64,000 nt of DNA from Psilocybe cubensis (taxonomy: Eukaryota). Of the stretch, positions 1 to 64,000 are shown piece by piece. The DNA lies in the NCBI GenBank assembly GCA_017499595.2, contig CM038999.1:1736001-1800000 (forward strand). The letters run 5' to 3'. The first letter of the stretch is position 1, and each line of letters begins with the position of its first letter. Below the pieces are notes generated by a model, which ran no database searches, was not told the DNA's origin, and saw nothing but the letters and a program-made list of their open reading frames with translations. Position numbers and translations under genes: made by a program.

Positions 1-2297
<2,297 letters not shown>

Positions 2298-2818
2298 ATG
2301 GTAAAACCCACCCAGAGAACCTATGTACTTCCAAATTCGACACACGTTCTCTCACTTCGAAATGTTTGAAAATACCTATATTAGTATTATTTCCAACTAA
2401 GCGACGAATGGTGGGCAGTATCTATTCAATTTCAGTAGTCTTCTGTTATCGCAGGTATATCAAGCTGATTTTCGGGGAATTTTCTTCTTATATTACATTT
2501 TTTCCAGTCAACGTAATTTTCCTACAAAACTTGAGGATAGTAAGTAGTAAGTATTGCGGAAAAATATGCTAGCTTCATAAAGGGGACTGCTGGAATTCAT
2601 GTAAACTGGGACAAACGTATCTGACTTCAACACATATCCTTGTTCTGTCAGTTCCCTATTCACAGATAACGGATGAAGAATATTGTAGGTACATCCTATT
2701 GCTTTCACCCAGTCTCCGTGGTGACAATCGTTTTCAACATCGCGCTTGAGATGGCAATTGTTAGTTGGACAAATGAATGTATTAAATTACAACAAAATAA
2801 GATACGATGTAGTACAAA

Positions 2819-4767
2819 TTAAATGTCTTCATCAACATAATTTGCCATAGGGTCTTCAGTCTGCCGCCGTGACATGCGGTATGCCTCTGCAGAAAGATCG
2901 TCAGATATCGCATGATTCATAAATATTTACGAAGCCTCACCAAGTTCTTCTTCGGTAACTTCATGACTACCGCTTTCAAGACTGCTTTTAATTTTTTTAT
3001 TTGATCGTTCGTCGTCTTTTCCTCCTCTAGCCTTCCTCTTCTTTTCTTCCAGGACGGCCTGTGCAAGCTTTCCTTGGTCGAGTTTGATATCTCCCTCTCC
3101 AATTCGCTTCTTCGAGTAGTTCTGATCGACTTTGGCCGGCTGCGTTTCTTGTGCTTCCGTTTCTGGTATTTTTTCAGACTTTTCGGTGATAGGAGGAGCG
3201 TCTGATGTCGAAAGCAAGTGTTGTGCACTTGACGCATAGGCCGCTTCAATCCCGGCCTTGCCAGCGCAATAAGACAGGTGAAGAGTAGAGTGACAGCAAG
3301 CATATCCCCAAGTCCCCGTCGATGTGTCGTACCAAGAGCCCCATACGGCCGTGTGGTTGTTGACATAAACTATGAAAATTATGGGTGATGCTGAACGCAA
3401 GTGTGAAAGAATGGCACATACCGTCTTCAGGATATTTCGATCGAGCCTTCGCCTTTTCGCGTCCTTTGATAACTTGACCTGTTCGAGAATATTCTACATA
3501 ATTTTCTGTTTGACCCAGACGGAGCTCCTTCGGCGCGGAATCGAGGTATTCAGCCCCTCCATATTTTGCCAGAATACTGGATTTTGTTGTGTCTTTGAGT
3601 TCTTCCTTCTTTTGCTTGAATTCATAATGCAGTAATTCTCCCTGAGTAGGATTCGCGTTGAGATGTACGTCGTTACCTCGAGCAGCCGCTTGCCACGCAA
3701 ATAATTGAAGGTCTTGGACTTCAGGCGCTTCGCCCGAATAACGGAAAAAATTATCACCCGCAAACTTTGCCTACGCTCTCGAGAAATGAGCAAATAATTT
3801 GGTGTATTGGGATAGAACTTACGTCTTCCGCTGGAACATTCTTGAGAGGAGCATCTCTCATTGAACGTGTTTTGGGGTCGTAATAGGCACTGTCTGGGTC
3901 CAAATTGATCAAATATTTAGCTGTATCTTCACGAATACGTAGGTTTCGAACAGTAATACGAGTTTTTGCGTCCAGTTTCTGGCCAACGGCGTCTGCCGCG
4001 TCTGCATATTTATCTTCATCCGCATCTTCATCTTCACTGGATCCAAAGTCGGCGTCTACTTTTGTTTCAGATTTTCCAGCCTTGGCAACTTTACGAACGG
4101 CTGCCAAATCTGTTGTTGTTTGATTGTCGATTTCTTCCTCCCGTAACTTCTGCCTGGCAGCCTCCACAGCAGCATATTCTTCATAAACTCGCTTGTGTTC
4201 AGCAGCATCGTACCCATTCCAACGATCACGTTTGGCGTCATATCCTGCTGAAACTTCTTGAATAACATCGTCTGCTTGAATATCTTTGTTCGTGTACTTT
4301 GCTCCTTTTTTCCGTGGCCTCTCCAAGCAATCTCGTTTCTTGTGAGTCATGGCACCACAATTCTCGCATGCTCCTTTACGAAACTTTTTAGCGGCAGGTC
4401 CTGCTTTTGCTCCTCTGTCGTACCAATTGTCAAGTTTACTTGAAGAATCGTCGTAGTCCGGTCGACGTTGGTGGTTTAGAGACGGTGCCCCAGTATCGAG
4501 ATACCATGGTGCTTGGGAGATATATTCTGTTCAAAGAAGATTAGAATATAGTGAAATGAACAAGAGTTAATTGACATACGTGGAATGTGTGGATTGATAG
4601 GACGCCCTTCCTCGTCAAGTGCAGCCGGTGCAGTGCCTGCTTTTCGAGCGGCATCGAGATCCTTCTGTCGTCTGAATTCCTCCCTTGACAACTTTCCTAC
4701 AGCTGAGGAGATGTTTAATGGATATGTTAGGCGTGAGGCGTGAGTACATACCCGAAGACGATGCCAT
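2819..4767 (-). CDS. SLU7: Pre-mRNA splicing factor Slu7
   Basis: [38 protein letters not shown], zinc knuckle [71 protein letters not shown]. Confidence 0.95.
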
Positions 4768-5156
4768 TGCAGAACGTTATGAGTGCAGAGCAAACTTTGA
4801 TTCTCAGGGATCGTTTGAGTTTGAGTAGGTGGTTGGTAGGCGCAGACTCTGCAGTTAATACATACATTTGAGCGTACAGTTGACCCGTGTGACTGTTGAT
4901 GTCACGTGAGTTTACTTCATAAGTTCATATGATGTAAGACTTCTTCCCGTTAGCACAACTGGGATAGGCAAACGGTTCTGGAACAATTCTTCGACCGACT
5001 GAATGTGCGGAAGTTCAAATTGGCCTTGTAGCCTCAGTGGTACGTTTATACAGGAATATGCATCTTCTTGAAGAATTTTCTTGAAATATTATGATATAGA
5101 TCATTCAGACTGCATATCCGAGTCTATTTTGATTTCTACAGCGTCAGTGCCAAATT

Positions 5157-8100
5157 ATGTCGAAGCGCAATGCAACATCAACACCTGCAACCAGGGGGAA
5201 AAAGTCAAAATTGAGCAGCAGCCAGTTTCAGCTTGATCACTTTTTCTCGTCTACCAAATCCTCGGCGACCTCAGAAGCTAATCTCTCCGCCTCTCCACAG
5301 TTTGTTCAAGGCAGTTCCAACAAGGATATCCCATCAAGAAAGGCTGTCTTTGCGAATGAGACCATTATTGATGTTGATGCATTTGACTTGGATGATCCTG
5401 CAACCTCAAGTCTTCAGCCAGTGATATCGACAGGTCCGAAAAGTAATGCTTCGAAGAGGCAAAGCCAATCCCTATTCGAATCTAGGATTGAGATCCGAGA
5501 ATGGAAAACAAACTCTATTGGCGATGTCAAAAAAGATACCTCGACTCCCAATGTCAAATGTAGAAATGGTCAACGGCATATCGATCCTAACGAATTTCTG
5601 CCCATTGACGTTGAACCTATCGACTACAGCGCCGACCAACAGCCTTCAGATTCACTCGACGCGCCCTACTCTCTGCTAGTCCATGCATTTATCTCTCTCT
5701 CGGAAACACGGTCACGAATTGCCATCATTAATATTTTGACCAATGTTTTGAGGACTTTGATCGTCAAGCATCCAACATCTCTTCTCCCAGGAGTGTATCT
5801 CCTGTCCAACTCCCTTGGACCTCCCTTTGTTGCATTAGAACTTGGGCTTGGCTCCTCTGTCATTTCAAAGTCACTAAAGCAGATCTCTGGATTAAGTGGG
5901 ACGGCTTTAAAGAAATTATACAATACAAGCGGCGATCCAGGCGACGTGGCCTACGCGGCCAAGTCCAAAATTCGAACTCTCGTTCCTCATCCACCTTTGT
6001 CTGTCCCGTACGTTCACCAATCGATGCTGAAAATATGTCTCTGTAAAGGCCCTGGTGCTGCCAAAGACAAACAAAAGATTGTAGAGAAACTTCTTCTCTC
6101 CGCTATCGGTGAAGAGGTTAGGTACCTCACTCGGACGCTCTGCCAGAACCTCCGTGTTGGGGCAGTCAGGACATCCATTCTTACTGCTTTAGCCCGAGCT
6201 TTTGCGCTGACTCCGAGTCCTGCTTCCATCAAGGGCCCTATTTCTGACACGGATGCAATCGACTCTTTGCATGTACCTCCTACGTTGATTGCGGAACTTC
6301 GGTCTTCAGCAGTATCCAAGGGTAAAAAATGGCTTTCATCTCAAGAAAGATTATCCATGATGTTTAAACGCGCTGAAAATTTGATCAAGCAGGTGTATGT
6401 CAAACACCCAAGCTATGATCGAATCATTCCGGCACTGCTGCAAAATGGACTGGATACTCTGCCGGAGGCTGTTCCTATGTCCGTTGGTAGGTTTCGAACT
6501 CTCTCTCTCTGATGGTGTCTTATCGTAGCAGGCGTTCCCCTCCTACCTATGCTTGGATCGCCCACGCGTTCTTTGGATGAAATATACGAAAAACTTGGAA
6601 ACCTTCCTTTCTCTGCAGAATTTAAATATGATGGACAGAGAGCGCAAATACATGCCTCTACTAAGCATACAAACGATTATGAAATCAAAATATTCTCGCG
6701 TCATATGGAAGACATGACATCAAAGGTGAGAATGTGGTATAACTTATCAATCTTCTCGCTCAAACTAGTTTACAGTATCCAGATATTTTGCAATTGATTC
6801 GGGATATGTTTAAGCAACACGCTAATTTATCCTCCTTCATAATGGACGCCGAAGTTGTAGCCATCGATCCGAACTCAGGAGAGCTGAAGTCATTCCAAGA
6901 GTTAGCAGGGAGGGCACGCAAAGACGTCCAACTTAAGGATGTTCGAATTGCTGTCTGTATTTTTTCATTTGACCTAATGTTCCTGAACGGAAAGGTGAAC
7001 TCAGTATTGTATTGGGTGTACGTCTCCATTTACTCCAGTCATCAGTCTCTTTTAGGTCATAGTTTCCGGGAGCGTAGAAAAATTCTTCAAGACAATTTTT
7101 CTACCCGTAGGAAATTGGGACCAAGCCCAATGGTAGCGCAATTTGACTTTGTCAAGAACTGCGAAAGTGAAGAAGGGAGAGAGTCTATCGAGGAGTTTAT
7201 GCTGAGTGCAATAGAGAACCGGTGTGAGGGGCTCATGATCAAGGTATAATTATAATTTTTTTCACTTCCTAGACAGTGTGAACGAATAGTCTCCCAGATT
7301 CTCGAGAAACCAACTGTTACCGAACCGGCGAAAGAGAAGCAAAGCAAACACATGACCTTGCTTTCAACTTACGAACCCGACGTTAGGACATTAGGCTGGT
7401 TGAAGTTAAAGAAGGATTATATTAAGGGTATTGGCGATTCTTTGGACCTTATTCCCGTCGGTGCCTGGCACGGTAATGGGCGAAAGGCTCGATGGTGGAG
7501 TCCCGTACTTCTGGCACTTTGGAACCCAGAAACAGGACGACCAGTCGCGATGTGCAAATGCATGTCAGGTTTGTTCTGTATTGTATCTTCTATCTTGTTC
7601 GATTCATGTACTTTAATAGGTTTCACAGACGCATTCTATACAGTCAGTACTTAGTAAATGCATTACGACCACTCCAACTAATGCTGTCTTTTGTCAGACA
7701 ATGATGCAAAACTATGCCCCGAAATCTGTATCGTGTTCCACACAGCCTCAATGGGAATGCGACTTTGGAGGTAAATTCACCTATTCTTTTAGTGGTCCTA
7801 TATCATTTCATTATCTACTATCTAATTCGCTATGTAGCATTCAAACCCGATGTTTATTTCAAACCTCATGAAGTCTGGGAAATTCGTGGCGCAGAGTGAT
7901 TACTTTTATTATTAGTGTAATCACGGCGACACTCATTCATTAATTCTCCGCGGCAGCATAACTGAAAGTCCAGTATCAATTGCGGCGCAGGGGATGGTCT
8001 CATCCGCTCGTGGACTGAGCTTGCGCTTCCCACGTTTTATCCGGGCTAGAGATGACAAGAAAATAGAAACTGCGAGTAGCCCAACGTTCCTGGCAAATAT

Positions 8101-8224
8101 TTGGAGAAGCCAACGAGGGAAAACTGACACGGGGAATGATAACTTTGAATTGGTTGACATGCATGCCGAATCATCCGAAACAGAGGATGCATTAGAAGAC
8201 GAGGAGAGAAGTTCTGGGCCCTAA
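5157..8224 (+). CDS. ATP-dependent DNA ligase, LIG1 family (probably the Adl1-like paralogue rather than canonical Cdc9)
   Basis: Motif I EFKYDGQRAQIH, CEGLMIK, WLKLKKDY..GIGDSLDLIPVGAWHGNGRK, motif VI SLRFPRFIRARDDK, N-terminal DNA-binding domain (ELGLGSS..GDPGDVA). Confidence 0.9.
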
Positions 8225-8576
8225 TTCTCAGGTAGAAGTTCAAGTTCTGCCTATTGGAACTTCAATCTCATTACTAGCCATATCATCATCAATATAAATC
8301 AAAGCCGCACTACTACATTGTTTTACCGCCCGAAAAACTCGAAATATGCCTGATGACATTGTAATCGAGGCTCAAAAGTCACTGTATAAAAACATCATAA
8401 GTCGTCTCCCCTCTTTCTGTGCAAAGCACAAAAAGACCCAAGTTCAAAAGGCACTGTAAATAACATGATATCACCTCCAATCGTTCTGTGCAAATATCTT
8501 AATATGTTATCATCTAATAGCTATAAATAGTATGTATTACGTAACAAATGTCTTGTAAGACAAATAGGGCCCAATA

Positions 8577-8597
8577 ACGCGTGCATGTTCAACGCGT
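8577..8597. promoter_or_regulatory. Pair of ACGCGT (MluI/MCB-like) elements upstream of the RNase H2B gene
   Basis: ACGCGT at 8577-8582 and 8592-8597, about 80-100 nt before the ATG at 8678. Function is inferred only. Confidence 0.35.
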
Positions 8598-8677
8598 CGG
8601 TCGGTAGACAAATTGACCAACCATCACAACCACCTCACCTCAAGCAATTTTCAAGGCAGTTGAATACCTGAAGCGAC

Positions 8678-10053
8678 ATGGCAACCCATTTCTCAATATT
8701 GCCTTCAGGTCAGACCTATTTTGAAGAGACCATGCTATCTTTTGCTAAATCCTGAAATGTAGAAATTATTCGCTATCTTACACTGAGTCTGAACAAGGAA
8801 AACAACGCGGCAACAGAAAATCCTTTACGTCTCTTAAGACTTCCCCATCCACGGACAGGTATGGTCTAGGATATATAATTCAAGTTCTGAATAATAACGA
8901 CTACGTTCAGGATTGCTGTCTTTGTTCCTACCCTGTGAATGGTTGCCTACATCACTACACGATGAAAACGGCATTCAATCAACTCTCCTTGAAATACAAA
9001 CGATACATCCTCCGGACGAACGATCATGGTTTCTTGAAGAAGAAGTTATATCCAGTGCATATATGAGCTTCCTTTCCAGCTCCATTGTAGCTGATCACCA
9101 ACGTTCCAGATGGAAATCTACTCATGATGACACCAATCGATCCTACATTCATTTTACTCCCTATTTTGCAACTTAAATACGTGGTATGTCGATGATTTGG
9201 ATGGATTAACGCTGCTACAGCTCATACTATTTGTTATCAGAACAATGGTAATACCTCTCAATTTAGAGCTGCCGATGACTTGCTTGAAGAGTCAGTCAAA
9301 CAAATAGTTGATACCGCTGTGCCACCAAAAATACAATGCCAGGACCTCCTTGACTTCTGCTCCCTCGTTTGCACACGAAAATCCTTAAAAAATATTTGTG
9401 ATATTAAAGGTTGGAGCCATTCATGTGTTCGGAAACTGTTCTCACAAAACCCTTGCAGAAATTTCATCCGATATTGTTGTCTACCGTTTCTCTCCACAAA
9501 AGTCATTGGACCATATACGAACCAAAGTATCACACTTGGAAAAATGTGCGGCTCTCGATAAATCGAAAACCATAGTGCGTTCTCTTGCTAGATATGGCCT
9601 TATGGAAGATGGAAAAGAAGAATTGCTGCAATGTAAGTCGCCAAATATGGCATGTTCGGAGAATACCTGTTTCACCTTTTATAGTGGGGCGCACTCGGGC
9701 ATGTTGTGATCTCGTTGCGCAATACTTGACTCCTCTTATGCGAGAAACCGTGATGGCTTCTTATAAGTGAGTCCCTCTTGTGGCCGAGTTAATGACGTAT
9801 TGACCTATTCGTTCTTCGTAGTTTCAGTAAACTTCAGAAATATCTAGATGCGAACGCGCAGGACGTAGTTGCAACAGTTGCATCTTCCTCTAAATCGAAG
9901 GGTGGACTTAAAGAAACAGCCAAAGAGAAAAAAGACACGACAGCGGTAAAGAGAAAACCTGTTGGCAAAGCTTCGCGAGGGATTGAGAATCTGAAAAAGG
10001 CTAATACTATCAACATGCCCAAGTTGACTAGTTTCTTCGGTAGTAAACCTTGA
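8678..10053 (+). CDS. RNH202: Ribonuclease H2 subunit B (Rnh202/Ydr279-like)
   Basis: LRLPHPRTG, RSWFLEEEVISNGNLLMMTPIDPTFILLPIL (spliced), C-terminal PIP-box-like MPKLTSFF. Confidence 0.8.
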
Positions 10054-10282
10054 TTTCAATAGCTTTGTAATGGCGGACGTTGTGACGCGCTTTGCTAGTG
10101 GTAAATTCAAAGACCTATTGAGCGAGTTTTATTCTGACTAAGCTGACAGTCTTCTCTTGCTTTCAACTTTCACGACAAGCCTTTGCAACACTTTGCCAAC
10201 TGGATCACCTTGCGTCTTTTCTCTTCGTCTTTGTGAATACTTTGTTCTGTTGGCTTTGTCTTTGTCTAGTGTGGCTCTCGTC

Positions 10283-12630
10283 ATGTCTCCCCATTCTCGA
10301 TCCAAACTCTATATCTCTCGCGGCATCCAAACTGACAATGATCTCTCGAGGCAACCTCCTCGTTGTCACCCACAATGTCTGTCGTCTTTGGACTGTATTA
10401 CCGCACAAGAATTTGCGCTACCCTCTGCGGACTTCTCCCCTAAAAGCATACGCAGCCAGATACTAGATACTTTTGCGCACGAAGGCGCATATACTTGCTC
10501 TCAAGTCTCCGACTTTCCGGAACGCCCTTTTTCCTCTTCGTTCAAAAATCAAAAGTATGCCGGCCTGGACTCACATAGACCCTCTAATCACCACCTCGCC
10601 CCAAAGCGCATTTTATCTCTTCCAGGCCCTTCTGTTCATGATGTCAAGTTTTTGGAGAGGAACCAAAGGATCGTGTCGATGCCAGAATTTACAAGATTCC
10701 AACTATTAGAACTCTCGAATAATCTACACAAAAGCCAAGGGAGCTCGTCTTTTTCATCTGATGCTAGTCGTATCTCTCCGGAACCTGATGGACAACAATG
10801 GCCTCTAATAGGTCACAACAAGATGTACCCTTTGAGTATTCCTCAGACACCTTCTCCTCCTTCATCTCCAGAGTCGGTTGTAATTATTGGAAACGAACCT
10901 CGTGTATCTGGTGCATTCCTTCGTCGTTCTTGTTCCGATGATGACAATGGTAGATACCGTCTACGATCTTTATTTGTCGACTCCTGATAATTCTTAGGCT
11001 GGGTTACATGGGCAAGTTCGCCTCCTCGGCCTATTCCTGCTCTACATGGGCCACTTTCCCTCCCATATGCTCGTTGCCCTTCGTAGGAGTATTTTATTTA
11101 ATATATCTTGGTGCTTCTAATCCTTTTTATAGAGGAGCTGAAGGCACCGTAATCGAAGGCGATGATTTGTCGCACAAGATCTGGGGACTTGGTACAGGGG
11201 ACACCCAAAATAATGCGCATACATCTGGCAAAGCCGAAATACAAAATCAAGAGCCTAAAACTTTTGCCATGCATACTAAAATACCCTGTCACGATACACG
11301 TCAGTTGGCGTTCCAGCATCCAAGACTTAGTGACGACGTGATAGATTTATCAACTATACCCTCAGCAGCTTACAGTGGCTACCAAACAGCACCCGCCACT
11401 TTCGAACGCTATCTTGCCTCTTCACGCATTTCCCATCCTTGTTTTCAGCCAGGCTTGGGGCACCGAGGTGAACATAGCAATTCCAATGACTCGAAAATAA
11501 CTACAGGGGTACTATTCTCGCAACGCGTTGCAAACTTGTGCACCAAAAGGTATTATTATGATTCTGCAGACATTGTCGAAAACTCTCGGTCTGGATTAGA
11601 TCTTTCCAAACCTACGACGGATAAGGCTACAAGTCAATTCGTTGGAAGTACTCAGAGACGGTTAAATAGGGCCGCTCCAGCCTTTATTCCCAGCATGGGT
11701 TGGAGCTCAAATGAGTCCCACATCATGCAAAAGGAAAATGACCCTTCCACGTTGAACCATCAGTTCATGCGACGGGTTGAACTAAGCCAACAATGTGCTA
11801 TTGAGCTGCCCACCCCTCCGAGCACTTCTTCTCCCCGCTGGTCGCCTGTTTTCTCGCATCCCATCGACATAGAACTTTCGAGGGGCGCTTGTGGAGATCC
11901 GAAGATATATTCTCCTCAGCCAGACCTTGACGACTACTCAAACAAACTCATGTCCATGATACAGCAAATCAAGCAACAGGACCTGATGAATTCGTCGAAG
12001 AGGCATTCTCTAGATGTTGCTCGACAAACCAGAGAGCCTCTAGTACAGAAAGGCCTTGTTGCCAGTACAGCCAACAAATACCACCAGGAACGGTTTCAGG
12101 AAGATCCTGGTAGGACCAATGTATCGCAACCCCCTTTAGACATCAGGCGCAACCTCTCTCAACAAAATCCTCGTTCTATTCCCCTTACTCGATTGATTCA
12201 ACGCAGACTGTCGTCTGTACCGGAGGAAACCAACGGCCCGACCCAAGTACAAACCATACGACCTCGCGTTTCTCTAGAACCATTGATTTATATATCTGCC
12301 ACAGAACAATTGACTAGAGGGACAGTTACGTCGACTGCACCCTCAGTACAATCTAGCACCGAAACTGTAGATGTCCAACCGGAGGAGCAAAATCCAAACG
12401 CAATTGTTAAGTTACCGCATAGACGTGTAGGTCTCCGTGCAGCTCGAACATTAAGTGGACCCTCGAGTAAAGCGCGGGCCGGAGGCGTTTCTAAGAAAGA
12501 AAAGGAGGAAATTATCAATGGCGAAAATGACAAACCGAATTCAGAAATCACACCTGAGAAAGGAAGAGCCGGGCAAATGAAGAAATCGAAGGTAAACGAG
12601 GATAACAAGCATAAACACTGTACTCAATAG
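10283..12630 (+). CDS. Uncharacterised Ser/Pro-rich, largely low-complexity protein
   Basis: Two long ORFs joined by introns near 10950-10998 and 11083-11132. Spliced segment WVTWASSPPRPIPALHGPLSLPYARCPSGAEGTVIEG; motif RSIPLTRLIQRRLSSVPEE. Confidence 0.7.
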
Positions 12631-12808
12631 CTTTTTCGTTTCATTCTTCTTAAACCAAGTGTAAATGTTGACATGATTAAAGTTATTAATTTGCATCGTT
12701 TCAGCGTTTTGTTCCCAGGCAAGGCAGATGGGATATTTTGGAATACATTGGGTGATACATTGATGATGATAAGTACGACATCAGCAGTGCGGAAACCCTA
12801 TCGAGGTC

Positions 12809-14771
12809 TTATGCCTTGACAAACAAGTCGGTGAACTTGTCTACAGGAAGTTTGGAGAGCGATTCGGCATCGGACACAGTTTCCAAAATCCTGAAGCAAA
12901 GAAAGTTTAGTATCTACTTTGGATTTATAATTGGTAACCGTACTGGGCTTGATGAGCATCGTCATAATGATACGAAATGTGCCTGAAGAACGTATATGAA
13001 AACGAGAGTAACAGAAGCCAAAATAAAACTACCTCTTGAATTTATTGATCAATAATGGTGTACCCTCTGCTCGGCGCCTCTTGTGCCCAACAGGGTATTC
13101 AATTTCGACTTCATCAAGAACAGTTCCGTCGTTGAGTTCAACCAGGAGAGCATTACCGATCGAACGCTTGGCAGGATCGTGATAGTCAACGCTGAAGCGT
13201 TTTTCTTCTACGCAGTAGATCTTCGAACGGAGAGCATCAATTCGAGGATCGGCGGCGGAGGCATCAGTGCTGGTTAAAGATCATTATTGAGAGATAAATG
13301 CAAATAACCAATGTCCTTACTAGCTCTCAGAGGTCAATTCGCCAAAGATCAGGGGGTAGGCGACCATGTAGTTGATAGCATGGCTGATGGGCCTCGTTAG
13401 ATACCGGCCTGTGAAAAGAGAAATTATGGAACGCACTCGCGGTCTGCAAAGTTGTCCAAGGGGCCTTGCTTGTCAATAATCCTAATAGCAGCTTCTTGTG
13501 TGCGAATGCGAACACTCTTAATATCGTCGGAGGACTTGCCCAGCTCCTTCAGCTTATTGTGAAGGATATGAGCAGCCTCGACCGCAGTCTGCGCATGGAA
13601 CTCGGCAGGGAACGAAATCTTGAACAATACATTCTCCATGATATAGGAACCATAAGGGATCTGGAATTTAAATGGTTTACCCTGAAAATGGCATGTCAGA
13701 AAAGCTGCGATCGATTATTGCTAATTGATACCTTGAACAAAACATCGTAGAAGCCCCAAGTTTTGGCGGTAAGAACTGATGGGAGACCCTTCTCTCCCTT
13801 TTTCACCATCAAAGCAAGATTTACAGCACGAGAGCAAGCATCACCAGCGGCCCATGCTTTCCGAGGGCCTGTGTTGGGAGCATGGCGGTAAGTGCGCAGG
13901 GATTGTCCGTCAACCCATGCTTGAGAAACGGCATCAACGGTCTGATCGCGGGTCAAGCCGAGGAGTTTGGAGACAACCGCTGTGGATGCGACTTTAACTA
14001 GAACAACGTGGTCCAGACCAACTCTGTTGAAAGAGTTGAGAAGAGCAATTCCTCCCTGGATTTCATGGGCTTTAATCATAGCCTCTAGGATGTCGTGCAC
14101 GGATAGGGGCTGGCCTTGCCGGGCCAGATGATCCGCGACAGCGAGGATAGCGCCAAGATTATCAGAGGGATGCCCCCCTGAGCAGAGGAATCAGATAAAA
14201 TTGTAGGCGGGCTGTGAAACAACAACGTACATTCTTCAGCCAGGAAGCAATCATTGAAGTCGAGCCATCGAATAGCTGCACCGATGTTGAAAGCACCTCG
14301 AATGGGGTCTAGTTCATAATTGGTACCCGGTACACGCGTTCCTACGAGTGCATGTTATTAATGTGCATACAAATGCACAGGGTAAACTCTACCATTTGGA
14401 ACGACCGTCCCCTCAACAACCGGACCAAGAAGCTTGGTGCATTCGGGGAACCTCAATGCCTCGAGCCCACAACCAATCGTGTCGATGAGGCAGAGCCTGG
14501 CTGTTTCGAAAGCGAGATCCGAGTCTACTTTGTAATTGTGCACATAGTCGGCAATATCCTGGAGAACCTTGTCGGGTTCCGGACGAAGTGTAGATTCTCC
14601 GTGATGAGTGGAAGACATAGGGCGAATTGAAGATAAGGAAGAAAGCAGAGTGGTGGATGCGCGGAGTGCCGGCACAGATGCCCTGGTGGTTGTAGCAAGA
14701 CGCGAAAAAGAGCGGGGCACAAGGCGACGACGAGCAGCTGGGATGCCTGCGCGTGTAGCAGTGGATAACAT
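12809..14771 (-). CDS. prpD: Mitochondrial 2-methylcitrate dehydratase (PrpD/MmgE family)
   Basis: Arg/Ser-rich transit-like N-terminus; [92 protein letters not shown]. Confidence 0.95.
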
Positions 14772-14988
14772 GGACGACAACGGACCTTGGGTTGGACCAC
14801 TTAGCGAGCGCACGATATTCTCCGCATTTATGAACCTCGCGAAAGGGGTGCCACGTGATTCTGAATCTGCTCTTCCCCGGACCCCAGGTTCCCGTTTCCA
14901 AAAAAATCAAATCAAATCACAGATCGTGACAATGACATTATTCATCCGTCGGCTCCTCTGAAAGTCTTCAAGCCATTATCCATACACC

Positions 14989-17900
14989 ATGTCTCCATCT
15001 CCAGAGCAGCCTCCACCCGTACCCTCAACCTCCACTCAACCTGAAGGTCCACCTGTGAGGGTCAAAAAGCGACGCCTTCATGGCTCCTGCGATGCATGTC
15101 GCAAGAAAAAGAGTACGCTGATCTGATCCTCGCACACATTGGCGTTCGCTGATTGGCGCATGCATCAGCGAAATGTACGAGCCCTAGTATCTGTTAGCTC
15201 TGTTTTAGTTGAAAGCCATACTCAAGGCGATAGTGCAAATATGCCCGATAATCATTGCACCAACTGTCGGGTACTAAATGTTCCTTGTCAGCACACGGCG
15301 CCTCGCCTGGGAAAGGTATTTATCTTTAGTACTCTACGCGTCTGGCTACCTAATCCGCCATCCATGAACAACAGAAGAAAAAGGAGGTCCAGAACAGGTA
15401 GCGCCCGTGATCCAATAGAATGTAGAGCGAGTGTTAAGTCCCGTTTCTTAGTGCTGGATATATCCGACGACTCGAAGAAAGACTGGAAAAGATGGAGCGT
15501 CTCTTGGAAAAACAAGGCAGCCCAGAGACCGCAAACATAGACAACTCTGCGGACAGCATACAACAATATTCCTCATTCTCAGACACCAAGGAAGATGGTA
15601 CACGAGCGTTTACACCGCCGAAAAAGCTTGTCGGCGCTCGACTAGAGCCATCCTCTGCCACCTCTGATGACTCGTCCGATCCTGACGATCTTGCCCATGT
15701 CGCTCTTTCGGAACATCTGAGTTCGTTGTCAATTGGCGAAGCTGTCGATGATCGGTTCTTTGGCAAGTCTAGGTGCGTATCGTTGACGCTCCATCAAACT
15801 TTCCGACAATAGTCTAATTATCCTGCGACCGTCTTCAGCGCCTTCATGTTTGTTAAAGAGGCCTCGTCCGTTCGCCATGAAACTACCAGAGGTACCATCT
15901 TACCAGATCGAACAAAATTCAGAAGACCGATATATTGGGATGTCCGACCCGTATGTTCGTGCAGTTGCCATTCCAGTGTTGTCCCTTATTTAGTTCCCGC
16001 AGTGGGAAGCGTCATTATCATCGTCCTTTCAACCAGGCTACATCTATCCTGAAGTTGGTCTGTTACAGACTCTGGTATCTCTTTACTTTGAGAAGATGAA
16101 TACGATCTTTCCTATACTCCATCAGCCCACTTTTCTCAAAGCTTTATCCCAAAATCAGCATCATTGGGATCCGGCTTTTGGTATGACAGTCCTCCTTGTC
16201 TGCGCCATTGGTTCTCGGTATACAAATGACCCACGGGTAATTGTACCTGAGGACAAACACGGACTATCTTCAGGATGGCCGTACTTTTCGCAGGTTCAGA
16301 TATATCGCAACCCATTACTTCTTAATTCAACTATATATGACTTACAATACTTTGTTGTACGTATGTTTTTACTATCTAATTTACCTGGCTAATGAAGCGA
16401 TAATTTCACTAGCTCGCTATTCTTTATCTCAGTGGGACTTCGGTTCCTCAAGCCTCGTGGAATCTGATTGGACTGGGAATGCGCCAGGTACTTGAAAAAG
16501 GCATTCATCGTCGCAGGGGATCATCTGCTAGGCCGAGCAAGGACGAAGAACTTTTGAAACGCACATTTTGGTGGGGGATGATTCTTCCGAGAGTGTGCCT
16601 GTGTATCATTGGTTGATATACGTTTTACAGGGTTCTGGTCGTGATAGACCGCCTGAAAAGTTCATTTCTTGGTCGACCATGTTGTATTCAAGAAGAGGAG
16701 TACGTTTCGCATCTAGCATTTTCAAGTTGCTCTAATCTGCGAATAGTATTGATGTCGATTACCCTGTCGAATGCGATGACGAGTATTGGGAAACGGACGA
16801 TCCCCAAAATGCATTTCAGCAGCCTGACAACAAACCATGCAAAATATCAAGTTTCATACGGCTGATAAAGCTAACAGAGATTCTTTCTATGGCGTTACGT
16901 ACTTTGTATGCAACAAAGAAGAACAAGAGAATTGCGGGCTATAACGGAGAAGAATGGGAACGCCGGGTGGTTGTCGAACTTGATTCATCCCTGAATAACT
17001 GGAAGGACTCTCTTCCGAGCTACTGTAAATGTGAATGTCTGATCAGATTTTTGACTTTGCTCACATCTGGCTTTGTACCTTTTTAGTAAAGTGGGACCCT
17101 AATATCTCGGATTCGACGCTCTTTCATCAGGCCTCACTACTACATGCGACGTTCAACTATGTTCAAATTCTTGTGCATCGGCCATTTTTAACAAAAAAGT
17201 CTTCAATGTCTTTCCCATCCCTCGCAATGTGCACCAACGCCGCACGATCATGCATTCATGCACTGGATGCTGCGAGGATAAAAGGCATGCGTCCTACCCA
17301 CCACCTACTGGTACCGATATTATCCTCTCTATTTTTAAACTGATAAAATTAATGCCCATTGGTTATCTCTGTGGTATATATAGGTCTGCGCGTTCTCATC
17401 CGGAATCGTCATTATTCTTAACCTCTGGAGCCACCGTCATACAACCGGGTTGATAACCGATCCAGCAAAAGAAGCTGATCTTCAAATGTGTATCAACGTA
17501 CTCAAAGATTGTGACAAAAAGTTAGTCATCTGAACTCACTGATGCATATCCCTATATTTTCTCATTCTCTCATCCAGGTGGCATGTTGCTGGACGATTTT
17601 GGTATGGAGCTAAACCGTTAAACTCGTTGATTTTTATTGATACTTTCGTACTTCAAAACAGTGATATGTTGAATGAAGTTGGTGCTCTTAGCGAATGCCA
17701 ACCAACCTCAATTATGAAACAACCTCGTAATACTTCAATCGTAGAGGACACTATCGGCGGGCATTCTATTGCAACGATGTCCCCGTATTCTTATTCTTCC
17801 TCCTCAAGCGCTAGAGTAGGGCATATCGTTCCAGAATTCCCCAATATCGATAAATCTGGTGAAACACTGAACGGGCCCGCGGATATATTTGGTAAACATA

Positions 17901-18241
17901 TGAGCATTAATGACCTACTCCTCTTCCAAACGGGCTATGTTACACAACCCCAGGCACGCCTCTTTGAACTCGACAATGGTGCTCTTCGCTCTGGGGCGGT
18001 TGAGACTAGTGATATTCTTCATCGAACAACGCCTTCAACCGATAACTCATATTCGACCCCGGGGTCTGAATCTTTTATTCTGAACGATAACATCCCGTCC
18101 TTTTGGTCTGGTATTCCGGCTGCCTTCAGGTAAAATATTTTCATTACTATGCACATCTCACATGAATGACACAATCTTTCACACAGTGCTGATGAGTGGG
18201 ATGTGTATCTTCGGAACACATCCGCTGGGCCACCAGTTTAA
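14989..18241 (+). CDS. Zn2Cys6 + fungal-specific transcription factor domain protein (paralogue 1 of 3)
   Basis: KKRRLHGSCDACRKKKTKCDSANMPDNHCTNC..PC after splicing, including a 6-nt microexon; YFEKMNTIFPILHQPTF, KRTFW..IDR..SSFLGRP, QILVHRPFL, SLAMCTNAARSC. Confidence 0.9.
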
Positions 18242-18949
18242 TAAGCTTACCATTGTCAAATATCTAGCTTGAGTTCTGCTCTCCATTTATTTTACGTTTT
18301 GTACAGTACCTTGCTTCTCCAACAGAACGATGATTGGAAACGGTCATTATCAATTTTTATACCTTTATGCCTTCTCTCAATCTACCTTCAGCTTATATAA
18401 ACTTTGGGGAACAACTTGGCACAATCAATGTACGCGGTTGTGTAGGGGGCAACGTAAGGTGTTATTTAATCATGGTGTTGGTCTATTGAACAGCATAATG
18501 GAAGTTGCATAAATCAGTCTCGAATCGCCTCAATTCTCAACTGGCTTACACGGCCAATGCCACATTTGGCTTTCAAAAGGTTCAAATCTTTCTCCTCATC
18601 CGTTTATAGCACATAAGTTTCTCAAAGTAGAAAGTATCCGAAATAGAGGCCTGGTCCGGTAATTCTTTGAATACAGTAATAACACAGCCACCGGTCACAA
18701 CGGTCGGGCAGGGTCCTCAAACTTTTGTAAGTAAGCGCGTTTTGTGCAATGATTCCAAACATGATCCTGGCACGTTGCCTTCGAACAATGATTGTGATAC
18801 ATATCATTTCGTCAATACCGAACGGATCGCTGGATCGAAACGCCTCTCTAAACCTAGCTTATAACGTGCTGCATTGAGTCGATATATCCCAGCTCTTGCA
18901 GACCACTTCTTTCAAATTATCCCCTTAGATAGATAGCTGCCCTAACGCG

Positions 18950-21900
18950 ATGACAGATGATTCTATCGTAGACTCTGGAACAACGGGAGAAAGCCAAATC
19001 CAGAAGGTCAAGAAAAGACGTTTACATGGAGCATGCGATGCCTGTCGCAAAAAGAAAAGTTTGTGCTCTCTAATCCAATTCCAGGTTGGGCGCTACTGAC
19101 ATCGTTATCCAATAGTAAAATGTAACTTCTGGAAAACTCCCATTTAGTCATCGAAAGGCTGATCAACATTCTAGGCGATAGCGCTGAAATGCCTGGAAAG
19201 GTGTGCACTAATTGCCAAGTTGCAAATTTGCATTGCAGTCATGATATACCTCGTCCGCCAAAGGTAGGAATAATATCTCTGCCATTTCTCGAACAAGGTC
19301 ACGAACGCGTTTTAATTTGCAGAAGTCGGAGGTGCAGCAAGCGTAAGTTCCAGGCTCACACGTATGGGCAGAGTTTTGAACAACACATTTACGTTTTTAG
19401 TTATATCCGCAGCTTGGAAGAAAAAGTAGAAAAGATGCAACGCTATTTTGAACTGGTATATTTGTAATGTCGCCTTTTGTGATTTCATGTTCAATTTGAT
19501 ATCTAGCAACACGCAGGAGAAGACATTGACGACGTTGTCAACATGGCTGCAACCGCTTCGAGACCCGCAAGCTTTTTTGGAGCCACAAGTTTGGCCGATT
19601 CCTGTGACAAACCCGACTCCGTCAAGTATCCCATCCCTAAACACGTATACACCTCTTTACCAAAGGGTAAAAAGACTGAAGACGACTCAGATGCGTCAGA
19701 TTCCGATGATTTGGCTCACATAGCATTGGCTCACCATCTGGATGGTCTTCCTCTAAATGCTGTTGAAGAAAAATATTTTGGGCCTTCTAGGTGACCTAAT
19801 GCCGTCTCAACTATCTGACAACCAAAGTCTGATCTTTTGACAGTTCATTTATGTTCACCAAGCATGCGTCAACCGTGAAAAATCAATTCACTGGATCTCC
19901 GAACAAATTAGATGCTGCGCGGTATAGGCGACCGATTTTCTGGGACATGAGGCCGGTGAGCATGACCACTGTTTAAAGGTATTACTGTCTTGCTGAATAT
20001 CAGTTAGTGGGAAACGGAATATGCCCTAGCTCCCGAAACCTCTTACATCTATCCGGAGAATGATCTTCTACAAAGCCTAGTTTCTCTATATTTTGAAAAG
20101 ATGAACCCTCTCCTTCCGGTAATACATCGACCTTCATTCATGAAATCATTGTCAATTGGACAGCATTTATGGGACCAATCGTTTGGGATGACTGTCTTGT
20201 TGGTTTGTGCACTTGGGGCACGATATTCTCATGACCCTCGAATAACTGTGCCTTCAGAATCTAACGGATGGTTATCTTCTGGATGGGAATACTTCTCTCA
20301 GATCCCTCTAGTTCACCGACGTATCATGGTTTATAAAACCACGGTATATGATCTACAATATTTCAGCGTATGTTTAATATTCTTTCCTCGTCATAAGTAC
20401 ATTACTAAACCAAATTGTCCAGCTTGCGTCACAGTATCTGGTTGGTACATCCATTTCACATGTTTCATGGACTATTTTGGCCTTTGGACTACGATATGCC
20501 GTCGAGAAAGGGTTGCACCGCCGCATGGGACCGAATGAAAAACCGACTCCTCAACGTGAAATGCAAAAACGCGCATTTTGGTATGTCATTCTAATGCAGA
20601 TTATTGTCGTCAACTTACGCAATTTATCAAGGGCAATGGTATGCGTAGATCGCATTATGAGCGCCTTTCTAGGCCGTCCTTGTACCCTCATGGACGAAGA
20701 GTGCGTTATACTATAAATGACTATGAACCTCTTTAATCGAATCTGCTGCTTTCCAATAGGATTGACGTAGAACTTCCCATTGAATGTGACGATGAATATT
20801 GGGAAACAGAAGATCCGCAAAAGGCTTTTCAACAACCATTTGGAATACCGTGCTCAGTCAGCAATTTTATCTACTATATACGAATTTGTGAAATTCTTGG
20901 ATTTGCTCTGAGGACCTTATATTCCACAAAAAAATCGAAGATTCTGTCAGGTCTCATTGGAAATGATTGGGAGGGCCGTATTGTCGCGGAGCTAGATTCG
21001 TCTCTGAATTCATGGAAGGACTCTTTGCCCAAACACCGTTCGTTGTTCTCCCTTGTCATAGTGTAACAAATTCTCAACTCCTTTCCAAAGTGCGCTGGGA
21101 TGCTGAGAGGCAGGACCCCACTTTCTTCCATCAGTCGGCGGTATTGCATTCGTTATATTACTATACACAGATTCAAGTGCACCGTCCCTTCTTATCGAAG
21201 AAGTCGCCACTGTCGTTTTCTTCTCTCGCTATGTGTACGAATGCTGCTCGTTCATGTACACACGTTTTAGAAGCAACTTTGTCTCGGGGTGCTCGTGTTT
21301 TCCCTGATATCATTGTTTGTGATGCTACTATTTGATGGACAATGATATGATATGAACTAACCAACCTCTTTAGATGGCATCGTTTACAGCAGGTCTCGTT
21401 ATCGTACTCAATTTATGGGGTAACCAAAGGTCAGGTTTGATAGGAAATCCCACTCAAGAAATAGAGAACCTTCATAAATGCGTGAATGTTCTCCGAGAAT
21501 GCGAAAAGAGGTGCACATGATTGTATTCTTTACTCTGTCCTGTTCTAACATACCATTAGATGGCACGTCGCAGGTAGATTGTGGTATTTCTGTGCTTTTC
21601 ACTTATTAAATTCAAAATTCTTACAACATAACCCAGTGATATTTTGAACGAAGTCGGTGCTCTACATGAATACCAGCCAACAGCCAGCAAGCGTCGCCGA
21701 GACATTTCTTCTTCCGAATCATCAGGATTGCTCCAAATATCACCGATAAACACATTTAATCCCTTGATAGATGGATCTGGTCCGTCGTATTCCCCTAATT
21801 CAGAGGAGCAAGCAGCATCTACCGCAACAAATAATCTCGTCCCAGCGTTCGACCCAACGATGAACGATTGGGAGCTGCGAGATCTGCTATTTATGGGAAT

Positions 21901-22226
21901 GGGTTATCTTCAAGGCAATTCGCATTTCAGGGTTGGCTCCAACTATCGGCAGCAGAATACAGCATTCCCCAACTCTGTCGCTTATGGAGAAAACGAATTG
22001 GGGCAGTCATACCAACCGCAGCGCTTCAACGAGCGCCTTGGGACCGATTTTTCAGATGTGTCGTCAGCCGAGGATGTGTTTGCATTGTGGGCAGACATGC
22101 CGGCTGCGTTTAGCAGGCAAGTTTGATGGGTTTGGACAAACTTTTTTTGACAAATACTGAACATAAAACCTTAGCGTTGAAGAATGGGATGCATATTTGG
22201 CCACGATGAACCAATCACAACGATGA
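18950..22226 (+). CDS. Zn2Cys6 + fungal-specific transcription factor domain protein (paralogue 2 of 3)
   Basis: RKRRLHGACDACRKKKIKCDSAEMPGKVCTNC..HC; MNPLLPVIHRPSF, KRAFW..VDRIMSAFLGRP, QIQVHRPFL, AMCTNAARSC. Intron layout matches its neighbours. Confidence 0.9.
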
Positions 22227-23080
22227 TTCGTAAATGAATCTGGTCGGCATAGGCTGTCACGGAAGTATGGGAACTGTTTTCATAACGAACCCTACATGCA
22301 GAGCTACATGTCATAGTTAACCCAATCAAACAAAACTTGAGCCTCAAGTGCATTTGGCACCTGCTTTTCATGGCTGGAAATATGTAGTATCATCTGGCTA
22401 TGTGCTACTATAAATTGTTTCTTTTCTATGAAATGATATATTTGTATTTATGCTGTATGGCCATCCAAATTCTTGTTCAATCAAAATTCAACCGTCATAA
22501 GGAAGTACCGTAACGTGAAATTGGACTCATAATGACGCCACAAATGTATATGTTTTCAGTGTTGTGTTCAGTGGCCTAGAGCACTGAATAAGAGCAACTA
22601 AAAGTTGTACAGTTGTACGAGCACCCTCAATTTAACCAAGAATAATGTTCTTTAAATTTAATAGGTCCCAATTGCCTAATGCACAATCTCGATATTCAGA
22701 GATCAAGGGTAAGTCACTGTACAGTACAGTAACAAAAAGACATCGGTTGTACATTCAATTCAGGAAGTGGGTTATGACTAGATGGTGGACAGCCACTTAC
22801 TTGCTCCGACGTACGGAAAAACTCCGATGATTACCACTTGATTGGACGAAACATATGACGCAACCACACGGCTGCAGGATTACGAGTCAGTTCGGGTAAG
22901 CCCAGGGGTGAGCTTAACGTTTGATTCAATCTCAGAGCTGTCACACAAATCTACTCATGTGTGGTCTCCTTAGACATAGAAAGTAAACACTGACTGATTA
23001 ACAGTCTAATCAAACAGTCTCACTCCGACCTACTTCGCCTGAGCAACCTACCACCATCCATCCATTCAACACACTGCAAC

Positions 23081-26000
23081 ATGCCTAACAGTTCTTCCCC
23101 TGTATCCGACTATCAAGATACACAAAAGATCAAAAAGCGCCGTCTACAAGGAGCATGCGACGAATGCCGAAGGAAAAAAAGTATGTATAGCATACACCTA
23201 TTGGATGCCAAATTATTGAAATTACATGACTTGCCTGTCAGCCAAATGTATGGTCCCATCCTTTCATTCGGGATAGATCAAGACACTCACCTTAGACTAC
23301 AGGTGATAGTGCAGAGAAACCCGGGAATTTTTGTACAAATTGTGAATTATCCAACATCTTGTGCAGTCATGATATGCCACGACAGCCCAAGGTAACATAT
23401 TCACCGGCTTTTTTGCGATTATGGTCGATTAATAAATCTCAAATTATTACAGAAAACCGAAACGCAGCAAGCGTAAGTGATAGAGGATACCCAAACTCAG
23501 AACATCATTGACGTTGTGTGGACATAGCTATATCATGGTCTTAGAAGAAAGAATAGAGAAATTGGAGGCTTACATTCGAAAAGTAAAGCATCGAGTTCAG
23601 GATAGTGCTATTAACGGTTGCTCACAATTCATTTCAGATGCATCCAGGAGAGGATATTGACCATATACTCAGCATCCCGCCCGATAAAATTGCCCAAGTT
23701 CCTTCCATTCCTAACCTTGCATCTGTTTCCAGCACTGAAACAAATCTCAGTTCCTTTGCCTTTTCCGACCTCAAATATGCTATCCCTGTATCCATTTCTT
23801 CGGACACGACCCCTCCTCCTTTGGTAGAGAATGATTCAGAGATACTAGAAGCGGATGATTTGGCTCATGTAGCTCTTGCTGAACACCTTGGTCGGCTCTC
23901 TTTAAGCGCAGTTGACGATCGATTCTTCGGTCAAGCCAGGTATGTAAGTCGAATTAAACAAATAAATGTCTGATTGACCTTCAAGTTAAAGCGCATTCAT
24001 GTTTGCCAAAGATGCAGCAAACGTGAAAAGTTCAATCACTGGCGAATCCTCTGCGCCGGATATTAGAAATTATAGGCGTCCGCTTTTCTGGGACATGAGA
24101 CCGGTATGTATTTCAAGCACGTTTTTTCACCAGAATATTTAAATGAAATCTATTTAGTGGGAACTGACTTTCGCTACATCACCGGAGACTTCTTACGTTT
24201 ATCCTGAGGATGATTTACTTCAATCTCTTATTTCACTGTACTTCGACAAAGTGAATTGTGTACTTCCTGTCCTTCACCAACCAACGTTTATGAAGTCGTT
24301 ATCAATTGGCCAACACCACTGGGACCCATCCTTTGGAATGATTGTTCTTCTAGTTTGCGCTATTGGATCACGATATTCTCACGACCATCGAGTTACGGTC
24401 CCAAATGATGCATCTGGTCTATCTTCCGGATGGCATTATTTTTGCCAAGTCCCTATCCACCGAAAGATTATGCTTTACAAGGCGAACATTCACGATCTAC
24501 AATACTATTGCGTAAGACGGTTTGATGATAACACGTTTTCAATCTCTAATTAAATTTACTACATTAGCTTGCTCCATTGTACCTCGTTGGAACCTCTATG
24601 CCTCATGCTGCGTGGAATATCTTGGGTATTGGCATAAGATACGCGTTAGAAAAGGGCGCACATCGCCGAAAAGGCCAAAATCAGAAGCCTACTGTTGAAG
24701 ATGAGCTCCGAAAGCGCGCCTTTTGGTAAGCGCTCTGTGATGACACATATATTTTACTAATTCTCCCATCTATTGCAGGTGTATGATTTGTTTAGATCGT
24801 TTAATTAATTCATTCGTTGGTCGACAATGTGGACTTCCACATGAAGCGTATGTGTTCTAGGATATACGTGCCAGAATGCTAAATTGACTCACCTCCTAGT
24901 TTTGACGTTGAGTACCCCATAGATTGTGATGACGAATATTGGGAGACAGAAGACCCGGAACAAGCTTTCAAGCAACCAACGGGAAAGCCCTCTATGATAA
25001 CAGGTTTCATATGTTTTATCAAACTCTGCGAAATCCTTGGTTTTGCGTTGAGGACATTGTACACTACCAAAAAGTCTAAACTCCTCTCGGGCTTCATTGG
25101 AAGTGAGTGGGAGGGGCGTATGGTTGCAGAACTCGACTCGGCTATGAATGGGTGGAAAGATTCACTTCCTCCTCATCGTAAGCCATTTTTATTTATTTCC
25201 ATTCATTAACTAACAGCATGATATAGTGCGGTGGGATCCTAATACCCAAAATCCAGCTTTCTTTTCCCAATCCGTCAACCTGAATTCCACCTTCTTCTAC
25301 GTACAGATACAAATTCATCGACCTTTTCTAACCAAGAAATCACCATTATCATTTCCGTCTCTAGCTATGTGTACCAACGCTGCAAGATCATGTACTCATG
25401 TCTTGGAAGCAGGAATGACTAGGGGCCTTTGTATCCTTCCAAACACAATGGTCTGTTACCTGTGTTCATTCATCCGGTAACTTACCTATCTAAAATCCAT
25501 TAATTAGACCGCTGCTTTCACAGCTGGCATCATCATCGCTCTCGGTCTATGGAGTGGACAACGCTCTGGTTATATTAGTGACCCCGAGAAAGAAAGGCAA
25601 AGTCTCCAGAAATGTTTGAATGTCCTCGAATATGCTGAAAAACGGTCGGTCTGTATCTCTCTATAGTTTTAACTATTCGTTAACAACCATTCATTGTTCC
25701 CACCCTGTCCCAGATGGCATTGCGGTGGTCGACTCAGGTATATTTTCAAATAGTTTGGTTGAGTTACTTTAAATCCATTTATCAAACAGGGACATGCTGC
25801 GAGAAGTCAGCGCTATCCAGGAGTATCACCCAACTGATATCAGTAAGCGTCGACACGATTCTATTGAGGGGTCACCCGAGTCTGAGGCTACGACGCTCCA
25901 TCAATCTTTGGAGGCCACTTTGCCGTCTTCAGTTGTCACTGAGCCAGTAAACGAATCAACCCTCCGAAAATTATTGCTTACAGAAATGGGCTACGTATTC

Positions 26001-26267
26001 GGAGATCCCAATGAAATCTTGTTAGGTACTACCGAAAGCTGCGCTCAATCCAACCAGGATTTCATGTCAAGTAGTTCACAAAGCCCGCCATCTCAGTCGA
26101 ACGAATTGCCGTCTGTGAACGACATGTTTGCATTATGGTCAGATATTCCAACTGCATTCAGCTGGTACGTTGGCATTGCTGCTTTATCGTATTCCGCTTT
26201 TCTGAGCATAAGTATATTTAGCTTCGAAGAATGGGATGCGTATCTTTCTAGTGTAGGCCAATCTTAA
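23081..26267 (+). CDS. Zn2Cys6 + fungal-specific transcription factor domain protein (paralogue 3 of 3)
   Basis: KKRRLQGACDECRRKKTKCDSAEKPGNFCTNC..LC; VNCVLPVLHQPTF, KRAFW..LDR, QIQIHRPFL, AMCTNAARSC; C-terminal EEWDAYL shared with paralogue 2. Confidence 0.9.
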
Positions 26268-27387
26268 TTTTCTCCATTCCTCGTGACTCGCTATGGTGAT
26301 ATATAATCTTTGATTAATAACTAAATTTTGGCGTAAGTCATTCATGCCACTGACAATGATAACAATTGTATTCTATGGAGATGACCAAAATAGAATTTTA
26401 CGAGGAACGAGTTTTAGTACACGGGTTCAATATCCCTCTTCCTCCGCGGCTTGATTAACCCGCTGATTTCGCACTCCGTGGAAAATTGACTAGACCTTAA
26501 GTAAAAGTCGCTAGAGTCTAGCCATGCAATCGTGATCTTAGAAAAAAGACACACCAAATCATAACCATTAGTCCACCACTAATATCATCATTATTCTAAC
26601 TAGAGAAGTACGGTCTGAAGTAGCGTAAATATTGGACGTTTATCCAAAATGGGGTTGCGAAATGCTCAACACTTACTCATCTTACCCAATCGTCCATTGA
26701 TATTGTGAAGACTCCGGCTATACAACTTAAAGTGGGGAGGGGTCCGACTTGTCAAGCTCATTCTTGATCCACTTGACAAGGATCATTGTGATTGCATCGT
26801 GATCAATTACAATTGGCTTTAAATTTAGGCGTAGAAGTGGTAATTGTTTCGGTGAGGAGTAGAACAAACGAATCAGTATGGATAGCATTTGTAGGTACTG
26901 CTCCCACGTGACCTAAAGTCTCAAATTGGCTATTTGAGAAACTTGTAAAGCGCCGCCGTGTGCGGCACACACTGGCACATCGGCATATCGGCAATACATA
27001 ACTACTGCATTGAGCGATTATTTGCAAGTGCTTGATTGGGAAAGACTTTGCAGCTTTCATATCGACCTAGCCTCGCGAGCAAGTCCTTCTGTGGGTCTAG
27101 TCTCTTTTCTAGATGGCAGGTACTGTGTGATGTTGTCTTTGTTTTGGTTGTAGAAACACGAGTGGAGCTCGGAATATGCTGAGTCAGAAACGGCTGGTAG
27201 CCACTGGTATACAATCAGCCAAGCCTCCAAGCCTGGGATTACCGTCCCTTCCATCTGTACCTTTCCCTTGACGCATTTTCTTCAACGCCCGTCATAACTT
27301 ACCCACTGCTTTTATTCACCTTTGCCAACAGAAAAATTCAATTCAAAATTTTGAATCGAACAGTTCTGTCATTTTCCGTCTACCGTC

Positions 27388-28775
27388 ATGAACGCCGGAC
27401 TTGGGTATACTTTAGAGTCGCTCTTTGGACCACCTTCAGAACCTATTAATATAAATAGCTTTTTGGAATCGTCTACTTCTTCCCAAGACAATCCAAGGAG
27501 CCAGGAAATTGCCAATACAGAGCTTATCGATGAATGCAGGTAATGATTGGGCTTTTCCTACATATATTTGTATCGTAACCGTGTATCTCAGAGTGGAAGA
27601 TCTAAAAGAACATTTGTCCGCCACTTGGTCAAATCCACTGCTTTCTGCCCACTTGATTAAAGATCACGATCATATGGTCACTGCTCTTCATGCTCTCAAT
27701 CAAGAAAATACCAAAACCGCGAGAAAAATCCATTTGCCTGATCCTGAAGCTCTTCCCGTCGAAGTGACGAGCCTGCAAAAGAACTTAGATGCTGTTTCTC
27801 TCAGCTGTTTTAGGTCAGTGAATTGGCATCAATCTCCAGCAAAACTCTTCCTCAATTTATCTTGTCATAACCCGTCAGGTTGAAAACAGACGCCGTTATG
27901 TTCATGCGTACACCGAAGAATTCGGATCGTAATATATTGCAAAGCGTTGTATGTGCTTTTCATGGTCAAAAACATCACTTACGTAGCAATGGATTGTAGA
28001 AAACCACTGAGCCTGGCAAGATACCTCCTGATCAAGAAGCAGTCATCACAATTTCTGTTTACAACAAAATAACTTGGGGGCCAAGTTATGTCACTCGTTC
28101 AGCTCAGCATGTTTTTCTCTCTTCCCAGACTGTTCGAGATGTTTATGACTCCCTCGTTTGTGTGACCAAGAACTTACCTCTAGAAGCCGATATATCTGAA
28201 ATGCAACCGGGTTCTGTAATATGCATCGAAGGAGTTGCCTATGGGACGCTTACAAACTGTAATAACTATGCAACGTGAGTTACAAGTCATTCGCTACTAT
28301 GTTTTGGCCACAACTTTATTCCAGTAATTTGCTGGATGCATTAGCCAAGAGAAATGACTGTCGTATAATTGTGGCACCAACCACTCAAGAAGAAACCAGT
28401 TTACATTCTCTCACACTCCGAATCAATGAACCTTACTGGTTGGTTCACCATGGTAATTGTGAACATTTTCTGGTTGTTGATCAAATCAGGTCAGATTTCC
28501 CCATCTTTCGCTCCACTACATTGAATGTCACTCTCTGTAGATTGCTCCATGCTCAGGACCCTCGTGGCGGATACCCACTGACCTTGCATATCGCGCCTTC
28601 ATTACTTGATCTTTGTCGTGCTTGCGCGAAGATACCAGCGCTATGGTCCATCTTGGGGGATGTACGCTTGGGCGAGAGCCCATGTCTGCTTTGCGGTCCA
28701 TGTTGGACAAGTATGAGAGAATCTGCTGGCGAGGAAGTTAAGGTTTTGCCTTTACCAGATATCTTGCATGTGTGA
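27388..28775 (+). CDS. SNAPC3: snRNA-activating protein complex subunit 3 (SNAP50)-like
   Basis: LTLRINEPYWLVHHGNCEHFLVVDQIRLLH..DP..GYP followed by CRAC...SPCLLCGPCW, the SNAP50 C-terminal zinc-finger pattern. Confidence 0.8.
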
Positions 28776-29007
28776 AGACCAGTCTTAATCAATATTGGCA
28801 TAATCCTCTATTATTGATACATTGTAATCTCTTTAGCATATGGAAATCACGTATTACGTTCACATTAGACTTTAATCGAAGCTGTTACGGTAGATTGCAC
28901 TGTATAGACCGACCGCGGGTTTGAAATGGAGTGTAACGCCAAACATGTTCAATGTGTGTACACGCCAAGTCTCAGATTATACGTGCTGTCCCGGGTCCGC
29001 CATTCAG

Positions 29008-31677
29008 ATGACAATCCCTACCCTTAACAACCAAGTGGTCGAATCCCTAGAACAGTACGAAGATGCCATATCATGGATAAATGATACCCTTTCCCCGCCT
29101 GATTCAAATTTGGAAGACAATCTCGTTGACCTTAATGCACTCGATCACGAAATAACCCAACTGCTCACTGCACTCGATATCGCAGCCGAGGATACATCAG
29201 CACGACTTGAACGAATCATTGACGACGTGTCTAGAGGCATACCACGCCTTGCCTATGATTTACATTTCATGAAAGATGGTGCTTCAACACTCCGGAATGC
29301 GCTGGTCGGCGTTTTGCAGCGATCTCGCGATGCTGTTCCAAAGGAAACGAATGCAGCCTTGGACAATCTTCACCATCTTGATACAATTAAAGGGCGAATG
29401 GAGGCTTCCAGAGAAGTTCTAAGGGAAGCTGAAAGTTGGAGCACTCTGGAACATGAAGTTACTTCCCTCATCGTCGAAAAGAGTTATGCAAAAGCTGCAG
29501 ACAGGTTGTCGGAGGCTAATAAGAGCATGGTTGTGTTCCAAAATACGCCAGAATATGATCCCCGACGAACACTTATGGTTAACCTTCAAAACCAGTTGGA
29601 GGCAGCTTTGAGTACGGCACTGGTTTCCGCTATCAATTCTCAAGATTTAGCTGCGTGTAGAGACTACTATTCAATATTTTCAACCATTCAACGTGAACCC
29701 GAATTTCGCAACTACTACTACGCATCTAGAAGATCTTCGATAATTTCTTTATGGCAAAACACGCCCCTAATCGATTGCGAACCCGTTATTACTGTTTCAG
29801 ACAATGCCCCCGCGTATGGCTTCGCAGACTTCCTCGCGAAATTTTACGCCCAGTTCATTTCTGTTCTGAATATGGAAAGGTCTTCGATCTCGTCCATTTT
29901 TCCAGACCCGTCTACCACTATTTCCCAGTTCATATCCTCCACTATGACGTCTTTGCAGCCAACTGTCACCCAACGGCTCACCTCATACTCCTCTTATCAT
30001 GGGGAATCGGCCCTGATACATCTCATATCTGCTTTACGTGTAACGGAGGAATTTGCCGCTGGTGTAGACAAGATAATGGAAAAGATTAAATATGCTGCAT
30101 CCACTCCATTGTCTCCTCTACAGCCTGGAGTTACCTCGGACAAGGCCAAAATCCATCGACGTCGCTCCAGCCGAATGTCAATCTCTTTACGACCTGGTCA
30201 ACATCGGACGTCATCAAGCATCATGGGTAATGACAAGGCTGTTAGTGATTCTGTGGAAAGCATGGAATGGGATCAAGATTTGTTTCAGCCTTTCCTTGAT
30301 TTTCAGACCGATTATGGGTCTTTAGAACGACGCTGTTTGGAGAATAGCCTCTTTGAAATTATCTCGAATGACACACGTGAAAAGCTTCAGGCCTCAGATC
30401 GACCCCGATTGTTCAGGGAACGAGCAATCGACATATTTGGGATCGCAGAGAACAGTATGGTCAGGTGTAACTCATTCACATATGGCTATGGTTCAGTTGG
30501 TTTAGTGAATGCTTTGGATGGATTTTTCCAGTCATTCTTTGACACATGGACAGCAGATATCCGCACGGATTCCTTTGGTTCTTCACAAATCGCCAAAACT
30601 TCCCTAACTGAGACCGATTTCTCAGATCTGGACTACACCGCACAAGATTGGGCTAACATTCAGTTGTCACTTCATCTGCTATCCTCTGGGAGAACTGTGT
30701 TCGATCGACTTTGCTCATTTGAAGCAAGACTACGCGCATACCTTAGCCAGGTCGCTGCTCGTTTTCGGTTATCATTAAATGACCCTTCTAACTTCCTTGT
30801 CGCTGCTACTAAGGGCGAAAGCCAATTACTGGAACAGTCTACACTCAACACTGCAGAGCTTCACAGTCTACTTACCAGTGTCGAGACTGACTGGACACCC
30901 CGAGATACTCAATTTTCTGCATCCCAACGTCTCCAAACCCAAAATGCGGTTCATTTAGAGCCCTTGCTTGAAAGTGCCAGAAAATCGTTATCAGTTTTTG
31001 CGCAAGCATGTCAAACTGTTACGATAAAAACAATTTTGTCCCCTCTGCAAAATCACTTGTCTGGATATGCTTCTTCGTCGGTGTGGATATCACCCGCGGA
31101 TCCTACTCAAACGACGTCTAGCAACGACCTGCGAGTCCCCACATTTTCTCTCTCTCACAGCGAGACTATTCAAAGAGTCGCGGAAGGTCTTCTAAATTTG
31201 CCTCGATTATTTGAAGTCTACGCTGACGACGACGCCCTGGCATTTTCTTTGGAAACATTGCCCTTTGTTGATCCTGAGATGCTTCAAACTCTCACAGAAC
31301 AAACGAGCGATACGAGTGGTCAACAGTCCCATAGGCGGCGGCCTTCCTATGTCAAGCCGAATGCAATGGATGCTGAGATTGTATCTTCGGCTTGGCTCAT
31401 TTCCCTTGGGCACACCTTTTTAGATCACCTTACTGCCGAAATTCTGCCGTCTATCCCTTCCCTCAGTGTCGCAGGGGCAGCTCAGCTGGCTTCCGATCTC
31501 GAATATTTGTCTAATATCGTGCGCGCACTCAATGTGGAGCACAACAACCTTGACAAATGGAAGACACTTGTCAGCTTGGATGCTAATGATGGCGCGAGAG
31601 CTCTCTCTGAAAGCTCTCCTGGCTCACCACTTGACCCTGTGCTCGAACGTGTCGCCAAATTGCGCGGCTGGCGATAG
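29008..31677 (+). CDS. COG7: Conserved oligomeric Golgi complex subunit 7-like (single exon)
   Basis: Helical ~889-aa ORF with WINDTL, IIDDVSRGIPRLAYDL, LDTIKGRMEASREVLREAESWSTL, PTFSLSHSETIQRVAEGLLNLPRLFE, GAAQLASDLEYLSNIVRAL. Confidence 0.8.
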   Translation: MTIPTLNNQVVESLEQYEDAISWINDTLSPPDSNLEDNLVDLNALDHEITQLLTALDIAAEDTSARLERIIDDVSRGIPRLAYDLHFMKDGASTLRNALVGVLQRSRDAVPKETNAALDNLHHLDTIKGRMEASREVLREAESWSTLEHEVTSLIVEKSYAKAADRLSEANKSMVVFQNTPEYDPRRTLMVNLQNQLEAALSTALVSAINSQDLAACRDYYSIFSTIQREPEFRNYYYASRRSSIISLWQNTPLIDCEPVITVSDNAPAYGFADFLAKFYAQFISVLNMERSSISSIFPDPSTTISQFISSTMTSLQPTVTQRLTSYSSYHGESALIHLISALRVTEEFAAGVDKIMEKIKYAASTPLSPLQPGVTSDKAKIHRRRSSRMSISLRPGQHRTSSSIMGNDKAVSDSVESMEWDQDLFQPFLDFQTDYGSLERRCLENSLFEIISNDTREKLQASDRPRLFRERAIDIFGIAENSMVRCNSFTYGYGSVGLVNALDGFFQSFFDTWTADIRTDSFGSSQIAKTSLTETDFSDLDYTAQDWANIQLSLHLLSSGRTVFDRLCSFEARLRAYLSQVAARFRLSLNDPSNFLVAATKGESQLLEQSTLNTAELHSLLTSVETDWTPRDTQFSASQRLQTQNAVHLEPLLESARKSLSVFAQACQTVTIKTILSPLQNHLSGYASSSVWISPADPTQTTSSNDLRVPTFSLSHSETIQRVAEGLLNLPRLFEVYADDDALAFSLETLPFVDPEMLQTLTEQTSDTSGQQSHRRRPSYVKPNAMDAEIVSSAWLISLGHTFLDHLTAEILPSIPSLSVAGAAQLASDLEYLSNIVRALNVEHNNLDKWKTLVSLDANDGARALSESSPGSPLDPVLERVAKLRGWR

Positions 31678-33844
31678 ATCCGGGGGGCTCCATTTCGAAT
31701 GAAAACATATAGGTTAGGTTCAATTCCGTGCTTGATCCAATTCTGTAGCCATGCTAACTTTCATGTTGGAACAGTCGTATAAGTCGGTTTCAATTCATCA
31801 ATCCATGAAAAGTATGTCCTTGTTGGGTAGAAAAGCCTAGATCCATGGACATTTAGTCCCCTTCGATTAAAACCTGAGACTGTTATCTGACTGAATGGAA
31901 AATCCGGAACCGATGAATGATGGTTATGTACCTGATAAGATCAAAGGCTTGCAGCTATATAACTGTTATATACACGGCACAGTCGTTTTGCTATCCCCGT
32001 TATTTCAGCTGTCATTGCCTGAAGTCTTTTTTGCAGGTACGATGTATTCTTGTCGGAGACAATAATATGCGGGTCGCGTATGTACTTGGTCTTTTGTCAA
32101 CGACAAAAAATGATCGTATGCCTTGGAAACAGGATGACGTCTGTATGTGGATGCGTTTATAATTATATCGTATGTAGGCGCAAACGCAAAGCTTCAACAA
32201 ATACGTCAACCACTTTTGTTTAGTGATATGCGGAGAGGATCTCAAGGACGTACATTCCGTGAACCTGTTGTTGCTATCACGGGCGTCCCTTGCGTCCCTT
32301 GCCCTTGTCATGCTTCAATAATGCCCGGGCCCTGTGCCCTCATAATTGACGCTTACGAGTTGATTTAAGAGGGTTGGGTGATGAAGGTTGACGGGTGATT
32401 GTATTGGCAGGTCGTTTCCTTTTGGTAATCATGACCATCTTCGTTCATATGAGTATATATTACACTTGGATTTGATTTCCGGATACGTACAGAGAACTTG
32501 ACGACCCCCGCATACGACATACGCGACGGTGCAAATTAGCTTCATCGCGACACCCTGGGTTAATGCGGGACGTTGTTCCCCGCTGGCATAACTAATCCAA
32601 ACGTTAACCTAATAAGGAGTGAGTATTTGAAGCAGTGGTCATGGGGGATTCGGTCAGAATTAAATGGAAAGTAAAAGGTTTCTCGTTGCTTAGGTTTAAG
32701 GAGACGTACTGTTTTAGATTTACTCTGTGGGTCGAACCGCACTCTAACGCACCCCCTGACTGACGTGCCGAAGAGATTGATGGGGGCCTGGAGTTGATCA
32801 ATTTCCAACTCGTTATCGATAGATGACTTTAGGGATCGTTGAACTTGGAAGTTGCAAGAGAAACGACGACAAAGGTGCTAAAGAGAGAATGAATTCAACT
32901 TCTTTCTCCCTACTTATGCCTTATATACCGACTGGATAAGCTGCGACGCCACATAAACTAGAGCATGACGATGGTAGGCCACTTTAACACAATTAAACCG
33001 TTCGGGCCAGGAACAAGACCTGTTTACCTCGCCCAGACTTACGAGAAAGATGGGACATAACTATTAGCGATATGTATGTAAAGTTTACGTCCAGTGATTG
33101 CGGTTTTGTTGCGGCAGGCTGGGCGGATAAATCTTACAGTGCGGTCACGAAGAGATGGATTTGACTAATGCATACGGCCTGAATATTTTTTAAGCTAATA
33201 GACTATAGGGTATGAAATATCTACGAATGCGATTTTTTAGAAATACCTATTCTCCAGGAACATCCCGCTCTTGAATCAGCATGGTACCAGGCAGAACAAC
33301 TCTATGTTCGGAAAGTCCTGCATGGAGTAACAGAAAATAGAAATATAAATGATCAATAATGTGCGTATGCAAGGACACCGGAAGGCCTAAACATATTTCC
33401 AGTAAATACTATATGTCTCAGAGTTCATTCTGGATTTGTTTGACAGATGGTTTTTCTACTATTAGTACTAAAGCAAAGGAGCTGGAGCATTTTTTGGGTA
33501 GACCTGCTTCTCAAAATACGAACAAACGTATCTCGTTATAGTCATGGCACATCGTACCTGATCGATTATATGTTTTTTTCCCCGATACGATCTTTGTAGT
33601 TCAGTTCGAGCACAAAGCCATTCGGCTGCGGAGAGTTTGAGGCCAGTTTCGAGAGTTGAGATGCCGACCTAGGCGCGGGATCATTGTCCATCTCGTTAAA
33701 CAGACGACATTTAGATGACATTCAAATCATTTTTATTATATCAGGCACCAGGATGCAAGCTGCATCCAAGATATAAGATGAGCGCATTCGAGTGTCCCAA
33801 GAAATACGCTCTAACGTCTGGTACAAACTCGCCCTACTTTTGCC

Positions 33845-34712
33845 ATGAACCAGAACAAGGTGATTTGATCCGTGATTTTTTCGACGTGTTATTGACAAGC
33901 GCCCGGCGCAGTACCCTACCTCTGCTCAATGGAATGGAGTCGCGACACACATGCAACATACGGTTGGACAATATCCAACCCAGGAAAATTATCACTCTGC
34001 CATGCCGATGGGCCATAGTTCAGGGGTACAACCAATGCCGCCAGTGTACGATGAACCTCAACCAATGCAGGCAGACTATGCATCGAACTATTACACGACA
34101 TCAGCGCAATATGCATCAAATTCAGCACCTACTAATCAGCATGGTTATACACTTCCTCCCAACGGGCAAATGAACTATGTCCAAGCCCAAGGCCATAGAT
34201 CATCTCATCACATTCCGCGTTCGCCATCCACTATGCCTCATACCCCTTACACACACTCTCCATCGCACTCATACTCATACCCGCACCCTTCATCATCCTA
34301 CTCAGGAAACCCGCTAGAAAGACCGAGATCCAACTCTCAAGTGTATCCCCGGGCACTTTCTCCCGTGAACGGTTATGACCAATCGCCGCAGCCCCAGTAT
34401 ACCGAAATCCCAATACCACAAACCATCGGCATTTCGTCTGACTATCCGACCTCATCTGTCAGGCCTTTCCCTTGCGATCTCTGTGCGTTGTCTTTCAATC
34501 GCCAACACGATTTGAAGCGCCATCGGGAGACACATAATGGGGAGAAGCCATATTTGTGCAACGGGGGATGCGGGAAGACTTTCACTAGAAAAGACGCTTT
34601 GAAACGGCACCAGGTTCGTCCAAATCTCGATGCATTGCCTCCTACGCATTTCACTGATAAATTTATCCAGCTCGTTAAGAAGTGCGGCAAAGTCGACGAA
34701 TCATATTCCTAA
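33845..34712 (+). CDS. C2H2 zinc-finger transcription factor
   Basis: RPFPCDLCALSFNRQHDLKRHRETHNGEKPYLCNGGCGKTFTRKDALKRHQ; Q/P/S/Y-rich N-terminus. Start is uncertain (33845 via a 40-nt intron, or 33951). Confidence 0.85.
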
Positions 34713-34918
34713 TTCAAGGTCGGCATTACCTTTCATTTTTAAAATCGATGTCACTAAATCATATACAGATTTTATTAGCTTTTTATTATTTTTTTGTAGA
34801 TGTTCCATACGTATAATGGCCTACCTGAATTAGTTAGTTCTTCTGTCGACATAATAGGTATTCAATTGTGAAAAGAGACTGACCTTACTGTAATTGTAAC
34901 ATAATGATTTATCGACCT

Positions 34919-35588
34919 TCACGGAAATATCTTCTCTAGCACCCATGCGTCATGGGGGGCAATTTTCTTGTAATAATCTTTGTGAATCTCGACTTCGTTA
35001 AACCCATGACGTTCATAAAATTTCTTCGCATCATGGTTGGAAATCTGAACGTGCAGGTAAATCTTTTGAATTTTGAACTTTGAATGCGCTGTCGCAGCGG
35101 CAAGAATGAGTTCCAGAGTTTGGGAGCCTAGTTTGCGGGACCGATATGGCTAGATAAAAAAGAAAGGGTAAATGAAATGTAATACGGCATGCGGAACTAG
35201 AACAACTAACTGCCAGAATGCCCATCGTCATCAGATATAACAAGTTCTGGCCCTCTTTATTTTCCAATCGGCAACAGATCGTCCCAACCTATGACGTTAC
35301 TATAAAACGGGCAAGCCAAAAGGTAACAGCATATTATCACCTACTGGTATATCATTATAGTAGACTGAGTTCATTCCATCAGTTAGGTACAAAGCTTGAC
35401 GGACTCCAAATGCCCTTACCTAGCTGACAGAACTCCTCTACTTCCGGTTGCAGGATATCCTTATAGAACTTTTCGCTGTATTTAATGGGGAAAAGGACGG
35501 CATTCAGTTTTCGAACAGTTCCCAAATTATTGGGTGTTATTGGAGCAAAGGTCACCCGGGGGGAAGATTTTGCAGAACCGTTCGACAT
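34919..35588 (-). CDS. NAA50: N-alpha-acetyltransferase 50 (NatE catalytic subunit, GNAT family)
   Basis: ITPNNLGTVRKLNAVLFPIKYSEKFYKD, VYYNDIPVGTICCRLE, LYLMTMGILAPYRSRKLG, IYLHVQISNHDAKKFYERHGF..DYYKKIAPHDAWVLEK after splicing. Confidence 0.92.
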
Positions 35589-37252
35589 CTCACCGACAAG
35601 GCGATGGATTCAGGGAAACAAGCGAGGGCGTCACCACTGCGTCGCGTGATGGCAAACGCGTCATCGGACTTTCAATATTAGTTCTCAGACAGTTGACGTG
35701 TTTTTAGTTAATTACGACACTTGGTTTATTAGCTGCACAAGCCGTTAGCATTGTGGTACGAACATCGATTTTTTCATATACGGGCAATGTGTTCTAACTT
35801 GGCCGCTACGGACTAGAATTTCTGACTTTTTTCCAATCATGTTTTGAACTCTAATCCTGCTTTGTTTCCACTAAATCTGTCCAAAATATCCTGGCCTGTT
35901 GAATGGACTTCTGTAGCTCTATCGGTTCCTGCATCATCGATACCTAGAGGGTCACATACCATTTGGGGTGTGTGTCGTCAACGTGTCCAACTTGTACGGA
36001 TTACATACCACGTCAACTTAACTTGTTGACACGCGCGCGCATCCAAAGCATTATTACCATTTTGTGAACTATGACTTACAACGGGGACTTTTCATCGGCT
36101 TTGGCTGCAACTCGTTGTGTGGCCTATATATCTACTTGGCAGCAGTATCTGACCTTCCTTCACCAATCCCATAGATTGCATTTTGGGATCTAATAGTGCA
36201 TCCCAAACTCATCCTGGTTCTATGCTGTTACGCATTTTTGTAATGTATCCGACATGTGGACACTTTCTCATGACAGACGACGTTGCCGTGACTTGGGCCC
36301 TAAGTCCCTGCGGCATTTAACTCCTTTCATTAGCGCGTGAGTGTCCGCCAGGCGCATATGACTTGGCCGTGCTCATCATTCGCGGATCCGATGTCAGTGC
36401 TCCCCTTGGCCTTGAACCCTAGAGATCAAGAGCTAACTGACGTTTCTGGTGTTTCGGTTTAATGGAGGCTTGCAACACAGAAATGAATACTGGCTGAAAT
36501 CGTTCGTTGAGTGGTTATGAAACATATGTCTGGATCCAAGGCAGTGTCAACCGGGCCATTAAGTGGATGTATTTCCTGCAATGACAGAACTCTGGGCGAG
36601 GCAGAGCCTTGTACTTACTTTCGGGGTGGCCCCTTCAGTGAGTCTATAGGTTTCATGAATCATATCAGAAGTTATTAGAGCGCATGCCATACAACCTAGA
36701 AACTCGACGTAGAATACAGTTGAAGGAAGGTAAATTACTGGCCCTATGCTCAACACGTAAAGAGCCAACAGTTCATTCTGTACCGCGGGGCTGTCAGCGA
36801 CACATTTCCTTGCATCAAAGTAGGTCGCAGTGCTTTATAATCTAGACGAAAGCCTATTGTTTGAAGACATGCAATCATGGTACCCAGACTTGTGGTGGCA
36901 GAGAAAACTTGACAGTAAATACAACAAAACCAGTAATGTTCAATACTGCCAAGTACCATTTCCAAGTTTCTAGGAAAAACCGACCGAAGAAATCGGTGGT
37001 CTTTCTCTCAGTTGGTATGTGCAGACAAGGTGGACACGGCGTCAAGAACAGTAACACAGAGGGAAACGAAAGATTTATCAGCGTCAGGTAGTGACGATGA
37101 AGGAGCTACAAAAGAAAGTGGATGGAAGGTGAAAATAGTTGTTGCTGTGAACACAGCTATGATTTGTGACAACTCAGCAATCATAACTCCGTTTGTGATT
37201 TGGCGCAAAGTAATAAGACAAAGTCGATTCTCTCCTCCTCATCGACTCAGCT

Positions 37253-38962
37253 ATGGACTCGAAAGCGACTCTTCTCCAGCGCCCAATGGGCCCTCGCAGC
37301 ATAAACCGGACGGCGTCCCCAATGCCCCCACCCGTCGTTCTCACCTCAGACGCCACCACCCTCGTTCCCCGACGCCCTGCTCCTTCTCGGCCTTCTCTCT
37401 CCCTCTCTCCCCCTTCCAACCAGTCTGAGCAGCCGCGATCCGTAACCCCCACCCCAAGCCTCTCTATTCCTCGCCCCAAGCTTGCCCTCCCTAAGATCAA
37501 GCTCGAGATCAATGCAACTCCCGGCGGTGGCCCTCTTTTTGAGAGTTATGCTGGCGGCCCTGGTGGCCCCGCCCTTCAGCCAGATGCGCATCCAGAGGAC
37601 AAGACAGTCCGTCCGGAGTCTATGACAGTGATACCGGCCCAGCGCCAAGCAGAAACCTTCGATAACCTGCGCGATCTTGTCACTGAGCTGGAGGCAATTC
37701 GCACTGGACTCCCATCTTCTGCACCAACACCGGCGTCGATCGTGCCAGAAGAGTTCTCTGATGCCATCTTTGAGGAACTTGGCCGACTTGGGGAGGGCGC
37801 CGGTGGTGCCGTTCACAAAGTGAGGCATAAGCCGTCAGGCGTGATCATGGCCCGTAAGACCATTACTACGTTGGAGGCACCCAGAAAACAGCTCGAGCGA
37901 GAGCTGTCTATTGCAGCGACGGCCAAGCACGTCAATATTATCCAGTGGTATGGCGCATATATGTCACCATCATCTAGTGAAGTCAAGATCCTCCTGGAAT
38001 ATGGTGAAGGCGGGAGTTTAGAGGCTGTTGGCAAGCGTATCAAAGAGCGAGGGGCAATCGTTGGAGAGAAGATCGTCGGTAGATTGGCTGAAGGAGTGAG
38101 CAATGTTCTGCGATTTTGTTTATCTTTCTAATCTCGCGCCGTAGATCATGCAAGGCCTGGCATATCTTCACACAAAAAAGATTATTCACCGCGACATCAA
38201 GCCATCGAACATTCTCTTGTCCAGGGAGGGAGTCGTCAAACTCTGTGATTTTGGTGTATCCGGTGAACTCGTCAATTCGCTGGCTGGTACATTCACTGGA
38301 ACTAGTTTCTACATGGCGGTACGTGGTTCTCCTGACCGTCTATATAGTGCTATTTCTAATGTACTCTCACTAGCCCGAACGAATCTGCGGGCACGAATAC
38401 ACCATTCGCTCGGATGTCTGGTCCACGGGAATTTCTCTCCTCGAACTCGTCCAAAACCGATTCCCCTTCCCTCCTGATCTTCCACCAATCGAATTAATGA
38501 TGTACATCACCACAGGAGAGGTTTGTGCATGATCATCGTTGGATATCATCTGTTTACTGATCAAGGCTGTTACTCTTTCATAGCCACCCCGACTCGAAGA
38601 TGAACCCGGTGTGCAGTGGAGCGATGAAATGAAAGATTTCATCAAGTTGACGTAAGTTGAAGAGTTATCTTTGGTATGATTTGAAAATTTTGTAGGCTCA
38701 AATAAATATGCTACAGCCTTACTGTAGATGCTACGACACGTCCCACGCCGAGAGATATGCTTGATCATCCATGGATCATCAACATCATGAAGCACGACTA
38801 CAACATGAGCAGATGGATTCGACAAGTTTGGGGGTGGCCAAAATCAAGTCGACGGTCAAGGGATGAGTACGTCATGGATTTTATGTGCTCGACGGAGTAG
38901 ACTTACATTCCGATAGGTCCAGCCTTTCCAGGCCCGGCACCAGCAATGGCGAACCCAGATAA
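37253..38962 (+). CDS. MKK1: MAP kinase kinase, Mkk1/Pek1 (cell-wall-integrity) type
   Basis: [69 protein letters not shown]; Pro-rich N-terminus. Confidence 0.88.
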
Positions 38963-41198
38963 TGAATGTCCTTCTCCCGGTTGCATCATCGCTGTTGATT
39001 CTCGGAGCCGTCACTTGGTTAATCATATCAATGAATTTCCATGGAGTCCCTTTTTCTGATAGTCACATCTACTGTCTGGATAATGATCCCCTGTTGTACA
39101 AAATCGCTTTGACATACCTACTGATACCTGTTTGCATTGTAATTCCCAGTTTTAGAGAAATAATCATCGGAGACTCGATCATACTGTAACAAGATTAGCA
39201 CGACTCAAAGAAGCTTTACCGCGATTATGAGCAGTACTGCTCCCAGAGGCGGCGGCAATGTTCTAAGGTAACTTGATGGATACCCATGCTTTATTACCCG
39301 TCCTAGACAGGAGAATTGATGATTCTGTACCTCAAGCACAATGCTTGGTACAAGTGCAGTCTAACTTGGTTCCTTTCCACGAAGGTAAAGTTTAAATCCG
39401 TCAGATCAACGATGATCACGGTAACTATTAGTAGCTACAGCAAGCGAAGAGATACTCGAGTAAATGGGAGCAAATGTGTTGATGCGGACACAGCAAACAC
39501 TGAGCAAAAGCGTCATGCGCCACCATCTTCATAAACGCGTAACTTGCCGCGGAGGTCTTACCGGCGGATAACAATGCCATCGGGGTAGATTGAAATAGTA
39601 TAGAACTCGATGGCTCGGAATTGAGTCTCGACAAATATAACACCTATATATGAAAGTGAACAAGGACGGGGAAAACGAGGCTTAATGTAGTGCACATCGA
39701 GCCCCTCTTCGTATCCGTCTGGATCAGGACGAGAAAGGGCAGGCAGAAAAGAGTAGAACAAACAATTTTGAGCATTTCCGAGTATCTCGGTCGCGCTTGG
39801 CTGACTACCGTGGATCTTGGAAAACACCACGGGAAATGGATTGAAGGTACCGACATTGATTCGTTGATTATGACTATCTGTGTCTTGGGATGTGTAGTTG
39901 ACCGGTGTGAGATGTATTTTTAGACTGAATTTCGTGCCCCACCGTCAACTAAAAGCTTCTCAGGAACGTCGATCAACGATGGGTATTATTTAGGATAGTT
40001 GGTCTTCCTTACTCACGACCTATGATATGTTCGTACAAGATTGACAGGAGAGTAGTCATGTTTCCAAATCTCGTGTGGGTGTGTATTATGTATATTCGAA
40101 CGTGTTGCTCGTTCGGACTTGGGAAATAACGATATTATGCATCGGCGACGAGTGATATGTATATGCTTGGGATCCATGGACGGATGCTCAGAAGAAGACG
40201 GACGTGATTGCATCGCCCACACTTCATTTTGAGGTTTCCTAGAAAGCACACGTTGACGGCATGCCTTGATCATGCGTTCAGGCAATGAAAGGCCTGGAAT
40301 GCGCAGCTTGTTATTCTCTCTGCAGGCCCTTATTTTCGGGCAACCATGAGGAAAGACTGAAGCAGGAGAGACGGCGCAGGGTGTGCTATTGGATGGAATT
40401 GATGTTTTAAATACATGCTTCAAGGGATAATTGGGAAATATGTGGCCAGTGCAGAGGACTGGTTCCGTGGAGAAATGGAGGATAACGCCTCGGTGGAATC
40501 GGCTAAGTAGGAATTGTGGGCTAACTGGCGACAGCGCACCCAGGTATGGCCTCGGAGGATTGTTGGTGGTTGGGTTAACGCCTCGGGGGTGGGGGGAGAA
40601 AAAGAGTAAAGCGCACGTGTAGGATTTGGTGCAACCCTCCACATGTTTTTGTATGTTGCATAAATAACACACGGCGGAGGAGGGGACATGGCCGTGGAGA
40701 TATCGTGGACTGGGCGAGGAGGTGCGATGTGGGCTTGTCCGTCTTGCACGGTCTGCCTCTGATCGGCTCTTTTCGGCGCACCCGACACATGTCCATATAT
40801 GGCCATCCCATCAAAACATTATCCACAAATGTTTTGTCAAAGTCAAAATCTGCCAATTTTGGTCCCGCAAATTTAGGCCAATTTCTCGCTGCTGCTGCCA
40901 TGCTGGAAGCTTGCGCTGCTGCAGATCTCCCCTGTCTATTTTTTTTAATCCGCCGGACATACCTGGAAAAGATCCAGAAGACAAATAAAATAATCCCCAC
41001 ACATGGAAGTATTTGGAATCTCCTAGGGAAATGGACAGATTCCACTGGTCTACGACCCTTAGATCTGATGTTCGGGGTTCCATACCGATTAGGACCCGTT
41101 GAATTGGCGCGGATTCGTTTTTGTCTGCGCGTGCTTTCGCCTTTATAATCTCTACGCGAATTCCAAAACCCTATCCCGCCGCCTACCACCTAACGCTT

Positions 41199-42341
41199 AT
41201 GAACGACCATATGTCCTAGTCAGGTCCCCCCCTTTCTCTCTATAGCTCATCGCTGACATCCATATTATAGCTCGCCTACTACCCAGTATCTCCCTACCCA
41301 ATACTATCCTGCCCCCAACGTTGCCAATGGCCCTCACATAGTGCCACCGCCTCCTCGCCCTGACCTCTCCCAGCGTAAGCGGCCAAAGTACACCCGAAGC
41401 AAAACCGGATGCTTGACATGTCGCGTCAAAAAAATCAAGGTATACTAGCTCGCCCGCTCCTCGACAATTTTTTTTTTCGTTTCTTACTTGCTTGTTCTAG
41501 TGCGACGAGACTAAGCCAAACTGCATGCGCTGCACTCACGGGTCTCGGGAGGTGCGTATTTCTTCTTGTTCTGTGCGAAAGCAATTTGGGATCCAACATT
41601 TTTTTGTCTAGTGCTCATGGCCTGAGGGTGTTCCCGTACGCAAGAAGAGCGTTGCAAGGAGAGACGAAGATGGTCGGCCCTCCACCGCCGGCTCCTCCAG
41701 TGTGTCAGAGGCATCGACACCTCCCGAGAGAGAACTCTCTCCTCCCAGACGGAACGAAGTCGATTTGAGTCTTATGCCTATTCCTTCGAGGGCTCCGAGG
41801 TAAATCGAAAAAAAAATCCCTATCATATCAGATCATCTTAGGATGTATCGCTCATCGTTCTCTCTCCAGCGACAACTATCTACACATCCCTTCGATGAAT
41901 TCTGACCATGAATCTAGTCGTCGTTCACTGTAAGTCCTACAAATAGCTTATGGTGTCACTTTTTCTTTTTTAAACTCGCGTTTCTAGTGACCGAGGATCC
42001 GGATATTCTCAATCTCACACTTCTGCCAACACCAATCTTCTTTCTATGATTCCCGAAACCTCCTACCCTTCACGCTACGACCATGGATATCTGAGCGGGA
42101 ACAACTCTGCACACTCTGCCCGACAAGCTATGCCACCGTATCGCTCAATGGGTCACCAATCCGGTAACCATTGGAACCACCACCAGGAAGCCATGGACTC
42201 CTATGTAATTGAAAATTTTCATCTATTCGCGCGACTGTCACTGACATCCTGTTTCAGTACGGCCACCATGGCGGACTTCAAGAACGAGTAATGGTCGGGC
42301 ACGGTTCTCCGAACGACCACTCCCACACTAGATATCAATAG
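41199..42341 (+). CDS. Small Zn2Cys6 transcription factor without a recognisable C-terminal regulatory domain
   Basis: Spliced KRPKYTRSKTGCLTCRVKKIK|CDETKPNCMRCTHGSRE|CSWP, then a low-complexity S/P/H-rich tail. Confidence 0.85.
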
Positions 42342-43870
42342 GCAACAGACAGTTTCTTCTTGCAGTTACATTTTGCTGTGGGTCTGCGAATTTCTTCCAA
42401 GTTCTGGAAACCCTCTTTCTCGCCATCCTTACATCATTTTAACGAAACACCGACGGGGGGGCCACCTGGTACATTATTGCCATATGGCGTTGTCCCGATT
42501 AGAAAGCCAGCATGGGTCATTCGCTGAATACGAACATAGCAGATCCAACGCAAACAATGTCATCGCAGAACGATCCAGACTGTATTGTATGTGTACAATG
42601 TATTTTATGCTCCATCATGACCTGTTTAATGCAATGCGATATTTCGTCGGATCATCATTATCTGGGCGGTTATTGGATTTAGTCTTTCAATTCTTGATGA
42701 AGGCGTAATTGTTTTGCCAACAGGCTTATACGAGTGATTTGACGGCAGCTTTCATGTGGGGGCCTGGATCACCCCAATCTATTTGTTCTGATTTTTAGGA
42801 GGTTCTTGGAGCCCTGTCTTCTCAACCATACCAACGCATTTGTGCAGCTGTCAACTTGGTGACCAGGCTCTTATCACCCATATACACCTATCCACCCACG
42901 GAAAGACCTCGTTTTTGATTTGTTGACAAACCACTTTTCTGATGCCTCACGACCCTCAGTGCCTTGCGTGCATACCTGGTGAGGGGATACCGGCATATTC
43001 TGACCGGAAGTTGAATAGAGCACAACAAGTATCTGCCATATATAGCAGTATAGCTAAATCCCGATTTTCGCAATTTTATCTCCGTCAGTTAGGAAGCCCT
43101 GGTGGTTTTGTTCAACCTGACAAAGAAGCAGACGGATATGGTAAGAGCGCAGCCTTCGGGCCTGACTTTCGAATTTCTCTAATGCATGTCGCACGTAAGT
43201 GGGGGCCAACCTCGACTCATGATTCATGAACCCTTAGTACTTGGAGTCCTTGGACCATACTTGTATGACTTTGTATCGGGGATCCCTGGCTATCCCTGGT
43301 CCCCAAGACCCAAAACGGTTTCACGGAGTTTTATCATGCAAATATGTTGCCAAGGAATCAGAACGTTGGCCTTCAAATATCACCTCTATATGACTTGTGC
43401 ATATGTATTTTAAATGTCGACCTTGAAAGAAGCCACTTGACCTCTTAAAAGTCCGAGTCCGAGAACACATAAGGAAGAACTTTGACACCCAATATTTCAA
43501 CATGTTGCAGCCAGAACAAAAGCCCGATAAAGTGTGAAGGCGCGAGGCTTGCGCCAATTATAAACCCACCCAACAGTTTTAGGTGCCGTCACTTGAGGTG
43601 TACCGCCGGTAAGTTGCAGATCAATGAGTGAATCTCATGTAAGGTAAGTATATCGCTATTTTTAAGGGAATCTTGCATTCAAACAAACCGGGAAGACCAC
43701 CCGAACGTTTTGATCTTTTCAAGTGGTAGGGTCGCTCATTCAAGAGCACCCACTCTGAACCCCAAATCACCAAGAAGACCCACTGGTAACTCGTTGATTC
43801 AGCGCCGGCTTTTTCAAAAGTTAACAAGAATCCCATTGAAATGAAGAGCTTAAGTTATAATTGGAAGTTA

Positions 43871-45596
43871 CTAAGATGGAACACCGGCAGCAGGTGCAAA
43901 GCCCATTCGTTTGCCGCCGACATCCCAGATGCTATAGTAATGCTTCAAGAGACTTCCTCCAACAAGCTCCAGGCCGTCAAACGCATTTATCAGCGTTTGG
44001 CAAAGAGATGGGTTGGCGGTGAATGGCCCGACGCTGAGCTCGCTGCTCGGGATCGTTAGATTGAAATGAGTTCCCGTTTGGGAGGTGAATGTGATGTCGA
44101 TAACTGCGGGCAAAGAGGCAATCTTGTCGCAGGCAATACCGTATGTGCCTGCTTCATCCGGGTTAGGTTGGATATCAGGAGAGATAAGAGCATATATAGC
44201 CTTTGGAAGGTACGAATTGAATCAGATCCATGATATGTATGTGATCATATGATAGACCACGTACGTTTGCGGTATCAGTGGAGAACAAGATATTGCTTGT
44301 GCCACTGTCGAAAATGATGGTACGAGGCGAGTTTAGAAGACTGTTTGTCTTTCCATTGACAGACAGTCCTGGAGATGCAAGCTGCCAAGTACTACCCGAA
44401 CCAGATGGGAGAGAGGCAAAAATGGGGGTACCTATAGCCGACGACGGAATCGACGCGTTCAGCGTCTTTTTAATGTAAGAGAGGCGATTGTCACAATACT
44501 GACCAGTGAATTTCGTGTTGTCAATTCCACCGAGAGTCAACTCGGCTTTGCCCACTGATTGAGGCGTGAGATACAGGCTGAACAAAGCTGTGCTCGGCAC
44601 AGTGTCAGTTGGCAGATTGTGTTGAGCAGCGAGAGCACGTTGTTCTTACAAGGCAATCCTTGGCTTATGAGTCCAGCGAATATGCCTTGAGCGGTGGCGC
44701 CCATCCCTGTTATCATAATCAACGCTCAGATAAACAACTTTTTTTTTTGTGATGATTAAACAACGTTATCAATCGCACCTTGTATCCCACTGAAGGGATC
44801 AATATTGAACTTTGGCGTTTGATTGGTGATTAAAAAAAGACTAACGCCAGGGGCCGAAAGGCCGCCAACAGACACAGTGTCCTTCCCACTCCGTAAAGTA
44901 AGCTTATAGTTGGCCCCAATAACAGGGTCGACCCCAACACCTGTGGCAAAGGTGATGGAGCTAGTACGGCCCCCGTCCACGAAAGTAGAACTCTTTGAAG
45001 AATCAAACTTCTTCTGGGGGCATGTTGTACACAAAGTACCTGGGAACGCTATGACTTTTCGGAGTTGGGCAGGAATAAGGACGATGACATACTTGCGAAT
45101 TCTAATGTTGAACTTCCCGTGTCAAACACGACCTGCAAAAGAAGGTGTGTAAGATGGGGCAATGAGGTCCCGAAACAGGATACCGACGGTAATTTCCTGG
45201 GGAGGTGTTCCAACTATGCAATACAAAAGCAACAAAATAAATTTAACACGCTGCGGAGAATCACATCAGACGAACGTAAAACGAACCTGACAGGTTTCCG
45301 AACCATCTTTTTTTCATGGGAAGAAAGTGCCGTTCAGAAATGAATAGTACAGTCCTTGCAAACAGAACGGTCTCTCACTGGAGGTCTGTTCCCAGGAAAA
45401 AATCCGCAAGAGGAATTGACGTCGGAGACAGAGCTCTGCGCTGCATCAACGTGCCCTTGGGCAGGGTCCTAGACTGCAGAGTGATCTTCTGGGGGGAAGC
45501 ACCTATCCCCGACGATGTGTCGATGACTTCTAGGGCGCCTGCAAAAGGCAGCAGGAGTGTGAGCAGAATAGAAGCTACGAGTCCTTTGGAACCCAT
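43871..45596 (-). CDS. Secreted pepsin-like aspartic protease (family A1)
   Basis: Signal peptide MGSKGLVASILLTLLLPFAGA; VGTPPQE..VVFDTGSS; IIFDSGTS; FSLYL..AELTLGGID; VGGSLLKHYYSIWDVGGKRMGFAPA. Confidence 0.92.
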
Positions 45597-46541
45597 GGCT
45601 GGAATATTGAGAGTGTTGTCGCTGTCCTTCGAGGCCACAGTCGATTATATACCCCTTCGTAAAGCGATGGAAGGGTTGGGAATTTGGGAAGCACCGAAGG
45701 TACATGTACATGTGGGGAGGGATTTGATACAATAATCATGCACGAGTCGTTGCTCTCGTCTCGAAGGAGTGCTAGAGCATGTGGGGCAATGACTCGAAAT
45801 ACGGTGGAGAAGCGTCACCAGCCCACCATAGAGTGCATCAAAGAACCAAAGTTAGGCAGCGAGAAGTTACGGTATCGCATTGCTCTCATCATTCCGCACC
45901 CGCTGTAATTGACTTCGCGAGCGAGCTATGCGGCGTTCCTTTGCATAGTTATACTGGATAACTCGATATGCCGTGTGGAAACAGGATAAATATGACGCAT
46001 TTCACCCAGGACGTAGTTGGAACGTCCAAGTTACTCATGGCGCTATTGTATCAGATAATGATCCTTATGGCCCGCACTGACCAGAAAGCATGGATTCAGA
46101 ACTGCGTATGTCTTCCGGGTGGTGATAACATGTATAATTAGGTCTGCGCGTTCGGTTGCTGACTAGCCAGAGAGCACCGAAAATAAACCCGCTGAAAGGG
46201 GTGTTTCTTGGTGGCTGAAAATGCAGAAGACGGCGAACAAAGACTTCAGGCCCCAGGGGTAACACGGTGGATGATGAAAAGAGAAAAAGGGTAAAGGTCA
46301 AAGGAGGTTGGAGTCGGCCGCGCCAAGGACGCCTGTCGCGTCTAGAAGGTGTGATGTGGCTGTGCCATCCTAAAATCGACCATGGTCGGTGCCCCTGATG
46401 ACGACCTCAGCGGATAACAACTCACTGAATTCACATTCTAGCACAGGATACCTAGAGAGGGGCTGGAATCGACGCCGCGCACATATATACCAGGAACAAC
46501 AGCCAGGTCCTTTGTCCCTTTCACCACCGTTTTATTAACCC

Positions 46542-47239
46542 ATGGGTATGTACTATGACCTCCTATCTTTTCGAGACACTGTTTTTTGACGTGAAAAAAA
46601 TGTGAACTAGCTTCGAAAGAACAGCTAAATTTTAACGAGCCTCACGCGCCCAAGGAGAATGCTATTGAGGCGTTCAATTTGCTCCTCCCGACGATCAAGA
46701 ACGAGATCTTGAAATCGCGTCGGCATTGGGACAAGCATGAGCCGCGCATGTGGGCGCGCGCGTCCGGTCTCTCCGACGCGGAGTTGACATCGTTCACCAT
46801 CGAGAACGATCTCGTCGAGGTGAGGGTCATTTGCGATAGCATTCTCACTCCGGTTAACTGACTGCTCGAAATTTCTGGTAGGTTAGTAGCTCTGCAACGA
46901 GCTACGGCACGATCGTTTTGGGAAAGATCAGAGTCCTGACTGACGACGAGGGCGAGGGCTTTGTTCACGTCAGGTACATCATCTTATTGATCGACCAAGA
47001 ACAATCTAATCAGACCTTTTCCTCTTTCTAATCAGAATCCACGATCCCCCAAACCGAGTTCGTTTTTGACCCAAATGCTAATCCAAAGAACCAAAAACTG
47101 ACCAAAATTCCAGGGAAGCGAAGATGTGATCTTCCACTCACTGTTCACGGACGAGATCAGAGAAGAGGTCGGGGGATCTCCTATAGGATACCAAGCCATC
47201 CAAACCCGCGACAAACCACTGGAATTCTTCAATGAATGA
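46542..47239 (+). CDS. Small uncharacterised protein (~150 aa), tentatively stefin/cystatin-like fold
   Basis: Five exons with canonical splice sites give MASKEQLNFNEPHAPKENAIEAFNLLLPTIKNEI...EVSSSATSYGTIVLGKIRVLTDDEGEGFVHVRIHDPPNRGSEDVIFHSLF...YQAIQTRDKPLEFFNE*. The gene model is well supported; the fold assignment is inference. Confidence 0.7.
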
Positions 47240-48132
47240 TGTGTAGCGTCCATCGATAGAATCCCGTACGATGTATTACTTCTACTGATCTGATGTTCAT
47301 CCATGCCATTTCCACGCCGGGCAGATCTTGAGTTTTACCTACGTACACTTACATATTCTCTCGATGGGCAAGTCTATGTTTTTTTTTTTGTTTTTCGCTT
47401 TTTCTTTTTTTTTTTACTTGACGCTTCGCGCTCGAACATTGACAATATTGAATTATGATGTATTTTATTACTTTCACCCTTGCTACGGATGTATATACAT
47501 GTATCCCCAGAAATATTTAACAATAAGTTACAAAGCACGACAGAGACCGTTTGACATGGCGAGGATACAACAAAATACTAGAGCAATGATAGTGATAGAG
47601 AGAGAGAGAAAGAAAACGATCTATTCATATATACAATCATACTGAGTACGGATAATAGGCATAAAGTGTTGGACTTTGTACATAGATGTAACATGGAATC
47701 GGCTCGACAAATCATGTCCGGGCCCGCCTTTACCATTACCGGCACTCGAGAGCTGCCCCAATCGTCTTCACCACCGTTGCCGTCATAGAAAGAGAGGAAG
47801 AAACCCGTCGCCACGCCGTTGCATAAGCCTCGGGCTTCACCCCGCCATTTCAAAACAAGATCAAGAAGGGAGAAGATGAAACACATCACTGTATTTAAGC
47901 CGAAAATAATAGTCAAGGAGTCCAAGCAACAGTCAATTGTAGGTTTACAGGCGTAGCATATCAAACTGAGAAGAGAGGAAGAGAGAGAGACATAAGAACA
48001 AAAGGAAAAAACAGTCATCAGGTATCGCATACGGAACTCAAAGCCTTCTTCACACCGCACCGCGGCGCCACGCCATCGCCTTGTCAGGAGAACGATGCAT
48101 GAGTCAATCAACATCGTCGCCCACAGCCAAAG

Positions 48133-50100
48133 TCAATGCACTTCCGTGGCTTCCAGAATGTAACGACTATCCGCGCTCCACATGTAATTAGCTCCGTAGG
48201 TAGCGACGTCGGTTTCGACAACAGCCACCGGCGTGGGTTGAGACTGCAGCATAGCCAATTGGCGCGCAAAGTCTTGGCCATCGAGCCGGCAGAGGCCGCC
48301 GCCGAAAGAAACATTACCGTTGTCACAAGAGGTATCAACCACAAGACCAACCCATGGCTGTGACCCACTACATGAAGACGACGAGTATACGTCGTCCATG
48401 GCAGTGACTTGGATGGTACGCTCTCCAGACGAGTCGGTAGACAGTGGTGAATACGTGAGAGTTGGGGTGGGAGGACTCGGAGACGACGAAACACTGTGAT
48501 CAGATACTGAGGGTCGACTCATAACCTAGTACAAAATTAGAACACGCATGAAAAAAAATACGATGACAAAAAATGACTCACCTGATCCTGTTGATATGTT
48601 TCCGAGTCAGAGTGCAAGACGCTGCCAACAGAAGAAGACTTTGGCAAAGTCGACTCCAATGGAAGAGACAAGCATCGACGGATGCCAGCTTGTGGTCGAC
48701 CAGTAGTAGAGACCTTTTCTGACAACTTGGTAGTATGAGAAATGGCTTGGGAAACATGTGACTCATCCTGGCTCAAGAAAGGTGTACTTGTTGATGCTGG
48801 CATCAACGACGGTTCACTATGAGATCGGATGACAGTGCGAGACGATGTGGTAGTCACAGCGCTCTCACCAAATGCACATTTGCCGACCCAGAGTCGCCAT
48901 TGCAAGGCTTGTCCGAGGGCACGTTCGCAACGACCAATTTCACGAGGTGGAAGACCAGACAATTTTGCCCAAGCACGGTTAGAATAACACTTGTCTTGAG
49001 AAAATTTGGAGGCCAGGATGAGAGATGCCAGAAAGGCTCTACGGGGACACAGGAGGGGAGATGGCAGAGAAGGGGTGGAAGGAGGTGTTGTTGAGACCTG
49101 TACATCTACATTGGACAGAGAATCTTCTGGATAGATGCACGATTCGGCCAGATCTTCTGGACCAGAATCGGCGACGCGGACAGTTTGCATAGAATCATCA
49201 ATAAAACTATTGATGATGTTGATCTTGCCGGCATCCTCGAGAGCAGTGAGTTCAGCGTCCATCGCCAGCTCTTCTGGGGTGGCTTTCTGAATACAGCTTT
49301 CAGGCTGATAGTAGGAACGAATGCCAATATTTTCCTCTTGCAAAATCTGAGGGACCTTGGGACGAATGGCTTCTAGATAGCATAGTGCTGTCTGCAGCAC
49401 GTTTCCAGATGTCCTTGATCGTCGAAGGACTTCATGAACAAAAGACTTGAGGGGCAATATCTGATCGGATTCGGTGCCCGAGGCAAGCAGGGCGAGGGTC
49501 GGGGAAGGATTATGGCCGGATACGGAGGGATGACTGGTATGTGGCTGTGTTGAAAGTGTATGAGATGCTATGGATTGTAAATCTGAGGAGAGTTGCTTGG
49601 AAGATTGACGTGGGTGAGTGGAAGGGGGAAAAGAGCAGCCCCCCGCTTTTGCGGGGGGTAGAAAGACGGAGGGGATATCCTGAGGGCGCCAGATCTCGGA
49701 CAAGGTGCTGACAGCTTGATCTGCAAATGGGATTGAAAAATAAAGTGAGTATTTCGGGCAAGGTGGGCGCTAACTAAGGACAGAACGGACCGATAAGACT
49801 GGAGGCGAATTTTTGTTTAGAAGAAGAGGCACTCTGGGAAGAATCCTTTGGAGTTTGGGCGGTGGTGGGTGGAATAGAAGGGCGAGTACGACTTGATTCT
49901 GCAGAAACGAGATGAATTGGTGGGTGTGGAGCAGGTGATGATACAGAAGCATGGGGGGTATGGATTGTGGGAGAGCGGGGGAGCTGAGCAGTGGTTGTTG
50001 TTGTTGTTGCTGATTGGAGGTAAGGTTGCCACCGAGCCGCCTTTGTAGAGCGGCTCGCTGGAGGAGCCCGTTGGGCGATAATTTGAGTGGCAGTGTGCAT
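48133..50100 (-). CDS. Pho85-type (Pcl/Pho80 family) cyclin
   Basis: LKSFVHEVLRRSRTSGNVLQTALCYLEAIR and CPRRAFLASLILASKFSQDKCYSNRAWAKLSGLPPREIGRCERALGQALQWRLWV cyclin box; three exons. Confidence 0.85.
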
Positions 50101-50640
50101 TTAGAGATTAAAAAGATTTGAGTTGAGGTTGCGATTGGACGAGTAGTCGAGAGAGAGAGATTACGAAAAGAGAAAAAATAAATTAAGCAGTCGGGGTGGT
50201 GAGCATGAGGGTAGTAGTGGATTTGACAGACTCGGAAACAGAAATCGAGGAAACAGAGAGGCAGAAGAGGCCTTTAGAGGCCCGGAGGAGGGAGATTGAA
50301 TACATCGGACCTGGTTGGGTCGGGGTGGATGTCCAAGTCTAGCGACTAGGACGATCCGTGCACTTGGTCTTTCTGATAAACAGAAGACAAAGTGTAGAGC
50401 AGAAGACTAGAGGATTGCAGGAGCAGAAAGGCGGAGAGAGAGCAGGCTTGGAGGAGAGACTGAGGGCGAGTCAGTCTGCGGTGGGCTGCGTCTGTGGGAT
50501 AACAAGCATCAACAAACATTGACTCACCACGCGGCTCGCAGATGTCACACGCCGGCGGTGTCACAGCATAGCCATATACGCGGTCGTCCCTGCCCTGCCT
50601 TTCTCCCAACCATTCTAGTCGCTCTTTTTTACCAGTTACA

Positions 50641-51905
50641 ATGAGGCTCCTCACCTCAACCCTTGCACTCGTTCTCACCTTTGTCCTCGCCGAGGCCTCT
50701 CTCGCCCACGAGAATCCCGCTGGCCTCGCTGCCCGTCACAACCGTCTGGCCCACCGTGACTCCGCGGTGGAAGCAAGGGCCCCCTCCGGCGCCAGGCGTT
50801 GCCCGAACAGAAACCAGAAACCGACATCTGTGCGTCGATCATCTTCTGCTCTTCTTCTTCATTTAATCTTATAAGATGTCCCGTCACAGGCCCCCGCCCC
50901 TAATTTCGCTGCTGCCAAAAACCTTACCACCCCATCATCAACCAAGAAGCCTGCCAGCACTCCCGCTCCGCCCCCGCCCCCGCCCCCGCCTCCTCCTGCA
51001 GGTGTCATCAATGTCGTTTCCCACTGTGGTCCTATTGGTGCTACTCGTACGTGTCCTTTTTCTCATCCATTCTCTCCATTCTTACACCTACCTATCTCAG
51101 AGCAAACAACTGCCCTTACTGGCCCCAATGGAAAGATTGACTGGTTGATGTGTGGTTTCGAGTCTCCCGGTGGTTGGCAACCACCCTACGTTCGCGTTCA
51201 GGACCTCATCACCCATTCTCTCAGCTCCGCCCTCCAGAGTCCCAACAGCCCTTTCAAAGCTTGCGGTCCATATCTTTCCATCTTTGAAAAGTACGCTCAG
51301 CAGTATGGTATTCCTTCCATCATCATGGCCTCCTTCTCTATGCAAGAAAGTGGCTGCAACCCCAACACCGTTGGTGGTGGTGGTGAACAGGGCATGATGC
51401 AGATCACCACTGACAAGTGCGGTGGTGCTCCTGGTGGCAACTGCAAAGATCCTGTCAGTCTATCTCTTTCCGGCTTCCTTTCCCCGCGTTTGACTCTTTT
51501 TTTTGCTATTCTAGGACTTCAACATTCGCACCGCGACAAAGTTCTTCGCAGACACCTTAAAGGCCCACGGAGGAAACATTCTTAGCAGTATCGGTGCATA
51601 CAACGGTTTCTACGTTGGTTTGACCAAGGTTTGTCTTGTACTCTCGTCCATCACATCTCTTCATCTCAGCCCCTATTCCTTCATCACAGGAAAAGGCCTT
51701 TGCCGCCCGTTGGTCTGCTTGCTGCCGTTGCCAGAACAACGGTGATTAGTGCGTATATTACCCCACACACCCTGTCCATTCTTCTCATCAAGCTTTCAAT
51801 CTCAGCATTCACCAATTCGTTAATGGCTGGCTTCAAAACATCAACGCGTACGGTCCAATCAAACTTGGCAAATACTTCAACCTCGACGTTTGTCCTGCCC
51901 ATTAA
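50641..51905 (+). CDS. Secreted glycoside hydrolase family 23 / SLT lysozyme-like protein
   Basis: Signal peptide MRLLTSTLALVLTFVLAEA, Pro-rich linker, catalytic MQESGCNP..GGGGEQGMMQIT, DFNIRTATKFF..L..HGGNILSSIGAYNG, Cys-rich C-terminus. Confidence 0.85.
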
Positions 51906-52217
51906 GAGCAGGTTCACGCCCTTTATACCCTTCGGCGGATGTCTTTATTGTTGACATAGAATATTCGTAATGAAACGGGTACTACTATGCCGCGTATACC
52001 CCTTTGTTTTCTTTGCAGTTTTTGTCTCTTTGAAAGGGCGCACTGCAGCGCGCTTCAAGCCGCGTTCTGTTCTAATCAGAGCATAAGTATTACTTATGTA
52101 ATTTTCTAATAATTTTCACAATTGTGATTGGCTGGTGGTCAAAAATCTGAAGCGAGATCATTTCGAGCCTTTGCGCGGCCGCGACCAAAGTCCCATTACT
52201 GCTAATCCCACAAAAAA

Positions 52218-54604
52218 ATGAGTGATCAATCTACACCATCGCCCTCTTTGGCCGCCTCATCTCCTCCCACCTCCCTACCTCCATCCCCGGAGCTCCAGAA
52301 GCTCAACCTCTCCAGCGAAGTCTCAGAGCAAGATAAGCAGGAAGCCCTCCGATTAAAAGCTGCCGCGAACAAGGCTTTCACTTGTCAGTGTCCCCCTGGA
52401 TTCATTCCACTGCCCCGGTCTCCGATGTCACTCACAGATGTTACCTTTGGCTCTCCGTTTTACCAGCCCATGAGTTCAACGATGCCGCGAGATTGTATTC
52501 AGAGTCGATTCAGAAGAACCCTAATGAGCCGACGGTGTGGTGTAATCGAGCGTATGCGCGCATGAAGCTCGAGGAATATGGATATGCGTTGACGGATGCC
52601 TGTGCGTTTGTACTTTTATGCGTTTGCAGAATGCTCATGCTCATCCTACTGTGCAGCGCAAGCTATTACTCTGGATCCTAAATACGCCAAGGCGTACTAT
52701 CGGTACGTGCGCCTATTTTCCTTTGTCGCGCGTTTGAGAGTGTTTAATTTGCGTTTGTCATGCAGTCGGGCGACTTGTTACATGCAAGTTATGAAATACC
52801 AGGCAGCAGTCGCCGATTTCAAAAAAGTGTTGGCTCTCGAGCCCAATAACGACACCGTCCGCGGCCAATTAGTCTCAACGCAAAAGTTGATTCGCAAGAT
52901 TGAATTTGAAAAAGTAAATCAACGTCCAGGATATCTCTGCAATAAATTATCTTATACTGTGTCCAGGCTATCGAAGTTGAGGGAGAGAAAGACCCCGTCG
53001 TGCGATGCCGCGAGATTATCCAAGAGGGCGGCTGCGAAGTCGACTCGAATTACACCGGGCCAAAGCTGCCTCAATCCGAGGACGGGAAATTCTACATGAC
53101 CCAAGAGTTCCTGCAGGAAATGATCGAGTGGTTCAAGCAGGGCAAAACGCTGCCGAAACGATACGCCTGGGAGATCGTCATGGGCGCACACGAGCAGTTT
53201 ATCAAGGAGGAGAGCTTGGTCAGCGTCGATATTCCGGACGGCGTCACTTGCGATGTTATTGGTGATGTTCATGGTATATTTTGTGTCTGCCACTGGTTCT
53301 TTCATGGCTTACGTATTTCAAGGCCAATTCTACGACGTATTGCATCTCTTTTCTTTGACGGGCCCTCCTTCCGAGAAACACTACTTGTTGATGAACGGAG
53401 ATCTCGTCGACCGAGGATCCTGGTCCATCGAAGTCATTTTGCTCGCGTTTTCATATAAATGTGAGTGTTTATACCAGTATCCTTCACATGTTCCGTAAAT
53501 TAAAAATCGCTCAGGGTTGTATCCTAAATACATGTATATCAATCGCGGTAACCACGAAGCGAAGGATATGAACCGTACCTATGGATTCGAAGGAGAGGCG
53601 AAACACAAGCACGGAGAACAAGCGTACAAGGTAAACTATATTCTCATTTCCGCATCTTTCTCATTGATTTACATTGATCACTTCCAGCTTTTCGCCCATG
53701 TATTTACGACCTGTGAGTTGACCTGATAATTTGCCAATTTCGATCATTAATCTGGAATGTAGTACCCTTGTCAACGCTCGTCAACGCAACAAAGCCACCG
53801 CCGAGCAAAGACAACGCCATACTCTCCCCTGAGGGCTTCAAGCGTTTCTTCGTCGTCCACGGAGGGTTGTTCAGCAAAGACGGCGTCACACTGGAAGACA
53901 TCCGCAAGATCGACCGAGTTGGACGGCAGCCCGGTCAGGAAGGCATCATGTGTAAGCCCCCTTTTCCGCGTTTTTTTTCTTTAATGCATTCGCTCACAAA
54001 ATGGACATCATGTAGGTGAATTGTTGTGGACTGATCCTCAAGAAGCGCCTGGCCGAGGACCTAGCAAACGGGTTTGTCGTCGATATTTTTTGAGGTTTCG
54101 TTTCTTTGGTTGATGTTTTGTTTTCTGTAGGGTGTCGGCATTGCCTTTGGACCGGACGTTACTAAACGGTGGTGCACTCTCAATGGTGTGACTGGTGTAA
54201 TCCGAAGCCACGAAGTCCGACAAAGTCAGTAAAATTTTAAACATGCAAACTGATAGATTTTACTTACTGGATAATTCTTATAGATGGATATGAGATCGAG
54301 CACGAAGGATTATGCACAACGGTATGACGCTTTGCTTACTATTTTCCTAGAGAGGATTTTTATTTATACTGTTCTACAGGTGTTTTCAGCTCCCAATTAT
54401 GTCGACCAATCCGGCAACAAAGGCGCATTTGTGAGTGTCCTTTCTCCTTATTTCACAGGATAGTCACAGCTAACTTGATTTTAATTCAAGATCCGCATCG
54501 ACTCTGCTGGAAATCGGAAATACACCCAATTCGAAGCCTCGCCTCATCCTCCCATGAAACCCATGGCATACATTCAAGGAGGACTCGGAAGTTTGATGAT
54601 GTGA
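52218..54604 (+). CDS. PPT1: Serine/threonine protein phosphatase 5 (TPR + PPP domain)
   Basis: TPR repeats ([26 protein letters not shown]); [44 protein letters not shown]. Confidence 0.95.
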
Positions 54605-55177
54605 TACTTAGAGACTATCTTTTTTCCACAATATCAACGACAGTTAACTAAACACTACACTTCTTGAGGGTTTTCCTCCTAGATACTCTTGCACTTTTTT
54701 TTTGTTTCTTGGTACTTATACATACTCACCCCAGCTGTATTTTATGTCTCGTTTTAGCCGTAGGGAGATACCAACACATGCGTTTTTTTTGGTATCTACG
54801 CGTAGTTGCTTTTGTTTGTAGTATTTTTTATGAATTTGATAACGTTAGGGAGAGGAGTGATCCTGATGGGTTTCTGTTGTAGCCTCTGCCCCCTAGCTCG
54901 TCCTGCCATTTGTGGAATATCACTTGCCTAATGAGGCAATGTCTCGTTTAGTGGACTTTCAGGGTTTTTGTTTATATCTGGGCATATAGGAACAAACCAG
55001 TTATGAGTAGTATGTGCCACTTCTCTTGTATCTTGGAGGCGCCATCAGGGATTTGCTGCATATTCGGAATTGTTGACGCGAAAAATGGGCTACGTCATAG
55101 TTGAACAAAACCTGCTAGCCGTGCATGGGCAAGCCTCGGGCAAAGTCACCACACCATATAGTCGCAACCTTTTCACT

Positions 55178-55766
55178 TCAGCTAGAAAAGAGCTCCATTA
55201 TGCTCCTTTCGTGAGCCGGCTTCTTTTCAAGATATTCTCGCCTTCCTCTCAACCAGCAATTCGCCGTGTACGAAGCATACATGGACGACGTCGGAAACTA
55301 CACCCGCGCTAAAAATACACGCGCAGCGCGACTTTTCAACCGACCTACTAGCCACGGCCCAATGATAGCTGTAAAGACCATCTGCGTCAAACCCGAGGAA
55401 TTCGCAATAAAGGCTCTCCACTACGAGCATCTCACCGCAAACGAGCTTGCGGGTGTGCCTTTCCAAGCCAAAAGGACGTCGTCATGTCCGTTGAACTGAG
55501 AGTGGTTGGTCATGTACCGGATGCTTTAGTTCCGTGTTAGCGCTTTGAAACAAGATTGGGCTTACTACTGCGAGATGCTCGTCGGTGACTAGGATTTCGG
55601 GGCATTCTCTTTCGCATTGCAGAACCTCGCATACAACGTCACCAAACGACTTTCCCGGAGGAAAATGGATGTTCATTTCTTCTATAGGGCGTTCCGGTGT
55701 GGAGTCATCCGGAATGAATAAACATTGCATATCGCGAATCGCGTTAGAGGGACCGCTGGACGTCAT
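55178..55766 (-). pseudogene. Third paralogue of the small-protein family, disrupted in this sequence by an internal 235-bp inversion (55241-55475)
   Basis: Exon 1 (55766-55566, CLFIPDDSTPERPIEE...LAV) and both ends of exon 2 are on the minus strand, but the middle of exon 2 (AVYEAYMDDVGNYTRAKNTRAARLFNRPTSHGPMIAVK) reads on the plus strand. Confidence 0.8.
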
Positions 55767-56119
55767 TTTGACTTTAGTAATATTGGTCAATGAAAGTCAA
55801 TGTCAATGCTAGTTAATATGCAGTGAAATGCGTCGTACCCGGATCACGATGCAGGGATTGAGGAGAGTAGTTCCGATGTGACAGTGAAATGAAGAAAGTT
55901 TGACTTGTCTCCGCGCTCCATGCACATTCTGTGAGTCATTCCGGACTTTCTTGACTCAGTGTAATGATTAGGAAATGAGGTCTCTGATGGGGAAGACCTT
56001 ATTTGGCACCTCCAACTAGCTTCATTATGAATAAAATACTTTTCTGAAAAAGAAACTGTACGGGCGGTGACATAAAACATATGAGGGATGGACATGGCGG
56101 AATACTTTACGTCAACAAG

Positions 56120-56715
56120 CTATGAAGAGATTACAGTGAAGCCATCATTTCGGTACTTGTCAAACAGGCGTTTCTTGTACGCGTCTTGCTTCTCTATGAA
56201 CAACTTTCTTTTGTCTCGAAAAGCCCGACTCTCGATCTCTGCTTCGGATAGGGGCTCTTGATCTATCACTCGTACTGCACCGATTTCCGAGTCCTTGACA
56301 CAGACACCTTTGACGATGAGGATGGGTCCATAACTTCTAGGAAGTTGTAACAGCTCTGCAGCGCGAGTATTATATGGTCGTGTGGAGTTGCCAGTGTCGT
56401 CCATGTACGCGTCATAAACGTAGAATTTCTGCTTTGGTGGGACACCGCTGGGACTACCGTTGTACTATCGTCACAGAAGTCAAGACGGAATTGGCGGAGG
56501 GTATGGAAGAAAAAAAGACTGACAACAGCGAGTAGATCTTCCGAGTAAAGAGGTTCGGCCACTCTTCCAGGACATTTCAGTAATTGACTGATGATGGCAT
56601 TAGACTCCTGTGAGGAGGGAGGATACGGGATGTTGACCTCCGATATGGGATTGAATGGGGTAGAATCGTCTGGGATAAAAAGAGCTGGTATTTCGTGACT
56701 GAGATTAGTAGTCAT
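56120..56715 (-). CDS. Small uncharacterised protein, tandem family member 2
   Basis: Two exons: ALFIPDDSTPFNPISE...LLAV | YNGSPSGVPPKQKFYVYDAYMDDTGNSTRPYNTRAAELLQLPRSYGPILIVK... Confidence 0.75.
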
Positions 56716-56956
56716 GGTAGATATAGTAGCACAGAAATTAGAGTAACGAAGGTGAACCTAGCACGTCGGAGACATACAGTGTTTACAAACCTGAGACACC
56801 TTTCGCCTCACAGACGCGCGTCAAGCATCAGAAAAAAAGGTGTCATTTCCGTTCAGATTGCAGATAATTGTGACTGCTCGCGTCAAGGTAAGACATTATG
56901 TGAATCGAGGCGTGTTCAGGATCTTACCACCAATACAAATAAAAACAGTGTTCAAT

Positions 56957-57536
56957 TTACAGTGTAAGTACAACGACGCCTTGCTTCCTTTGGTCTTCAA
57001 TCATACGAGCCATATACGCCTCTCTCTTTTGGATGAAATCTTGTCTTTTTTCTTGGAAGTCTGTGCCCTCAAGTTCACGTTCAAGACCAACCGAATCTTC
57101 GTAATGGCGAAGGACTGCGTCAACCCGCTGCTTTTTGTAAACAGCTTTGAAAATTAGCATAGGTCCATGGCTTTTCGGTCGACGGAGAAGCCTAGCTGCC
57201 CGTGAATTAAGTGGGCGTGTTGCATTGCCATTTTCATCCATGGTAGCAACGTAAATTGTGAATTCTGTGCCGGTTGGGAGTCCATTTCCATGGCCTTCAA
57301 ACTATCAATGTCATGGAATTCAGCGCAAGCCAATGAATAAATGCGGTTTAACTTACGATTGCGAGGTATTCAGGAGAAAGGATGGTCTCATCTTCAGCAA
57401 GCTCACATTTCAGAAGTTGATGGACGCGTTGAGTGAATTGTTCAACAGAAGGAGCACTGATGGTTTTCTGCTCGATGGGTTGGTTAGGACTGGAGTCGTC
57501 CGGAATATACAGGTAAGTCCGTTGAACAGAGGGCAT
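56957..57536 (-). CDS. Small uncharacterised protein, tandem family member 1
   Basis: Two exons: YLYIPDDSSPNQPIEQ...YLAI | FEGHGNGLPTGTEFTIYVATMDENGNATRPLNSRAARLLRRPKSHGPMLIFK... Confidence 0.75.
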
Positions 57537-58057
57537 TTGGTTGATATGGATAGTATCAGAGGAAAGATGCGATACGATAAGGATGTGGTCCAGAAACCTG
57601 TAAAAGCCAAGTGGAACAGTCAAGACTCAAATTCGAAAATTGTTACCGCATTGAGATTCTAGACTAAAACTTGAATCTTTAAAGACTGTTATATGACAAA
57701 AAGAGACATTTTCAGCTCTAAATGCAATATTTACCAAACCTCAGTAGAATGAGAGTGATTTAAGAACGATGTGGTTTAGACGCAATGTTGGTTGGCGATG
57801 GCAATGCCAAGCCCCCGGGCCGAGTCCATTTGAAGCTCCGATGCCGGAGCGGGTGCCGTCGGCTATTAGTAAAGTGCCTTCCAGTGGACAGTTGATCGCT
57901 ATTGCAAACCAGTACCACAATCCCCCCATCCATATTTCATCCTTTGACGTCCACATACGACGCAATTATCAGTCATCCCATATTAACTTGCAAATCGAGC
58001 CCATACGAATCATATCTTCCATTATTCGTATTTCAATAACATCATCTGTCTTCGAGA

Positions 58058-60792
58058 ATGGATAAAACCAAGTCCAAGTTAGCTGCTTTCTTCGACAATG
58101 ATGACGAAGAAACATCGTTCCTAGTGCGACGGACAGAGTTATTTCCTCTCCGGAAGCCATCACTTACCTTAAACCCCCCATACACAGCAAAAACCTGTCG
58201 ATGACATGAAGTTGTCGCAGTACACGGCTGGAATTGTACGAAAGTCCCGACGAGAAAAGGAACAAGAAGCCGCAGATGCGAAGAAACGGGAAGAAGAAGC
58301 TAGTGCTGCTCAAGTCTACGCAGAGTATGTGAACGCGTTTGAGGGTGAAGATATTGGAAGACGATCATCAGGGTCAGCATTTGTGAGGGCGGAATCTAAT
58401 ACAGCATATGCCCCTTCTATGTCGTCTTCCGAGCGTCGAATATCACGCAGAGTACGTATCTATTATTCTTATTGGCTACAGTTATATTCAATCAACTTCC
58501 TATAGTCTCCATCTCCATCTACGACGTCTGCGCCTAAACCAAAAGGCAAAAGGGCCATGGATTCATTTCTTGAAGAAATCAAAAAGTGAGTCTGGGCCTT
58601 ATATGTTCATACATTTCGTTGATCACAGCATATGGCAGAGAGCAGGCGGAACGAGAGGCTAAATATTCACGTCATAGTACGGATTGTATATATTTTTGAT
58701 TCACTAATGTTGACTTTTCTTAAGGTCATGGTGGGCACGGCCGTTCGGTCACTGCTATGGCTGCTTACGAAGGACAGAGCGGAAGCAAAGACCGTGGCGA
58801 TCCCCAAGTAAGCGGAGAAGCAGAATTCGGTTCTGTAAATTATTGACGTTGCACCATATAAGACGACGAATCTTTTCGTTGCAAATCTCCCTCAGCATGT
58901 GACAGAACCGAACTTGGGCAAGTTCTTTGCGCGAGCTGGGCCAGTAGGCTCGGTATGTCTCTATTCAGTGACGAGCCATCACCGAAATTCATATCACCAC
59001 TTCCTTAGGTTAAAATTATGTGGCCACGCGCTGACCTACCTCCCCCTCCCGGGTCGGACTCTTCACGAAGATCGAAAGGTCCAATTCTCAATGGTTTCGT
59101 ATCGTTTATGAACAGGCGAGATGCTGAAGACGCTCTACGAGAATTTGATGGTTACGATTGGGGAGGATACGTCCTTAGAGTTGGCTGGAGCAAAGCAGTC
59201 CCTATTGCCTCCAAGCCATTGTATGGTCAGTATCTACGGTTTCTTACTGTGAAATCTACTGACATCGGACCTTTATAGTATCCTCGAACCGAATCAGAGA
59301 CAGAGGCAGTCGTAGCCGTAGTCGAAGTAGATCTCGAACTCCCGAACGACATTCGGGACGAAATCGTGATATGCGTTCTCGGCGGTCGAGAAGTCCGTCA
59401 TGGGACAGGCATCGCTCTCGTTCTCCGAGACATCGTAGGTCATATAGCAGGTCACGTCGGTATTCGAGCTCTCGTAGTCGTTCTCCCCGGAGAAATTATT
59501 CTCGAAGTCCTCAACGTACACTCCCTGACGAGGGTGAAGCGGTAACAGATACTTTCATCCGAGCTGTTGCGTTTGAGGTCAAAGGGCACGATGCTAAATA
59601 TGAAGAAACTTTACGAGAACGTGAAAAGGCGAATCCAAAGTACAATTTTCTTCTGCAACGAGACGTACGTACATGCTGCGTATTTCATTGTACTCGTTAC
59701 TGATTCAAAAGACAGCATCGAAGGCACGCATATTACAAAGGTCTTGTTGAATCTCAGGAACCGTTTAAGCCAGCTTTTGATGATGAGGTTTGTGGATCTA
59801 TGCCAATCTTACTTCTAAAGCCCGCGTTAATGAAGATTATACAGGGATACAATTCTGTTTATTCGAGTGACTCCGCTGAGGAATCAGAGCGTGAACACAC
59901 CCGAAAAAATGCTCTAGGACCCGCAGCACGAAAACGTTTTGAAGCTATGCTACGGGCACTTGCTGGAAAGCGTGGTGAGATTGCCCGTTGTATGACATTT
60001 TGCCTTGAACATGGAGAAGCAGCACATGAGGTATAAATTTTGAATTGTGTCTAGCTTCTAAGAACGGTTCACTCAATCATTCTAATCTAGGTTGCGGATA
60101 TCATCGTGTCATCGTTGCTTGTAGATGGTACTGCTGTCCCTCGTAAAGTTGCGCGTCTGCATTTGATTTGTGATATTCTGCACAATTCAGCAGCTTCGGT
60201 GCCTAGTGCTTGGAAATATCGTCAAGAATTTCAGTCACGACTAGGAATAGTATTCGACCATTTGGCCAACATCTATCACTCATTTCCTGGTCGAATAACC
60301 GCTGATTTGTTCAAGAAGCAAATCACGACTGTCGTTGATATTTGGGAAGACTGGATTGTTTTCCCACCTGATTTTACGACGGAGCTTAGGACGAGACTCG
60401 AAGGAGCTGTTATTCCCACAAATGATATTGTTGATGAGGAGGAATGCATCATTCAACCACCAGCTGCGGAGACATTTTCGTCACGATTCAAAACCAGCAG
60501 CTTCCAGCTCGCTGCACCCACCGAAGTCGTCTCAGCACAGGCGAGCGATGGCGACGGCGAGCCTATGGATGTTAGTAGTGATGACGACAAAGGAGCGAGC
60601 GATCTGGATGGTGAACCAGTCGAAGATCTTGACATTGATGGGGTGCCAATGGATGACATTGACGGTGTGCCAATAGAAGTGGCAGGGGACCAGGTCGAAG
60701 ACGATCTTGATGGCCAACCAATCAGAGATGATGTCGACGGAGTTCCCATTGACGATGACATTGATGGACTTCCACTAAACGAAACCTCATGA
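58058..60792 (+). CDS. U2SURP: U2 snRNP-associated SURP-motif protein (SR140)
   Basis: RRM (TTNLFVANLP, VKIMWPR, GFVSFMNRRDAEDALREFDG..LRVGWSK), RS-rich segment, SURP-like (EREKANPKYNFL), CID (KVARLHLICDILHNS..AWKYRQEF), acidic D[IL]DGxP repeats. Confidence 0.88.
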
Positions 60793-61003
60793 AAAGATGA
60801 CCACTTGACCATACTCATACCTGGTACATAGCTCTTATCTTATGTATACTGTTCGATGTCGCAAAATACATCTTTTTGAATCGTATTCCACGAGATTACC
60901 TGTTGCCACCGTTTCCATCCAATAGAACTAATACTACGGTAGCATCACCCACAAACAGTTAGAGATATACCTATGCAAAGCTAAATTATGTGTGTAAAAA
61001 TGT

Positions 61004-64000
61004 TTACTCTTGGCGACGTCCGCGACCAGAGTTGGACACCATCCTGAGGATGGCATCTTTTGCAGCCGTGATTTCATTTTCAGAACCTAAGTGAAACAAA
61101 TTAAAAGGGATGTTTTTATCCTTCATTTAGGAAACTCACCAATGATGACAATAGTGCTGTTTTCACGACTGACAGTAATATCAGCACCAGTCTCATTTCG
61201 AAGACGCGCAATGTTGGCACCCTTAGAGCCAACGATTCTGGGGAACGTTGATCGGTCGGGCATGGTGAGGAAACCGACATGGGACATGCGCTTGGCATTT
61301 TCGATGGCGTCCTTGACGAGTTTTTCGGCCTTGTCCAATCCAGCTTGATCGCGAGCTTTGAGTGTCCAGGTTGAATCTCCCTCCTCAGCGTCTTCGTAGT
61401 TGGGGACGACTTCCCATTCGTGATCACCAGAGGCTGTCTCAGCATCGTCAATGCGGGCAGTGGGAGTAGGGCGAGAAGGGACACCAGATGTCTGGGGTTG
61501 TGCGGAATGGTCAACCTGGACGCCGAAAGACCTGAGGGTCCTAAAGAATTGACCCTGCTGGGAAATTGCATGGTGGTACTTCAATGGTACAACAATTGTG
61601 CCTGAAGGACCAGCAACAGCAGGTGCCTTGACATTGCTCTAAGAGAATCTTAATACATAGGAATATCAGGTACTATGCGAAGTCATACCTTAAGCTCAGC
61701 AATTGCCTTCTCACAAGCATCACGGCTACCGGAAACCTTGACAATGTTGGCGGCCTCGACGCCTTCCAATTCACTGGCGTTTTCAGGGTCTCCAACTTGG
61801 TTATAAGAACGCGAGCCAGGGAACTGAATTTGAACAGAGAATTTATCCTGAACTTCGTTAAGATGTTGACCGCCACGACCAATGAGAGCACGATGTTGAG
61901 CGCTTGGAATATCAACAGCAATAATAACTGTGTCGCGCAGAACTGCAACTCTCTGCTCCAATTCGGCCTTGATCTTGGCGACAAGTTTGGGTTCACCCCT
62001 GATGCGTACCTCATCAGAAGATTCACCTTGACGAGGGCTAAGAAGAATAAGTAAAGGTCAGTTTCTTGAAACTCTGGCATGTTTGTCGAGAAAAAAAGCA
62101 TACAATCTAAGCAACCCAGCTTGCAATTTGGGGTCTGAAGGGCCGCCACATTTCGCGATGATTTCCTTAAGGCCTTGTCCACCAGCACCGATAATTGAAC
62201 GATGGAATTTGTTGTCGACAGTAACAGATGCCGTAGTCTCTTCAGTCACTTGTTCTGAAATGGCAAGAATAGCTGCCTTGGCGGCGGCCACAGCCTTCTT
62301 GGTACCACGAACAGTAATAGAAGTGGTGAGCCCACTCTCATCTGAGTTCTTGTCGATGTCAATCTGCGCCTCAGTTTCGTCCTTGATCTCATTGATGGAG
62401 GCACCACCGCGTCCAAGGATACGAGCTACCGAACGAGTTGGAACAGTGAACTTCAGGACGTTGTTTGACTCCTTCTCAAATTCCACTGCGTCCAGGAGTT
62501 CGGATTTGGCACCAGCAACACCCTTCTTTCCACCTTTGATGAGGACTTCATCGGATTTGAGTTGTTCCCTGGTCTTGCTCTCACCATTCTCAGGAGATTG
62601 TCGAGGGAAGGTAATCTTTACGGAGTACTTCTCCTCCAGGCGAATGGCATATTTTCCACTTTGCCCAATCAAAGAAGAATGGTATTGGCTGGGGATCTTG
62701 AGGATCTCAGAGGTCTCGTCGGCCTATCAAAACTTGATATAAGAGCCAAATAATTAAATCAAAGAGAGAAACTTACGAGACGATCAATTTGGGCCAGAAT
62801 GCGCTTCTTAGCCTCCTCAACGTTCTCCTTTCGTCCAGTAATCTTATATAACGCTGAGAACGCCATCTTTGTGCTAAGCTTGAGTCACACTTTACCTTGA
62901 CTTTGGACTTTTGGTGAACTGGCTTCTTCTTCTTGCTACCTTCCTTTTCTTTCTCCTCAACGTCGTCCGAAACGTCAACCTTGACACCAAGTTGATCTCG
63001 GAGCTTATTGATACCAGCACCTTGCGAGCCAACGATGCGACCAACATATTCCTTGTCGATGTCGAATTCGGTCGACTGAAAAGAAATTTGGTTCGGCTCA
63101 CTAGATAGGCAAATAATTCACATACGTAGCTGTTCACAATTTCGTCGTTCTTGGCATTTTCGACAATCTTTTGAATTTCCTTGACGGCACGATCAACATC
63201 GCTGCTGACACCGCGCACAATGATGATATCTTCTGTGGATGCACCGGCCTCAGCGCCAACCTTGATAGAAAGAGTGGTATCTTCGCCAATGATACTGTGT
63301 TAAACGTAAGTCTGTTATCGTGTGAAAGGATAGACAATCAACGGACGCATTCAGAGTTGTCCCACCATTACCCACGACAGCGTCATGCCAACGCTTGTCA
63401 ACCTCAATAGTCTCCGTTTTAACGTCAGCAGCATCCCGAGCCAGTTTCAGGAGTTCTTTCTCAACATCATCCAGATGTTTTTTCTTCTCATCGGGAGAAA
63501 GAGAAGCTCCGGTACTGAGAGGATCGTAAACCAAAAGAATGTGGGAAGACTCCAATGACTCGCTCGGGAAGTAGGCCTGAACATTATGAACGTCATGGAA
63601 TTGCTTGATCCTGCGACACCGTGAATTTCAAAACAAACAAATCAACATCAAAACATACTTTTTACTGTTCTTTCCAGTGATAACGCGATGTAAAAGCCAA
63701 TCAACGGTGACGTCCCTTGTTCCACCGATCAATTTACCAATGAGTTCCGAAACCTGTTTGACGACAGCATCCACCTCAGGCTTATCGCCAACCAAGTCAA
63801 TGCTAAGGGCCGAAGACGTGGCGTCTGCGGAGGGGAGAAACACGTCGACGGTAGGGTGGCTGGCCTTGATAAGCTTGGTATATTGAACACGGGTCAAGTA
63901 CGTAGCGAGTTGCTTTGAAAGAGCGATGGGTCCAGGCAGAGTCAATTCGTGGATGTACTTGGAATTGGCCTGTTCCATGACAGCAGCGAGTCCAGCGGGA
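61004..64000 (-). CDS. SCP160: Vigilin/Scp160 multi-KH-domain RNA-binding protein (3' part; gene starts beyond the window)
   Basis: Repeated KH GxxG loops: VVGNGGTTLN, IVGSQGAG, LIGQSGKYAIRLEEKY, ILGRGGASINEIK, IIGAGGQG, LIGRGGQHLN, IVGSKGANIARLR. Confidence 0.92.

What the first reader, a model, noticed from the sequence alone, without database searches (positions are those of the whole stretch)
55241..55475. Precise 235-bp intragenic inversion bounded by CCTT/AAGG; flipping it restores an intact ORF
Seen in sequence: the minus-strand gene from 55766 splices (intron 55565-55496) into exon 2 as FNGHDDV, matching FEGHGNGL and YNGSPSGV in the two neighbouring paralogues, and then loses similarity. 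The missing middle is on the plus strand at 55241-55475 (LPLNQQFAVYEAYMDDVGNYTRAKNTRAARLFNRPTSHGPMIAVK...LAGVPFQAKR). The minus strand resumes at 55240 with REYLEKKPAHERSIMELFSS*, which aligns to RKLFIEKQDAYKKRLF and RQDFIQKREAYMARMI in the paralogues. The segment starts with CCTT (55241-44) and ends with AAGG (55472-75). Reverse-complementing it gives ...GAC GTC CTT CCT CTC...GCC AAA AGG CGA GAA... with no indel or internal stop, a 172-aa ORF. Inference: this is a very recent microhomology-mediated (template-switch) inversion, a polymorphic or reversible on/off switch for this gene copy, or an assembly artefact. A 4-bp repeat is short for a recombinase site and no recombinase gene is visible in the window, so a programmed switch is the least likely option but the most interesting.
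Basis: partly seen in the sequence, partly recalled or inferred. Interest (0 to 1): 0.85.

Follow-up and report, generated by a model that had tools for sequence, protein, structure and literature searches.

The report
Fixed small inversion breaking a gene
A 235-base piece in the middle of one copy of a small mushroom gene family has been flipped in place, which breaks that copy; every independent data set examined shows only the flipped form, so it is an ordinary one-off mutation, not a genetic switch or an assembly error.

Summary
The minus-strand gene at 55178-55766 has its middle 78 codons on the plus strand (55242-55475). Flipping 55241-55475 in silico gives a 172-codon frame colinear with the two tandem paralogues. 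The segment is bounded by a 4-bp inverted repeat, which 1.6% of random 235-bp segments also show. The inversion is real and fixed. It is seen in an independent 53.8-kb contig across both junctions, in contigs of two other runs across one junction each, and in about 35-40x raw Illumina reads of a heterozygous strain. No joint and no loose end lies at either junction. This excludes an assembly artefact. It also excludes a polymorphism or an active switch down to roughly 8% of reads. As it stands the gene encodes 91 residues, about half of what AlphaFold predicts to be a single domain. The most likely reading is a one-off, short-inverted-repeat-mediated microinversion that made a pseudogene. It is recent relative to the age of the paralogue but older than the sampled strains. 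A public plus-strand gene model covers the flipped piece. Whether that model is expressed could not be tested. The family has no Pfam family and no clear match to a solved fold.

The parts
55566..55766 (-). Exon 1 of the broken gene copy (g1), 67 codons from the ATG. It carries the family's N-terminal L-F-I-P-D-D-S-x-P motif.
   Evidence: It is 38-40% identical to exon 1 of the two paralogues. No variant was seen here in the 3 of 4 laid runs that cover it (X6, X9, X11); X10 has no depth on 55541-55852.
55496..55565 (-). 70-nt intron of g1 (GTAAGC ... CTCAG).
   Evidence: It sits at the same position as the introns of the paralogues.
55476..55495 (-). Head of exon 2 (FNGHDD plus two bases of the V codon), up to the right breakpoint.
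55241..55475 (+). The inverted 235-bp segment. Its plus-strand frame 55242-55475 encodes the 78-residue conserved core of the family.
   Evidence: It keeps 9 of the 10 invariant or nearly invariant columns of the 35-member family alignment.
55241..55244 (.). Left arm (CCTT) of the 4-bp inverted repeat at the breakpoint.
55472..55475 (.). Right arm (AAGG) of the 4-bp inverted repeat at the breakpoint.
55421..55423 (-). Premature stop in the present arrangement. The product would be 91 residues: 74 native and 17 unrelated.
55178..55240 (-). Tail of exon 2 (20 codons REYLEKK...FSS plus the TGA stop), now cut off from the rest of the frame.
55085..55499 (+). Public plus-strand gene model (P0003, 122 aa). 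Exon 55085-55210, 46-nt GT..AG intron 55211-55256, exon 55257-55499. It fuses 42 residues read antisense to the old 3' end to the flipped core.
   Evidence: One search gives an exact match to the window. One search shows it held as an uncharacterised protein by UniRef only. Its expression was not tested.
56120..56715 (-). Intact tandem paralogue g2 (178 aa; exons 56524-56715 and 56120-56464).
   Evidence: It is letter-identical to P0035.
56957..57536 (-). Intact tandem paralogue g3 (174 aa; exons 57357-57536 and 56957-57301).
   Evidence: It is letter-identical to P0001.

Best explanation
One of three tandem copies of a small, uncharacterised agaric-mushroom gene suffered a single in-place inversion of 235 bp. 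No base was gained or lost. The event ran between two 4-bp inverted copies (CCTT/AAGG). The likely route is a replication template switch or microhomology-mediated repair of breaks, that is, the mechanisms proposed for microinversions; this step is inferred. The flip puts the conserved core on the wrong strand, so the minus-strand message now ends after 91 residues, about half of a single-domain protein. The copy is therefore most likely a young pseudogene, while the two neighbouring copies stay intact. The inverted state is fixed: it is the only form in all strains and haplotypes examined (shown). It happened late in the life of this old paralogue, because the three separated pieces still carry no stop, no frameshift and nearly all family-wide conserved residues (shown). 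It still predates the common ancestor of the sampled strains (shown).
For: Sequence: the flip restores a 172-residue frame colinear with g2 (178 aa) and g3 (174 aa), without a gap at either junction. The junction motif K-R|R-E-Y reappears as in relative P0034. X6, an independent study, has a 53,790-letter contig covering 54985-55950 with 2 differences, across both junctions. X9, under another organism label, has a contig covering 54800-55481 across the left junction. X10 has a contig covering 55293-55512 across the right junction, with 37 letters beyond it. X11 is raw paired Illumina reads from a fourth study. Its depth is about 41 at the left junction bin and about 34 at the right, with no dip. 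It is heterozygous at flanking and internal sites, with 0 joints and loose ends only at 54944-54964 and 55100. Five further runs hold all 121 sampled words of the stretch. The edge microhomology of 4 bp occurs in 1.6% of random segments. There is no recombinase, integrase or transposase family among 58 ORFs of 130 aa or more. The AlphaFold model of paralogue g2 (pLDDT 94.2, pTM 0.87) is one alpha/beta domain. Its strands lie on both sides of the left breakpoint (residues 71/72), and the right breakpoint falls inside the C-terminal helix (150/151). Conserved residues are retained at 9 of 10 positions. In the literature, all 59 human-chimpanzee microinversions are flanked by inverted repeats of 3-75 nt, 28 of them of 4-7 nt (PMC8755829; abstract and section 6 read).
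Against: No non-inverted allele or orthologue of this copy was found, so the ancestral state rests on paralogues and distant relatives. Loss of function is inferred, because no RNA or protein data could be examined. A public annotation places a plus-strand gene on the flipped piece. The mechanism cannot be read from one event, and a 4-bp repeat arises by chance 1.6% of the time. Reads would not have revealed the other orientation below about 3 reads in 35-40. In X9 the right junction lies 6 nt from a contig end and is not bridged. The primate microinversions used for comparison are 17-33 nt, and this one is 235 bp.
Confidence: 0.85

Rival explanations
1. The inversion created a new gene. The flipped core is now expressed from the plus strand as a 122-residue chimera (public model P0003), using a new start, a new 46-nt intron and a new promoter in the old 3' flank. 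The minus strand keeps a 91-residue N-terminal fragment. One gene is thus split into two convergent, overlapping ones.
For: The plus-strand frame is open for 94 codons (55215-55499), beyond both breakpoints. An ATG at 55085 and canonical GT..AG at 55211/55256 join it to a 42-codon frame. A public record carries exactly this protein.
Against: The model is held by UniRef only, while g2 and g3 are also held by NCBI. Its first exon is antisense to the old 3' end and varies among strains: a 3-bp deletion in 13 of 37 reads, N>S, A>T and one silent change within 42 codons. The family fold is predicted as a single domain that needs the N-terminal strands. Gene predictors are drawn to any long frame with coding composition. 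No RNA data could be examined.
Confidence: 0.08
2. A reversible or polymorphic on/off inversion. Cells or strains flip the segment at low frequency, or under conditions not sampled.
For: The flip is exact and would restore the frame, and short inverted repeats bound it. Reads could not exclude a minority below about 8%.
Against: None of the 4 laid runs shows the other form. There are 0 joints and 0 loose ends at the junctions in about 35-40x raw reads, and both haplotypes of a heterozygous strain are inverted. The repeat is only 4 bp. None of 58 long ORFs matches a recombinase. I recall no programmed chromosomal inversion of this size from fungi; the mating-type flip-flops of methylotrophic yeasts, also recalled and not checked here, use kilobase repeats.
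Confidence: 0.03
3. An assembly or polishing artefact of the record from which the window comes.
For: None beyond the oddity of the structure.
Against: Raw reads of an unrelated study lie continuously over both junctions. Independent contig sets of three other runs also bridge them.
Confidence: 0.01
4. Not an in-place flip. Instead the middle of the gene was replaced by an inverted copy from another family member, by gene conversion or insertion.
For: Tandem paralogues lie 0.4 and 1.2 kb away.
Against: The segment is only 46-47% identical in protein to either neighbour, and no third copy lies in the window. Its length and phase fit the gap exactly, with no duplicated or missing residue against the paralogues. 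The exhaustive search found no closer relative.
Confidence: 0.02

Closest known systems
Microinversions flanked by short inverted repeats (human-chimpanzee set; PMC8755829, abstract and section 6 read)
   Same: The segment is copied exactly as its reverse complement, without gain or loss. Inverted repeats sit directly at the edges. A 4-nt repeat falls in that paper's commonest class (28 of 59 have 4-7 nt). Template switching and microhomology-mediated break-induced replication are the mechanisms proposed there.
   Different: Those events are 17-33 nt and mostly non-coding. This one is 235 bp, lies inside a coding exon of a fungus, and no non-inverted sister sequence is at hand.
Short template-switch mutations and MMBIR/FoSTeS rearrangements (PMC5453318, PMC7954356, PMC2621351; search listing and start of abstracts only)
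   Same: It is a replication-based route that yields inverted stretches joined at a few bases of microhomology.
   Different: Template-switch events as listed there are mostly tens of bases and often leave clustered substitutions. MMBIR events are usually complex, with copy-number change. Here the outcome is a clean balanced inversion.
Bacterial intragenic invertons (PMC10028968; search listing and start of abstract only)
   Same: A flipped segment inside a coding sequence changes the protein that is made.
   Different: In those, both orientations coexist and an invertase acts on longer inverted repeats (my recollection of the paper's content). Here one orientation is fixed, the repeat is 4 bp and no recombinase is near.
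Unitary or duplicated-gene pseudogenes in tandem families
   Same: One copy of a tandem family is disabled while its neighbours stay intact.
   Different: The lesion is a balanced inversion, not the usual stop, frameshift or deletion, so every codon is still present.

Membership tests
Short-inverted-repeat-flanked microinversion | The segment is the exact reverse complement of the ancestral sequence, in place, with no bases gained or lost. | tested here: met
   The flip gives a frame colinear with two paralogues and with relatives, without a gap at either junction. The test is indirect, because no non-inverted allele was available.
Short-inverted-repeat-flanked microinversion | Inverted repeats lie at or within a few bases of both edges. 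| tested here: met
   CCTT lies at 55241-55244 and AAGG at 55472-55475, exactly 4 bp. Of 200,000 random segments, 3,210 do as well. No longer repeat lies at the edges.
Short-inverted-repeat-flanked microinversion | Size of tens of bases, as in the described primate set. | tested here: not met
   This one is 235 bp, against 17-33 nt in PMC8755829. This is a matter of that study's search criteria more than of mechanism.
Programmed invertible element (inverton, recombinase switch) | Both orientations coexist within a strain or population. | tested here: not met
   None of the 4 laid runs shows the other form, and there are no joints or loose ends at the junctions in about 35-40x raw reads. The detection limit is about 8%.
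Programmed invertible element (inverton, recombinase switch) | Inverted repeats long enough for a recombinase, roughly 10-30 bp (recalled). | tested here: not met
   There are 4 bp only.
Programmed invertible element (inverton, recombinase switch) | A site-specific recombinase is encoded nearby. | tested here: not met
   None of 58 ORFs of 130 aa or more in the 64-kb window matches a recombinase, integrase or transposase Pfam family at E <= 1e-5. The rest of the genome is not held.
Pseudogene | The reading frame is disrupted relative to intact family members. | tested here: met
   The present frame is 91 residues, 74 of them native, against 172-178 in the family. It holds about half of a predicted single domain.
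Pseudogene | No functional product, and relaxed constraint. | not testable with these tools
   No RNA holder is listed. There are only 3 exonic variants among the runs, two silent and one A>V, which is too few for a test.
DUF3846 (PF12957), as a home for the gene family | A match to the Pfam profile. | tested here: inconclusive
   None of 35 family members matches PF12957 at E <= 1. The Atlas search gives 29 of 30 feature hits in DUF3846-bearing clusters at score 0.90, and TM 0.47-0.48 by query. This is a lead only.

The most novel reading that the evidence does not exclude
The inversion did not simply kill the gene. It split a single-domain gene into two convergent, overlapping genes. The flipped conserved core is expressed from the plus strand with a newly recruited start codon, intron and promoter, as in public model P0003. 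That would be a datable case of gene birth by intragenic inversion.
Probability: 0.07. Interest if true: 0.6.

Novelty: new member of a known kind. Interest (0 to 1): 0.2.

Why it matters
This is a very clean natural example of a balanced, base-exact inversion inside an exon, bounded by 4 bp of inverted microhomology. It is larger than the microinversions catalogued in primates and it lies in a fungus. It shows how such a lesion misleads annotation: a public record carries a plus-strand 'gene' that is most likely the flipped middle of a broken minus-strand gene. It gives no support for programmed DNA inversion in mushrooms. It also draws attention to a small uncharacterised agaricomycete protein family that is confidently predicted to fold but has no Pfam family and no clear match to a solved fold.

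Tried and rejected
The whole genome of the window is not held, so other copies and distant recombinases could not be sought.

No RNA holder is listed among the runs. Two possible RNA runs held next to none of the words, so expression could not be examined.

Word-based protein searches for full-length orthologues found nothing, neither with the flipped core (longer forms) nor with exon 1 (longer forms). A profile search found 8 proteins, none of them an orthologue of this copy. In the tree of 17 rows the copy is a lone unresolved branch of length 0.87. The event therefore could not be dated against a sister species.

Rescue by splicing was tested. There are 14 in-frame GT..AG combinations that could skip the flipped piece, but all of them delete the conserved core.

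Longer inverted repeats at the breakpoints were sought and none found. The 9-nt and 11-nt pairs in the region do not sit at both edges.

Pfam gave no family for the gene pieces or for the full-length relatives, apart from TPR in the long forms.

Foldseek against the PDB gave 0 matches at E <= 0.001; the best was HEN1 3htx_A at E 0.014 and TMq 0.41. The wide structural search gave 1 of 48,161 chains at Z >= 5: 3htx_D, Z 5.4, rmsd 3.3, 112 residues aligned. That is too weak to name a fold.

Earlier findings of the scan gave nothing by place, by words or by sequence.

A literature search on the species' genome was read as a listing only and added nothing on this locus.

Full report
**Observation**

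The window holds three tandem minus-strand copies of a small two-exon gene. They are g1 at 55178-55766, g2 at 56120-56715 and g3 at 56957-57536.

In g1, exon 1 (55566-55766) and the 70-nt intron (55496-55565, GTAAGC...CTCAG) are normal, and exon 2 starts FNGHDDV at 55495. From 55475 downwards the minus strand loses all likeness to the family.

The missing 78 codons are on the plus strand at 55242-55475. They match the minus-strand paralogues at E 1.4e-19 and 3.5e-17, with 47% and 46% identity. The minus strand resumes at 55240 with the family's tail. That tail matches relatives' tails, for example P0034 at E 8e-7 in a small local search.

Reverse-complementing 55241-55475 in a script gives a 172-residue frame. 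It is colinear with g2 (178 aa) and g3 (174 aa) and has no gap at either junction. The segment begins CCTT and ends AAGG. The complementarity is exactly 4 bp, and 3,210 of 200,000 random 235-bp segments of the window (1.6%) reach 4 bp or more.

**Is it real, and is it fixed?**

Fourteen public runs were listed for 54800-55950. Ten hold the stretch or a part of it, and five hold all 121 sampled words. Four runs were laid.

| Run | Kind | What covers the junctions |
|---|---|---|
| X6 | contigs, independent study | a 53,790-letter contig covers 54985-55950 with two differences, across both junctions in the inverted arrangement |
| X9 | contigs, another organism label | a contig covers 54800-55481 and bridges the left junction |
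| X10 | contigs | a short contig covers 55293-55512 and bridges the right junction by 37 letters |
| X11 | raw paired Illumina reads, a fourth study | depth about 41 at the left junction bin and about 34 at the right, no dip |

- In X9 the contig ends 6 nt past the right junction, which does not count as bridging. The next contig starts at 55494.
- X11 is heterozygous at several sites, for example 22 of 43 reads at 54855 and 27 of 35 at 55438.
- X11 shows no joint at all. Its loose ends lie only at 54944-54964 and at 55100, far from the junctions.

The inversion is thus not an assembly artefact. It is present on both haplotypes of a heterozygous strain, and it is the only form seen in 4 of 4 laid runs. 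A minority orientation below about 3 reads in 35-40 cannot be excluded.

**What the gene is**

g3 and g2 are letter-identical to proteins that public records name as hypothetical proteins of *Psilocybe cubensis*.

The family is small. A profile search of 1.84 billion representatives gave 32 proteins at E <= 0.001, 17 of them at E <= 1e-10. Named members come from *Psilocybe cyanescens*, *Pholiota*, *Hypholoma* and *Cyclocybe*. In 10 of 35 members the domain is preceded by TPR repeats.

No Pfam family matches. AlphaFold predicts g2 with pLDDT 94.2 and pTM 0.87 as one alpha/beta domain followed by a long C-terminal helix. The structure searches found nothing convincing:
- Foldseek gave no PDB match at E <= 0.001.
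- The wide search gave only HEN1 residues 213-351, at Z 5.4.
- The protein-atlas look-alikes point to DUF3846 (score 0.90, TM 0.47-0.48), but 0 of 35 members match that profile.

**What the inversion does**

In g2 numbering the breakpoints fall between residues 71/72, in a loop before the fourth strand, and between 150/151, inside the C-terminal helix. As it stands the minus-strand frame stops at 55421-55423 after 91 residues, 74 of them native. That is about half of a single domain, so loss of function is the likely result. This step is inferred.

Fourteen in-frame GT..AG combinations could splice out the flipped piece, but all of them remove the conserved core.

g1 is an old, lone branch of the family tree (branch length 0.87, no resolved sister). 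Yet its three separated pieces carry no stop or frameshift and keep 9 of the 10 family-wide conserved positions. The lesion is therefore young relative to the copy, though older than the common ancestor of the sampled strains. Variants among the runs within the exons are too few to test constraint: two are silent and one is A>V.

**Mechanism**

No recombinase, integrase or transposase family is found among the 58 ORFs of 130 aa or more in the window, and no longer inverted repeat lies at the breakpoints.

A balanced, base-exact flip between 4-bp inverted copies is what is described for microinversions. In the human-chimpanzee set all 59 are flanked by inverted repeats of 3-75 nt, 28 of them of 4-7 nt. 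Template switching and microhomology-mediated break-induced replication are the mechanisms discussed there (PMC8755829; abstract and section 6 read). I adopt that class of mechanism as the most likely.

Religation of two 4-base-staggered breaks with compatible overhangs would fit equally well. That idea is my own inference from the known stagger of type II topoisomerases, and it is untested. One event cannot tell these routes apart.

**The plus-strand model**

A public protein (P0003, 122 aa, held by UniRef only) is exactly the plus-strand reading: 55085-55210, a 46-nt GT..AG intron, then 55257-55499.

It is most likely a by-product of gene prediction on the flipped coding piece:
- Its first exon is antisense to the old 3' end.
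- That exon varies among strains, with a 3-bp deletion in 13 of 37 reads and two replacements.
- The product would lack the N-terminal strands of the predicted domain.

Expression could not be tested, so a new chimeric gene remains the most novel reading not excluded (about 7%).

**Verdict**

This is a real, fixed, one-off microhomology-flanked inversion that most likely made a pseudogene of one tandem copy. It is a clean new example of a known kind of mutation. It is not a switch and not an artefact.

Noticed in passing
window 56120-57536 and proteins P0001-P0037: The gene family is uncharacterised. It has 32 relatives in 1.84 billion representatives and no Pfam family, yet it gives a very confident single-domain AlphaFold model (pLDDT 94.2). 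Ten of 35 members carry N-terminal TPR repeats. Weak leads point to DUF3846 (atlas score 0.90) and to HEN1 residues 213-351 (Z 5.4).
   Followed up: partly
window 54923-55008: The intergenic stretch 3' of the broken gene is highly divergent among strains. It has 15 listed substitution sites and six small insertions in X9. In X11, 21 reads have loose ends at 54944. This suggests a replaced or inserted block on one haplotype.
   Followed up: no
window 55284-55292 and 55475-55483: There is a perfect 9-nt inverted repeat (GACGACGTC / GACGTCGTC), one arm inside the flipped piece and one at the right junction. Before the flip these were direct repeats, both coding D-D-V. No rearrangement between them was seen in the reads.
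   Followed up: partly
window 55141-55180: The restored g1 frame ends 6-10 residues before the G-G-x-V-x-x-L tail of most relatives. A weak out-of-frame match to that tail (RLYGVVTL against RKQGVVVL, E 0.42 in a tiny search) lies at 55141-55164 (-). This hints at a possible second lesion or simply a shorter tail.
   Followed up: partly
window 55482-55493: In run X9 the two contigs end at 55481 and begin at 55494, just beside the right junction. Nearby variants (55478 in X10; 55513 and 55514 in X9 and X11) could explain the break as a heterozygous bubble. This was not resolved.
   Followed up: no
window 15994-16389, 20008-20535, 24158-24550: Three plus-strand ORFs about 4 kb apart each match the start of the fungal-specific transcription factor domain (PF04082, E 4e-8 to 5e-7). 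They look like another tandem paralogue set.
   Followed up: no
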